Below are positions 1-64,000 of a stretch of 64,000 nucleotides of DNA, piece by piece; within the stretch, counting starts at the first letter, position 1, and the number at the start of each line of letters is the position of its first letter. The position numbers were made by a program, and so were the translations under genes. Source of the DNA: an uncultured Methanosarcinaceae archaeon. Its GTDB lineage: Archaea; Halobacteriota; Methanosarcinia; Methanosarcinales; Methanosarcinaceae. Under the pieces are notes generated by a model. It was not told the DNA's origin. It searched no databases and saw nothing but the letters and a program-made list of their open reading frames with translations. The stretch lies in NCBI GenBank assembly GCA_963733675.1, contig CAVTET010000004.1, positions 576,001 to 640,000 on the forward strand. Reading direction: 5' to 3'.

Positions 1-181
1 ATTAATTGTAGTTAATGGTGTATGCAATACTTGTTTGTTAAAATTACGTTATTCATTTTATTTGATGTCCAGTTTGCCACATAAATAATCATATTTTTAA
101 GGCATCTATGTAGCCATCACCGAAAATTCAAAGATTTTTGATTGGTTTGTAGACAATGCTATTGGATATATTATAGGGCTT

Positions 182-445
182 TCATGAATTCATGAACTCT
201 TTTACGGCCTTCATTAATTTGTGGTGGTGATGCATCTTGTGGTGGTGGTGATGCATCTTGTGGTGGTGATGATGGTGGTGAGGCCACTTGTAGATTTTAG
301 TCTTCACATCTTTCAATATTATAATGGCTGTTTTCTTTTCCTTAACCATAACTGGTCCATGTGCACTTACTGTTGCAGCAGTCACGGATATTAAAAAACA
401 AACTGCTAGCAAAATACCGATTGTCTTTTTCATTTGTTTTAACAT
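182..445 (-). CDS. Small secreted His-rich protein
   Basis: ORF with a signal-peptide-like N-terminus (KKTIGILLAVCFLISVTAATVSA), an upstream GAGGT RBS, and a C-terminal poly-His tract encoded by ~21-nt tandem repeats (HHHHHKM units). Confidence 0.75.
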   Translation of the reverse strand: MLKQMKKTIGILLAVCFLISVTAATVSAHGPVMVKEKKTAIIILKDVKTKIYKWPHHHHHHHKMHHHHHKMHHHHKLMKAVKEFMNS

Positions 446-569
446 CTTTTTACCTCATTTTAGATTTGTATTAAAATCATGCTTTTCCAGTAAATTCTGA
501 TGTGATGATTGAATTTATATATCCTTTTTTGCCAATTGTTTTATGCGCCTTTTAAAGGTCTTCACAATA

Positions 570-1050
570 CCTAAAAGTGCTTCTTGCAATTGTAAGTGAT
601 CATATTGATTGATTTGAATAAATACTTACTTTCAACAATTGAGCGAATTAAAGAAACAGTTACTTTAAAAAATAAATTTATCTGGGTTATTAATTTTAAA
701 ATAAAGCTTTTATAACTCATTTAAGACTTATTTTGATTATTAGAAAGCTTTTTATTAAACGGAAGAAGATTTCAATAAACGTCCAATTTTCATAAGTCAT
801 TTAATATACAACTACAAGATTTTTAAAATACCTACACAAGTGTTTCGGCAATTGAAAGTGATGAAAATAATGACCTTAAATAAGTAGTTCATTATAAAAG
901 TAAAATAATTTAAATACAACTTAAATTTTTAAAAAAAAGAGTTGAGCATTTAATTTTACAACAAAGCTTTCATAAATTGATTAAGACTTTTTTAACTATT
1001 AACAGAGTACTTTTATTAAATTAAATATAATTTCAACTTATCGCTAATTT
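570..1050. repeat. Degenerate ~260-bp tandem duplication upstream of the His-rich gene
   Basis: gcaattgtaagtgat at 586 matches gcaattgaaagtgat at 848, and aaagcttttataa...ttaagactt at 703 matches aaagctttcataa...ttaagactt at 963. The offset is ~260 bp in both cases. Confidence 0.5.
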
Positions 1051-1129
1051 TTTTGAGTAAATTCTATCCAAATTTTCCTCGGCAATTTCTGTATTTGACT
1101 CGATTTTTTTCGGATCCATTATTCTCTGA

Positions 1130-2168
1130 TTTTAAAGGCAGCTTCCGTATCCTCAAAATACTCTTTTTATTTTCAGTTTTATCAACTGATAGAGATTAAA
1201 ACACAAAGCTTTACACGACATGTTCAGATTCGCTCTTCGAACGGTAATGACAAGAACTTTTCCTACTTTGAATATCTTTTTAGTTACTGCATAAACTCAT
1301 TCCTCTTAAATTCTTTAGAGCTAATTCTCTAGTTTCTTAATATATAAATAAGCTCCAGAAGATACTCTTTTGCTGCTCTTTTAATTGTTGCATCAGAACC
1401 TTTTGATTTTGCTTCAAAGTATCCTCTGTCTCTGTATCTGTAAAACCACTTCATTTTTCTGATTAAACCTACTTAAGAATCATGAGTGAAGAGTCGTTTT
1501 TTGAATCTTCCGATCAGCTCATAATCCCTGTATATTAAATGCACTGAAGTTTATATCTAATTGTGATTTACCACCCTTTTTGTCCAAGTTCCATCTATCT
1601 TCTCCTTGTTTTTGCTTCATTTTCTCGAGGGTAATCAGCTTTCGCATTTCAAGGATCTAAATGAATAAAAGTATAGCTGTCTGAATTATTCCCTTTTTTG
1701 TTTTCAGACCAAGTCAATAAGCTTGCTTTGCAACTGCCCCCATGTTTCTTCTTCGTAGTAGTTATCAATAATTTTTTTACTGAATGCCCAACATATGGTA
1801 CTGTCTGGTATGCACTCAGGAAAATCAAAATATTTTCTGAAAGAAGTTCAATCAATATGTTGTTTCTCAAGTTCGAACTCAAAAAGACCATTTAATTGTT
1901 GTAAAAAAGTATTTAAAACATAATGATTACTTCAGCTTCAGGCTTGCTTCAGTAAACTGTTTTGTTAAAATACATGGACTCAAAAATTATACGAAAAGAT
2001 TCCCCAACAATTAAGGAATCAATTTCACCAAGTTTGTTTCCAACTAACTGAAAAAGTTCGTATTCTCCTTTAAGAGCAAAATCAGTAAAAGTTTTCACGA
2101 GAAAAAACTGATGTTAAGAGATTGAAATTCTCAAATAACCGAATGTGAATGAGTTTATCGAAATTATC
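1130..2168 (-). mobile_element. Decayed IS5-family transposase (pseudogene) with one terminal inverted repeat
   Basis: Minus-strand fragments such as KTFTDFALKGEYELFQLVGNKL resemble Methanosarcina IS5 transposases, with many stops and frameshifts. The end gtttatcgaaattatc resembles the TIR GAGGATTTCGATAAAC. Homologous to 25047-26187 and 37740-38560. Confidence 0.75.
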
Positions 2169-2202
2169 TTTACTCATTCTCTATAGCAAACGCCATTAGG
2201 TT

Positions 2203-2526
2203 TTAATCTAATCTTTTATAAGGATACCTCATTTCTTTCCCACAATGCTTGCAGAAGATAACGATATATCCTTCATTCAGTCTGTAGCGAGCATTGTTCC
2301 CAGGCACAAGGAAAGCATAGCAGTGTTTACATATCCTGCTTTTGATCTCCCTTGGGATACTAATCCTATTCCTCATAGAAATATTTCTGATGATCTGCAC
2401 ATAGCGTTCACTACGGTCAGGATGTTCTGCGTACTCCATTTCCGCAAGCTCAAAAAGTCGCCACATACGCTGAGTTGCGACATCTTTAATCAGATTTTTC
2501 TGTTGTTTCCTGGACACTCTAGACAT
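2203..2526 (-). CDS. rnp4: Ribonuclease P protein component 4 (Rpp21)
   Basis: Basic 107-aa protein with the Rpp21 zinc ribbon ICKHC...FLVPG.N.R.R...CKHCG. Confidence 0.93.
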   Translation of the reverse strand: MSRVSRKQQKNLIKDVATQRMWRLFELAEMEYAEHPDRSERYVQIIRNISMRNRISIPREIKSRICKHCYAFLVPGNNARYRLNEGYIVIFCKHCGKEMRYPYKRLD

Positions 2527-2594
2527 AGGTAGATTGATCCTGCACTTAGTTCAGTATCACAATTAGATCCCTGGACTTCCCCAAAAACTAGAAC

Positions 2595-3281
2595 TCAAGA
2601 ATCAAGAATAATCACTTTAATATCAGGGTTCTTGCCTTGCACAAAAGTTTTAAACTTTTCGGGATTTCCATTTGTACCCTCTAATTTTCCGTAATGCATT
2701 GGAATTGCAACCTTTGGGGATATGACTGCGACTGCACTGGCAGCCTCTTCCTCGTCCATAGTATAAGTTCCCCCGATGGGTAAAAGAGACACATCTGCCC
2801 TGATGCTCTTCATCTCAGGGAAAAAATCGCAGTCTCCTACATGATAGATCCGAATTTTCCCAAGTTCCACTACATAACCTACTCCAAAACCTCGTGGATG
2901 GTAAGGTTTATTGAGATTATAAGAAGGAAGTACCTCAATCCGGACCCCTTTAATTTCAACCCCTTCAGCAAAGATATCTCCCTCCACAACTCGCCTTGTA
3001 TAACCCCTGAATTTTAGAGAACAGCTTTCAGGGATCAGGGTAGTTGAGTCAGAGCGTTGTACTTTTTGAATATCTTCAGGGCTGCAATGGTCAAAGTGCT
3101 CATGAGTGATAAGGAGGATATCTGCCTTGTTATCAAAAGAAGGTTCTTTATTGATCTGAAACGGATCAATATAAATTTTGATATCTTGCCATCCAAGAAA
3201 AAAACCAGCGTGTCCTAGCCATCGAATGCAAACGTTGTCAATTGTTATACTATTCATATCATACACCTTTTTGATCTTCAA
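2595..3281 (-). CDS. MBL-fold metallo-hydrolase (UPF0173-like)
   Basis: Motifs WLGHAGF, IYIDP, THEHFDH, YHVGD, LPIGG and PMHYG. The true start may be the Met at 3260. Confidence 0.9.
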   Translation of the reverse strand: MKIKKVYDMNSITIDNVCIRWLGHAGFFLGWQDIKIYIDPFQINKEPSFDNKADILLITHEHFDHCSPEDIQKVQRSDSTTLIPESCSLKFRGYTRRVVEGDIFAEGVEIKGVRIEVLPSYNLNKPYHPRGFGVGYVVELGKIRIYHVGDCDFFPEMKSIRADVSLLPIGGTYTMDEEEAASAVAVISPKVAIPMHYGKLEGTNGNPEKFKTFVQGKNPDIKVIILDS

Positions 3282-3862
3282 ACTTATTTATGGAAAGGCC
3301 ATCTAACAGAATTGGTTAGAGATCGTATTGTTTAGGGATCGTATTAATAGTATCCTACACTTCGATTCTTTTATTAAAAGAAAAGAAGAACTCTTAAGAA
3401 CTCCCAGAAAACATGTAATTTTAAAGTTCGAAAATATAACCCTAACTTTCAAATAAATATAGAAGTTTTTGGCGTACAAAACAACCAGTTACATTTTTTA
3501 TCAATTGATATTTCGATAAAAGTCCCTATTAGATTTACTTTGAAGACAATTGGCCAAAAATTAGGGTTTATTGAAATCTTCATTATTTTACTCAAGCTGC
3601 TTACTTAGATTGAATAGTTATTCTCATTAAATTTCCAATGAGATTGAATCGGAAAATAAATTCCTAAATTTAGTATTAATTTAACAACATAAAGGAGTAA
3701 AATAGTTAGGATTTTACACATTGAGGATAAAAATAAAGCATTTGTAAACTCATAATCTGATATTATGACCTAGATTATTTGAGGCTTAATGCTGTTTTTT
3801 AACCGCTTAATTATGTAAATACTAAAATTGTGGGAATCCTTAATAATAAAAAAGGAAAGTGA

Positions 3863-4027
3863 ATGTTGAAACAACCTGTCAGTAGAATAAAAAGTACTAC
3901 TATTTTGCTGGCAGTTCTAGTTGTAATAACATTGACAGCAATGGCATCAAGCACTCGACCACATCATCACCACTACATCACCATCACAACCATTGATGGA
4001 ATCAACATTGGTATGATCATATGGTAG
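3863..4027 (+). CDS. Small His-containing secreted peptide, a probably frameshifted paralog of 182..445
   Basis: Manual translation: MLKQPVSRIKSTTILLAVLVVITLTAMASSTRPHHHHYITITTIDGINIGMIIW*. The His codons continue in a shifted frame (HHHHNH). It is below the ORF-track length cutoff. Confidence 0.5.
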   Translation: MLKQPVSRIKSTTILLAVLVVITLTAMASSTRPHHHHYITITTIDGINIGMIIW

Positions 4028-4962
4028 CTTTTTGATGTGAAACCTTTACTACCAACAATGAGTATAGGGCTGTTGATGATAACGATAGCAAAAAATATAA
4101 AAATTAAAAAATGTAACTAAAATTAAGAGAAGTCTTGTGGATATTTCATTAAACTAAGAGTAAAACCTTTAACTTCATTAACTTTGCATTGTCAAATTAA
4201 CTCCTTATTGTAGTTTTTGCAATTCATTTCCACTCATATTTATTCCATTTTGAAAATATGTACCCTATGATTTTTTTCCACTTCTACCTTTTTCTTAATC
4301 AATATTTTCTATTATTGTAACCGTCCGAAATTTTACCTGTTGAAATTGCATGCTTACCAATAAACAGAGCAGCAATGAAGTTTTTCCAACATAAAATTAT
4401 GATGAATATCTCAATCTACTCACTCTTGCTCCCATTCTCAGCCCATTATCTTGATTTAAGATTTTTAAAATTTTCATAGTATCGAATATTTCTCTTTGGG
4501 TTCACTCTTAAACTAGATACCTATGTTCAACTAACAAAAAAACAATGAATACCTGATATTTGCCAATATATTTGTAAACTCAATCATTCAATATCATATA
4601 AGAATACACTTGTTATGCCCTATTAGTAGCAAAATAACTGCACAAAAACGTGGTTTGAAGATAAAAATTGCTTAAATATTTCCCATAGCTTATAATATTA
4701 ATTACTAAGATCCTACAAAAATATGATTTTCGAAAAGTCATAGATTTGATGGTCCATCAGTAATAAGTTGACATTTCCAAAAGTATTCACATATTCTGTT
4801 TCTGCTTTTATTTTCTGCCTTATTTACTCTTAATTTCCTGTGCACAATTAGGCTTAGAAAGCAGGTGAAAATGGAGAAGCATATTCAAAGATTAAATATT
4901 GACCAACTAATAGGGCTATACCGAATATTTTCATAAACAAAATTGCGTAAAAAAAAGTTAAT

Positions 4963-5037
4963 TGCTCCGATGGGGATTTGAACCCCAGTCTCAGGAGTGA
5001 GAGTCCTGAATGATTGGCCGAGCTACACTATCGGAGC
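4963..5037 (-). tRNA. tRNA-Glu (CTC)
   Basis: The reverse complement folds as a cloverleaf: GCTCCGA/TCGGAGC acceptor stem, CAGGA-CT-CTC-AC-TCCTG anticodon arm, GGTTCAAATCC T arm. CCA is not encoded. Confidence 0.97.
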
Positions 5038-5087
5038 ATATAATTAATATGCTTTACCTCTTATGCAGCATATTCCAAGTAATTAAG

Positions 5088-5104
5088 AAAATATAAACTT
5101 TTCG
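5088..5104 (-). promoter_or_regulatory. Probable BRE/TATA promoter of tRNA-Glu
   Basis: Minus strand reads CGAAAAG-TTTATAT, a purine-rich BRE followed by a TATA box, ~55 nt upstream of the tRNA. Confidence 0.5.
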
Positions 5105-5215
5105 TCTAAGGTCTGAAAAATATATAAACTGCCGGTAAGCATTTTATCCTCTTCCAGCTCTACGGAATAAATCTTCCCTTAAACTTGAAGAATATCCCGC
5201 AGCTTCAAAAACCAG

Positions 5216-6457
5216 TTATACGAACATGGCATGAGGAATTGAAGGTTCCGGAACGTTTACGACCTTTTCATAGGCTTTCATGAAATCTGCCATTGTGATC
5301 TGTTTACCGCGTCTGCGCAGCACAAAGATTCCAGCTTCTTTAGTAATGACACTAATCTCTGCCCCGCTCATACCATTCATTACCTTTGCGAGTTTCTCAA
5401 AATCCACATCATTGGCAAGGTTCATCTTGCGAGTATGGATCTTAAGAATCTCAACCCTGCCCTTTTCATCAGGAAGCGGAATTTCAATAGAACGATCAAA
5501 TCTGCCAGGTCTCAGGAGAGCAGGATCGAGCAGATCAACTCTGTTGGTCGCAGCAACCACTTTTACGTTGCCTTTGGGATCGAAGCCATCCATCTCCGCA
5601 AGGAGCTGAAGCATTGTTCTATTAACCTCTGCAGAGCCGCTTGTTCCATCATAGGTCCTCATGCTACCAACAGCGTCGATTTCATCTATAAAAAGAATGC
5701 TGGGAGACTTATCTCTTGCAAGCTGGAAAATATCCTTGACTAGCCTAGACCCTTCGCCTACGAACTTCTGGACCAGATCAGAACCCGACATTCGGATGAA
5801 AGTTGCTTTTGCCTGAGAGGCTATAGCCTTTGCAATAAGGGTTTTTCCCGTACCAGGAGCACCGTGGAGCAGGACACCAGAAGGAGGTTCGATTCCCAGT
5901 TCTTCGAAAAGTTCGGGTTCTGTAAGAGGTAATTCAACGCTTTCACGAACTTCTTGAAGTACCTCATCGAGCCCGCCAATCATGCTATAATCCACACCAG
6001 GAGAGTTAATGAGTTCCATAACCTGAGCTCGGACGTCAGCAGCCCTGCTAACTATGGAGATAATTGAGTAAGCTCCATTTACTGCAACTCTCATTCCAGG
6101 TTCTATCTTCCCAAGGCACTCCTCTGGAATCTGAGTAAGTACCTCCTGGTTGTTCCCATGCTGCCTGATAAGAGAAATTTCACCATTTACCTCGAGAATA
6201 GTCGCAATAAAAAGAGGGGGCTCAGTAAGCTGCTCAAGATGAGCTTTTAACTTATTGATTTCCTGAAGGTGTCTACCAGTAGCCACACTCGCTTCAAGGA
6301 GCCGGGCCTTCATATTTTCATTCTGGATTCTCATGACTTCTATTTCAGTTAAAAGAGATTTCACATCTTCAGCAATGATCTCCCCGCATTCAAGCTGGAA
6401 TTCTACCCTGGTTTTAATATCTTCAATTGAAGACCCTATTGAACTATCTTCGGACAT
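5216..6457 (-). CDS. pan: Proteasome-activating nucleotidase
   Basis: N-terminal coiled coil and OB domain; Walker A GAPGTGKT, Walker B FIDEID, SRH LDPALLRPGRFDR; C-terminal HbYX-like MFV. Confidence 0.95.
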   Translation of the reverse strand: MSEDSSIGSSIEDIKTRVEFQLECGEIIAEDVKSLLTEIEVMRIQNENMKARLLEASVATGRHLQEINKLKAHLEQLTEPPLFIATILEVNGEISLIRQHGNNQEVLTQIPEECLGKIEPGMRVAVNGAYSIISIVSRAADVRAQVMELINSPGVDYSMIGGLDEVLQEVRESVELPLTEPELFEELGIEPPSGVLLHGAPGTGKTLIAKAIASQAKATFIRMSGSDLVQKFVGEGSRLVKDIFQLARDKSPSILFIDEIDAVGSMRTYDGTSGSAEVNRTMLQLLAEMDGFDPKGNVKVVAATNRVDLLDPALLRPGRFDRSIEIPLPDEKGRVEILKIHTRKMNLANDVDFEKLAKVMNGMSGAEISVITKEAGIFVLRRRGKQITMADFMKAYEKVVNVPEPSIPHAMFV

Positions 6458-6768
6458 TTGAAAACACCTGTATAATCATATAATATCTATTTTAATACCA
6501 TTGTTTGAGGGTAAATTTACTTTGAAATTATTTATTTGCAGAGTAGCTAATTTGAAGGTTGAAGGCTTTCAGTTTATTGAGATTTAGGCCTATAGTTAGC
6601 GAATTAATCGAACTTTAGACAATGGTTTGAGAATCTGGCTCCCGATCCTTTAGCAAATCTCAGGGATTAATTTTATACTTTAGGGACTTTTACAAAAGAA
6701 GTAAAAGACTAAAATGAAAAAATCAAGAAAAGAACATCTTTTCCGTAAAATCTCCCTGTAGGACAACT

Positions 6769-6854
6769 CACAATTTTGATAAACCTACGATTTCAACAAA
6801 TTGCCCATATACATTTTAAGCAATCAACCATAAATTGAGTTTATCAAAGTCCTC
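6769..6854. mobile_element. Degenerate MITE with IS5-type TIRs (subfamily B)
   Basis: Ends resemble GAGGATTTCGATAAAC / GTTTATCGAAATCCTC. The interior is shared with 45494-45583. Confidence 0.55.
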
Positions 6855-7032
6855 TTAACAATATAGAGTAAGATGCAAGAAAGTAGAATATATATAAATT
6901 ATATATATAAGTTCCTGCAACACGTGCAATCCATTTCTGATATTTATTAAATGCTTTTTGATATTCGCTTGGTATATATCCCTTTTGTTTATTCTTTTCA
7001 TACCTTAAATTTCATTTTTCGGGATCATCTTA

Positions 7033-7121
7033 GAATATTTCGAAAAACCTTTGATTTTTACGAGTCGTGTATATACCATTTATAAGCTTAAGACGAAATA
7101 TAGGGGTTTATCGAAATACTC
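7033..7121. mobile_element. ~89-bp MITE with IS5-type TIRs (subfamily A)
   Basis: gaatatttcgaaaaac ... gtttatcgaaatactc. The interior matches the 9938 and 21069 copies in inverted orientation. Flanks are CTTA and CATA. Confidence 0.7.
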
Positions 7122-7557
7122 CATAATTATCAAATTTTCAGATCTTGATAGATTCACCTAGAAATCAGACAGTAAAACAAGAAAGCAAAAAAATGCTGAA
7201 TTTAACATGACTCAGATCTGGAATGGTAAAGGATATAAACTTTGCCCAGACTAGAACTGAGAGTAGAAAGTAAAATTAGTTCCGATAGAGGCAATCCAAT
7301 AAAAAGATTGAAAAATCATCATCCGACATTTTATATAATTCTGGATATATCATTCATTACATAATAAAACATAATCTCCTTAGATCTGTAACGCGTAGAT
7401 ATTTAAAAGCCCATAAGTATAAGATTCTCGTTCTACAGGTCTGATATTGACTGTAATTTTCTTAAAATCTATTCTTCGAAACGCTGTCTATATACAATAA
7501 AAATCGCAACATTCGAAAGTTTTAAGATTATATTCTCCAATTTAGGAGCAAGAATTA

Positions 7558-8562
7558 ATGGAGGACTATAAAATTAAAGAAGAGATCTGGATCGAAAAAT
7601 ACAGGCCTTTTAGACTTGATCAGGTGGCAGGCCAGGAGGAAATCATAGAGCGCCTGAAGTCCTATGTTGCAACGAAAAAACTTCCTCATCTTCTCTTTTC
7701 CGGACCACCGGGTGTCGGGAAAACTGCTTCTGCGGTTTCGATTGCCAGGGAAATTTACGGGGAAAATAGCTGGCGGGAAAATTTTAACGAACTAAATGCA
7801 TCCGATGAGAGAGGGATTGATATTGTTCGAACAAAAATTAAAAACTTTGCAAAAACTGCTCCAATAGGAGGAGCTGAATTTAAAATTATTTTCCTGGACG
7901 AAGCCGATGCACTGACCTCAGATGCCCAGTCTGCACTTCGGAGAACTATGGAGCGTTTCAGCAGCAACTGTCGTTTCATCCTCTCCTGCAACTATTCTTC
8001 AAAGATTATTGAACCTATTCAATCCCGCTGTGCAGTCTATAGATTTAGGCGCCTTTCAGATGAGGCTATAAAAAAACGCCTTGAATATATCGCTAAAGAT
8101 CAACATTTGGCCATCACTGAAGATGGATATGAAGCTCTTATTTATGTAGCCCAAGGAGATATGCGAAAGGGCGTAAATTCTCTTCAGGCTTCAGCTTGTA
8201 TAGATCCGGAAAAACCTATATCCAGTAGGACAATTTATAGAACCACTGCAACCGCAAACCCTGAAGAAATCAAATCTCTGACAGAAACTGCGCTGAGGGG
8301 AAATTTTAGGGATGCCAGAAAAGAACTTAATAAATTGCTCTATGAAGAAGGACTCTCTGGTGGAGATATAGTCGGACAGATTTACAGGGCTATATCCGAA
8401 ATGGACAAGCGTATGGTTCTGGATCTCGGGCTTTCTGAAAGGCATATTGTCGAACTCATAGATATTATCGGTGAGATCGACTTCAGGCTCACAGAGGGTG
8501 CTAGTGAAAAAATCCAACTCGAGGCTTTACTCGCACATTTTGCACTTTCGAACGCAGATTGA
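7558..8562 (+). CDS. rfcS: Replication factor C small subunit
   Basis: Motifs WIEKYRP, GPPGVGKT, ELNASDERG, DEAD, SRC and GDMRK. No intein. Confidence 0.96.
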   Translation: MEDYKIKEEIWIEKYRPFRLDQVAGQEEIIERLKSYVATKKLPHLLFSGPPGVGKTASAVSIAREIYGENSWRENFNELNASDERGIDIVRTKIKNFAKTAPIGGAEFKIIFLDEADALTSDAQSALRRTMERFSSNCRFILSCNYSSKIIEPIQSRCAVYRFRRLSDEAIKKRLEYIAKDQHLAITEDGYEALIYVAQGDMRKGVNSLQASACIDPEKPISSRTIYRTTATANPEEIKSLTETALRGNFRDARKELNKLLYEEGLSGGDIVGQIYRAISEMDKRMVLDLGLSERHIVELIDIIGEIDFRLTEGASEKIQLEALLAHFALSNAD

Positions 8563-8829
8563 GGTACTTTCTCAGTATCATGCCTAATTTATCTGATTTT
8601 CTGGAATTAATTGCCTATAAAGCTCTTCGAAATCTTCATATATCGCGAAAATATCAAACGATATCATTGATAGAACAATATAGATATTTTTTATCATTGA
8701 TATCAAGTTCCTGCTTCCAGCATCTTGAATTTACCTTATTTGTCTGGAAATTTTCTGGAAGTGGTATAAAAGAAAATGAAGGTGTCTTCCTAACTTACGC
8801 TCTTAATACTTTTTTTCCATAACTGCGAT

Positions 8830-10335
8830 ATTCAATCAATTATTTTAATACTTGTATTAACTGAAGATATTTCAGTCTCAACAATAGTTCTCTTCTGAAT
8901 ATCCCTCTTTTGAAACCCAATTTCATCTTCTTCCATCTTATCATTTGTGATCAGATTCCATATTATTGTGGAAATTTTTTTATTAGAGCAATGATTGCCT
9001 TTGAATGTCCAATTGATTTCTTCTTCCGTTTAAAAAATATTTTAACTTAATCTTTTTCTTTCTTGCTGCTGTCAGAGCAATCTATGTTAGAATTAACATA
9101 AGCATCTTGACTCTTTTTTGTGACTCTCTAGTTGTAGAAATTATCTGCAGATTGGTATGCATTATAACTATTCCAAGCCATGAAGCAAACTTATCTGCGA
9201 AATAAAAATCCTTGGAATCGCCTATTCCAGTAATTAGAGTTGTTGTACCATTTTTCTTAATAACCATAAACTGCATTAAAGTTTCCATTTCACTTTTATG
9301 CTTTCCATAAGCATAGTCTGAAATTTATCTCTTTAAAGCTTTGGTTTCATCGTCACGATGTTTTATAAGATTCAGATATTTATGAAACCTAACTATATTG
9401 CTGAGAGAGATATTTATATCCAGAATCTCCTTTATCCGAACAGTTTTTCTACGAACATTTGGTAAAAGGTTTTCTATGATCTGATCAATTACCTGAAGAT
9501 ATTCCTGATAGAGTTTTTCTGCCATTCTCGCCAAAAACATGTGTTGCACATCATTTAAATTAAATGTTTAAAGTATAAAAATAGAGTGAGCTTTTTTGAA
9601 TCTGTCGTTTTTGTACAAATTTATGATGAAGCCAAACATAAAATCGAAACTTGATTTTTAGGGGAAACTCTTGATGGATGAATGATGTTATAGATGCAAA
9701 TTTTGCAATGAATTATGAATCTACATCTTCTTTTTATGGTTAAGAGCTTTCATATCTCGAGCATTTCCAACTATAACAGATATGATACTTTATCAATGAA
9801 GCATAAATAGAGCTCAATAGTTACTTGTTGATTCCATGCAGCAACATCTAGTTTTTTGATATTACCCAAGCTTTTAAAGCTAAAATTCCATCATCATCTT
9901 AGCGAAAAGTTGCAGCTTTTTTACCGGATATACTGAGGAGGATTTCGATAAACCCTAAAATTTTGTCATATACTTATAAATGATATATAATATGATTCAT
10001 GAAAATCAGAGATTTATCGAAATCCTCTGAGGATATTAGTGATGAAAAAAATGTTTGTTAATATCTATACTACAAGATTTATTTACTATTTCTGCCAATT
10101 TAACCAACCAATTCGTTGGGCAGTAGAATTGTCTAAAAATCCAATTTAACATCCATGATCAAGATCACATTTGAGTTTTCAATGGCAATAAACTAATTAG
10201 TTTTGGAACGATTTTTTTAAAAACCAAATATAGGACAACCTTCCTACCAAGGTAATGATGAAATTAATAGTCAAAAAATATAGGTGAAAAGTACTTTTAT
10301 TTGTTTATGCTTGTTATTCAAGAAATTTCATGTTC
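8830..10335 (-). mobile_element. Decayed IS110-family element (transposase pseudogene plus upstream non-coding end), interrupted by a MITE
   Basis: Fragments DKFASWLGIV, IGHSKAIIAL and DQIIENLLPNVRRK resemble Methanosarcina IS110 transposases. Colinear with the copy at 51480-52870, including ~250 bp upstream of the start. Confidence 0.8.
9938..10027. mobile_element. 90-bp MITE with perfect 15-bp TIRs and a 4-bp TSD (TGAG)
   Basis: GAGGATTTCGATAAA...TTTATCGAAATCCTC flanked by TGAG on both sides. The empty site (ccggatacactgaggatattag) is visible in the paralogous IS110 at ~52554-52575. Confidence 0.9.
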
Positions 10336-10869
10336 ATTTTGGAACTGAGTTTCATTATATCTTATGCTATAATGGTTTAAACACTGTGATTTTTCTTCCA
10401 ATATGCCTAAAAAATTTTGTAATTAATAGAATGATATTTTATTGTACCAAATTATAAACATTTAAATTTTTTTCGTTCATTGATATATTTTTAGGATTTT
10501 TTGGATTATAAATATCTGATTTAAAAAATATTAAATGAAAATATAAGACTGCAGTCGAAAGATTATTAACTGAAATTTGGAACCAGTATGTTAACCTTTA
10601 GGTACTTTTATTTATTTGTATCTGTTATTCGAAGAATCCCACTTTCGTTTTTGGATTCAGTCTTCAAACTAAAATTATTTTCAGGTCCTGAGGTCTATTT
10701 GTTTAAAAATATAACTTTGATTTCTATTGAAGTTTGGTGCAGAAATAAGTTCCTTATGAAAAAATAGATAATGAAGAAAAACAATTATAAATAGGGATTT
10801 GGGTTTTAAGCCTTAAAAATAGTTAAGAATTTACAAGCTCAAAAAGATAATTAATGGGGGATTAGTACA

Positions 10870-11034
10870 TTGAAAAAAAAAGTTCATATTTTATTGTTAG
10901 TTGGAGCTTTATTGCTGATAATGGGTGAGCTCCTGAATATTACAAAAGATCCACTTCTATGGAGCACAGGGACTGTTACTGCATTATTCATGATTTTGCT
11001 TTTCAGGATAGATCCCTTAAGTCCAAACGAGTAA
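10870..11034 (+). CDS. Putative 54-aa two-helix membrane peptide (possibly the 5' part of a pseudogene)
   Basis: TTG start after a GGGGGA RBS: MKKKVHILLLVGALLLIMGELLNITKDPLLWSTGTVTALFMILLFRIDPLSPNE*. Confidence 0.4.
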   Translation: MKKKVHILLLVGALLLIMGELLNITKDPLLWSTGTVTALFMILLFRIDPLSPNE

Positions 11035-12466
11035 CATAAAGAAAAGAAGACTTTCCTTTTTCAAAATAGGAAGTTTGTTGAGACCAAGAAATTTTTGGTT
11101 GATACACATAGAAAAATAATTAGTGGGACAATCTTAATTTTTGGAAGAAGGAGATTAAGAGTACTTGACGCAGAAGCCTCAGATACTTTCATGCCAAACT
11201 CAATCATGAATTATTTAATGGAGTTTAATTGAAAAAAAATATAGTATGCACTCTTGATTAATAGTGATATAAACTCAAAAATATACTCCATACAAAATTA
11301 TGTTCGTTTTTTAAGAAAATATAGTCATTATAAGTCGAATGATGTTCGAATGCAACTACTTTAAGTTCTACATATAGCACGTGGATAGCATGTGAAAATG
11401 GATAAAGTTGAATGCAAAAATACATTCACCAGAGATATGGAATGACGTACTAAAAATGAGCATTAGAGGTTTACTGACATTTGGATTCTTTAAAAAAATC
11501 AAACTATAATCGTGAACTACTCAGTCAATTGCCGGTAAAATTAATAATAAATTTTGGCGATCCCAGAGATATTAAAAATTTCCTAATTTCTAACTCACTA
11601 GATTCATTATCTGAAAGGTTTCCATAAGAGGTATTCCTCGAAAATTCAGCTTACCCTTCATTTTGCTAAGATGCACCTCTGTTCGGGTCTCAATTGGTTT
11701 TAATGTAATGCGAGTTTCCATCATCACTTTATAGAACTTTTTCTTTCAATGGTTATGAGCTTTCTTCCTTTGTACTGATATCTTCGGAGTTAAGCATCAT
11801 GAAATTGTCAACCTGGATCTAAAATAAAAAGTTTTCAGTACTAGCTGTTAACTGCTTCCTAGTCAAGTTCATCAAACCTTTTCAAGTCCTCCAGTTAAGT
11901 CTGATCTTAATTTTAACTGATTATCCTTCCAATTTTTAAAAATTATTTTTACTGATAAAGTCTGAATAGGACTTTTGCACCTGAGAACGAAAATCAAGCG
12001 TAAGCAAGGTTATGGAAATCAGTACATTTATGATATTTTGATATATGATAATGCTAATTTAGAATTTAATTGGGCAAATGTTTCTACCAAAAATAAGGGT
12101 TAATTCTGAAGGTTAGGATCCATTCTTGAAAAGTTTTATTCTACTTAAATCCAATATTCTTGAAGTTGTTCATAACTTCTATTCGATAATTTTCACCATT
12201 TAAGGACTATTAGTTATAAATACTATTTTTCCTATGTACTATATAAATATCAAAGAAGATTGAAAATAACTTTTTTAAACCATAAATTAATATAAAGTAT
12301 TTCAAACATACCCTTAAGTTAAGCATTTAACAATAACTATCTAATAAAAGTTTCTAGTAATCGTCTTTTTCTGATGTAGAATCATATTGCGATTTAAGAA
12401 AGATAATTTGCATAATTGCATTGACTGAAAGCCTGATTAACGGAAGAAATAGAGGTAGTTTGGGGA

Positions 12467-13918
12467 ATGAAAAAATACGATGTAATTGTTGTTGGGGCGG
12501 GTGTAAGTGGGCTTCTAGCAGCTCTAACACTTTCCAAACATGGAAAAAAAGTCCTTGTTCTTGAAAAAAAAAAGTATCTTGGTGGGAACTGCAACAGCTA
12601 CATGGTAGAAGGCTACCAGGTGGACACAGGAGTACATGCGATAACCCACCTAATTGAAGGACCCCTGAAAAGACTAATGGATAATTATTTTGATTATTTG
12701 CCTGTATTTGAAGACTATGGGCATTACTACGTTAGGACTGAAAATGCCCTCGTTAAGGTTCCTTCCAATTTAAAAGATTTCGTGACTTTCGATGTGCTTC
12801 CAAGAAAAGATAGGGTTCTACTTTTTCAGATCCTCACGAAGGCCTTTACACTCTCCTCATTTGGAATAGATCTCTCTAACCAGTCTGTGTTTGATTTTCT
12901 GCCAAAAAACCTTTCAAAAGATACTTATGACTTTGTGGATACAATATCCACTTTCCTTTCTGGCAGGTCCATGAAAGAAACTTCAGCCCAACGTGTACTG
13001 TGGGGAAGTAGTCTTTTAAGGGACAGTGTTACTCAGGAGCAGTTTGATGCGATGATAGGAAGATCTGATCCCAAAAAGCTCCAGTCTACAGAGCTAATCC
13101 CTACCTCATTTCTCCCATCTCACCTCCATGCTTCCCTTCAGGCCAGGATGACCAAGGTAGCACAACCTTTTACATCCCTCGAAAGGCTGGCAACAAACGA
13201 CGTAAACGGCTCTCAAGGATACCCACGAAAAGGATTAAAAGCCCTTCTAAATTCCATCCTTTATTCCCTCCCAGAAACTGTCGAAATCAAAAAAGAGTGT
13301 GAGGTGAAATCTATTCTGATGCAAAATGAAAAGGTTTTGGGTGTAGAAGCCGACGAAATCTATACCTCTGACATCGTTATCTATACAGGCTTTGCAACTG
13401 AGCTCCCCAGACTTGTAGAATGTTTTCCCACTGATTATGTAGAAGATCTCAAAGGTATTGTGACCAGTAAAAGCCTGACTATTTGGCTTGGTCTAGAAAA
13501 GGAGCTTCCTGAGTTCAATTATACAGGTTCTGAGATCTGGTTTAAGGATTTTGCTTACTGGGCAATGCCTATAAGTAATTATGATCCTTCCCTTGCCCCC
13601 AATGATAAACAGCTCATAGGTTTTTCATTTGTGATCGACAATAAAGATGATGACCAGAAAATCAAAAAGGCTTATGACACGATTTTCCGCGCCCATCCTA
13701 ATATCGAAAAGCATATAGAGATGCACCACGAGCAGATTACAATTCCCGAAAAAGCCGCAGTCACAATTGACGGAAAATTTGCAGATATCCGAACTCCTGT
13801 CCGGAATCTCTATGTCGCAGGCACAGATACTGACAAGCGAAGTATGGGAATAACTCGAGCCTCATATTCGATCATTGAGCTTTTAAAAATACTTACCGAA
13901 GATGGAAATCTCAATTAA
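12467..13918 (+). CDS. FAD-dependent oxidoreductase, phytoene desaturase (CrtI)-like family
   Basis: N-terminal VIVVGAGVSGL...LE...LGG dinucleotide-binding fold, DTG motif, and C-terminal TPVRNLYVAG. Confidence 0.88.
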   Translation: MKKYDVIVVGAGVSGLLAALTLSKHGKKVLVLEKKKYLGGNCNSYMVEGYQVDTGVHAITHLIEGPLKRLMDNYFDYLPVFEDYGHYYVRTENALVKVPSNLKDFVTFDVLPRKDRVLLFQILTKAFTLSSFGIDLSNQSVFDFLPKNLSKDTYDFVDTISTFLSGRSMKETSAQRVLWGSSLLRDSVTQEQFDAMIGRSDPKKLQSTELIPTSFLPSHLHASLQARMTKVAQPFTSLERLATNDVNGSQGYPRKGLKALLNSILYSLPETVEIKKECEVKSILMQNEKVLGVEADEIYTSDIVIYTGFATELPRLVECFPTDYVEDLKGIVTSKSLTIWLGLEKELPEFNYTGSEIWFKDFAYWAMPISNYDPSLAPNDKQLIGFSFVIDNKDDDQKIKKAYDTIFRAHPNIEKHIEMHHEQITIPEKAAVTIDGKFADIRTPVRNLYVAGTDTDKRSMGITRASYSIIELLKILTEDGNLN

Positions 13919-13933
13919 AAAAATTCCGTTTAG

Positions 13934-14022
13934 CTATTGCATCAAAATAGATATCTTTCGACTGATTTTTAGTAGGCTGAGTAGTTACTCTGTATTTAAT
14001 ATCGTTAAATTCTGGTGCATAA
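13934..14022. repeat. Short dispersed repeat or MITE remnant (second copy at 17845-17900)
   Basis: CTATTGCATCAAAATAGATATCTTT is identical at 13934 and 17845, with diverged similarity continuing ~30 bp. An imperfect inverted end ttctggtgcataa lies at ~14010. Confidence 0.5.
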
Positions 14023-14089
14023 AATTTATTAAAAATAACAAGACATAAAAAAGGTTAGGAGTTGCATCTCACTGAAGGAAATGATGCAT

Positions 14090-14675
14090 TTTCATGCTAC
14101 CGCTCTGGATATAAAGGAATTATTCAGAATCAAATATTTTCATTAGCATACCTATACTCTTATTCTCCTGGTTTCTTTTATTTTCACCATAGTTTTTAAA
14201 TTACATCTGAAGTTCGATCTCACCAACAATTCCAATATGACCTCATCATTCCACAGCTTCTCACTTCATAATTTTTTTCCAATATATGAGTATTCTTTAA
14301 AAATTTATCTTGTTGTGATATTTTTTCTAATGTACATCACTTTGAAGGTGAATATTTAGGTTCAAAATCAACGAAAAGATGTGCTCGATCAATATCAACA
14401 CCTTTACATCAAAACTCCAATTAGTATATTTTACCAATTTCAAAGTATATTTATTTCAAATATTTGATAATTTGACTATCCAAAAGAATTTTTTTACGAT
14501 AGTCCATACAAAAACAATCAGTAGATATCCTATTTTGTCATCATAATGAGTTGCATGACGTAGTTCCATTTTTATAGTGCAAGTATAGCTTAAAATATAA
14601 ATCAGTTCGTTAAAACTGTTCGAGAGAAATTTCAATTCCCGGAGCAAGTTGCGGGGTATCCAGCTAAAACAAAAT
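14090..14675 (-). mobile_element. Decayed IS200/IS605 tnpA element
   Basis: Subterminal hairpin cccggagcaagttgcggggtatc at 14638-14660, related to those at 15437, 43845 and 52912, plus degenerate TnpA-like coding remnants. Confidence 0.6.
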
Positions 14676-14682
14676 AATTAAG

Positions 14683-14777
14683 CGGGCTCGCCGTGATTCG
14701 AACACGAGTTAATGGGTACCTTCGTAAAGGATTGTACTTCGAAGCCCATTAGGATATCCTGGCTACCCCACGAGCCC
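14683..14777 (-). tRNA. tRNA-Arg (TCG) with a 21-nt intron at 37/38 (intron 14718-14738)
   Basis: GGGCTCG/CGAGCCC acceptor stem, ATGGG/CCCAT anticodon stem and TTCGAAT T loop. Canonical bulge-helix-bulge: CTTC[GAA]GTA...TAC GAAG[GTA]. Confidence 0.95.
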
Positions 14778-14972
14778 GCTGTGCATCAATAATGATAGGA
14801 ACAATCCATATTAAAGGTTTCTATCGAAACTAAGGCAAAATTAAGTCAGAGCATGAAAATCAAAATTTCGGCTGCTTACCCCGCAGCAATCAACTGTATC
14901 TGCTTTCGCCGTTGCTTTGGATATAAAGGAGTTGTTCAAAGTCAAATATTTTCATTTGCTTATATGTTTCTT

Positions 14973-15722
14973 TTTTCTAATTTCTCTATTTTCAACACCT
15001 TTTCTAAGCACATCGGAAGTCGTACATTAATTCACATTCCAATGTAACCTCAATAACTCCACAGTTCACCAGTCCATAAATGTTTTTTAATCTCATATTA
15101 TTTTTAACAATTTCCTTTACTTTGTTGCTTTTTTAGTCTTATCATTCTTGAAGGAGAATATTTTGTTTTATTACCAATGAAAAGATATACATGATCATCA
15201 TTATTACCGATTTCATCAAAATCAAAAACGGATATTTCCCAATTTCAAATCATGTATATTTCAAAATAATTGATGATATCATTCCCTAAAATAAATTTTT
15301 CATGGTACTTCGCACAAAAAACTGTAATATCTTATTTATAGATACAATTATTTGCATGAAGTGTTTTATATTATAGTGAAAAGGTAGCTTAAAATATAGA
15401 TCCATTAGTTAATAACGGTTCTCTCGAAAATTTCCATCCTGCAGCAAGCTGCAGGTTATCCGTTAGAATAATATGATTCAACTATCAAGAGTTTTTTAAA
15501 AAAGATCACAGATATTTTTTTAATTCATACTTTCGGCTTCTCTACATACTTGTACAAAAAAGACAGATTCAAAAAAGCCACTCTATTTTTTATACTTTAA
15601 ACATTTAATTTAAATTATGTGCAACACATGTTTTTGGCGAGAATGGCAGAAAAACTCTATCAGGAATAACTTCAGGTAATTGATCAGATCATAGAAAACC
15701 TTTCACCAAATGTTCGTAGAAA
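14973..15722. repeat. Left arm of a 750-bp inverted duplication (IS200 tnpA remnant fused to an IS110 fragment)
   Basis: Reverse complement of 17078-17827 with only a handful of substitutions and no net indel (both end-coordinate sums equal 32800). Confidence 0.92.
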
Positions 15723-16537
15723 AACTGTTCGGATAAAGGAGATTCTGGTCAGAAATATAGACAGTATGCATAATTTTCTGTAAAATCTACTCTATATATA
15801 TCATTCTTTTTTTTGATTACTTTTCGATTACTATTCACTCTTATCCAGTCTTCATTCATGTCAATTATTATTGAGGCTAGCAGTTCAAATGTTCATCTTT
15901 GTTTAGGGGGAGAATTATCTACTATTTTACTTCTTTTTTTAAGTCCTTGTTAGCTCTTTCCATTATATTTGTTGTTCTTATTTTTTCCTTTTATTCTCTG
16001 AAAATTGTATATAGTTAATTATATCTTACTGGAAGTTTTAAAGCACTGATTATATGCCCTGAAATATATTAGAATACTATAAAGTTAAACCAACAAAGGA
16101 AGGTTATAGACATATTGTATAAACAAAAGAACAAAATAATATTATATGTTAAAAATATTATATAGGTTGTGAGCCTAGTATAATTTGCGTTCTCATCTGT
16201 TAAGACTATATATATCAAAGACCTATTCCACAAGAAATACTCCAGCGCCTACTCCGTAAAATCTACTTTATATGTGAAGGGATAAAATAAAAACTTGCAA
16301 CCCGTGAGTCCATCACCTAATCTCTTCCAAGCAAGGTCTCTTAAGTGCCGTTAGGAGCTTCTAGATTTTTTCGGATGAGAACGCGAGCAATATAACTTTA
16401 ATACTCTAAGTCACTTTAAAAACGTCAATGCTCAAATGTTGACATTAAAGTCAGCGACTAAACTGGTTAATCATACACGATATAGTTCTTTTCTCTATAA
16501 TTTCATTTTTTCCACTGTTTATAGTTATAATAGTGTC

Positions 16538-17250
16538 AACTGAAGATATTTCAGTCTCAACAATAGTTCTCTTCTGAATATCCCTCTTTTGAAACCCAAT
16601 TTCATCTTCTTCCATCTTATCATTTGTGATCAGATTCCATATTATTGTGGAAATTTTTTTTATTAGAGCAATGATTGCCTTTGAATGTCCAATTGATTTC
16701 TTCTTCCATTTAAAAAATATTTTAACTTAATCTTTTTCTTTCTTGCTGCTGTCAGAGCAATCTATGTTAGAATTAACATAAGCATCTTGACTCTTTTTTG
16801 TGACTCTCTAGTTGTAGAAATTATCTGCAGATTGGTATGCATTATAACTATTCCAAGCCATGAAGCAAACTTATCTGCGAAATAAAAATCCTTAGAATCG
16901 CCTATTCCAGTAATTAGAGTTGTTGTACCATTTTTCTTAATAACCATAAACTGCATTAAAGTTTCCATTTCACTTTTATGCTTTCCATAAGCATAGTCTG
17001 AAATTTATCTCTTTAAAGCTTTGGTTTCATCGTCACGATGTTTTATAAAATTCAGATATTTATGAAACCTAACTATATTTCTACGAACATTTGGTAAAAG
17101 GTTTTCTATGATCTGATCAATTACCTGAAGTTATTCCTGATAGAGTTTTTCTGCCATTCTCGCCAAAAACATGTGTTGCACATCATTTAAATTAAATGTT
17201 TAAAGTATAAAAAATAGAGTGGCTTTTTTGAATCTGTCTTTTTTGTACAA
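16538..17250 (-). mobile_element. IS110 pseudogene segment, near-identical direct copy of 8859-9618
   Basis: The identical 68-aa remnant ORF occurs at 9082 and 16762. This copy lacks ~48 bp corresponding to 9399-9446. Confidence 0.9.
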
Positions 17251-17827
17251 GTATGTAGAGAAGCCGAAAGTATGAATTAAAAAAATATCTGTGATCTGTT
17301 TTAAAAAACTCTTGATAGTTGAATCATATTATTCTAACGGATAATCTGCAGCTTGCTGCAGGATGGAAATTTTCGAGAGAACCGTTATTAACTAATGGAT
17401 CTATATTTTAAGCTACCTTTTCACTATAATATAAAACACTTCATGCAAATAATTGTATCTATAAATAAGATATTACAGTTTTTTGTGCGAAGTACCATGA
17501 AAAATTTATTTTAGGGAATGATATCATCAATTATTTTGAAATATACATGATTTGAAATTGGGAAATATCCGTTTTTGATTTTGATGAAATCGGTAATAAT
17601 GATGATCATGTATATCTTTTCATTGGTAATGAAACAAAATATTCTCCTTCAAGAATGATAAGACTAAAAAAGCAACAAAGTAAAGGAAATTGTTAAAAAT
17701 AATATGAGATTAAAAAACATTTGTGGACTGGTGAACTGTGGAGTTATTGAGGTTACATTGGAATGTGAATTAATGTACGACTTCCGATGTGCTTAGAAAA
17801 GGTGTTGAAAATAGAGAAATTAGAAAA
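17078..17827. repeat. Right arm of the 750-bp inverted duplication
   Basis: Reverse complement of 14973-15722. Contains the IS200 end hairpin (ctgcagcttgctgcagg) and TnpA remnants (EIGNNDDHVYLFIG, LWTGELWS). Confidence 0.92.
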
Positions 17828-18068
17828 GTAGTAATAATAATGATCTATTGCATCAAAATAGATATCTTTAAACTGATTTCCTGTGAACTGAATAGTTATA
17901 GAAACAGGTTAAAATAAGAATGGGAATTTATTTACTTAATATCTATGAATAAGTACCAGAACTTTCCTAAATAATTAGGAAGAATACTTAAACTCTTCCA
18001 TTTGATACTACCAAAAACAGATATCTATAACAAATGAGAGCAAAAATTATCGCTTCCATAAAAAGACC

Positions 18069-19079
18069 ATGAACGGAAAAAAAGTATTTTCAATCGGAGA
18101 GCGCGCTTTAATCCGTCGCCTATCTGAGATTTTCAAAGTCCCAGAAGGCAAGGAGAGAGAACAAAAAGGAATACTCATTGATGCAGGTTCAGATGACTGT
18201 GCAGTCCTTGATCTGAAAGGAGAAGACTGTCTTGTTTTTACCATAGACATGCTGCACAGAACCACAGATTTTCCAGAGGAAATGACGCCATGGCAGATGG
18301 GATGGATGTCTGCAGCAGTAAACCTGAGCGATATTGCAGCCATGGGTGCAGAACCCACCGGGCTCCTTATGGCAATCGGCATGCCTGAAGATACTGAAAT
18401 TGCTTTCGTCGAAGAACTTGCAAAAGGCATGCAAGCATGTGCCAAATTTTGTGGAACTGCAATCATCGGAGGTGACCTTGATACCCACACAGAACTGACA
18501 ATTACAGGAACAGCACTTGGTCGGGTAAAAAAAAGCCAGCTTCTTCGCCGTCGTGGAGCAAAACCAGGGAATTTGGTATGTGTTACAGGACATACAGGTT
18601 CTGCAGGAGCCGCTCTGAGGTCTATTAAGTCTAAAAAACCAATAAGTGAAACTATCCTTAAGACTCTTTTCGAACCTTTACCCCGCACTTCAGAAGCCCG
18701 GATATTGGCTCAGTCCGGAGCAGTTACATCCATGATAGATACGAGTGATGGCCTTGCCATGTCCCTTTACGACCTTGCCAGGGAAAGCCATGTGGGCTTT
18801 AGAATTCTGGAAAATAACCTCCCCATCATCAGGGAAGTAAGAGAATTCGTCTCAAGCTTTGAAGAATTAATGGAACTTTGCCTTTACACAGGTGGAGATT
18901 TCGAGCTTCTTATTACAATTGACCCGCAGCAGATCAAAAAAGTACAAAACTTATGCAATTTAGCTGTTATAGGAGAATGCACAGAGTATAAAAATGGTAT
19001 TGTATTAAAATCTCCTGGGTGCAGGCTGACAAACATAAAACAGAGAGGATACCAGCAACTAAAAGCTGAACACCATTAA
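18069..19079 (+). CDS. thiL: Thiamine-monophosphate kinase
   Basis: Motifs GE..LI, DDCAV, AVNLSDIAAMGA.P, IGGD, DTSDGL and GGDFEL. Confidence 0.95.
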   Translation: MNGKKVFSIGERALIRRLSEIFKVPEGKEREQKGILIDAGSDDCAVLDLKGEDCLVFTIDMLHRTTDFPEEMTPWQMGWMSAAVNLSDIAAMGAEPTGLLMAIGMPEDTEIAFVEELAKGMQACAKFCGTAIIGGDLDTHTELTITGTALGRVKKSQLLRRRGAKPGNLVCVTGHTGSAGAALRSIKSKKPISETILKTLFEPLPRTSEARILAQSGAVTSMIDTSDGLAMSLYDLARESHVGFRILENNLPIIREVREFVSSFEELMELCLYTGGDFELLITIDPQQIKKVQNLCNLAVIGECTEYKNGIVLKSPGCRLTNIKQRGYQQLKAEHH

Positions 19080-20047
19080 TAAATTTTCCTGTTACTATAC
19101 TAACTTACCTTCCAAAAAACTTATGGATTAGAGAGATGGTAAGAATTATTGGCTGGGAAACTCCACACAGATCACAAAAATTGAATAAACTGAGGATATC
19201 TAACATAAAATCAGAAGTTTATCGAAATCCTACTTTGTCATAAACAATAACTCAATTACCAGAAATAATTTTGTTGATATTATTCTGATTTGTAAAAATG
19301 TGCGTGGAATTAACAAGATTCGAAACTACATAATTAGAAAAATGGATTTATGGTCAAGAACATATATCTCTATACTAAATTTAAATGCAAAGTTGAACCA
19401 TGTGAAAAAAAAAGAATATAGAAGAAAAGGAATAAAAGAACCGTTTTTCAGCATATTTTTTACAGTGAAACATTGATCTTGATAGTTACATAGTCTCTAA
19501 AAGGTGATAATGTAGAACAAATATATTCTTTTAGCTTTAATTATATTTTAGAACTATATTCAGACTTAGATGGTATATAGAAATATGCAAGCTTTTTTAC
19601 CGCATATTAAGCCATATAAAAGCATATCTTAGGGGAAAGTGAAAAATAATGAATTATTGGAATTATATCAGGACTTTAAAAAACTATTATAAAGTTCTCT
19701 TGTTCGTTATTTAGATTATCCGTAATTTTCACATACGTTCTACATTAAAAAATTTTAATAAACATCTAAATATCGTTTATGCTTATAAATTATATATAAA
19801 TGACTCGTGAAAAACAGAGATTAATCAAAATCCTCTTTAGTACATATGTTTTAGCTTCATCAAAATTTTGCCATCTGCATTCTTTGTATTCTTTATGGCA
19901 ATTTTTTATTTAGCGTATATGTTTTTCTCAAAAATATATTTTAATGGCAAAATATATTTATAACATCCCATTATTTCTTAAATTATACGCAAATTTTCAT
20001 TTATCACATTCATATCCTAAATCTTACTAAATCTGTCGTGCTTATTA

Positions 20048-21045
20048 ATGCCAGGAAAACTTGAAAATAGTACTAAAACAACGATATACTCTGAAATTGT
20101 AGAAACTCTGCTTCAGGAGAGATGGAAAAAGATGGATATGCACGTACATTCTTCCTGCTCTTATGATGTGCCCCCCGCAAAAGCAATGCATCCGGGTGTT
20201 TTTTTAGAAAAGCAAGGGCTCAGAAGCTTGATTTTGTGACTTTTACAGATCATGACACTATCAAAGCTTACGACCTACTTGGCTGGGACAGAGAAGGACT
20301 GATTCCAGGAGTTGAAATTGCAATCAAAGATCCTGATAAAATAGGACATACTCTGCATGTTAACGTTTTTGAGCTTGATTCAGAAGAATTTGAAGAACTT
20401 GAGGCGATTGCAAACCAAGAATATAACTTCAAAAGCTTTATCCGTTACCTCAGAACTCACGATCTCCCGCACATATATAATCATCCCTACTTGTTTGCTA
20501 CTGGAGATCATCCTAATTTATGGGCTGTGTCAGAACTTATAAAATAGTTTCCTGTTATCGAATATAATATGCAGGACCGAATGTAAAAAAATTTCATAAT
20601 TATGACACTTGCGAGGAAATACGGAAAAAGGGTGGTTGCGACCACAGACAGCCATACAGGAGGCATGGGAGCTGTCTATACAATAGCGAAAGGGGAAACA
20701 TTCAAAGAATTCTTTGAAAATATCAAACGAGGGAAATCATATATTGTAGTTGAAGGAGGAACCAGAAGACACCTCACAAAAGAATTAAATTCATGGGTTG
20801 AGCTTGTATTTTCAATGGATATAAATACAAGGGATGAAATTAATTTCACTACGAATGTATGTAGCTTTGACAGAATAATAAGCATCATTGCAAACGAAAA
20901 AATGAAAGATTTCCCTAGAATTAACAGTTTAGCAATGAAATTTTTCCAGAATTTTTCCAGATCAGGACTCCCTGCCTACGTATACGTGAAGACTGAGAAA
21001 CCTCTGATTTCCAAGATAGAAAAAGTCGTGAATCTGATAGCATGA
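20048..21045 (+). pseudogene. PHP-domain (PHP-associated) protein, disrupted
   Basis: The motifs DMHVHS, FTDHD, PGVEI, NHP and DSH are spread over three ORF pieces. There is a frameshift near 20205 and in-frame TAG (20545) and TAA (20584) stops. Confidence 0.85.
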
Positions 21046-21068
21046 ACCTTTTAATTGCTTAAAAGATT

Positions 21069-21156
21069 TAGGATTTTGAGAAGCTCTATATTTTGTCATA
21101 TGCTTATAAATGGTATATACTAGACTCTTAAAAATTAGAGGTTTATCAAAATTCTT
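21069..21156. mobile_element. MITE with IS5-type TIRs (subfamily A)
   Basis: The interior ttttgtcatatgcttataaatggtatata is nearly identical to the 9938 copy; TIRs are degenerate. Confidence 0.7.
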
Positions 21157-21386
21157 TATTATACAACCCTAATTTGATAATCTGATCTTTATGCTGAAAG
21201 CAGATTGTCATATTTTAGAGAAATGAAGAAGTAATATGGGGGTTGACAAATTTTTAACTTATCGTTTATGGAGCCCATCTGAGCAATTTGTTGAAACAGA
21301 TGTTTATAAAAATATTCAAAAAAAATAAAAAAAATAAAATTGAAGAAAAAATACTAAAAAGAACTTAAAATTAGAGTTTCAGCACC

Positions 21387-21794
21387 TCAGGCAATGACGT
21401 CCTTTCTCAGGATATAAGCAACCATCTCAGGATTAAGTTTACTATCCCTTGAGACTTTTTCCTCAATAGCTTCAGTTGATTTACCTTCAACTTTCAGTTC
21501 TTTTATTTCCTCAATTATTGACGAAGGAATGCGATAGTACTCGTTTATATCCTTCCTGTGTCCCCAGACGTCTCCTTCGATAAGCTGAATACGCTGCATT
21601 TCAAGGAACATTTCAATTGATTTTGAGACAGTTCTCCTGTAAGATTTTGGAAGCTGTATAACCTCAACCTTTGGACAGTTCTCGACCAATGAAAAAATAT
21701 CCTTGTTTGAAGGCCTGAAAGCCAGGTGCACTATCCTTTCATTCGGATTCAATGTAAAGATTTCTTCTCGCGAACTCACAACCCTTATTTTCAA
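21387..21794 (-). CDS. DUF1699 family protein
   Basis: KIRVVSSREEI...VHLAFRPSNKDI...GDVWGHRKDINEYY signature. A TTG start at 21794 follows a GGAGG RBS, which is more likely than 21863. Confidence 0.88.
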   Translation of the reverse strand: MKIRVVSSREEIFTLNPNERIVHLAFRPSNKDIFSLVENCPKVEVIQLPKSYRRTVSKSIEMFLEMQRIQLIEGDVWGHRKDINEYYRIPSSIIEEIKELKVEGKSTEAIEEKVSRDSKLNPEMVAYILRKDVIA

Positions 21795-23019
21795 AGTTAA
21801 TCCTCCAGATCTACTTATTTTTTCTTGTGATATAAAAATATTCTTCTTTAAATATATTTCCATAACAACATTAATTATTTAGACAGAACTGGTATTTATT
21901 TCTTTCTTTTTTTTGAGGAGAATTTCACCATGAATAACAACAAATAGCATGTATTACATTTACAGAAATGTATAAAGAGTCATGTTCTTAAGGTTTCAAT
22001 AACTTACATACATAACCAAATTTAGGAGATGGTCCTCGCAGTAAAAATTAATACTTTCAAAACTTAAAAAAATGGATTATCGTCAAGTGCATATATATCT
22101 CTACAAACCATATATAAAAGTTGAACAAGAAAGGTACTGAAAAAGTGAAAAGAAAAAAAGCTTCTTATTTTCATCCCTTCTTCCGTATCTTTCTTGATTA
22201 TACAAAGCCAGATAACTTAAACATAAATAATTAATCCAAAAATAACATAAATTCTTCGAATAACAGGCACAAACAAAGTACTTCTCAACTCACCTTTATT
22301 TACTATTGATTTCATCATTATCTTGGCTAGTAAGGTTGTCCCACATTTGATTTCTAAAAATAGTTCTAAAAATAATCAGTGGATTGCCATCGAAAACTCA
22401 AGTTTGACTTGATCATGGATACCAAATTGCCCTTTTAAGCAATTCAACTATCAAAATAAATATTATAGTCCAAATTGTCAGAAATAGTAACAATTTTTGT
22501 GGTTCAGACATCCATAAAAGTTTTTTCATTGCTATTATTCTCAGTATATCAAGAGAAAAATAGCAACAAAACAACGACAAAAAAATCTTGTTTTCATAAT
22601 GAAATCCACCTATTACCTCGAAATGAGTAGCAACTATAAGCAAGCAAGAAATTTTTCTTTCTATTCATTTTGAAAGAAATCCTTAAAACCTTTTCATCAA
22701 ATTCTTCTGCATCCTAGAAAAACAAAGAGCTGAAATTTTACCTAAACTCCTAAAGCATTCATGATATTTTTCATCCTTCGAAAACATTAGACACCTTTCA
22801 GGTAAGATTCAGCTGCAGCAGTTAAGATGACCTCTTCAATTATCGAACACTTCTCAAATAAATCTGTTTCAAGGGAAACTCAGGGAATTAACGCTTTAAT
22901 AATTCGAGTTCTCCATACTTAGTTTGGAGGATTTATATTCCACTAACTAAGATTGTCATGAGACCCATGTAGGGCGATTACACTGGCCAATTAAAGCAAT
23001 AATTAATCAAATTGGAATA

Positions 23020-23620
23020 CAATCACCCCAACCTAAAGAATTGGGGACGCCTAATGCTGCCTGATATGTTTGTTGAAACTTCGACATACGTAAGTATGTG
23101 TTTAAAAGGTTTCAGTATTCTAGATTAGTTAAACTTTTTTCCGGCTTCCTTTAAGATTTCTGAACTTACTTTTTATTGTGCCAATTGCCAAATTTCTTAC
23201 CGATTGATAAAACTTGACACCTACCACTAACTCACATCATAATATCGTTTCCCGGTTAAGAATAAAACCTAAAAAGTCGGTAAAAACAACCTCCTTTCAA
23301 GTATCTAACTACCTCTAATATCAAGTTGCATGAATGGAATTCCAAAAATAAATGAACTTTATATTCCATCACTTCCATATCATGAACTTGGTAACTTGCT
23401 TAGTGCAAATAGTTATAAAAATAGACATACAATTCTTTTTAATTTGCTTATTGTAGAATAATATTGTATCGATACTTAGGCACCAACGATACATGGAAGA
23501 TACTCAAACTGTGGCCATAACTAAAACTATTTAATTCCAATTTGAGTAGCACAATTCGATCAGATAAGAGTGGTACCATCTATGACCATCGTGGCAAAAA
23601 TCGAACTCATTTTTCAACGG
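23020..23620 (-). mobile_element. Decayed IS200/IS605 tnpA element
   Basis: Minus-strand remnants LVPKYRY and MEVMEYKVHLFLEF, and an end hairpin ccccaacctaaagaattgggg. Colinear with 24600-25045 plus 26190-26350. Confidence 0.7.
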
Positions 23621-24023
23621 TTCGATGACTCAAAGAGTTAAACGAAAGCAAAAAAAGGCAAGGATTAACTTCATCTACGACCTAAAAAACAGATCATTCA
23701 TGATCCTAAGCACTTCATAAGTAATAAACATCCCAGAAGTTAAGCTCGCTACAAGTAAAAAAATTCATTGACATTAAAAAGCAACTTTCAAGCTAAAGAA
23801 ATGAAGAAAAGTTGGCAGTCTAAATTTGAGAAGAAGAAGAGATGATAAAGCAATTGAAAGAAATACTTATTGGCAAAGAGGAGAGGAATTTTCCAGGCTT
23901 AATGAGGGAAACAAAAAAATAAAGCATCAGCAAATAATCAGATGGTATAGGCAGACGAAGAAATGAAAGTTTCAAAAAATCAGTGAAAACACTGATAATT
24001 AGAATCAAGAGAATGGATACTAT

Positions 24024-24479
24024 TTAAAAATTATTTATTTTTGGGCTCTCTGGACTTGAAGTAAGAAACGAGCTATGAAGCAGATGAAGAATCATATCAG
24101 GGCTAATTTTCCTTAGACTTGTAATCTCATCGATTATTTCTTCCTCGGTCCTTCCCTGAACTTCAAATTCTTTTATCTTTTCAAGCACATAGGCTGGTAT
24201 TACAAAATAATTGTTAAGGTCATGCCAGTGTCCGCTAACATCTCCTTTTACCAGCCGAATTCCCGAAGAAGCAATGTACATTTTAATAAATTTAGATAGT
24301 GCATCATAGGAAGATGCAGGAAGCTGAAGCAATTTTATCCCAGGGCAAGTCTTGACCAAATTAAAGAGATCCCTATCTGAAGGCCTAAAAGCAAGATGTA
24401 CTGCCTTCTCTTCAGTTTCCAAGCCTAGAATTTCATCCCTACTTGTTACAACTCTAATGCGTATACTACTTGACCCCAT
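24024..24479 (-). CDS. DUF1699 family protein (divergent paralog)
   Basis: RIRVVTSRDEI...VHLAFRPSDRDL...GDVSGH, clearly homologous to 21387-21794. Confidence 0.88.
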   Translation of the reverse strand: MGSSSIRIRVVTSRDEILGLETEEKAVHLAFRPSDRDLFNLVKTCPGIKLLQLPASSYDALSKFIKMYIASSGIRLVKGDVSGHWHDLNNYFVIPAYVLEKIKEFEVQGRTEEEIIDEITSLRKISPDMILHLLHSSFLTSSPESPKINNF

Positions 24480-24599
24480 TTTATGCTCCCACTCTTATCT
24501 AAGCACGGATCATTTATTTAATTTTTGTATTTAATCTTCCTGATCAAATTTCAGTACAACGACAGATTATTACTTAAAAAAGGATGAAAAAAATAAAAT

Positions 24600-26350
24600 T
24601 GAGTACGAACACCCCACCTAAAAGAAGGGGGATGCATCAGGCCATCAATCTGTTTGTCAGACCTCAGAAATCATCGATTTTTTGTTGACAAAATTTATTG
24701 AACCTAGATGATTAAAACTCTGGTTTCAGCTTTCCTACATTTTTAGATATAGTGTTTTATTGTGTCAGCTGCCATATTTCCAACAGATCAATACATCTTG
24801 ACACTTGAACATAGACTCCCATCAAATTATCGTTTTATCAGTTAATGATGCAGCTTGAAAAATCTGTAACAATTAACTTCTTTCAAGCATTGAACTACCT
24901 CTGATAGAGAGTTGCTTGGACGAATTCCAGAAAATAAATGAATGTGATATTCCATCACTTCCATAGTATGAATTTAGTACCTTTCTCAGTGCAAATAACG
25001 GTAAAGATGACCACACATTCTTTTTAATTTGCTTATCTATAGATTATAGAAAATTACTATTTACCTTTGATTTTACTCTTCGCTTGAACCCTGCATAAAT
25101 ATTTATCTTGATTCATGTATTTAACCCAATTTTTTCTTTTCTGGTTCATTATTCTTTGATTTTAAAGATAGTTGAAGCTATCTTTAAAATACTCCTTTTA
25201 TTTTCGATGTCATCAAATGATGAAGATTACAACAAAAAGCTGTACACAACATCTTCATATTAACTCCATGAACAACAGTGAAAAGAACTTCTCTTGCTTT
25301 GAGTATCTTTTTAGTTACTGCATAAACTCATTTTTCTTATATTTTTTGAGCCAATATCTTGTTTCTTAACATATCATCCATTTCCAGAAGATGTTCTGTT
25401 ACTTTTTTTTTCATTGTTGTATCATAACCTTTTGATTTTGCTTCAAAGCACACTCTGTATCTGTAAAACCACTTCACCTTTTTGATTAAACCTACCTGAA
25501 AATCATGATTGAAGAGTAGTTGTTTTGAATCTCCTGATCAGCCTATAATCCCTGTATATTAAATGCAATGAAGTTTATATCCAATGTGTTATTTACTAAC
25601 TTTTTTCCCAGGTTCAGTCATTGATAACCCTTTTTTGCTTTATTTTCTCGAGGCTAATTTGCTTTTGCATTTCCAGTATTTGAATAAACAAGTGTAGCTT
25701 TTTGAATCGTTGTTTTTTTATTTTCACACCAGGCAATTAAGTTGCATTTACAGCTGTCCATATATTTTCTCTTCTTTGCACTTATCAATAATTCTTTTTA
25801 TGAATTATCAGAATTTGGTTCTTTATGAAATGTGACCAGAAAAACCAAGAAATTTCCTGAAAGAAATCCAATCAATACGTTGTTTCTCAAGTTCGAAGTT
25901 GGAAAGACCATGTAATCGCTATAAAAATGTATTTAAATATAATGACTACTTCAGCTTCATGTCTGCCTCAGAAAACTGTTTTATCAAAATATATGGACTC
26001 AAAAATGATAAGAAAAGGTTTCCAATCAATTAAGAATCAATTTCAGCAAGTTTGTCTTCAACTAACTGAAAAAGTTAGTATTCTCCTTTAAGAGCAAAAT
26101 CAGTAAAAATTTTCATGAGTAAAAATTATTGTTAAAAGATTTGACCTATTCAATACTCATAATGCCTAGAAGTTTGCTGAAATTCTATATTTTTGTATCC
26201 ATATTTAGGCACCAAACTATGTAGTAGGTGATCTGGTCATAGCCATAACTAAAGCAGTTTAATCCCAATGAGAGATAAAATCTCGATCAGAGTTAGATGG
26301 CAACATCCTCTGACAGAGGAAAAATGAGAACATATAAACCGAAAATTTGA
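24600..26350 (-). mobile_element. Decayed IS200 tnpA element interrupted by an IS5 insertion
   Basis: The two halves, 24600-25045 and 26190-26350, rejoin to match the uninterrupted copy at 23020-23620. Confidence 0.7.
25047..26187 (-). mobile_element. Decayed IS5-family element
   Basis: Begins MKIFTDFALKGEY. Colinear with 1130-2168, with many stops. Confidence 0.75.
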
Positions 26351-26408
26351 AATCTGTCCAAAATGAGCTAAACCTTACTTTTTTTCTCAAGAATAGAACA
26401 TCAATGAA

Positions 26409-28712
26409 TCAGGCTGTTATTTCAAGCTTTGTTTCTAGACATGCTGCAAGGGCCTGTCCGAAAGAAACACACCCATCTCCACAGGGAACTTGGCTATGAG
26501 TTAAAAATTCAAAACCTGCTTCTGTAACATTTCTTGCAATACAAGAAGTAATATGATCATTGTAGGCAACCCCACCACTCAAACCTATCTTTTCAAGGCC
26601 CCTCTTTGAGGCAAGAGAAACAGCAAGTTCCGAAATTCCATTTGCAAGGTTTTCCTCAACTCCAAAAGCCAGATCAGCATAAGAGTAATTTCCAAAAAGT
26701 TCATAAACTCCCAATAGAAGTTCAGTCGTATCAAGCACTGGAAGTCCTGATTTATCTCCTTTCGTGAAAACTATAGGAAGATCCACCATGTGAGTACTTT
26801 TCTTTGCAGCAGATTCTAATTTCATTGCAGGCTCTCCTTCATAAGTTCTTATTCCGCAAATTCCAAGCATTGAAGCTGCTGCATCAAGTACTCTTCCTGT
26901 ACTGCTACTTTGAAAAACATGTACTTCCTTTTCAAGCTGTTTCATAACCGATGAGAATTCTTGAGTTCCATGTGGAAAACTCAGAGGAAGCTTTTCCAGT
27001 TCTGCCCTTTCAAGTTTTTTGAAAAGGATACCCAGAACCATCCTTGAAGGCACCTTCGATGCATAGTCTCCACCAGGCATTGGCTGAGAGAGTAGATGTC
27101 CAAGGCGTTCATACCCAAAGTAAGAAGATTCAAAGAATTCTCCTCCCCATACTGTGCTGTCAGTGCCATATCCAACCCCATCAAGAGCAATTCCTAGCAT
27201 TCTGGAATCCTGTGGAAGGAAATTATCAGCCATGAGTGCCAGCATGTGAGCATGATGATGCTGGACCTGAAGTGTATTTTCCCTGCCCATATTCATTGCA
27301 AAACGCGTTGTGTTAAAAGCCGGGTGCAGATCGCAACCCCAGTGAAGAAGCTCTATTCCTGTAAGCTGGATAAGATGCTGAAAAACTTCGAAATGATACC
27401 TAAAAGTTTCTAAATTATTGGTATCCCCTATGTACTGAGATATATAGGCCAGTTTCCCTTTTGTCACAGTTATCGTGGAATTCATTTCAGCCCCTACCCC
27501 AATAGAAGCTTCCACTTCAAAAGGTAGCTCGATAGGCTCCGGCACAAAACCCCTGGAACGCCGAATAAAGGCTGTCTTTCCATTGACACTCCGGATAACC
27601 GTATCATCATTTCTGTTTGCAATAATCCTATCATGAAACAGGTGAAAATCTACAATCCCATTAAATTTATCAAGTGATTTGTTATTTTCAATAACCATGG
27701 GCATTCCTGGAATGTTTGCCGAAGTCATAACATATACTGAATTGGGCTCAAGGTCAAAAAGCAGATTTTGCGTGCCTGTATATGGAAGCATAACCCCTAT
27801 ATTATGCAAGCCAGGAGATGTAGATTCAGCAAGATTAAATTCTTTTGACTTCAGGAGCACGGCTATAGGCCGACGACGGGATGTGAGATACTCCATGCCT
27901 CTACCTCCAAGCTCTGCAAAGGATTCCACAACATCAACATTTTTTGCCATAACTGCGAAAGGTTGCTGTGGACGCTTCAAACGCCGTCGAAGCTCATTCA
28001 CATGCTCCTCCTCTCGGGCATTACAGGCAATATGGAACCCTCCAAATCCTTTGATGGAAAGAATTGAACCCTGTTGGATAAAGTCCGAAGCATCTGCAAT
28101 TGCTTCATAACCCTTGGACAGTACATTTCCTGCAGGATCTGAAAGCCAGATCTTTGGTCCACACTTCTGGCAGCAAACAGGTTGAGCATGATATCTTCGA
28201 TTAAGAGGATCACTATACTCTGATTTACACTTTGCACATAGAGGGAAATCTGCCATTGTTGTGTTTTCTCTGTCATAAGGAAGGGTTCTAACTGTTGTAT
28301 ATCTAGGACCACAGTTAGTGCAGACTGTAAAAGGATAATGATAATACCTAGATGAAGGATCAAAGATCTCAGACCTGCAATCCTCACAAATAGCAGTATC
28401 AGGAGGGATTATAGAATTTTCAAAAACTCCGGGTTCACTGGGTACTATAACAAATTTAGAGTAAGCTGAGAAAGGAACATTCTTTGATTTGATTTCGGCA
28501 ATCTTAGCAAGAGGAGGATTTTTTTCAGACAGATCTTGAATAAAATTTTCAAGATTTTTCCAATTTCCCTCTATATGAATCTCCACGTAATTTCCTTGAT
28601 TTTTCACGAATCCAAACAACCTATGGATTTTTGCGAGTTGATAGACAAAAGGACGAAAACCAACACCTTGCACCGTACCTGTTACATGGAGAAGTCTGGC
28701 TTCATTTTGCAT
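26409..28712 (-). CDS. hypF: [NiFe]-hydrogenase maturation carbamoyltransferase HypF
   Basis: Acylphosphatase domain GTVQGVGFRPF, two zinc fingers, KGFGGFH, RRSRG, HHHAH, DGVGYG and GDG. Confidence 0.97.
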   Translation of the reverse strand: MQNEARLLHVTGTVQGVGFRPFVYQLAKIHRLFGFVKNQGNYVEIHIEGNWKNLENFIQDLSEKNPPLAKIAEIKSKNVPFSAYSKFVIVPSEPGVFENSIIPPDTAICEDCRSEIFDPSSRYYHYPFTVCTNCGPRYTTVRTLPYDRENTTMADFPLCAKCKSEYSDPLNRRYHAQPVCCQKCGPKIWLSDPAGNVLSKGYEAIADASDFIQQGSILSIKGFGGFHIACNAREEEHVNELRRRLKRPQQPFAVMAKNVDVVESFAELGGRGMEYLTSRRRPIAVLLKSKEFNLAESTSPGLHNIGVMLPYTGTQNLLFDLEPNSVYVMTSANIPGMPMVIENNKSLDKFNGIVDFHLFHDRIIANRNDDTVIRSVNGKTAFIRRSRGFVPEPIELPFEVEASIGVGAEMNSTITVTKGKLAYISQYIGDTNNLETFRYHFEVFQHLIQLTGIELLHWGCDLHPAFNTTRFAMNMGRENTLQVQHHHAHMLALMADNFLPQDSRMLGIALDGVGYGTDSTVWGGEFFESSYFGYERLGHLLSQPMPGGDYASKVPSRMVLGILFKKLERAELEKLPLSFPHGTQEFSSVMKQLEKEVHVFQSSSTGRVLDAAASMLGICGIRTYEGEPAMKLESAAKKSTHMVDLPIVFTKGDKSGLPVLDTTELLLGVYELFGNYSYADLAFGVEENLANGISELAVSLASKRGLEKIGLSGGVAYNDHITSCIARNVTEAGFEFLTHSQVPCGDGCVSFGQALAACLETKLEITA

Positions 28713-28879
28713 ATAAGATTAGGATTAATGTTCGTCGTTAAAATAGCTTTCTAATTTAAAGACAAAAATTTGAAAGCATTTGAATGAAGAAAAAAATGAT
28801 ATCAAAAAAGACAGGTTAAATCGAAAAAAGTAAAAAATTGTGATTGGACTTAGTATAAATAATCATTCTGAAGTCCACG

Positions 28880-29047
28880 TCACATAAAATTCGGTGAAAC
28901 CGTTTTTGCGGCAACAAAGATTCCCAAAATCATCATCAAAAGGGAAATTTTCCAGGCTGCCTGAATCAGACGAGCCTGATTTTCAGGTTCACCAAGTTTA
29001 AGTATTACTCTTTCAACCAAGTTCGGTCGATCCTCACAAGTTGCCAT
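28880..29047 (-). CDS. ahaG: 55-aa membrane peptide at the end of the aha operon (AhaG-like)
   Basis: Manual translation: MATCEDRPNLVERVILKLGEPENQARLIQAAWKISLLMMILGIFVAAKTVSPNFM*. Its position directly after subunit D matches the Methanosarcina ahaHIKECFABDG order. Missed by the ORF track. Confidence 0.7.
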   Translation of the reverse strand: MATCEDRPNLVERVILKLGEPENQARLIQAAWKISLLMMILGIFVAAKTVSPNFM

Positions 29048-29063
29048 ATGAAATTCAGCTTTA

Positions 29064-29687
29064 TTATTTCATTCTTGCCTTGATTCTCTTCAGCCGGAAT
29101 GTATTCTCCCTTTCCATCTCCTCAAGGACAAAACGGATGTACTTCATGGTGGCAATTTGCTCTGGAATAACTTTGAATTCGAGAGCATTCACACGCCTCT
29201 TTGTCTTCTCGATTTCATTAAGGAGCCTTTTCATTGTAGTTTCCAGCTCTGCTGCCTTGATAATCTTTTCTACCAAATCCTCATACGCATCTGCAGTTTC
29301 ATCGATGTACGTGTCTGTTCCGATGATACCGTAACCCCTCTCAGTGAGGGATTTGCGGACCGCAGTAGAACTGATCTTTGGTACCCTAACACCCATTATA
29401 TTGTGCCCAGAAAGCAGTATTTCAGGAGATTCCTTCGCTGTGAAGGCCGTTGATCTGACAGTAACCATTCCATCCACTGCAGAGGCGAGATTGATTTTTC
29501 CCACAGCTTTTGAGAAAGCAACGTCCAGCTCGGTTCTGACATTCCTTGCCTCTTTAAGGATCTTAAAGAACTCAAGAATAAGACCGTCTCTTTTCATTTT
29601 GAGGAGCTTGTGCCCACTTTGAGAGAGTTTGATTTTCTTCTTGAGCTGAATTAACTCCGACCGAGTTGGTTTTACATCTTGAGCCAT
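29064..29687 (-). CDS. atpD: A1AO ATP synthase subunit D
   Basis: VKPTRSEL...GHKLLKMKRD and KTKRRVNALE. The ATG start MAQD is at 29687. Confidence 0.96.
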   Translation of the reverse strand: MAQDVKPTRSELIQLKKKIKLSQSGHKLLKMKRDGLILEFFKILKEARNVRTELDVAFSKAVGKINLASAVDGMVTVRSTAFTAKESPEILLSGHNIMGVRVPKISSTAVRKSLTERGYGIIGTDTYIDETADAYEDLVEKIIKAAELETTMKRLLNEIEKTKRRVNALEFKVIPEQIATMKYIRFVLEEMERENTFRLKRIKARMK

Positions 29688-29692
29688 GATAA

Positions 29693-31075
29693 TCACTGAG
29701 CCTTTCTGTGTGCAGGATGGTATTTCTGGATATATTTGTTGTCAATTCTACCCAACTGGTTTATTGGCAGATGTGAGAGAATCTTCCAGCCAATGTCCAG
29801 AGTCTCTGCAATGGTTCTGTTTTCGTTTCTGCCCTGGCGGACGAAATTTTGTTCGAAAAGGTCAGCAAACTCAAGTAACTTCGTGTCTCTCTCTGATAGA
29901 GCTTCTTTACCTACAATAGCTACTAGACCTCTCAGATCACGCCCTTCCGCATAACCAGCAAACATTTGGTCGGAAACAGCCTTGTGATCTTCCCTTGTCT
30001 TGTCTGCTCCTATACCTGAGTTCATCAACCTTGACAGAGAAGGCAACACATTGATTGGCGGATAGATACCTTTCGTGTGCAGTTCTCTGGCAACCAATAT
30101 CTGGCCTTCAGTAATATACCCAGAAAGATCAGGAATCGGGTGTGTAACGTCGTCTCCAGGCATTGAAAGAATCGGAATCTGAGTAACTGATCCCTTGGCA
30201 CCTTTAACAATACCAGCACGCTCATAGAGAGTTGCAAGGTCAGTGTACATGTAACCAGGATATCCACGACGACCAGGTACTTCATTACGGGCAGCACCCA
30301 TTTGACGGAGAGCTTCTGCATAGTTAGTGATGTCAGTAAGGATGACGAGAACGTGCATTCCATGCTCGTATGCCAGGTACTCGGCTGCTGTCAAGGCCAT
30401 ACGCGGGGTAATAAGACGCTCGACAGCAGGGTCATCTGCAAGGTTAAGGAACACAACTGCCCTTTCCAAAGCGCCTGTCTTTTCGAAGTCACTCATGAAA
30501 TACTGAGCTTCTTCGTTGGTGATACCCATTGCAGCGAAAACCACTGCGAACGCTCCTTCAGACCCTGGCACAGAAGCCTGCCTTGCGATCTGCAGTGCAA
30601 TTTCATTATGTGGTAGACCTGATCCTGAAAAAAGAGGCAGTTTTTGCCCACGAACCAGGGTATTAGTCCCATCGATTGTGGATATACCGGTCTGGATGAA
30701 ATCCTTAGGAGGCAACCTAGCGTATGGATTCATTGCAGCCCCGCTGATATCCAGAAGCTGGTCTGGCACTATCCTGGGCCCACCATCTAGAGGGTCACCT
30801 GCACCTGATAGGATCCTACCCAGCAGATCAATGGATACGGGAAGCTTCAGGGTTTCACCTGTGAAAACTACCCCACATTCTTTGTTCAGACCACCAGTAC
30901 CTTCAAAAATCTGGACAACCACGATGTCTGCCGAAGAGTCCAGAACCTGGCCTCTGCGGGTGGTTCCATCAGGTAGATTGACACTAACGATTTCGTTGTA
31001 ACCTACCGGCTCTGTTTTTTCGACAAAGACAAGAGGTCCTGCAATCTGAGTGATTGTCTTATATTCTTTTACCAT
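29693..31075 (-). CDS. atpB: A1AO ATP synthase subunit B
   Basis: [30 protein letters not shown] and THPIPDL. Confidence 0.97.
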
Positions 31076-31081
31076 ACTTAC

Positions 31082-32833
31082 CTACCTCTGGGATGCAAAC
31101 TCCCCTCTAAGGGATGCAAACTCCTCATCCATCTTTGTCATAACAGCATTCATAGAAGCATCGAAGTTCTCCTCGAACTTAACTTTGGGAAGCTCATCCT
31201 TAGATTGAATTTTAACAATTTCCGAGACAGGAACACCTAATTTCAAAGCTTCCTGTGCAGCATCTGCAAACTTCATGATTGACTGCATGAGCCTGTACTG
31301 CTCAGAAAACGGACTGTAGGTATCTATTGGGTGGAACGCATTCTGCTGCAGGAAGATTTCCCTTATCATACGGGTAATTTCAAGAAGGAGCTGCTGCTCT
31401 TCCGGTAAAGCGTCGGAACCTACCAGCTGCACGATTTCATTAAGTTCGGATTCTACCTGAAGCATTTCCATTGCCCTTTCTCTAAGAGGAACATAATCAG
31501 GTGCCACGTTAGTAGTAAACCAATCATTGAGGGTTTCCTTGTACAGACTATAACTGGTCAGCCAATTGATAGCCGGAAAGTGCCTTCTCTGGGACAGTTT
31601 GGCGTCCAAAGCCCAGAAAACCTTCACGATACGCAGGGTATTCTGAGTAACAGGCTCTGAGAAATCACCGCCAGGAGGAGATACTGCTCCAATAACAGTA
31701 ATGGAGCCTGTTTGACCGCAAAGAGATTCTGCAACACCGGCACGCTCATAGAATTCTGCAAGTCTTGCAGACAGATATGCCGGATAGCCCTCTTCACCAG
31801 GCATTTCTTCCAGACGAGAGGAGATTTCTCTCATTGCTTCTGCCCACCTAGAGGTGGAGTCTGCCATAAGGGACACGTCGAATCCCATGTCACGGTAATA
31901 TTCAGCAATTGTGATACCTGTGTAAACAGATGCTTCCCTTGCTGCTACAGGCATGTTTGAAGTGTTGGCTATAAGGACAGTACGCTCCATGAGTGGCCTA
32001 CCAGTCTGTGGATCTTCGAGTTCTGGGAAATCATGCAGCACGTCTGCCATTTCGTTTCCACGTTCACCACAACCAACGTAGACCACAATTTCGGTATCAC
32101 TCCACTTTGAAAGCTGTTGCTGTGTAACGGTCTTACCGGACCCAAAAGGTCCTGGAATTGCCGCAGTACCTCCCTTTGCTACAGGGAAGAGTCCGTCGAG
32201 GATTCTCTGTCCTGTGACCAACGGCTTTGTGGGCAGTAGTTTCTTCGCCACAGGTCTGGGTCTACGCACAGGCCATTTCTGCATCATTTTCAGCTCTGTC
32301 CCATCAGTCAAAGTGCAGACAGTATCTATAACAGTGAAGTTTCCGCTCTTAATTTCGGAGATTGTACCCGAGATATCCGGGTGCACCATGATCTTGTGTT
32401 CAATGTTTACAGTTTCCTGAACGACTCCAATCACGTCTCCACCTTTGACAACATCTCCCTTTTTGACAACAGGTTTGAATTCCCATAGTCTTTTGTGGTC
32501 AAGTCCGTCTGCACTAACACCTCTCTGAATGAAGCTGCCCATCTTCTCAAGCAGAACGTGCAAAGGCCTTTGAACCCCGTCATAAATACTTGAAAGAAGA
32601 CCTGGACCAAGTTCCAAGGACAGAGGCATCCCTGTAGTTACACATTTCTCCCCTGGCCTTACGCCCCCGGTCTCTTCATATACCTGGATAATGGTTTTGG
32701 GCCCCACTATCTGGATTACTTCACCCATTAAACCTTCATTACCGACTTTGACCAGGTCATACATTTTTGCCTGTAAGCCGATAGCGGTGACGACAGGCCC
32801 AGCCACACGATAAATTTCACCTTTTACTTCCAC
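31082..32833 (-). CDS. atpA: A1AO ATP synthase subunit A
   Basis: P-loop [18 protein letters not shown] and [10 protein letters not shown]. No intein. Confidence 0.97.
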
Positions 32834-33129
32834 AAATCAACACCTACCGCTTGTTTTATTTTGTCTCTTAAACTCATTACGCCTGCTCCGCTGCCTCCCA
32901 TAGTTACTATTGTGGGCTGGACAGACTCATTTAAGTTTTTCCTTAAAATTTCCGGCAGAGTACCAATATCATCATTATGCATTACAATAATCCCTATATT
33001 CTTATCTTGAAGAACAGATCTTACCGCAGACTCGATGGCACTTTTATCAGCAGTTTCGTAAACCTTTCGGATACCAGCTAGTCTGAATCCCGTAACAAAA
33101 TCGCCATTTCCGATCACTGCTAATTCCAT
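32824..33129 (-). CDS. atpF: A1AO ATP synthase subunit F
   Basis: [18 protein letters not shown]...KQAVGVDLW. Confidence 0.95.
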
Positions 33130-34202
33130 TAAATAACCACCAACTGATCTTTTATTAAGTTCTCATCGAGGCCAACTTCCTTACCCCTATAGATGATCCG
33201 AAGATTTGTGACCTCATTGTTTTTATGGATAATGTAGTCCACAACAGGCATAATTGATATCGGAGAAGCATGCGAAAAAGTGGTTGTATATTCAAGATAT
33301 TTTCTTGTGAGTCTTCTTTCAAGATTAATCAGAGAATCCATATCCTGATCAGCAATGCCTGAAATTGAATTCCAATAGTGCGTTTTTTGGAGTTCATTGA
33401 CAAATTCTCCATATGGAAGAGGCGCCAGTTTCTCGGTATTCAACTCGAGCCCACCCTCAATCATGAGAGGCATGATATCATCAGACTGCTCAACTCCGGA
33501 TTTCTTCAACCTGAAGAGATTACTCAAGTTCTTAACATCAACTTCCAGCTTGATGAACTTGGTAAGAAGCTTACGATCCTTAGATTTTGGTTTTCCGATT
33601 GCTTCAAAAAGACTTGAGTAATACATCTTATCAAGTTTATTTTCTATATCTGCCAGGTTAGTTCCGTCAAATCCCTGCAACAAGAGATAATACTCAGTCT
33701 TTCTCAGGGCCTCAACGATTTCCTGATACGTGGCCTTAGCTGCAAGTTCTGACAAGAAGCTGTAAGTAAACTGCCCAGTAGCAATCAGAAACTCCAGGAT
33801 TTCTTCAACAGATGCGTTGTAGAGTTTACCACGGAGAAGTGTTTTGACGTTCCAGATTTCATACCTTTTTAGATATGCGGTAATCAGGTAATTCAGCTCT
33901 CCTGATGTAATTCTTCCCAACTTATCAAAGGTAAGCGCAAGATTCCTATTTAATGCGTGTTCTGCCAAATCGCCACCGTTATATTTCATTGCCAGTTCGT
34001 CAACATCGTTTTTGTATTCAGACTCTTGGATGAAACGGGTAATTTCATCAATCCCCATATTTAGCAGCCGGGGATATGATTCTTTAGGAAGCAACTTACT
34101 CTTCATCACGCGAACGCGAGTTACGGCATAAGCATAGTTAGAACTACCTTTTTTCTTCTTTTGTGTGGGGGTTTCCCCCCGGAATCTCTCCAAAAGCCGC
34201 AT
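33129..34202 (-). CDS. atpC: A1AO ATP synthase subunit C
   Basis: [16 protein letters not shown]...[12 protein letters not shown], and operon position. Confidence 0.94.
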
Positions 34203-34208
34203 CGAACA

Positions 34209-34760
34209 TCACCCGTGTAAAATATCAGAGATCTGCTTTAATGAACGCTCATATACGTTTTTTAGGATTGAATCGTATGTGAAATCTAACCTGACTGTTC
34301 CATCCTCGTTTTCCTGAACAACGCCGCCGATAGAATCGATGTTACCAGCGTAAGATAAAGAAGATAATTTCTTGACAATAGTTTCTGAGTTTTTGTTAGA
34401 ATAGATCCTGACTCCATCAGCTTTATTCTTCTCGATTAGAGCACTTAAAAGCTTCTCGGCTTTAGAAGCAGGCATTGATTTTATAGACTCATACATTTTA
34501 TTGTAGACCTGATCTAAAAGTTCCTTCCGTTTGTTGAGCCTTATTCTTTTTACTTCCAAATTTGCACTGGATATTACTTGCTGGTGCAATTTTTTAAGGT
34601 CCTCTTCAGCTTGTGCAAGGCTGTCTCCGAGCATTTTTTTTTGGGCATCTCTAGCCTCATTTAGAATTTCAGACACTTTTGCATCAGCTTCAGCCTTGAT
34701 CGTGGAAACCTCAGCCTGCGCACCACTCTGGATATCCCTTAAAACGATATCTAGTCCCAT
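34209..34760 (-). CDS. atpE: A1AO ATP synthase subunit E
   Basis: N-terminal coiled coil and IGGVV...DGTVRLDFT, and operon position. Confidence 0.94.
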   Translation of the reverse strand: MGLDIVLRDIQSGAQAEVSTIKAEADAKVSEILNEARDAQKKMLGDSLAQAEEDLKKLHQQVISSANLEVKRIRLNKRKELLDQVYNKMYESIKSMPASKAEKLLSALIEKNKADGVRIYSNKNSETIVKKLSSLSYAGNIDSIGGVVQENEDGTVRLDFTYDSILKNVYERSLKQISDILHG

Positions 34761-34781
34761 GCTTCTACCTCCAAATAAACA

Positions 34782-34931
34782 AGAGCAAAAAATGCCCTAG
34801 AGAGCAAAAAATGCCCTAAGAGAACAAATGATGCCCTTAAAGAACAAACTGCCCTACAATCTTAGCGCATAGATGCCCTCATGGTTAAGAGCAAAGGATG
34901 CTCTAAAAAATTTAAGAGCAGGAGATGCTCC
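34782..34931 (-). repeat. Array of seven palindromic AGRGCA-N3-5-TGCYCT units between ahaK and ahaE
   Basis: Units start at 34782, 34801, 34821, 34841, 34864, 34888 and 34915. Each folds on the mRNA strand as an AGGGCA/UGYUCU stem with G-U pairs. Confidence 0.85.
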
Positions 34932-34969
34932 TAAATCAATTTATCTGCTGAGTAAACACTGCTTTATAA

Positions 34970-35218
34970 TTACTTTATAAGCAGTGCCACGACAAGACCG
35001 AAGATAACGATTGTCTCTGGAATAACAGTAAGGATCAGACCCTTACCAAACAAGGCTTCATTCTCTGCCATTGCACCAATTGCTGCAGAACCTATTTCCT
35101 TTTCTGCCCATCCGGATGCAAGACCAGTTCCTGTAATTGCGATTCCTGCTCCGATTGCTTTAAGCCCTGCGTCCCCAATCATTTGTGTAGCTACTGCTAC
35201 TGTTCCTGCGTCTACCAT
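34970..35218 (-). CDS. atpK: A1AO ATP synthase subunit K (c, proteolipid), single hairpin
   Basis: Two hydrophobic Gly/Ala-rich helices with the ion-binding PET motif. Confidence 0.95.
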   Translation of the reverse strand: MVDAGTVAVATQMIGDAGLKAIGAGIAITGTGLASGWAEKEIGSAAIGAMAENEALFGKGLILTVIPETIVIFGLVVALLIK

Positions 35219-35223
35219 GGTTT

Positions 35224-37176
35224 TTATTCCTCCGTATATTTTCTAATGTAACCAAATGGATTGAATTTTTTGCCCCCGCCTTGATAGAATTTTCCGAAAA
35301 ATTCTACATACTGCAACCTAAGTGAATGCAGTCCGGGAGCGATGATACTCAAGACAGTGTTAAGAGCATGTCCGAGTATAAATACAATTATTGCAGCTAT
35401 TGCTACGAGACCGATCTTGGAATGATCAGCCCATATCATGCCGAAAGCAATAGTATTGATAGTTGATGCGATGTAAATCGAAGACAGACCGACTGCAATA
35501 ATACGGGCATAAGACAATGCGTTACCCATCAGAGATGGCAATTCTACCGGACCCTTGATACCTTCACCCATAGTGAGCATCACAATTCCGAGAAGAAGAA
35601 TAACAACACCGACATAAGTTAGCCCGGAAATAACACCAAAATAGCCGAGAGCTGCAAAGAGTACACCAAGCTCAATAATCATCCAACTGCCTTTTTCAAG
35701 AACTGCATGCTTTAATCCATGGTGTTTGGAAATGTTTATAAATCCAAGAATATACCCAAGGTTTAAATGCAACAGTCCTACTGCGACAGATACTCCAATC
35801 ATAGTCATTACCATGTGAGCTCTGTGGACAGGAAATGTAAATTCTTCACCGCTAATTCCTGGAAATAGAGTAATTGTATTCCAGAAAGGTAACAACCCTG
35901 CCACAGTTTCGCCTTCTTTGTGCAGACTTGCTAACGGAAATCCAAGAAACTCACCATAAATAATGCCAAATATAAATGTTGAGATCTGACAATACAGCAA
36001 AATGTTCATTAGAGGCTTCACTGCATCTGATTTTACGAGTGATTTAATCGCAAGCGCCATTGCTCCCAAAATAATTGCGTACCCGATATCTCCGAGAATC
36101 ATTCCATATATCAGTGGAAAAGTGATAAAGATAATCGAAGATGGATCGATTTCAGTGTATCGGGGTCTGGAATACAGATTCATGATCTCTTGCATAGGTG
36201 CCACTGGTTTAGAGTTATTATATTCGACTGGTATATGCTCTTCTTCCTCTTCTTCTTCTATTCCGATTGAAGTAACATATGCCCGACCGGATGTAGCATC
36301 ATTAACACTGTTGACAAGGATATCGTATTTATCGCTGGGCACCCAACCTTCTATAATAAAGGCATTATCAGATGTAGCGATTCTTAAGGGTAATTCAGCC
36401 TTCTGATTTTCAATACTTAAAACCTCATCACTGGCAAGGAGAAAATCTGTATACTGTGATCTTATGGATTCGACCTCAGCTTTCAGAGACGCGATCTTTC
36501 TGGAGGCTTCAGCCTCTTTCTGTTCGGTTTCCTTTAACAACTCACTTGGGACACCACCTCTTTCCGGAATTCTGAGCTCTTTGAATTCGAGAGCCTGAAG
36601 CACTTCAGCGACTTTAGATGCATCTTTCTTGGCTACAAATAGTACGACAGTTTTTGTATTTACATCAAAAAACAGTTCGTATGCCTGTGTGACGCGTGAA
36701 ATCAGAACTTCTTCTAAATTTTCTTTGACTAATCCTGAAAAAACCTCAAGGTTTTCATAACCGCGATAATAGTCAAAATCCAGATTAATGGACAAGAATG
36801 GTAGAAGTTCCTTCTTTTGAGCCTCGATATTCTTTAAATCGGTCTCATATTTATTGATGATTTTTATTTTTTCCGAGATGTCACTGTCCAGTTTATCCAG
36901 CTTTGCATCAAGTTCGCGCAGAACTGCATTAGTTTTCTGGACGGCCGGCATTGTTCGCTCAATCCCCAAATAATTGGAGATAGAACGGATCTTCACAAGC
37001 TTTTTAGATACTTCTTCTGCATTTTGAAATGGCTTGCTTATCTTAAAACCAGATTCATCTTCTATAAAATCTTCAATGTGTAAGAGATTAGAATCGTGTA
37101 ACGAATCGATGGTTTCTTTTAAAACACTTTTATGCCCAACAATTACAGCTTTAGTCATTCTTTTAGGTCTACTCAT
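35224..37176 (-). CDS. atpI: A1AO ATP synthase subunit I (a)
   Basis: Soluble N-terminal domain; GDIGY, LSYARI and [11 protein letters not shown]. The likely ATG start is 37176, overlapping the ahaH stop. Confidence 0.96.
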
Positions 37177-37495
37177 GAACCGCCCTCTCAAACTCTTTTA
37201 ATAAGTAATCGACGGCTTTGTCAACGTTAGCTTGAGCTTTGTGGGCCATTGCTAAAGCATTTTGTTCACCATCTTTAAGGATCCTCTCTCTTTCAGCCTG
37301 GATCTTTTCTTCACCTGATTTAAAGGCATCTTGTGCAGCTTTATTTGAATCTACTTTAGCTTGTTTCAGGATTTCTCTAGCTTCAGCTCGAGCATCAGAC
37401 ATTCGTTTGTTTTTCACTTCAATGGCTTCATCAATCATTTTTTTCGCATTCTCTTCTGCTTTTTTGATTTCAGATAAGATTTCATTTTTAGCCAT
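37169..37495 (-). CDS. ahaH: A1AO ATP synthase subunit H
   Basis: Charged coiled coil [12 protein letters not shown]; first gene of the operon. Confidence 0.92.
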
Positions 37496-37739
37496 GTGAA
37501 TCTCCGTCTCTCAAAATTTAATATATAAATTAATAATTAAAAATCCCTACTCCAACGGGGTAGTTAACAACCCTTTGTGAAAGAACTATATAATAGCTTC
37601 GATTTTATCAAAGAAGAGAAAAGTAAATATAATGAAAAATCACCTCACCGTTAAATTTACAAAAATTAATTTACAAAAATTTTTAGGAAAAATAAAAATA
37701 TAAATAGGAAAAAGATATAGATAATTAAAATAAAAAGCT

Positions 37740-38560
37740 GTGTATTTGATTTTTGAGAAGTTAAAATATCTTAACAATATACTCCTGAAAACTTTTACTG
37801 ATTTTGCTCTTAAAGGAGAATACGAACTTTTTCAGTTAGTTGGAAACAAACTTGCTGAACTTGATTCCTTAATTGATTGGAAACCTTTTCTTATCATTTT
37901 TGAGTCTATATATTTTAACAAAACCGTTTTCTGAGGCAGACGTGAAGCTGAAGTAGTCATTATGTTTAAATACTTTTTTACAGCGATTACATGGTCCATC
38001 CGATTTTGAACTTGAGAAACAATGTATTGATTGGATTTCTTTCAGGAACTTTCTTGGTTTTTCGGATCACATTTCATAAAGAACCAAATTCTGATAATTC
38101 ATAAAAAGAATTATTGGTAAGTGCAAAGAAGAGAAAATATATGGACAGCTGTAGATGCAACTTAATTGCCTGGTGTGAAAATAAAAAAACAACGATTCAA
38201 AAAGCTACATTTATTTATTAAGTTCCTGGCCATGCAAAAGCAGATTAACCTCGGGAAGATAAAGCAAGAAAGGGTCATCAATGACAGAACCTGGGAAAAA
38301 AGTTAGTAAATAACACATTGGATATAAACTTCATTGCATTTAATATACAGGGATTATAGGCTGATCAGGAGATTCAAAACAACTACTCTTCAATCATGAT
38401 TTCAGGTAGGTTTAATCAAAAAGGTGAAGTGGTTTTACAGATACAGAGTGTACTTTGAAGCAAAATCAAAAGGTTATGATACAACAATGAAAACAGAAGT
38501 AAAAGAACATTTTCTGGAAATGACCAACATATGAAGAAACAAGAGGATAAATTCAAAGTT
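37740..38560 (+). mobile_element. Decayed IS5-family transposase (third copy)
   Basis: KTFTDFALKGEYELFQLVGNKLAELDSLIDWKPF and PGHAKAD remnants, with stops and frameshifts. Confidence 0.75.
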
Positions 38561-38599
38561 TTATGCAAACCTGTCATTATAGTAGAATTTTGAATAAAG

Positions 38600-40330
38600 C
38601 TGCTTTTCCTGAATCGATGAAATATCCAATCCATTATGGAACTAATATTTTAGCTTGAGCAATCTATTGTGAAACCTACCAGTTTATCCTCCATGAGAGA
38701 TATTCTAAATTTCTAGATCATCTTATGAAAATAAAAATATGTTCTGCTAATATAATTAGAGCAAAAAAAATTCCAAAATTTAGAGGAATTTGAAAATTTG
38801 ATTAAGAGGCTATCCGAAAAGTCCTGCTGATCTTAATGTTATCAATGCGCACGCTAAATGTAGCATAGCAAGGTAATTTTCAATTTTCTTTTCCCATCTT
38901 ATAAGGAGTCTTCTGAATCTATTCAGCCAAGAATGTGTCCTTTCTACAACCCATCTTCTTGCCCTAAAACCAGGTATGTCTCTTCTTATGTTTTCTTCTC
39001 CACGACTTTTGATATGCGCAGTATAACCATATTCTTCAACAAATTTTATGATATCGTTGAAATCATAACCCTTATCCATGCATATATTCTGAATTATGTC
39101 TCCTGGAGAAGGTCTTTCAAAGAATATGGCGTCTAAAGTCCTTTTCACAAGCTTTTTATCGTGACGATTGGCTCCATCAACGACAACAGAAAGTGGTATG
39201 CCTTTACCATCAGTTAAAACACTCCATTTTATATCTTTTTTGCCACGATCAGTAGGATTGGCTCCTGTTCCAGCTCCACCTAATGGTGTTTTTGTCATAG
39301 CACCATCAATTGATTGTCATTCCCATTCTAATATCGATCATTTACAGTGCTTGGAGCTCCATAAAATCGTGGCAATGCTTTCCATTGGCAACCAGTAAAA
39401 AGGAGATAGAAAATGCCACTCATTATTTTCCTATCACCCTTTCTAGGTCTTCCAGACTTTTTTTTTGGCTTAGGTACAGATAGTAAAGGTTCTATTTTTG
39501 TCCAATAATCTTCAGAAATTTCGTAGTCCGGAACAATTTTCCGTTTTGTCATTACCACACATGATCTTAAATTGAAAGTATATTATTTTTCGGATAGGCT
39601 CTAAGGAAAAGTTAATACTTCTCCTGTTACCCACTGTGATAAAACAGGGATGAAAATCAAGACATCAGGACAGGCTCCATATAGATTACAATAATAAATA
39701 CAATGTTATCGTTCTCATCTAAAAAGAGAATTTATACCACTGGAAGCCATAGGAATTCTTCCGAAATTTAAAAAGGATTCGCAGTTCGCGATGGACGGAA
39801 ATCCTACAACAGTTAGGAATGCACTCACACTTTTACAATGCTCACCTCCAAACAACTTAATAGAACCGAAGAGAATTATTAACAGCAATGATTAAAGAGA
39901 TGAATGAGCTTTTAACAGAAATGAAAAAAATACACTGATGAATTCAAAGATCAAATTAAAGCGTTAGAAGAAATTTCAATTCCAAAGTCATGAAAAAAAA
40001 TGGAGAAAATCGGCCTATCTAAACCCTCAAAACCGGACAGCAAGTGCAAATTCAAAACCAAAATCAAGGAATCTAAGTAGTTTTTTACATACAACACAAA
40101 GAAAAGATCCTGAAGTTCCTTACAGATTTGATAGTTTCATGGGAAAATAACCAGGTAGAAAGGAACATAAGAATGATAATAATGGAAAAGATGAAGGTAT
40201 TCCCCACAGCTAAAGCAGGGGGCATTCTTATACGAAGACCGTGAAAATTTATTCCTGGCAGATCCAATTTCAAAAACGTTCAGATTTTTAAAAAAAATTA
40301 CTTGATGAAATAGACTCTGTTTCAAATCTT
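38600..40330 (+). mobile_element. Decayed IS66-family transposase, interrupted by an IS5 element
   Basis: Remnants PIHYGTNILA, EAIGILPKFK, EMNELLTEMKK and KILKFLTDL...ENNQVERNIRM lie on both sides of the 38806-39601 insertion. Confidence 0.65.
38806..39601 (-). mobile_element. IS5-family element (IS427/IS1031-like) with 15-bp TIRs, TAA TSD and an inactivated transposase
   Basis: TIRs GAGGCTATCCGAAAA / TTTTCGGATAGGCTC are flanked by TAA on both sides. ORFs contain GRPR, TGCQWKALP, DKGYD and RWVVERTHSWLNRFRRL. An apparent internal deletion and a TGA lie before QSIDG. Confidence 0.9.
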
Positions 40331-40495
40331 CCAAGTATAGAAAACTTGGTATGCAAACCTCAGTATGCAGCTTTCAGTTAAAAAACCAACGCCTGTCTCT
40401 GACTAAAAGGAAGAAAAGTTTCGGAAGAAGGATCTAAATAAGGAGTTTTTCAGACCACTGTTAAGAAAATCTGATTAGAGAACAGTATCCAAATA

Positions 40496-41674
40496 TTATA
40501 TAAGCCTGTGAGGAATTTTTCCACCCCGAGGAATTGTATGAATATACTTCTTCCGGAAAACGGGGTTTCGCATCATACAATAAGAAGTATCCTTTTTGTA
40601 AGCATTATGATTACCCATACGCTTCCAGATAGCCCCCAGAGGTTCTTCACATATGTTTCCAAATGAAAGAGGAGTGTAGGCACAGGGCATTACTTCTCCG
40701 TCCGAAGCAACATGTACCCATCGTCTGCCTGCAAAGCATCCGAAAAGATCCGGGCCCATAAAATAGGGAAAAGCAGTAATTCTGGGACCTTCTGGTTTAA
40801 GGTTCATAGCTTTCTGGAATTTTTCAAGTCTAAATATATCTTTTTCTCCGATTACATCGTCTTCGTGATCAAGCCAGCGCCCTACAGCAATGATTTCATA
40901 GATAGAAACTTCATGCATGCCGATGTCAGTTGCAAGATTGTAGAATTCCTCAAGGTCATCGATGTTATTAGGAGAGACTACCACAAACATATCAGTAAGT
41001 ATCCCGGCAGCAATCGCATTCCTGATGCCAGACAATGCATCGCTGTACGCGCCAGCTCGTCCCCGAACGCGATCATGTTCAGGTTCAAAAGGGCTATCAA
41101 GGCTGACTCTTACAGAATATAAAGATGCTGCCTTAAGCTCTTTTGCTCTTTCTTCCGAAAGTTTGAATCCAGAGGTAAAACAGGTGGTAATTGCCCTAGA
41201 CTTATCCACTCTGGAGACCATCTCGACAAGATCATTTCGAAGCATTGTTTCCCCTCCGTCAAAGGAAACAAGATAAGAACCAAGGTCCAGACTTTGATCT
41301 ACAGCATCGCATATCTCATCCAGAGTCAATTCTCTTTCCGGTTTAATATCAGCTGCTCCACAGTGGATACAGTTATTGGGACAGCGAGCTGTAATTCCAA
41401 TTGAGAACTGATCTGGAATTCTCTTCTTCATGATGGCTGCAATCTCAGCACTCATTACCCTGCTGAAGACAGAGCCGGGAATCGGTGGGATCCATGTGGA
41501 GAAAATAATCTTATCTTCACTCATTGAGATAGGCTTTTCTTTGGCAAAAATATTATTAATGCGCTTCAGGAAAGGTTTTGCGAGCTGGGAAAAAGGACCT
41601 TCCGCATAGAGCACTATTTTCTCATTTTCTGTACTGACATTTACTTTGAGCAGCGGACTATCATATACTCTCAT
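40496..41674 (-). CDS. Radical SAM protein with a SPASM/Twitch domain
   Basis: CPNNCIHC (CxxxCxxC), GGE, VSLD and GCFAG...DGEVMPC...GNI. Confidence 0.92.
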   Translation of the reverse strand: MRVYDSPLLKVNVSTENEKIVLYAEGPFSQLAKPFLKRINNIFAKEKPISMSEDKIIFSTWIPPIPGSVFSRVMSAEIAAIMKKRIPDQFSIGITARCPNNCIHCGAADIKPERELTLDEICDAVDQSLDLGSYLVSFDGGETMLRNDLVEMVSRVDKSRAITTCFTSGFKLSEERAKELKAASLYSVRVSLDSPFEPEHDRVRGRAGAYSDALSGIRNAIAAGILTDMFVVVSPNNIDDLEEFYNLATDIGMHEVSIYEIIAVGRWLDHEDDVIGEKDIFRLEKFQKAMNLKPEGPRITAFPYFMGPDLFGCFAGRRWVHVASDGEVMPCAYTPLSFGNICEEPLGAIWKRMGNHNAYKKDTSYCMMRNPVFRKKYIHTIPRGGKIPHRLI

Positions 41675-41809
41675 GGATACACCTGCTAATGTTAGAGGGG
41701 GAAAAATTGGAAATATGGTAAAATTAAAATAACATACCTATAGTTACAATTTTATATTTCAGGCATAAAGGATTCGATAGGATTCAATTAATTTTAAGCC
41801 AGAGCTGAG

Positions 41810-42670
41810 TTAATCAAACATTTCCAGAATACCGACAGTCATATAATCGGTAATCTGGAAAAGCTTATCTCTTGCCTGACATTCCTTGAATGTCATAAGT
41901 GTCTCTTTTGCGGAATCAACGTGTAACTTTAATGCATCTAAAGATTTCTGCACTGCTTCTTCCTTAGACATGTTTTTCATATAAACATGCGGCAAAGTTT
42001 CAGATGTGAATTTTGACTTCTTGCCTTCAACAACTTCCAGAAATTCAAGAATATCATCAACAATTTGATATGCAGTTCCTAGAGAATTTCCAAATAAGTA
42101 AAAATGCTCCGCTAGAACCTCATCAGCTCCTCCGGTATGGGCTCCTATAGAAGCACTGATCGCAAACAGAGAAGCAGTTTTCATATAAATGCACTTGAAA
42201 TAATCACTTTCCCCGAAATTTTTCTCTTCAAGACCCAGGTCAAGGACTTCCCCTTCAGCCATATCCATTCCAGCTTTCCCAAAATCTCTAATCACCTTCT
42301 CTCCGTAAGGAGAAATGAACTCAATGGACTTTGCAATGAGATAATCACCACAAAGAAGTGCCCTGGAATGACCGAATTTTTCAGGAGCTGAAGGCAGGTT
42401 TCTTCTGATGAGCCCCTGATCCAGCAGGTCATCATGGATAAGTGAAGCTGAATGCATCATTTCAACTGCAAGAGCTGCGCTGAGACTCTGATAATACGAG
42501 CCGGAGCATATTTCGCTCGCTAGAAGAAGGATAATCGGCCTTATTCGTTTTCCTCCGGTATTACAGGCATGTTCTGCTATCTTTTTCAATTTGGAATCCT
42601 TCATTTTATCAATGAATGTTTTTATTCCAGATTCAACATATCTGTACTCTTCCCACTCTTCAATATTCAT
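41810..42670 (-). CDS. Polyprenyl diphosphate synthase, probably geranylfarnesyl (C25) diphosphate synthase
   Basis: GGKRIRP, SLIHDDLLD (FARM), KT and YQIVDD. The start MNIEEWEEY and the overall sequence recall the characterised M. mazei GFPP synthase (from memory, not a search). Confidence 0.88.
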   Translation of the reverse strand: MNIEEWEEYRYVESGIKTFIDKMKDSKLKKIAEHACNTGGKRIRPIILLLASEICSGSYYQSLSAALAVEMMHSASLIHDDLLDQGLIRRNLPSAPEKFGHSRALLCGDYLIAKSIEFISPYGEKVIRDFGKAGMDMAEGEVLDLGLEEKNFGESDYFKCIYMKTASLFAISASIGAHTGGADEVLAEHFYLFGNSLGTAYQIVDDILEFLEVVEGKKSKFTSETLPHVYMKNMSKEEAVQKSLDALKLHVDSAKETLMTFKECQARDKLFQITDYMTVGILEMFD

Positions 42671-42812
42671 ATTACTCCGAATACTTGGAAGGGTTATCCG
42701 GTACAATCTTATCCGCCTCATATATAAATCCAGAAACCTTAGTTCTGCTTACACTCACCTATTTTCCTTCTGCGAGCTTGAAGGAAAACTGCCTAGCATA
42801 TCTATACACATG

Positions 42813-42943
42813 ATATTCTGTAGATGTACACATATCTATAATTTGTTTGCCTAATATTATACATTGAAAGTTGGATTAACTTTTAAGTCACTGTCATATT
42901 GAAAAAATAGATAGAATTCTTGTGTATATCTGCAGAAAGTGGG
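42813..42943. mobile_element. ~140-bp MITE, family C (degenerate copy)
   Basis: Shares cattgaaagtt.gattaa.ttttaag..actgtcatattga and the TGTGTATATCTGC.GAA.GTGGG end with the copies at 43914 and 62118. Confidence 0.65.
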
Positions 42944-43169
42944 ATTAACCTTCAAGTTCTCTTTTTAGTCCTTGGTTCAAAAATTACCATCTCTGAAAAC
43001 ATTTCAAAACTTTCTTATTCTACTATTTCCATCCCAATTACATTTTGCACGACATGGTCTTGAAAATCAGATGCAGGCTCAAATACTATAAGGTAAACAC
43101 CTGGAAGGTCAATTTAACTTAACTCTGAAAGAACACACCAACAAGTGAGGTCAATATTTCTTTTTTATC

Positions 43170-43735
43170 TAAAACTCCGTATAGGCTGATCATTACATTA
43201 ACTTTTTGTTAAGCTCTTAATACAATATAAGTAACGATAAAGATAATGCAAAATTCGGAACCGACTATTGTAAACTCCAGAACAAAGGGATTCATTTTCA
43301 CCAGATCTCCCTGTCAAAAGTTTTCTTCATGCACCACTTAGATTGACTTTGCAACTTTTCCTTTCCACATATAAACATAAAGTATAATTTTACCCCTATA
43401 AATGAAATATAGTAAAAACAGTGTGAGAGTTTATCAAATCGGAGATATTTCTGTAGAAAAATAAATTTTTGAAAAACATCTTGAATTATATTTTCAAAAG
43501 AAACCTCATTACTCTGTTTCAACGTTCATTGATTACCCTAACGGCCTGATCCCACTTATGTGCTGGAAAAGATGAGAAAAATAGTAATTTACTGTTGCAA
43601 GTATTTAGATAATCAACCATTAAGCTGTTTCCTCGCAAAATCTTGTTGGTCTTCTACATATCTTGTCAAATCTTTCGAGTAAAAGCCATTAAAAATATCG
43701 TCAAAAAGGTGTCCTTATACTTGATGAACCCGACA
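43170..43735 (-). mobile_element. Heavily decayed IS transposase fragment, family not assigned
   Basis: Broken ORF pieces (SNEVSFENIIQDVFQK) and an IS-end-like GGGTTCATCAAGTATAAGG. Confidence 0.35.
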
Positions 43736-43834
43736 TAAAAATTGAAGAATAACTCTTTCAGAGTTTATCCATCAGTATTGCGGCAACCTGAGAAAAAAAG
43801 AAAATTGTCAAATTGGTACATTCACTGTTTATTT

Positions 43835-43885
43835 TAGTCGCAATACTCACAGCTTGCTACGGGGATGGAAACTTCCAGAGATCCT
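43835..43885. mobile_element. Solo IS200/IS605-type end hairpin
   Basis: aatactcacagcttgctacggggatggaaacttcc matches the end at 52910-52948. Confidence 0.55.
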
Positions 43886-43913
43886 TTATTAACTAAATTA
43901 TTTATGGTTTATC

Positions 43914-44053
43914 CTACATTCCGCAGAGCACACAGATGTAGAATTTGCTTGCACATCTACCCACTATTATTCATTGAAAATTAGATTAATTTTTAAGCTA
44001 CTGGCATATTGAGAAAATAGTTGGCATTCTTGTGTACTATGCAAAAAGTGTGG
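43914..44053. mobile_element. ~140-bp MITE, family C
   Basis: Imperfect TIRs cctacattccgcag...cacag / tgtgtactatgcaaaaagtgtgg. The interior is nearly identical to 62118-62269. Confidence 0.7.
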
Positions 44054-44110
44054 TACAAATAAGGCAGAATCTTTTTGACACAGAATATAAAGAAAAGATG
44101 ATGTTAGCAA

Positions 44111-44611
44111 TCAACCCATTTTGAGTTCTGTGATTTCAACATTGAGGTTTGCAGTCCCAAGAGTTGCAACAGTCGCCTTTCCGGAAAGCACGCCCGAGCA
44201 TTCCCCTGGATTTATCAAAAGCGTTCCTTTGACGACTGTGATCCCAGGATCATGAGTATGGCCCCGAATTATCACATCAAAATCTTTTGATTTGGCCAGG
44301 GCTTTGACCAGCGCCTCATTTGTTCCGTGCAAGAGGGCGATATGCAGGCTGTCAACTGTCAATTTTCCAAAATCTCCGCAGATAGTAGCGCCGATATCTT
44401 CAAACGATTTTGTAAGCATTACTTTGTCTCCGTCATTGTTTCCGAATACAACGTAAAGTTTTGACTTCAATTTCTCAAAGACCCTAGCAGTGAAAGGAGA
44501 AACGAGATCTCCTGCGTGTAGCACTGCTTTTACTTCATTATCATTAAAAAATTCCACAGCTTTTCGAATAGCACCTAGGTTGTCATGTGAGTCCGAAATA
44601 ATTCCAATCAA
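44111..44611 (-). CDS. Metallophosphoesterase (YfcE/MJ0936 family)
   Basis: Motifs SDSHDN, HAGD, GNND, HG, GHTH and NPGE. Confidence 0.93.
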   Translation of the reverse strand: MIGIISDSHDNLGAIRKAVEFFNDNEVKAVLHAGDLVSPFTARVFEKLKSKLYVVFGNNDGDKVMLTKSFEDIGATICGDFGKLTVDSLHIALLHGTNEALVKALAKSKDFDVIIRGHTHDPGITVVKGTLLINPGECSGVLSGKATVATLGTANLNVEITELKMG

Positions 44612-45493
44612 ATGATACCACCTCTCTTAACATTAAATTTTCACATTTATATTTATATTTAGGCTTTCTTAAAAAGGAAGTCTCTATAACAGTTAGTAAT
44701 AGCTTATTCCAAAAATTAGAATTTTATATTATAACCTTATTTTGATAGTACAAATTACGATCAGAATTAAATATAACCGTTTCTTCAAAAAAAATTTGAA
44801 AGCCTTAAAAATTTCATTAAAATTATTTCAGATTTGTCAGTTCCCATTCATAGCCTAAGAAAATGTTTGAGCCTGGTTTTTGTTTCATTTTAGCATTTTT
44901 GCTGTCCAATTTTTAAAACATGATCAATAATTTTGCTATAAACGATATAATCTGTTACAGTAATTATTAAGAACTCGATCAAAATTTGAAAAAGATAGAG
45001 ATCTTAAGACAGAGAATTGTCTTTTAAAGAGAACAATAAAAAAGTGTTCAAAATTTGTTGACCAGATATTACTATTTTCATCCTATCAAATATGAAAATC
45101 TCCTATAAGCATGACAAAAATCATCTGTCAAATTAGGGATTTAAAGTTAAAATCTAAAGACCAGAAAATATTAAAAAGTATCAACAAAATCATTGAATCA
45201 ATTACACTAATCAGAAAATTGATAAGAGTCAAGTATACAGAGTTAGCTAAATCAAAATAATTTGCTGAGAGTTGGACAAAAGTTTATGACACTCAATTTA
45301 GTCTGTTACTAGTTTGAGAATGTCTTGAATGAGTATTTATTTCATTTGATATGCTGTAATCCCAATAACTGACCTTAACAAATCAAAAATGTTATACATT
45401 CCAGTTGATTAGAAAAAGCAACGTCCTTTCAATGGATGATTTGGGATCGGTTCCTATCTTGAAATCGATTCTACCCTATATTCAGGTTCCATA

Positions 45494-45583
45494 GAGAATT
45501 TCAATTAAACCTCCGATTTCAACAAAATGTGCATGTATGCTTTATAAACAACCAGCTATAAATTGAAATTTATCGAAATCCTC
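45494..45583. mobile_element. 90-bp MITE with IS5-type TIRs (subfamily B)
   Basis: gagaatttcaattaaac ... tttatcgaaatcctc, flanked by CATA and GATA. Confidence 0.65.
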
Positions 45584-46503
45584 GATATTCTATTTTTTTC
45601 TCTACTCAGAAGGTATTTGCTTTGCAAATTTGTCTATTAGATCCACTTATTTATCTGTTGCAAATAAGATGCATCCTTTGTTCTGATCCAACATTGCCAC
45701 AATATTGAAAGTTTATCCTCTGGCCTTAGACTTATATTCAAGCATTTTAGAAATATTTTCATTCCCTTCCTATGCTTTTCAAAAATTTAATCAACTCTTT
45801 GATTGGATTCAGATACAATTACAAATTCCAGTTTGTTACCATCCATTCTTGAGAGAACTTCAACATTAAAAAATTATTTTCATTAAATCCTTTCCACTTT
45901 TAATCCCATTATCTCAATTCTTTCAAATAGATATCCAATATGAGTCGAATACCCTTTACTTAACTAATTTATGCTATAACATCAAGTGTCAGCTTAGAGT
46001 TTCCAATTATATCTAAATTACAGAACTAATATTCTGGGGAAATTTGTTCTTCTGTTTCAATCTCCAAATATATTACTTGTCTCTGGTTCCGTAACATGGA
46101 ATATATGAAAGTTAGCAGCAATTTTCTGGACCTCAGTTTTAAATACACATCGCAAAAAATTTATTATTTATTTCCCAAGATAACGGAAAAAATACTTTTA
46201 ACATAATTGAATTTTATATTACAAAAAAAATAATATTTTCTGAATGAATCATTCTTTTAACATTTTTTGACCCGATATCATTGCTTACAGATTACAAAAA
46301 ATTGACTGAAGATGTTGCCGCATCAAATAAAACTTAATGACTTCTTGATAGAAATAATTTGCTCCATCAACTAAAGATATCATATCAAAGATGATTCTGA
46401 TTTACCTTTATGAATCAGATTTATTAAATATAGAACCTTAAGAATCCTCTCAGAGGCACTTTCCTTCGAAGAGATAATAAAATGGCAAAACATATATGAA
46501 ATT

Positions 46504-47007
46504 ATGATCATGCATTTTGCACCTGAGGACTTCCAGGAAATAATCGAGATTGAAAAAGAAGCGTTTTCAGAGCACAATTCTCTACTATATATGAGTTTTT
46601 ACGAAATGGCTAGAGATGGTTTCCTTGTTGCGAAGCAGGATGGAAAAATAGTGGGGTATGTCGTAGGCTATCGTTCCGCAGAAAACGAAGGGCATATTTT
46701 TTCCGTCGGTGTCAAAGAAGAGTATCGTGGAAGAGGGATAGGTACAGAACTGATATACACGATATGTAGCATTTTTCTTGCAAAAGGGCTTAAATACGCA
46801 AGATTGGAAGTAAGAAATAGTAATAAAAAAGCACAACAATTATATAAGTCCATAGGATTCATACCCTGCTGGATCGAACAAAAATATTACTCAGATGGAG
46901 AAGATGGTATGGTAATGAAAATGCACTTACATCCATACCGTCTTTTGATATCAAAACAAAAATATCTCAAACCTTCATTTTCATATAAGAATTCCTTGTC
47001 GATTTAA
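46504..47007 (+). CDS. rimI: RimI/Ard1-like GNAT N-terminal acetyltransferase
   Basis: V.EEYRGRGIG, LEVRNSN..AQQLY...GF and YYSDGEDG. Confidence 0.88.
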   Translation: MIMHFAPEDFQEIIEIEKEAFSEHNSLLYMSFYEMARDGFLVAKQDGKIVGYVVGYRSAENEGHIFSVGVKEEYRGRGIGTELIYTICSIFLAKGLKYARLEVRNSNKKAQQLYKSIGFIPCWIEQKYYSDGEDGMVMKMHLHPYRLLISKQKYLKPSFSYKNSLSI

Positions 47008-47016
47008 GTAGCTCTA

Positions 47017-47295
47017 TCAATTACTACCCATAAGTTTGATAATGGAATTCAGAGATTCTCTCATCTGAACTGATTGTCCATCAGAGATAAAATCATCCCT
47101 GGACATGAGGTTCGCAAGCTCGCCTCCTAAAATAAATATTGCGCGCTTGTGATCTGCCTTGCTCCGATGAATGTGGACAGGGCTTATGGATAAAGCCTTA
47201 TAATCGTCAAATTCATGCGTTATCCCGTTCCTTTCAAAATACCTTTTCATTTGGGCCATATATGTGTGTAGTTGTATGAGCTCTTCCTTGTGCAT
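47017..47295 (-). CDS. UPF0058 family protein
   Basis: MHKEELIQLH...ISPVHIHRSKADHK.AIF.L signature. Confidence 0.9.
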   Translation of the reverse strand: MHKEELIQLHTYMAQMKRYFERNGITHEFDDYKALSISPVHIHRSKADHKRAIFILGGELANLMSRDDFISDGQSVQMRESLNSIIKLMGSN

Positions 47296-47514
47296 AGCGA
47301 ACAGACCTACAATTTTACAAGATCAATTTAATACTATCTTGATCCAGATAAAAGAATTGCCCGAGGAAATTGATTTCCTAGTTCAAGATAATAAAGATTG
47401 CTATATAAAGTTTATGATAAATAATGAAGGATTATATATTATAGTGTGATATTTAGCATCAAAGTGTGAAATAATGCCAAATAGTAGTTATTCAGTAATT
47501 CGTGTAAATAACTA

Positions 47515-48065
47515 GTGAACTACCCCTCCAGATCTGGTTTATGCCCTCTTAGCAAGGGGCTTCCTTCGAGTAATTCCTTCATCTGTTATCAAATTTGAGA
47601 TCCATGCGAAATTTTGTATTTCGAAGATTATCAACAAATTGTTGATAGCCCATCCACTAGGCACCTTGTGATCGGAAACGTGACAAAATATTGATAGAAC
47701 TATTTTTCGATCCCTATCAATATTGTTCCCGCCACCACAAATCATAACACACTTCCAAGAAGGCATATCATGAAGTTTTCACATCACAATATTTCTAGTT
47801 GCTGTTCTTCGCCAATTCTTGTTTATACTCTGCCTACAAGTTTTGCTTCATAGGTCCAGAATTGAACAAATCTAAATAAGTTTCCTAGACCCTGAGTAGA
47901 ACTATTTTGACCTTTCTTTAGGTTGATTTTCTTTCCCTTTTTACTATCTTTTACTTTGGTTGAGCCATAGTGTTTTCAACTATAGTTTTGCAAAGTTGAC
48001 GGCTTTCATTCCGCACCTGTCACACTGATGCGTGTCGAGGAAGGAGACTTCCAGCCTTAGAGTTA
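47515..48065 (-). mobile_element. Internally deleted IS605/IS1341-type tnpB element with both ends retained
   Basis: TnpB C-terminal remnant (C..GNNIDRD). The right end gtgaactacccctcc...aggggcttcc and the left-end hairpin near 48000-48060 are typical of IS200/IS605 ends. Confidence 0.6.
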
Positions 48066-48384
48066 AATAAAAGATAATGAGCAGAAGAAGTTTAATTTTA
48101 GAAAAAAACCAGTAATTTTCATAGTTGTTATAAATCATAAACACAATACTATTACTAAATTTTTCCAGAAATTGGAAATATATTCATTTTTCAGATTTGA
48201 TCAATGACGTAAGGACACAACAAGAAAACAAAGTATCTAATAACATTAGTTTTAAGAAATCAAAGGATATTCGATAGTAACATACAAAATAAAATTATAT
48301 GAATAAAAAAGAGAAACTGTTAAAAGTCAAAAACAAATAAAAGTAACAACTGTAAAAAAGTTAAATGAAGAGAAAAATGACCTC

Positions 48385-49965
48385 TCAGAGCATTTTAGAA
48401 GTCAGTATTTCCATATCAGCCGGTATTTTAGCAAGATTGCCAATTTTTATACCTATGAGGCTTTTAATTGCGTTGCTTGAAGCAATATCTACAAGTCTCT
48501 GCGTAATTACACCATCAAAAACGACACTTAAAACATCATCTTTATAGGCCTTTAATCTGCTGGCAAGATCACGGACTGCAATTTCTTCTACCACCTTGTC
48601 CTCAGGATCCAAAATCCTAGCTGTGAGAGTCCCTTTAAGAGCTTCGACGTGAGGCCTGAACCTGAGAGCTTCAGGAGAAACAGAAGCTATCCTTGTCGGT
48701 GCAGGAGAAACTCTGACAGCCTCGCCCCCAGGAACCTTCATGGCTGAAACCTTATCATCTAGAGGTTTTCCTCTCTGGACTCTGGCTTTTTGAGATGGCC
48801 TAGACAAAACTGTGGAGTTTGCGACAACAGGTCTTGTATCTACTGTTTCTGTTAAGAGAAACTCTTTCCCAGAGACTTTTTCGAAGGTTTTTTTGGGAAG
48901 CTTTTCAGTAATTTTTTCATGAACCTCTTCAAATATTTGTCCATAACCTTCTCCCTCCGTCTCTTCTTCCTTCGGAAATTTTTCTCCATAAGAATCTGAT
49001 ATTGAGGAGACCCTGTGGATCTTAACACGCTTGTGCAGCTTCTTCTCGGCAATTCTTGGAACAAGTTCGGGTGCCCTAATCTTCCTTTTTGGAATTCTTT
49101 CAACCCTGCAGGCGTCTTCTTCTACTTCCCTTTCCTGAATTCCATATTTTTCGATAATCTGTTCCACTGGAACCTTTCGGCGAAGGGCTCTAATAATTTC
49201 CTTCTGGACAAGGTCCTCCACACACTTCCCATCTGGAGCACGAGCAACATAGTCAATATCTGCTACCTGCAAAAGCTCACGAACGATTAGCTCGCCTCCG
49301 CGATCACCATCAGTAAAAGCAGTTACGGTCTTCTTTTTAGTAAGATCTGCAACCTCAGGAGGAATATTTGTTCCACTCACACAAATAGTGTTCTTTATAC
49401 CATAGCGGAGAAGATTCAGGATGTCGGCCCTCCCCTCAACAATAATAATGGCATCTGAATTAAGAACATTCGGCCCACAGGGAATTTTGGACTTCCCATA
49501 ATAAGTAAGCTCGTCAACCCTTACAGACTGCCGGACTTCATCAGCAAGTTCCTGTGATTCAGGCACAGTTTCATCAAACATTTTGGTGAAGATAAGTTTT
49601 GCCCTTTCAATGATCTTTTTGCGCTTTACAGCTCTTACATCTTCTACTTGGAAGACCTCAATTTTAGCGCTGCAAGGACCTACCCTATCAATAGTTTCGA
49701 GAGATGCGGCGAGAATGGATGTCTCAACCTTATCAAGGCTTGAGGGGACAAAGATATTTCCTTTGGTCTTCCCCCCTTTAGCAGTAACCATTACCTCTAT
49801 CCTACCAATTCTGCCAGTCTTTTGCAAATCACGCAAATCAAGATCAGCCCCGAGTAATCCTTCAGTCTGGCCAAAAATCGCACCTACGATATCAGGGCGT
49901 TCTATTACACCATCAGCATTAATTTTAGAATGAATAATGTACTTTGTAGTATCCGTATTTTGCAT
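48385..49965 (-). CDS. dnaG: Archaeal DnaG (TOPRIM; exosome-associated)
   Basis: [27 protein letters not shown] and DGDRGG, and C-terminal FDGVITQRL, with a long charged linker. Confidence 0.96.
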
Positions 49966-50179
49966 GTAAATTCTCCTGGAAATATTGTGAATAAATTATC
50001 ATGAGCAATTTTTCAAATTAACTCCTAAATGAAATTGATTAAGTATCTTGAACAATTACGATATAACTGATATTCTGGGCTTTAATCCATTTCCCTTAAG
50101 ATACAAAACTACCTTCTATACATGAAAACTCGTAAAGGTTCAGACAATGCAAAAATAGTAAAAAATCAGATTTTATACC

Positions 50180-50667
50180 AAATCAGAGATAGTACACCCT
50201 TGAAGAAGCAGATTTAAGAATTAATACAGCTACAACCGGAAAGATAACTCCAACTCTGCCTTCAATACCATCATTACCTGTGCCAGGAGATATTATTCCG
50301 GAGGACGTCCGAATGACTCTATGTAATGGAAATCTTACCTCATGAAAACCAGGTAAATTGCCAGCCCAGCTACCTTGAATATATACACTCCTAACTTTTC
50401 GAGCCGACAGAAAATAACTTTCGAGCCAAGCACCCAATAATACCTGCGATATCCCTGAGGTTTTCTATACATGCCCGAAAGCCCTCGCCCTAACATAAGT
50501 TTTCATTTGTGAACCTGAAATAATCTTCAGAGTCAGAAGCCAAGACTTGTGTTCGTCTTCGATGCCCGATAACTGAAATTTTTCATAAATAACCCTGACA
50601 GCGGGTAATCCGTGCGTGAGCATCAAAAGAGTGCCAAACGCCTCATCCCGCAAACGAGGAACTCCCT
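50180..50667 (-). ncRNA. Candidate ~490-nt structured non-coding RNA (or structured dnaG leader)
   Basis: GC-enriched island with no credible ORF. It has multiple nested helices whose non-Watson-Crick positions are G-U on the minus strand, a TATA-like TTTTATTTA ~22-29 nt upstream, and T tracts downstream. Confidence 0.55.
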
Positions 50668-51146
50668 AACGATAAGTGGTAAAGTAGTAAATAAAATGCA
50701 TCATTTTTATTGATAGCACGCTTTTACTTTAACTTCATGGGTGATGAGTATGAATTCTAACTTCACATGGTTAATTTAGCCTGATTAGGTACATATATAA
50801 ATCTAAAATTTGTAGATTTGCATGCGAATTATTTAAATTAAGTTGTCTTTACGAATTTAGCAATGATGAATGATAAAGTTGTTAATTGATATGACCTCAA
50901 TTTGATACGACCTGACAGCACAGATTCTGCCCACCTTTAAAGGAATTTTGGCAAAACAGATACCCTACATATCACACGTTTTAAATCCTTGTATTTAATG
51001 CCTCCAGGATTTAAGAACTTTGTGGTTATAAAAAGTCCAATACAATCTAGTCATTTTCTGTAAACGATGTCTTTTAAAAGAGTCAACTTTCAGAACAACT
51101 ATCGAGTAGATTCAGAAATTGTAAAAAATGATATATTCGATAAACT

Positions 51147-51165
51147 TAGAAAGGTATATATAAAA
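51147..51165 (+). promoter_or_regulatory. BRE/TATA promoter with no downstream CDS (sRNA promoter)
   Basis: AGAAAGG-TATATATAAAA, with the TATA box beginning 28 nt before the stem at 51183. Confidence 0.6.
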
Positions 51166-51182
51166 CAAAATACTTGTAAAAA

Positions 51183-51260
51183 GTTGAACGGGCGAGCCAT
51201 ATAAACTTTTTTATGTACTAACCCCCCACTCCCAAACTCGCTCGTTCAACCACTCATTTA
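51183..51260 (+). ncRNA. Candidate small regulatory RNA with a C-rich loop
   Basis: 14-bp closing stem GTTGAACGGGCGAG (51183-96) / CTCGCTCGTTCAAC (51237-50) with one G-U pair. It encloses an AU hairpin and the single-stranded AACCCCCCACTCCC. Confidence 0.65.
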
Positions 51261-51479
51261 ATAATAGCGTCATTGAAATTCAATTATAGAGTATTTATAG
51301 AGTATTAATACTTGCACAGCTTCTTATCAATAGAAATAGATTCATAGTTTAATAGATTCATAGTTTTATTTGACATGAAAGTATATGAGTCAAATTTCCT
51401 ACATACTCTCGCCTTCCTCTTCCTCTATAATTGTGATTTCTACTATCATTTATCATACTTCATCAACCGAAAAAGTTTC

Positions 51480-52870
51480 AATCCCAACAATTCTTCTTTT
51501 TTGAATTCTCCCTTTTCATGTAAGTTTTCATCTTCGTATATCTCGTCATTTGTAACCAGATGCCATAAAATTGGAGCAATTTTTCTTGCTAGAGCAATAT
51601 TGTCTTTGCATGTCCAATTGATTTCTTCTTTAGGTTAAAAATTCTTTTAATTTGCTATTTTTCTTCCTTGCTGCTGCCTGAGCAATTTGTGTTAGGATCC
51701 CCCCACTCCCTTTGATCATCTTTTTGCGTTGCTACAATTTTAAAATTTATCTGCATATTGGTATACATTTAGAATTATTCCAAGCCAAGAAGCAAGTCTA
51801 TCTATTTATTTAATAAAAATTCTTGAATTACAGATTTAAGCATTAAAGTTGCTGCACCAATTCCTCCAATACAAGAAACTGACATTAAAATACTCATTTT
51901 TAGTTCATGTTTCCTATGAGCATAATTAAAGATTTATTTTTTCAAAGCTTGTATTTCATGGTCAAGATGCCTTATAAAATCTAGGCATATCTGAAGCCTC
52001 AATGAAATACTTTTGAGATATTTATCTGTCCAGAATCTCCTTTTCTGAGCATTTTTAGGAATATTTGGAGGAAGGTTCTCTTTATTACTTAGTCAAATGT
52101 TTTCACACAAGAGATTACTGATAACATTATACTATACGACTTTTACCAAAAATATCTGTCAGCACATTATCTAGATTATAACACATCAGATGCTAGAATA
52201 ACATTGCTTCATTTTCAATAGCTTCTATTTTTGTTACAAGTATGTAGAATCCAAATTTATGAATGAAACTTTTTGACCTTTTGGAAAAACATTTGATGGC
52301 TGATCATCCTATTAAAGTGCAAATTGTACAATGAATTCAGAACCTACTTTCTATCTTTTTATGGGTAAATACCTTCATATTTCGTGTATTCCCAACTATA
52401 TATAATTATATGCTTTATCAATGAATTATACTTAGAACTCCAAAAGTCACTTGTTGATTCACATGCAAAAAAATCACATTTTTCTGATATGTCCAACTTT
52501 TAAGAGCTAAAATTTCATCATAATCTCTAGCGAACCGTTGCAGCGGTTTTTTACCGGATACACTGAGGATATTAGAAATGAAAAAACATTTGTAAATGTC
52601 TAAACCATAAGAATAACTTACCGTTTCTGCCAATTCAGACCACTCAATTTGTTTAGGTAGTGGAGTTACCCCAAAGGTAGCTTAGCATCCGTGATCAAAG
52701 TCATATTTAAGCTTCAATTGAAACTCACGCATTAGTTTCGAGAAGTTTTGGAAAATCAAAATTAGAACAAATTTCCTGCCTAAAATAACGATGGAGCTAA
52801 TGTTCAAAAAAGATTCATATGAAGCATATTTTCATTTATTTGAGCTTGTTATTCGAAAAATTTAGTATTT
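51480..52870 (-). mobile_element. Decayed IS110-family element with upstream non-coding end
   Basis: N-terminal remnant GLDIYK.FF...SGKK.LQRF.RD.DEILALKSW, plus LASWLGI, IAQAAAR and IALARKIA.ILWHL, with many stops. Confidence 0.82.
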
Positions 52871-52899
52871 GTTTTTAGTGTAATTTGAGTATTAAGTTC

Positions 52900-53510
52900 G
52901 TTTCAGTCGAATACCCCGCATCTTGCTACAGGTATGGAGACTTCCTCGAGAATCATGATTATCTAATTTTGATATATTTTTAGCCACTTTTGTTCTCTGA
53001 AATGGAAACAGATCTAAACAATTGTGTCTATGAAATAGGATACAACATGGTTTTTTTGTATGAAGTATTGGGAAAATTTTTTTAGATAACGACATCACCA
53101 ACTATTTAAAAATATATATGCTTTGAGATTGGTAAAAGGTACCATTTTGATTTTGATGTAGTAGGTACTGATAGTGATTTTGTGCATCTTGTCGTTGGCG
53201 CTGAACCAAAATATTCATCCTCAATAGTGATGCAGATTATAAAAAGTATCACAGAAAAAAAAATCTTTAAATTAATACTCTGAGATCAAAAAAGCTTTTT
53301 GGTTGTTAAATCTGGAGTGATGGAAGTTATATTGGAACTGTTGATGATGGTGCAACTTCCGACATTATTATAAAAATATTTCGGATTTCAGGAAACTAGG
53401 AAGAAAATGCATTATAGGAGCAAATCAAAGTATTTGATTTTGAGTAATTCCTTTATATCCAAAGCTTGGGATCTCGCATACTCCGTTGCTTGCAATGGGG
53501 TGCTAAACAG
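52900..53510 (+). mobile_element. Decayed IS200 tnpA element with both end hairpins
   Basis: Left hairpin ataccccgcatcttgctacagg, TnpA remnants VGTDSDFVHLVVGAEPKYS and WSDGSYIGTV, right hairpin ctccgttgcttgcaatgggg. Confidence 0.78.
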
Positions 53511-54301
53511 CAAATTTAATTTTCCAAGCCTTAAACAGTTAAATTTTTTTAATCAATAACCACAATTTGTTCATTTGTTTAATTGCCATTTGAGTATTCC
53601 ATATTGCTCCTTACATTTTGAAAGATGAGCATTATATAAATTAACTCTTGATTTAAGGTAAAACTTTGTGATATTATAATAATCATTAAAGTTTAGATCA
53701 AGTTCTCAGATTCGGATTCTACATCTGATTTAATTTTATTACATTCCAATATTTCCCCCTTTAAAATGTAGTTATCCTATTATATTTTTTCCTCTTTATA
53801 TTTAGAAATTCAATTTTAATATTTTACTCTGAGGTTATTATGAAACGTCCTTGATCCAATTTAGAGTCTTTGGTATAATTGGTGTCATCAATATAATTAT
53901 CGTATGAAATTCAAGTATACAAGCAAGATATTTATTCTAATTTCCATAAAAATCATGAGAAACTTTGACAGTAATGGTTCTTTCTGACAGCTTGCTAAAT
54001 GATGTGATATGATTGTAAATAAATAAAGAATAAGTCTTATTTTTTCATCTTACTACCCTTTATAAGTAATGATACTGTTGTATACAAGGATAAAGTAAAT
54101 AGAAGAATTCTTTTCTGAATATAAGCATTCTTTCCTGGATAAAACATTTGTTTCTAAATAATTATAATATATATGTGCACATATACCTCCAAGCTTGATA
54201 AAACCTTTATTTACTTTATAAAGCTTGAATATACCTCTTAGCTTTATAAAATTCTGTAACGAAAAGCAAAAGATTTATGCTAAAAACTCATTTAACACTG
54301 C

Positions 54302-55210
54302 GTGAATTTTAGAAAGCTATACAGGATCATCTGTATTTCCTTTTTAATTATGTCTTTTCAGGGGAATGCATTTGCGGCCACGATTCACGGGACTATATAT
54401 GAGTGGGAGAGTTTCAAACCTCTTAATAATTCAGTCGTTGAAATTAACTCCACTCCTGAACAAAATTTTGTTGCAACGGATGCAAACTATTCCTTCAATC
54501 TTACTCCTGGGAATTACTTGATAACTGCAAATTATTTTGAGGGAAAAACCATAGTTTATACTGCTAAAGAGGATGTTGTAATCTCAGATAAAGGAGAGTA
54601 TGTGCATGACCTTCTTCTATTTCCAACCTATAACGAACAGCTTCTGAACCATAGTGGATTTGAAGTCCCGAATTTGAATTTTAAGGAGACAAAACACGCA
54701 GATCAGGCAAACTCTCAAAATTACTTTTTTGTATCTGTTGCCCTTATCTCCATACTAGTCCTTTTACTGGGAGGCTATTTCATAAAAAAATGGTATCTAA
54801 AATCTCTTGTGATAACAAATAGTTTTCCGGACGGAGATAAGGAGCCAAAAACATTGCAACCTGAGAGTCCCATAGATGAAGAAGAGAATCTTGATGACAC
54901 TTTTGAAATAAGTTCTAAATTGCCCGCAACCAACTCTGTAGATGTCGGTGATCTTCAAGAGGACCGTGAAATCAATCTCCCTGAGGATCTCAAAGAACTT
55001 CTGAATCTAATTCGAAATAACGGAAACCGAATTACCCAGAGAGAACTCCGGAAAAAATCTCCTTACTCAGAATCCAAAGTCAGCCTTATGCTTTCAGACC
55101 TTGAAGAACGCGGCTTAATTGAAAAATTCAAAAGAGGTAGAGGAAATATAATACGTATTCCTGACGAACATCTCTCTAAACAAACAGAAGATGACAGTAC
55201 GCAGGAATAG
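54302..55210 (+). CDS. Membrane-anchored winged-helix protein (signal peptide, extracellular beta domain, one TM helix, acidic linker, wHTH)
   Basis: AFA|A signal cleavage site, TM helix FFVSVALISILVLLLGGYFI, and C-terminal ITQRELRKK...SESKVSLMLSDLEERGLIEK.KRGRGN. Confidence 0.85.
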   Translation: MNFRKLYRIICISFLIMSFQGNAFAATIHGTIYEWESFKPLNNSVVEINSTPEQNFVATDANYSFNLTPGNYLITANYFEGKTIVYTAKEDVVISDKGEYVHDLLLFPTYNEQLLNHSGFEVPNLNFKETKHADQANSQNYFFVSVALISILVLLLGGYFIKKWYLKSLVITNSFPDGDKEPKTLQPESPIDEEENLDDTFEISSKLPATNSVDVGDLQEDREINLPEDLKELLNLIRNNGNRITQRELRKKSPYSESKVSLMLSDLEERGLIEKFKRGRGNIIRIPDEHLSKQTEDDSTQE

Positions 55211-55706
55211 GGTTGAAGAGGTAGTTTATATAACATTTTTTGTGAAAAGTAAATCGCAAACTATATATCAAAATTCACCCACTAAGCAGCAATAAAGGTT
55301 AAACAATATTTGAAAGACAGGGAATAAAAATCTAATAATTTCCTTCTTGCGTCCCAAAATTTCAAAAACAGCTTTCTGGTGCAACAAAGATCGTTCACAG
55401 ATTGGACTTGATTTAACTAGATTAATAGCAAATACAAGGTAATTGAATCCTACTTTACGAAAGACTAAGTTTAAGAAACGATGACACTATTCAGCCTACC
55501 AAAAACCAATTGGTTGACATCTATTTTGACGCAATAAATTATTCTGATCACTAAATGAGGGGGAAATAAAAAACATGATCAATCGCTGAAATTTAAAGAA
55601 AATAAGCCAATTGAAATTCACTCATTGGATATAGTAAAGATGGCTATTGATACTTTTTTTCCAGAATGAATAGTACTAAATCATATGAAATGATATGAGG
55701 GATAAC

Positions 55707-56210
55707 ATGAGAATTTCCATGGACATTGAACTAAAAGATGTGCCTGGGCAAATGCTTTTAGCCCTCCAGCCTCTTTCAGAATGCAAAGCTAATCTGATAA
55801 CTGTATTACATCACCATCAGAAAAGAACCCCTCGAAAAACAGTGCCAGTACAGCTTGTCCTTGAAACTAAACCTGAAAACACTGAAATTATAAAAGCAAA
55901 ACTTGAAGAAAATGGGATCAGGGTTGTAAGAGTTGGAGAACACCGTTTTAGGGAGAGTATACATGCGGTCCTTATAGGGCATGTGATACACACGGGAATC
56001 CAGGATACTATCGATGAAATTGACAAAACTGGTTTTGCTGAGGTTGTGGATCTTTCCCTCTCAATGCCTGGCATTAATCTGCTTTCTTCAACCCTCATAA
56101 AAATCGATGCTGTGAGTAAAGAAGATCTGCAAAAAGCACTCAAAATTCTAAAAGAAATTTCAGCAAAAAAAGACCTTCTGATGATACTCCCGATAAACAT
56201 TCAGGCCTGA
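55707..56210 (+). CDS. ACT-domain amino-acid-binding protein (partner of homoserine dehydrogenase)
   Basis: IELKDVPGQ...L.PLS...ANLI ACT motif, immediately upstream of hom. The start may be 55695 or 55707. Confidence 0.85.
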
Positions 56211-56232
56211 AAAAATTGAGGAGATTGAAAAC

Positions 56233-57231
56233 ATGAAGAAGATAACCTGTTCCATTCTCGGATTCGGTGCCATCGGACAGGGGGTTGCCGAGGTACTCCT
56301 TATGAAGAAAGAGTATCTTGAAAGTATCGGGTTGGAAGTGAAAGTAGTTGCTGTTGTGGACTCAAAGGGTGCAACTGTCAATCCTGAAGGCTTGAACCTT
56401 GCAGATTGTCTTTCCCGTAAGAGAATTCGCGGCACTGTAGCCCTAGGGAATATTAGCGGAATCGAAGTTATTAGGTCTGTAGACCATGAACTGGTAATAG
56501 AGACTACTCCTACAAACATCAAAACCGGCGGAGTAGGTCTCCAGAATATGTTCGCAGCCTTTCAAACCGGGAAGTCCCTTATTACTTCGAATAAAGGTCC
56601 ACTTACCCTTAAGTATAGAGAACTCATGACGACTGCGAAAGCAGCCGGTTTGGAGTTCAGATTTGAAGCCACAGTTGGGGGATCAATGCCAATTATTAAC
56701 CTGGCAAACGAAGTTCTCGCAGGCAATAAGATTATAAGTATCAAAGGTATCCTGAACGGAACCTGTAATTACATCCTAACAAGAATGCTGGAAGAAAGAG
56801 CAAGTTACACTGACATTCTTGTCGAGTCAATTGAGCTCGGAATTGCAGAAACCGATCCCACATACGATGTTGAAGGGATTGATACTGCCTGCAAGCTAGT
56901 AATTCTGGCAAATGCTATCTTCGGACTCGACACTACTTACAAGGATGTTGAAGTTACAGGAATTACCAAGATTACTACTGAAGCCCTGGAGATGGCTAAT
57001 GAAAATGGGCATGCAATAAAACTTATAGGCGAAGTTAGCAGGGAAAGGATCGAGGTGGCCCCAAGGCTTGTACCTATCAACCATCCTCTTGCAGTCGGAG
57101 GTACTTTAAATATCGCATCTTTATGCACTGAACTTGCAGGAGAAATTACAGTTACTGGTAAAGGTGCAGGCCCTGTTGAGACAGCAAGTGCGATTCTTAG
57201 CGATCTGATAGCAATTTACAAGCACCCATAG
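56233..57231 (+). CDS. hom: Homoserine dehydrogenase
   Basis: GFGAIG, TSNKGP, FEATVGG, GILNGT.NYIL, AE.DP..DVEG.D.ACK and GAGP.ETASA. Confidence 0.96.
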
Positions 57232-57299
57232 AGTATAACAATTTTTGTTTTAAAAACCCGAAATTCGGGAAACAATCTAATTAAAAAGCTGCGTGAACC

Positions 57300-59006
57300 A
57301 TGACAAGCTTTAGGGAATTTGCAGAAACCTGCCAGGCAATTGAAAAAATTTCAAGTACTATAGACACTACAAATAGGGTTGCTGACCTTCTTATGAAGGT
57401 CAGCGTAGAAGAGCTTCCCCTCGCAACTCATTTTATTATGAGTGAGGTTTTTCCAACCTGGAGTGGAGAGCAGCTTGGAATTGGCACAAGCCTTCTATAT
57501 GCTTCTCTTTCCAAGGCTTCCGGAATGTCTATAAGAAGTATAGAGTCTCTTGTCCGGACAACAGGAGATATAGGAGACACAGCACTTCTTATCCTAAAAG
57601 AAAAACAAAAAAACCAGATCACTTTTTCTTCTTTCCTCGAAGACCAGCCAGAACTCTCTATAACGGAAGTCTACCAGCGCTTCAAAACGGCTTCCGAAGC
57701 ATTTGGAAAAGGGTCACAGGAAGTTAAGATCAAAAATCTTCAATTCCTCTTTAATTCCTCAACCCCAAGGGAAGCAAAGTATATATCCAGGCTTGCACTT
57801 GAAGAACTCCGCATAGGGGTCGGAGAAGGAGTTTTAAGGGATGCCATCGCAAAAGCCTTTTCCGTCCCTGCAGATTTGGTAGAGCACGCTTTTATGGTAA
57901 CAAACGATCTCGGGATAGTCGCTGCAACTGCAAAAAAAGAAGGTATTGAAGGTCTCAACGGCCTCGGGATCAAAATTAACCGTCCCATAAAGATGATGCT
58001 CTCGCAGATCAGTCCTGATATAGATACAGATATAAGAGAAATGAAAGAAGCTGCAATTGAATGGAAATTCGACGGTGCAAGGGTCCAGATTCACAAGGCT
58101 GGAAACTCGGTTACAATTTATTCACGAAAACTTGAAAATGTCACAAATTCCCTTCCAGACCTTGTTGAAATTATTCGAAAGCATGTTAAAGCCGAATATG
58201 CAATTCTTGATGGGGAAGCTGTTGCAGTGGATGAAAAAGGAAAACCAAGAGCTTTCCAGGAAATCCTTAAACGTTTCCGGCGCAAGTACGATGTAGGGGA
58301 AAAAATACTTGGAATCCCTATCCAGCTAAATCTCTTTGATATCATGTACTTTAACGGCAGAACATTGATTGACCTTAATCTTCGTGAGCGACGAAAGGTA
58401 CTTGAGTCCTGCATAGAGAGCTCAACTGAAGATTCAAAGTCCATTTCTGTTGATAAGCAGGTGATAACTGGAGACCTTGAGGTTGTGGAAAAGATCTATA
58501 GGAAAGCCTTGAAAGCCGGTCATGAGGGTGTAATGGTCAAAAATCCGAATTCGGTTTATTCCCCTGGTAAACGCGGTAAGAACTGGCTTAAGAAAAAACC
58601 CCTTATGGAAACCCTTGATCTTGTAGTAGTTGGAGCTGAGTGGGGCTTTGGCAGGCGTGTAAGCCTCATAGGTTCTTACACTGTTGCCTGTTATGATCCC
58701 GAAAATTCTAATTTTTTGCAGGTCGGCAAGGTTGGAACAGGCCTGAATGACGAAAACCTAAAGGAGCTCACAGAAATGCTTTCTGGACTGATAGACGGCG
58801 GAGAAGCAGGTGGGGTATTTGCAGTAAGACCTAAAATTGTTCTGGAAATTGCCTTTGAGGAAATCCAGAAAAGCCCCAATTATAACTCTGGTTTTGCACT
58901 TCGTTTTCCCCGATTTATCCGTATCCGGGATGATAAAGATCCCGAAGAAGCGGATACAATCCAGAGAATTGAAAAGGCATACAACCAGCAGCTTAAAAGG
59001 CTTTAA
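57300..59006 (+). CDS. lig: ATP-dependent DNA ligase
   Basis: Motif [29 protein letters not shown] and LRFPRF. Confidence 0.97.
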
Positions 59007-60088
59007 TGGATCAAGCTGCTGCTTTTTTTCCGTGGCTAAAGCACACCCTTTAAAGTTCATTTGATTTTGTTGCCTTTGTCTAGATGTGAAAATCTCTTTT
59101 CCTGAGAAGATGCAGATGCTAAAGCACTTACTTTTCTAACTTTACATTCGTTACACTTAATCTCATTCTAAGACTAAGTTCCATAAGGCTTCAATGTTTA
59201 TGCTTTTTATTCAGAGAGACGCATTCAGATTTTAGTGCGGATCAGATATCCATACTACAATTAGTTCATGTACTTTTTTGTTTGGTATGGTTAAGCTTGC
59301 CAAATAGATCCACTCTAATATTATTAAGATTACCAAAAAAAAATGCATATTCTATAAAATAATTCCTAAATTATTTAATGAGAGTTAATATATACAGAAT
59401 TTAGCGTTTGCGCTCAATTAATTGTATATTAACTCAAAAATGTACTCAAAAAAAGCAACCTATCCAAAGTATTCAGTTCCACCTTGTTCAAGACTTCATT
59501 AAATCCTAATTCCTGAAGTTGCCTGATCATCTTGTTGTATAGTAAAGGTACCATAAGATTGTTGTTTTTGATGCTCTTCCCATCGAAAAGCAATTGAAAT
59601 ATTTTCAATTGACTCTTTATATTCGTCCCGAATGTTTTGCATTCCAATTTATGTTTTGCGTTTAAATAGCTAGCATCAATACAACGAGCATCACCAACAG
59701 ATTTTAATCGTGTATATAATAATAAATTTTTAGGACTATAAACTTTAAGATAATAGACCAATTAAATGTAACATCTGACACAATATTAACACTATATTCA
59801 TAAATCTCAAAGGAAACTGAAAGCAAATTTTAAAATCATCTAAATTAAGAAATCTGGTCAAATAAAAATCAACAATTTCTGGTTTCGATGAAATGAGCTG
59901 TTGGCCAAAGCATTCCCAATAATTTTGGGTAGGGTAGCAGCAAACAATTTGATTTCTATAGATGTACTTTTAAATCTTACCGAGAATTAAAGATTACAAA
60001 AAAGCATCGAAGATTAAGATTAGAAAAAAGTGTTAATAACATTGGCCAGTATTATACATCTGTTAGGCATAAAAAGAGGTGTCATTCT

Positions 60089-60757
60089 ATAGAGAAACTA
60101 TTGCCTTCCGTCTGCAAATCCTTTGATGAACTTCTGGGAGGAGGTTTCGAGAAGGGAATTGTAACTCAAATCTTTGGAGCTGCAGGAACGGGAAAAACAA
60201 ATATTTGTATCCAGCTTGCAGTGGAATGTGTAAAGCAGGGGCAGAAAGTCATTTTCATAGATACCGAAGGACTTTCTCCTGTTCGTTTCAAGCAAATTGC
60301 AGGGGAAAAGGCAAAGGAAATAGCGAGGGATATACTTATCTTCGAACCCCTCAGTTTTGAAGAACAGTATGTTGCTGTTAGAGAGGTGGAGAGGATAGCC
60401 GGTGAGAACATCGGTCTCGTGATCCTTGACTCCGCAACTTCATACTACAGGTTTGAGCTCGAAGAAGAAGAAACAGGTATGAAGAGCCGAAGAGAGCTTG
60501 CCAGCCAGATTGGATTTTTGCATGCACTAGCCCGCAAACACAGCTTTGTTGCAATCATAACCAACCAAGTATACTCAGACATCGTCTTAGGAGGAGTACG
60601 TCCATTGGGTGGAAGTTCCTTAGAACATATATCAAAGGCAATTATCCAGCTGGAAAAAATAGGTGAAGGAACCAGGCGTGCTATTCTGTATAAACACCGT
60701 TCTCTTCCGGAAGGCTTAAGCGCTGATTTTAGAATTACAGCTGAAGGAATCCGTTAA
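60089..60757 (+). CDS. radB: DNA repair and recombination protein RadB
   Basis: DELLGGG, GAAGTGKT, FIDTEG, ILDS and the RadB-specific KHR motif. The start is either ATA at 60089 (good RBS spacing) or TTG at 60101. Confidence 0.94.
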   Translation: MEKLLPSVCKSFDELLGGGFEKGIVTQIFGAAGTGKTNICIQLAVECVKQGQKVIFIDTEGLSPVRFKQIAGEKAKEIARDILIFEPLSFEEQYVAVREVERIAGENIGLVILDSATSYYRFELEEEETGMKSRRELASQIGFLHALARKHSFVAIITNQVYSDIVLGGVRPLGGSSLEHISKAIIQLEKIGEGTRRAILYKHRSLPEGLSADFRITAEGIR

Positions 60758-60883
60758 ACGGCAAAGAAACATTGAGACAAATTCCGTGAAAAATATTTTG
60801 GGGCAGAAAAAACTTAAATTCCTCAGATTCTTCCGGAATTTTTCAGCTAAAACGACTTTTATAATTTATTCTCCCTTCGAGTT

Positions 60884-61984
60884 TTAACGTTTCCGTGTAC
60901 CTGCTATGAACTCTTCGGTCCTTCTGTAGGCTTCGTCATCAGGATATTGGATAGCCGGATGTTTCATAAAGTAGGATGCCGGAGAATACAGTACACCTCC
61001 AATCCCGCGATCAAGAGCCAGCTTACAGCAGCGAATTGCATCAATCACCACACCTGCAGAGTTTGGGGAATCTTCTACAGAGAGCCGAAGTTCAAGGTTC
61101 ATGGGCACGTCCCCAAAGAGCCTCCCTTCCATTCTCAAGAAACATACTTTGTTATCTCTTTGCCAGGCTACATAGTCACTAGGTCCGATGTGGATGTTTT
61201 CTTTCTCAAGTTTATGAGAGAGAACTGACTGGACAGCTTCTGTTTTTGATTCGCGTTTGGAAGCAAGTCTGCTCCTGTTGAGCATATTTAGGAAATCAGT
61301 GTTTCCTCCTGTATTCAGCTGATATGTCCTGTCAAGTCTTAAGCCGCGTTTTTCGAAAAGGTCTGCAAGAATCCTGTGGGTAATTGTAGCCCCTAGCTGG
61401 GCTTTAATATCATCTCCCACTATCGGGATGTTTTTTTCTTCAAACTTTTTTGCCCATTCGGGATCGCTTGCGATAAAAACAGGCATATTATTAATAAAAG
61501 CTACTCTGGCCTCAAGAGCGCACTCTGCATAGAAACGGACTGCTTCTTCAGAACCTACAGGTAAGTAATTGAGAAGCATATCTGCGCCGGAATTTTTCAG
61601 TTCGTTTACTATATCTGCTTTTGTGGCTTCTGGTCCCTTGCTGACAACAAAGGTATATTTTTCCTCATAATTTTTCATGTGGTCAGAGATGCCGTCAAGA
61701 ACTTTACCCATTTTAACCTTCACGCCTGTGGCAGGAATGTCAGGGCAAAAAATCGTTGTGCAGTTAGGGGGAGCAAAGATGGCCTCCGCCACATCTTTTC
61801 CTTCTTTCCTGGAGTCAATGTCAAAGGCAGCAACAACTTTGATATCAGTGGGTTTATACCCGCCAAGATCCCAGTGCATCAGCCCGATAGATTCTTTATG
61901 TTCAGCTTTATAATACTCAATGCCCTGTATCAAAGAGCTTGCACAGTTCCCGATTCCTGCAATTGCTATTTTTATTTTTGTCAT
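60884..61984 (-). CDS. ino1: myo-Inositol-1-phosphate synthase
   Basis: [36 protein letters not shown] and EDSPNSAG. Confidence 0.95.
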
Positions 61985-62117
61985 AAGCGCTTACTCTCCG
62001 ACGAATACCCTGATTTCATAAACCGCATTAATAGAATAACAGATCTTTCATAATTTTTGAAATTTACATACTAAATTTATGGATTCAAGGTCTCTCAAAT
62101 TTATGATTTTATTCATT

Positions 62118-62269
62118 CGACATTCCATGGATATACACAGATATGCACAGATGTATAATTTGTTTGCCTATTTACCCAATATTTTTCATTGAAAGTTAGA
62201 TTAATTTTTAAGCTACTGTCATAATGAGAACATTAGATGGCATTCTTGTGTAAATCTGCGGAAAATTGG
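62118..62269. mobile_element. ~150-bp MITE, family C
   Basis: cattccatggatatacacag ... ttgtgtaaatctgcggaa. The interior matches the 43914 copy, with a small internal duplication (atatacacag atatgcacag). Confidence 0.7.
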
Positions 62270-62373
62270 TTCATGAAATTTATGATTTGATATTCCTTAA
62301 ACTACGACTTTTTCTGTATCTAAGCTATGGTTTTTAAATCTTCTCTTATTTGTGCTATTACCCTATAAATCTA

Positions 62374-62461
62374 GAGGATTTCGATAAACTTTCATATTTC
62401 GCATTGTGCATATAAATGGAGTATAAATGACTCTTGAAAATCAGTGTTTATCGAAATTCTC
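62374..62461. mobile_element. 88-bp MITE with IS5-type TIRs and a 4-bp TSD (TCTA)
   Basis: TCTA-GAGGATTTCGATAAAC...GTTTATCGAAATTCTC-TCTA. Confidence 0.85.
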
Positions 62462-62800
62462 TCTATTATATCTAAGTTTGCCTTCTGGGAAAAAAGATTG
62501 TAATAATCTGTATATTCAAAGCTAAATGTTTATTCTTGATTTAATTCTTGCTATCAGATAAGGTCTCCAAATACTTCCTTTCTCACTTTTTCTTCAATTA
62601 TTTTTCTATTTAAAGATAAATGAGGGCTCCAACTGAATTTCATAGTAAGCACTCAGGTTATCCAGATAATTTAAGAAAAGGATCAAAGAAATCTCTCAGG
62701 GCGTTGAGTTAAATAGTTTTTTATTAGATGTGAGGCTTGAAAAGAGAGTCGGATGATTTTTCCGATAGAATATGTTGCTTACATCGGAAAGTGATTTTTA

Positions 62801-63820
62801 ATGAGAACCATTGACTGGAAGGAAGAGTCAAAATCAGTTGTGCTGGTAGATCAAACATTGCTCCCGAAAGAGTATAGAATCATTGAATGCAAAACTTTGA
62901 ATTCTCTATGCGAGGCTATAAAGTCTCTCAGGATAAGGGGCGCGCCTGCTCTTGGGGCCGCAGGAGGTTTTGGGATTGCCCTTGCAGCTTTACATAGTGA
63001 AGCTAGAGACTTAGAAACAATGGTAAAAGACCTCAAAGTTGCAGGAAAAGTTCTTAAGTCTATCCGTCCTACAGCAGTAAATCTTGGTTGGGGTGTGGAC
63101 AGAGTCTTAAGAGCAATTTTTGATGCCATTGATGTTCAGGGAATCCGAGATATTGCCTTTCAGGAAGCCATAAATATTGCTGAAGAAGACGTGGCGACTA
63201 ACAAGATGATAGGGGAACATGGAGCCAAACTCATAAAAGAAGGAGATACAGTACTCACACACTGTAACGCGGGTAGACTCTCTTGTGTGGACTGGGGCAC
63301 CGCCCTTGGAGTTGTACGTTCGGCTATTGCTGAAGGCAAAAAAATAAAAGTTATTGCCTGTGAGACCAGGCCTCTTAATCAAGGAAGCAGAATCACTACT
63401 TGGGAACTTATGCAGGATAAAATTCCAGTGACCCTGATTGCGGACTCAATGGCTGGATGGGCAATGCACCAGGGACTTGTGGATAGCGTGCTCGTAGGAG
63501 CTGACAGGATAACTCAGGATGTTATTTTTAACAAAATAGGAACCTATACACATTCCATCCTTGCAAAAGAGCATGAAATTCCCTTCTATGTAGCAGCTCC
63601 GATCTCTACTTTCGATTTTAATGGCTGGGAAGGCAGTGTAGAAATAGAAATGCGGAGCCCTGAAGAGTTACGATTTTTTGGATCAGAACAATTTGCCCCA
63701 ATAGATGTAGAAGTCTATAATCCTGCTTTTGATGCGACACCAATGGAAAATGTAACTGCTGTAATTACAGAAAAGGGAGTGTTTTACCCACCTTTCCTGC
63801 TGGATGAGGTACTTATTTAA
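62801..63820 (+). CDS. mtnA: S-methyl-5-thioribose-1-phosphate isomerase (eIF-2B-like family)
   Basis: DQTLLP, IRGAPALG, RPTAVNL, THCNAG, ETRP..QG, GADRI, NKIGT and NPAFD.TP. Confidence 0.9.
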   Translation: MRTIDWKEESKSVVLVDQTLLPKEYRIIECKTLNSLCEAIKSLRIRGAPALGAAGGFGIALAALHSEARDLETMVKDLKVAGKVLKSIRPTAVNLGWGVDRVLRAIFDAIDVQGIRDIAFQEAINIAEEDVATNKMIGEHGAKLIKEGDTVLTHCNAGRLSCVDWGTALGVVRSAIAEGKKIKVIACETRPLNQGSRITTWELMQDKIPVTLIADSMAGWAMHQGLVDSVLVGADRITQDVIFNKIGTYTHSILAKEHEIPFYVAAPISTFDFNGWEGSVEIEMRSPEELRFFGSEQFAPIDVEVYNPAFDATPMENVTAVITEKGVFYPPFLLDEVLI

Positions 63821-64000
63821 AGAACGATCCATTTTCTTGAGTATAAAATAGATTCTACATTAAACCTGCTGAATCTTTGTTATTAAAAAATTTCTCTGCT
63901 GGATTTATATATAAGAACTGCACAATCGGATTACCAAACTTATCAGAAAATTTAACAGTAGGTTACATTTCCTAATTCTCAGATAATTAGTTTAGTTTTT

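Follow-up and report, generated by a model that had tools for sequence, protein, structure and literature searches.

The leaders of the E. coli genes pnp and rne, which encode the RNA-decay enzymes PNPase and RNase E, are autoregulatory, and the archaeal exosome is a PNPase-like complex. We know of very few cis-regulatory RNAs in archaea, where the processing stems of rRNA are long-range helices with bulge-helix-bulge sites and circular intermediates. A route for attenuation is an open question here because archaeal terminators are U-tracts read by aCPSF1 and not hairpins; to our knowledge there is no example of archaeal attenuation by distant pairing over U-tract terminators. aCPSF1 is reported to bind terminator U-tracts with an affinity that tracks their number (PMC8716108), and DnaG to prefer poly(rA) (PMC4227792). 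For Methanolobus psychrophilus 5’ UTRs are given with a median of 55 nt and a maximum of 497 nt (PMC5378194).

Here we analyzed a window of 64,000 nucleotides (the whole stretch of DNA under study) from an uncultured Methanosarcinaceae archaeon. A first-pass annotation of this window had flagged positions 50180–50667 as a stand-alone, highly structured RNA of ~490 nt, with a regulatory leader of dnaG as the alternative. By homology, the flagged region belongs to the interior of an untranslated 5’ leader that precedes dnaG, measures ~1,040 nt and runs on the minus strand from ~51003 to 49966. It is comparable to the long 5’ UTRs of Methanosarcinales in the dRNA-seq maps of M. psychrophilus and Methanosarcina mazei, which are likewise untranslated, are co-transcribed with their gene from an upstream TATA promoter and have a proposed post-transcriptional role (PMC5378194). 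In contrast to the M. psychrophilus UTRs the dnaG leader measures ~1,040–1,090 nt, is found genus-wide, and contains a putative internal U-tract stop and a long-range clamp. We found no published description of it; supplementary tables of TSS, sRNA or Term-seq studies might list it.

Results

A conserved single-copy region next to dnaG

The gene downstream of the flagged region (48385–49965, minus strand, first bases AUGCAAAA) encodes a 526-aa archaeal DnaG, an exosome cap subunit and Toprim protein. Its product matches NCBIfam NF003108 “DNA primase DnaG” with 562.9 bits (cut-off 300) and also the Pfam Toprim model. The flagged region was described as a GC-enriched island, which holds: 200-nt windows between 50200 and 50699 have a GC content of 0.395–0.445, the flanks 0.27–0.295 (49900–50199) and 0.275 (50700–50899).

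Comparison with related genomes, proposed as a check by the first-pass annotation, showed that 58 of 59 Methanosarcina genomes carry homologous DNA upstream of dnaG; the sole genome lacking a match is 60% complete. No match at the DNA level was detected in any of 16 genomes that represent other families in the order. The conserved block extends from dnaG to ~51250, where it ends sharply: the DNA just beyond does not align across the genus, while the leader itself is retained at 66–77% identity over ~1.05–1.3 kb. This extent argues against a functionless long leader, in which conservation would stem from little divergence or from promoter and terminator signals scattered along it, and the pairing described below from chance A-rich/U-rich complementarity. 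In all 70 loci having both anchors the leader and dnaG are syntenic, and the window’s genome contains a single copy. A mobile element (MITE or IS remnant) was rejected on the basis of this single copy and the synteny with dnaG in 58 of 59 genomes, and a Pfam search returned no transposase remnant.

The outer limit of conservation is marked by a divergent promoter/operator module on the plus strand (51140–51250), which adjoins the leader and lies outside it. It carries a TATA box (51154–51165) and a 14-nt inverted repeat (51183–51196 and 51237–51250), and its homologue in a related species (G041) contains a strong plus-strand RNA 5’ end (L101 3264, 197 molecules). Additional copies of this module occur in other genomes, in some of them in multiple copies.

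Promoter and transcription of the leader

The most conserved block in the alignment of 49 sequences (invariant columns A17–G41) contains a TATA box, CTTTTTATAACC (51024–51035, minus strand), directly followed by an invariant spacer, ACCACAAAGTTCTTAA. The block is kept in distant lineages with a diverged centre (matches 51034–50979). In G041 the homologous TATA box (L101 3109–3100) lies 35–47 nt 5’ of the furthest RNA 5’ ends. From homology and TATA distance we predict that transcription in the window starts at 50998–51008 (~51003), giving a leader of ~1,040 nt. This is ~335 nt upstream of the start near 50665 from which a stand-alone ~490-nt RNA had been proposed, and homology therefore speaks against that RNA. 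The TATA-like TTTTATTTA at 50688–50696, which had been put forward as its promoter, is not conserved, and depth in G041 changes there by at most ~20% between adjacent bins.

All RNA evidence stems from G041, another species of the same genus with a leader 68% identical over ~800 nt. Every sampled word of the stretch is contained in 16 RNA-labelled runs from 6 studies. Depth was evaluated in one stranded run (X24, about a quarter of its reads) and in the short-insert runs X21 and X22; a contig run (X9) was uninformative because a single contig of 6,848 nt covers everything. In X24 a dnaG-sense transcript begins ~1,090 nt 5’ of the ATG and spans the entire homologous region. Its depth is 3–6 upstream of L101 3094, 116 at 3017–3093 and 618–1189 at 2401–3016, and the RNA 5’ ends furthest upstream map to L101 3062 and 3065, with 5 molecules each. 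Antisense depth is 0.5–30 over the transcribed leader and coding region. The dnaG-sense signal, unbroken between L101 ~3065 and the ATG (1986), identifies the transcript in G041 as a 5’ leader of dnaG. The minus strand, chosen by the first-pass annotation, was thus the right one, and its alternative of a regulatory leader is consistent with this same-strand transcript running into dnaG.

Within the leader depth falls from ~970 to ~240 across the conserved U-tracts, a decrease that is gradual in 77-nt bins, belongs to one condition and places a putative 3’ end there: the values over L101 2400–2170 are 592, 347 and 243, with the U-tract homologue at 2256–2241. The 3’ boundary near 50160 suggested for the window matches this drop, and the T-tracts at 50151–50165 named there are among the most conserved columns. 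The first ~830–840 nt of leader RNA reach 3–5 times the abundance of the coding region in G041, and by homology leader-derived RNA in the window would measure ~840 nt.

An abundant RNA of ~830 nt might also be a stand-alone trans-acting ncRNA, e.g. an exosome scaffold or decoy, with incidental read-through and a separate dnaG promoter after the U-tracts. Besides the 3–5-fold excess, this fits the rebound of depth to 400–534 within the coding region (overall range 152–534) and the poor conservation of the spacer between U-tracts and dnaG (49966–50126, minus strand), the least conserved portion of the leader. Column identity there is 0.56–0.69 over 50125–50006 and rises to 0.82–0.95 at the ribosome-binding site (Shine-Dalgarno GGAG at 49976–49973) and start. 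However, depth between U-tracts and ATG (193–243, ~195 near the ATG) merges with that of the early coding region (152–254), and the X24 data list no strong 5’ end between U-tracts and ATG. The element is moreover always found beside dnaG, in all 70 loci, and is single-copy in the window’s genome. We consider a trans-acting RNA fairly unlikely.

Runs X21 and X22 have inserts of ~30 nt and show 5’ peaks 14–15 nt before the AUG; from insert size and start-codon peak we infer that they represent ribosome footprints. Their depth is 7–36x in the coding region and 0–3.4x in the leader, so that footprint-like reads in the leader are 10–30x below those of dnaG in G041 despite the higher RNA abundance. 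This bears on the possibility that the region is a protein gene that has decayed or been recoded, for instance a pyrrolysine (TAG) ORF or small upstream ORFs. On the minus strand of the window frames of 66 and 93 aa are separated by a single in-frame TAG, which together gives 160 open codons, and UAG is described as readable as pyrrolysine in Methanosarcina (PMC13663744). Even with TAG read as sense, however, this frame is open (at least 120 open codons) in only 1 of 49 homologues. The longest open frame has a median of 53 aa among them, length differences spread over the three phases (13/19/17, modulo 3), and no Pfam match was obtained at E ≤ 1. The earlier statement that no plausible protein is encoded agrees with these results, and a protein gene is close to refuted.

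Long-range pairing between two conserved blocks

Two conserved blocks on the minus strand are complementary to each other and form what we term the clamp. Its A-rich 5’ half (50799–50857) comprises segment a (AAUUCGUAAAG, 50857–50847), segment b (AUGCAAA, 50823–50817), which has the same sequence as the dnaG start, and segment c (UUAGAUUU, 50806–50799). The 3’ half (50127–50173) comprises c’ (AAAUCUGA, 50173–50166), the tracts U6 (50165–50160) and U5 (50155–50151), b’ (UUUUGCAU, 50154–50147) and a’ (CUUUACGAGUU, 50137–50127). The clamp is located at or beyond the edges of the flagged region.

The predicted duplex has a median of 45 bp and about -32 kcal/mol in a comparison of 49–54 leaders. 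It encloses a domain of ~620 nt and covers both U-tracts, of whose uridines a median of 75% are paired, as well as the 8-nt b’. In all of 52 leaders the 3’ block is the top duplex partner of the 5’ block against 57–77 other windows each. The median energy is -32.5, while the best other window reaches -22.4 and shuffled sequences -16.3. The clamp is also present in the MFE and centroid folds of the window’s 884-nt RNA. The 26 tested pairs are paired in 96.5% of 1269 cells, compared to 24.7–53.3% when the partner is slid by 1–3 columns, a difference inflated by deriving the clamp from the same sequences. For four of five measures none of 500 shuffles reached the value seen in the leaders, and for the fifth 15 did. 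Double-sided changes were found at 4 pairs (7 cells); true compensatory events are few because the six segments are nearly invariant. Lineages whose interior can no longer be aligned still show the segments in the order a, b ... c’, b’, a’.

A functionless leader would draw support from the low complexity of these A/U-rich blocks, which pair readily. Against it stand the top rank of the partner in 52 of 52 leaders, retained despite a diverged interior, and the wobble asymmetry of the clamp: G.U or U.G occurs in 99 cells and A.C or C.A in 7. This 99-to-7 ratio suggests that selection acts on the dnaG-sense RNA and not on the DNA. A G.U asymmetry had already been taken as evidence in the first-pass annotation; in the single sequence it results from a minus strand rich in G+U and by itself is no evidence.

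The same asymmetry bears on a further explanation, in which the inverted blocks act as DNA, either as regulator sites (looping) or as immobilised ends of an ancient mobile element, with RNA pairing as a by-product. The blocks are indeed imperfect inverted repeats ~700 bp apart, and the nearby module at 51140–51250, multi-copy in some genomes, resembles a DNA operator. A DNA palindrome would however lack the excess of G.U over A.C cells, and in G041 transcription takes place on the wobble-permitting strand. Single-copy occurrence, synteny in 58 of 59 genomes and the lack of a transposase remnant are unlike a mobile element. Action at the DNA level is accordingly very improbable.

Segment b’ is in addition an exact complement of AUGCAAAA, the start of dnaG. 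The 8 pairs formed with the start are paired in 391 of 391 cells, with both variable positions changing to wobble only; the pairing is just 8 bp long and cannot covary, because the coding sequence dictates its start-codon side. All 49 sequences allow b’ to pair fully with either b or the start codon, and the two pairings are indistinguishable because b and the start have the same sequence. The presence of a copy of the dnaG start together with its complement ties the clamp to dnaG, which again argues against a trans-acting RNA. A 23-mer across the U-tracts and b’ occurs once exactly in the window’s genome, and another site has 3 mismatches. Of 31 loci from other genera, 15 have the 8-mer within the 420 nt that precede dnaG. 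In 13 loci of other genera the best partner of b’ was overall not clearly better than in scans with shuffled blocks: it exceeds the shuffled best in some (e.g. -34.5 compared to -28.2) but not in others (-31.9 compared to -36.3).

Several other readings of the conserved blocks were considered and dropped. For bulge-helix-bulge excision or a circular RNA formed via the clamp we found no junction reads at depths up to ~1190 (G041, one run, one condition); by eye no canonical 3-nt/4-bp/3-nt bulge-helix-bulge motif is apparent. An origin of replication (ORB) and a C/D-box RNA seem unlikely: the interior is GC-richer and not an AT-rich unwinding element, and the boxes would be spaced ~530 nt apart.

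Structure of the enclosed domain

The flagged region (50180–50667, minus strand) is the interior of the domain closed by the clamp: moderately conserved, untranslated and with several small conserved hairpins. Column identity is 0.56–0.87 per 20-nt bin and 0.25–0.46 in a lineage-specific insertion (50425–50386). Conserved helices on the minus strand are 50643–38/50617–12, 50607–03/50594–90, 50534–27/50518–11 and 50483–77/50422–16, followed towards the 3’ side by 50261–55/50212–06, 50252–48/50241–37 and 50203–197/50188–83. Across the small hairpins of the interior 28 of 54 pairs changed on both sides, compared to 9–19 in slid controls. Covariation of this kind also fits a trans-acting ncRNA. 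A further conserved hairpin, UCUGUUUGCC/GGUGGGCAGA (50926–50960, minus strand), is located near the 5’ end of the leader, with 10 pairs, 88.7% of cells paired and 2 double-sided pairs.

The flagged region had been described as highly structured. Its minus strand folds with an MFE of -134.4, shuffles with -133.9 +/- 6.0 (z -0.09), with 53 of 100 shuffles folding equally well, so this description is not confirmed. On the plus strand z is -2.37, and plus-strand RNA is nearly absent in G041. For the whole 884-nt RNA z is -1.70, with 1 of 20 shuffles folding equally well. A global conserved fold was not found on either strand: in 150-column windows (17 of the 49 sequences) the structure conservation index is 0–0.27. 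From the helices drawn by hand in the first-pass annotation one, CUGAA/UUCAG (50530/50515), was recovered in 44 of 49 homologues (89% of cells paired), and the other seven are poorly conserved. Allowing at most one unpaired position, six of the latter are present in 22, 24, 26, 22, 8 and 8 of 49 sequences, and CAUUAC/GUAAUG in 4 (29% of cells paired). The motif GGCUCGAAA(A)GUUA, reported as duplicated, has its second copy inside an insertion of ~23 nt that 5 of the 49 aligned sequences carry, and this copy is thus lineage-specific.

A naive scan for stems of at least 7 bp and at least 95% pairing yielded 4 hits for this strand and 5 for its reverse complement, with none in column shuffles. Since counts are similar on both strands, single stems were not used as evidence. 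That 7-bp conserved complementarities are equally common on the reverse strand is compatible with a functionless leader, as are the low structure conservation index and z-scores. Set against the genus-wide identity, the rank of the clamp partner and the wobble asymmetry, a leader devoid of function nevertheless appears distinctly improbable.

The region matches no known RNA family. At gathering thresholds a cmscan-type Rfam check of the whole window returned a tRNA (4963–5037) only, which leaves SRP RNA, RNase P RNA and group II introns, none of them recognised in the first-pass annotation, without a hit, and the leader without a match to Rfam riboswitches or large ncRNAs (OLE, GOLLD, ROOL). 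A permissive search of 49900–51200 at E ≤ 10 gave four matches with E 2.6–9.6 and 14–18 bits, compared to gathering scores of 35–53.5. No ligand-binding core, as would be typical for a riboswitch, could be defined in this set of small covarying hairpins.

Discussion

Possible function of the leader

Taken together, we lean towards the dnaG leader being a cis-regulatory attenuator or translation switch with a long-range clamp, the mechanism itself being inferred; the leader probably controls the amount of DnaG. With the clamp closed, the termination factor aCPSF1, which binds U-tracts, would have no access to them, and the anti-start 8-mer would be occupied, so that RNA polymerase could read through and the dnaG AUG would be free (ON state). 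With the clamp open, transcription would stop at the exposed U-tracts and yield the abundant leader RNA, and in read-through RNA the 8-mer could pair with the start codon (OFF state). The A-rich-RNA-binding DnaG/exosome cap is itself a candidate for opening the clamp, and negative autoregulation would be the result. As a specific version of the cis-regulatory reading, an autoregulatory exosome sensor, in which DnaG binds the A-rich 5’ block and opens the clamp with aCPSF1 termination and AUG shut-off as consequences, seems unlikely to us.

If such a sensor is confirmed, it would represent a two-level switch, acting on termination and translation, in which distant RNA pairing masks archaeal U-tract terminators. 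Control of termination by the clamp would provide a simple model for how RNA structure governs aCPSF1-dependent termination, and since the leader is present in genetically tractable species, the clamp is directly testable. At ~1 kb the genus-wide leader has about twice the length of the longest 5’ UTR of a related methanogen, and it precedes a gene for a subunit of the main RNA-decay machine.

Comparison with known systems

In bacterial attenuators and riboswitch leaders an early stop produces an abundant short RNA next to a read-through mRNA, and a complement of the start site can be captured upstream by a competitor identical to the start; the dnaG leader would share both features. The archaeal stop differs in consisting of U-tracts and aCPSF1 and not of a hairpin-dependent intrinsic terminator. 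Unlike its bacterial counterparts, the “anti-terminator” of dnaG would be a 45-bp duplex over ~700 nt that hides the U-tracts. In contrast to riboswitch leaders, no ligand-binding core could be defined in the dnaG leader, and it matches no Rfam family.

The inverted blocks resemble archaeal rRNA processing stems in flanking a domain of several hundred nt and in pairing over tens of bp. In contrast to rRNA stems no spliced or back-spliced reads were detected for the leader at ~1000x in G041. By analogy, the pnp and rne leaders share with the dnaG leader that a long structured leader precedes the gene for a subunit of the main 3’-5’ RNA-decay machine, and pairing within the leader could either shield the mRNA or leave it accessible. 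The dnaG leader differs in having no RNase III step, and an action of DnaG or the exosome on its own leader would follow the pnp and rne systems by analogy alone.

A conserved non-coding block upstream of dnaG

The gene for archaeal DnaG lies on the minus strand at 48385-49965 (NCBIfam NF003108, 562.9 bits at a cut-off of 300; Toprim domain). Upstream of it, the first-pass annotation had described 50180-50667 as a GC-enriched island in AT-rich DNA without a plausible protein, not recognised as SRP RNA, RNase P RNA or a group II intron. The GC content is indeed 0.395-0.445 versus 0.27-0.30 in the flanks. Rfam yielded no family match for the island: at gathering thresholds the sole match in the whole window is a tRNA at 4963-5037, and a permissive scan of 49900-51200 returned four matches, all with E values of 2.6-9.6.

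Two minus-strand frames of 66 and 93 aa are linked via a single in-frame TAG. This joined frame needed checking because the close relatives belong to Methanosarcina, in which UAG can be decoded as pyrrolysine. Pfam returned nothing at E≤1 for the 160-aa read-through product. Even when TAG counts as a sense codon, at least 120 open codons are found only in the window's own sequence among 49 homologues, the median longest open frame of the homologous sequences is 53 aa (n = 49), and length differences among the 49 fall into classes modulo 3 of 13/19/17. A protein gene, including TAG read-through, was therefore rejected: the frame is not conserved, Pfam gives no match and indels do not come in threes. 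This bears out the absence of a plausible protein.

With a 651-nt query around the flagged region, 23 of the 24 other genus genomes gave a match (66-91% identity), as against 0 of 16 genomes belonging to other families in the order. Using a 1,161-nt query (50100-51260), the upstream sequence is conserved in 58 of 59 genus genomes, the window's own included; the single genome missed is a 60%-complete assembly. Indels in the leader homologues are frequent and not multiples of three. As alignable sequence spans from dnaG to 51248-51263, where it ends in most loci and continues in the closest relatives only, the conserved non-coding block measures about 1.3 kb and exceeds the flagged region. Beyond it, 51260-54300 comprises about 3 kb of AT-rich sequence (GC 0.25-0.37) with no ORF of at least 90 aa, alignable with the closest relative only; by eye it resembles remains of small genes or insertion sequences.

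Transcription of the leader in a relative

RNA evidence comes from G041, a complete genome of the same genus, whose dnaG locus (L101) shares 68% identity with the window over about 800 nt. All sampled words of a 2.3-kb L101 stretch occur in 16 RNA runs from six studies. Raw reads of one stranded paired run (X24, about a quarter of the run) and two short-insert runs (X21, X22) were placed on L101. One orientation of X24 reads covers the dnaG coding region at 152-534x, the opposite one at 0.5-14x; the former was therefore assigned as dnaG-sense. In this orientation depth is 3-6 beyond L101 3094, 116 at 3017-3093 and 618-1189 at 2401-3016; it then falls to 592 (2324-2400), 347 (2247-2323), 243 (2170-2246) and about 195 down to the ATG (1986). 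This drop straddles L101 2256-2241, which corresponds to the conserved U-tracts at window 50165-50151. The first 830 nt or so of the G041 leader reach 3-5 times the abundance of the gene.

The furthest upstream RNA 5' ends lie at L101 3062 and 3065 (5 molecules each), just downstream of a good TATA box, TTTTAAATAA, at 3109-3100. Its window homologue is CTTTTTATAACC (51035-51024), after which comes the least variable block of the entire alignment. No depth step was found at the G041 homologue of 50667, which speaks against the promoter placed earlier at 50688-50696. X21 and X22 have inserts of about 30 nt (about 120 of 151 letters are adaptor), and their 5' ends peak 14-15 nt ahead of the AUG; we infer that they are ribosome footprints. 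Their depth is 7-36x in the coding region versus 0-3.4x in the leader. Junction reads were not seen. In G041 the homologue of the flagged region thus sits within an untranslated dnaG leader of about 1,090 nt. By homology the window's leader spans about 51003 to 49966, so that the boundaries 50180-50667 were wrong, while the minus strand and the alternative of a dnaG leader were right.

Neighbouring module and genomic setting

At the outer edge of conservation we observed a module of about 110 nt (51140-51250; L101 3208-3318) with a perfect TATA box (51154-51165) and a 14-nt inverted repeat (51183-51196/51237-51250) around a conserved 40-nt spacer. A strong plus-strand RNA 5' end (197 molecules) maps between the two arms in G041, and a plus-strand RNA of about 290 nt reaches a Pyr_redox_2 gene. 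Other genomes carry extra copies, e.g. 7 in G020, upstream of unrelated genes (PocR sensor, crystallin-fold protein, signal-peptide peptidase), and the module's first 25 nt are found upstream of dnaG in other genera too. It looks like a portable promoter/operator.

In ten single- or two-contig genomes (G004, G007, G013, G015, G043, G044, G047, G048, G074, G041) the distance between the leader and one end of the main contig is 22-34 kb; five others (G045, G046, G060, G061, G073) have it elsewhere. This nearness may reflect only where assemblies were opened. In the window a DNA ligase gene (57300-59006) lies 7 kb from the leader.

Local structure of the leader

The flagged region had been called highly structured. 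By the usual single-sequence measure it is not: dinucleotide shuffles reach an MFE of -133.9 ± 6.0 kcal/mol and the minus strand -134.4 (z -0.09), with 53 of 100 shuffles folding equally well. The plus strand, hardly transcribed in G041, gives z -2.37. Consensus folding in 150-column windows on both strands resulted in a structure conservation index of 0-0.27 (17 of 49 sequences used). Of the by-eye helices, CUGAA/UUCAG (50530/50515) persists in 44 of 49 homologues. The others are poorly kept: allowing at most one unpaired position, they occur in 22, 24, 26, 22, 8 and 8 of 49, and CAUUAC/GUAAUG is retained in 4 of 49 with 29% of cells (one pair in one sequence) paired. The supposedly duplicated motif GGCUCGAAA(A)GUUA has its second copy inside an insertion of about 23 nt present in 5 of 49 aligned sequences.

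Eight small interior helices were predicted from the alignment and tested jointly. Their 54 pairs are 89.1% paired over 2604 cells, versus 36-52% in slid controls, and both sides changed in 28 pairs (83 cells) versus 9-19 pairs (17-48 cells). The observed value was reached by 0 of 500 shuffles on four measures and 1 of 500 on the fifth, in a test biased in the helices' favor since they were picked on the same alignment. One of them, of 8 bp (50534-27/50518-11), includes the CUGAA/UUCAG helix.

A long-range clamp between the leader ends

The best-conserved blocks of the leader are its two ends, which are inverted copies of one another. They can form a long-range duplex, here called the clamp, of three nested segments: a/a' (50857-50847, AAUUCGUAAAG, with 50137-50127), b/b' (50823-50817, AUGCAAA, with 50153-50147) and c/c' (50806-50799 with 50173-50166). 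We examined it in an alignment of 49 leaders (A1), drawn from 54 distinct leaders that came from the 70 loci in which both anchors were present; L060, L061, L062, L065 and L093, the most divergent five, were dropped before aligning. The 26 clamp pairs are 96.5% paired over 1269 cells versus 24.7-53.3% after the partner was slid by 1-3 columns, and 87 of 131 variant cells remain paired. Shuffles matched the observed value in 0 of 500 cases on four of five measures and in 15 of 500 on the fifth. Both-side changes occur in 4 pairs (7 cells) versus 1-2 pairs in slid controls, the segments being nearly invariant and compensatory events therefore few. There are 99 G.U/U.G cells versus 7 A.C/C.A cells, which argues for selection on the dnaG-sense RNA and not on the DNA.

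RNAduplex was run on the 52 of 54 leaders with strict anchor motifs. In 52 of 52 the 3' block beats 57-77 other windows as partner of the 5' block (median -32.5 kcal/mol; best other window -22.4, shuffles -16.3). The predicted duplexes have a median of 45 bp and pair a median of 75% of the U-tract uridines (range 50-92%). Spacing of the two blocks is constant at 650-775 nt, and the divergent lineages left out of A1 keep the same segment order with duplexes of -39.5 to -47.3. In the window's 884-nt RNA the clamp appears in MFE and centroid alike, with a whole-RNA z of only -1.70 (1 of 20 shuffles). The clamp was derived from the same sequences used to test it, and a naive scan for conserved 7-bp complementarities gave 5 on the reverse strand versus 4 on the dnaG-sense strand. 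Because of these caveats the case rests on the nested triple, the best-partner result, survival despite the diverged interior and the wobble asymmetry.

Just upstream of c', CCCUGA (50188-50183) has two alternative partners: UCAAGGG nearby (50203-50197; hairpin, 94-95% paired) and UCAGGG beside segment c (50784-50779; 95% paired). These form a second pair of look-alike competitors and could belong to a switch. The motif (C/U)CUGAU occurs three times in highly conserved leader blocks (50712-50704, 50190-50184, 50173-50165), reading AAACCUGAU, CCCUGAU and AAAUCUGAU; each copy could pair with UCAG of segment c.

An 8-mer complementary to the dnaG start

The b' 8-mer at 50154-50147, UUUUGCAU, is a perfect complement of the dnaG start, AUGCAAAA (49965-49958), and segment b has the same sequence as this start. 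All 391 of 391 cells of the b'/start pairing are paired; the two variable positions change to wobble pairs only. Of 37 further loci, 36 have ATGCAAAA as their start. A 23-mer over the U-tracts and b' has one exact occurrence in the window's genome and one further site with 3 mismatches. Among 31 loci from other genera, 15 have the 8-mer no more than 420 nt ahead of dnaG; in these genera a clamp partner did not stand out significantly from shuffles. The 8-mer of three Methanolobus loci (L074, L084, L090) lies 57-67 nt before the ATG in a similar U-rich motif; in these loci the 3' block is present in a short version (CTGATTTT..CTATTTTTGCAT) 50-110 nt upstream of dnaG, much nearer the ATG. This hints at the Methanosarcina leader being an enlarged version of an element shared across the family.

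A possible switch and comparison with known leaders

Tract U6 directly follows c', and U5 runs into b'. Archaeal termination relies on U-tracts, to which aCPSF1 binds with an affinity that increases with U-tract number (PMC8716108). We infer a U-tract/AUG switch by clamp opening and closing. The closed clamp would mask both U-tracts and occupy b', favoring read-through and a free AUG; in the open state exposed U-tracts would give rise to the abundant RNA of about 830 nt, and b' would be able to pair with the AUG. The polarity may also be opposite, with c/c' acting as a terminator-like stem preceding U6. For the switch with a read-through-favoring closed clamp, DnaG itself, described as favoring A-rich RNA (PMC4227792), is an attractive candidate trigger, with feedback via the A-rich 5' block.

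The dnaG leader is real, conserved, transcribed and untranslated. We found no description of it in the literature searched; the papers' supplements may list it. Long 5' UTRs have been described before from this order: for M. psychrophilus a median of 55 nt and a longest of 497 nt are given (PMC5378194).
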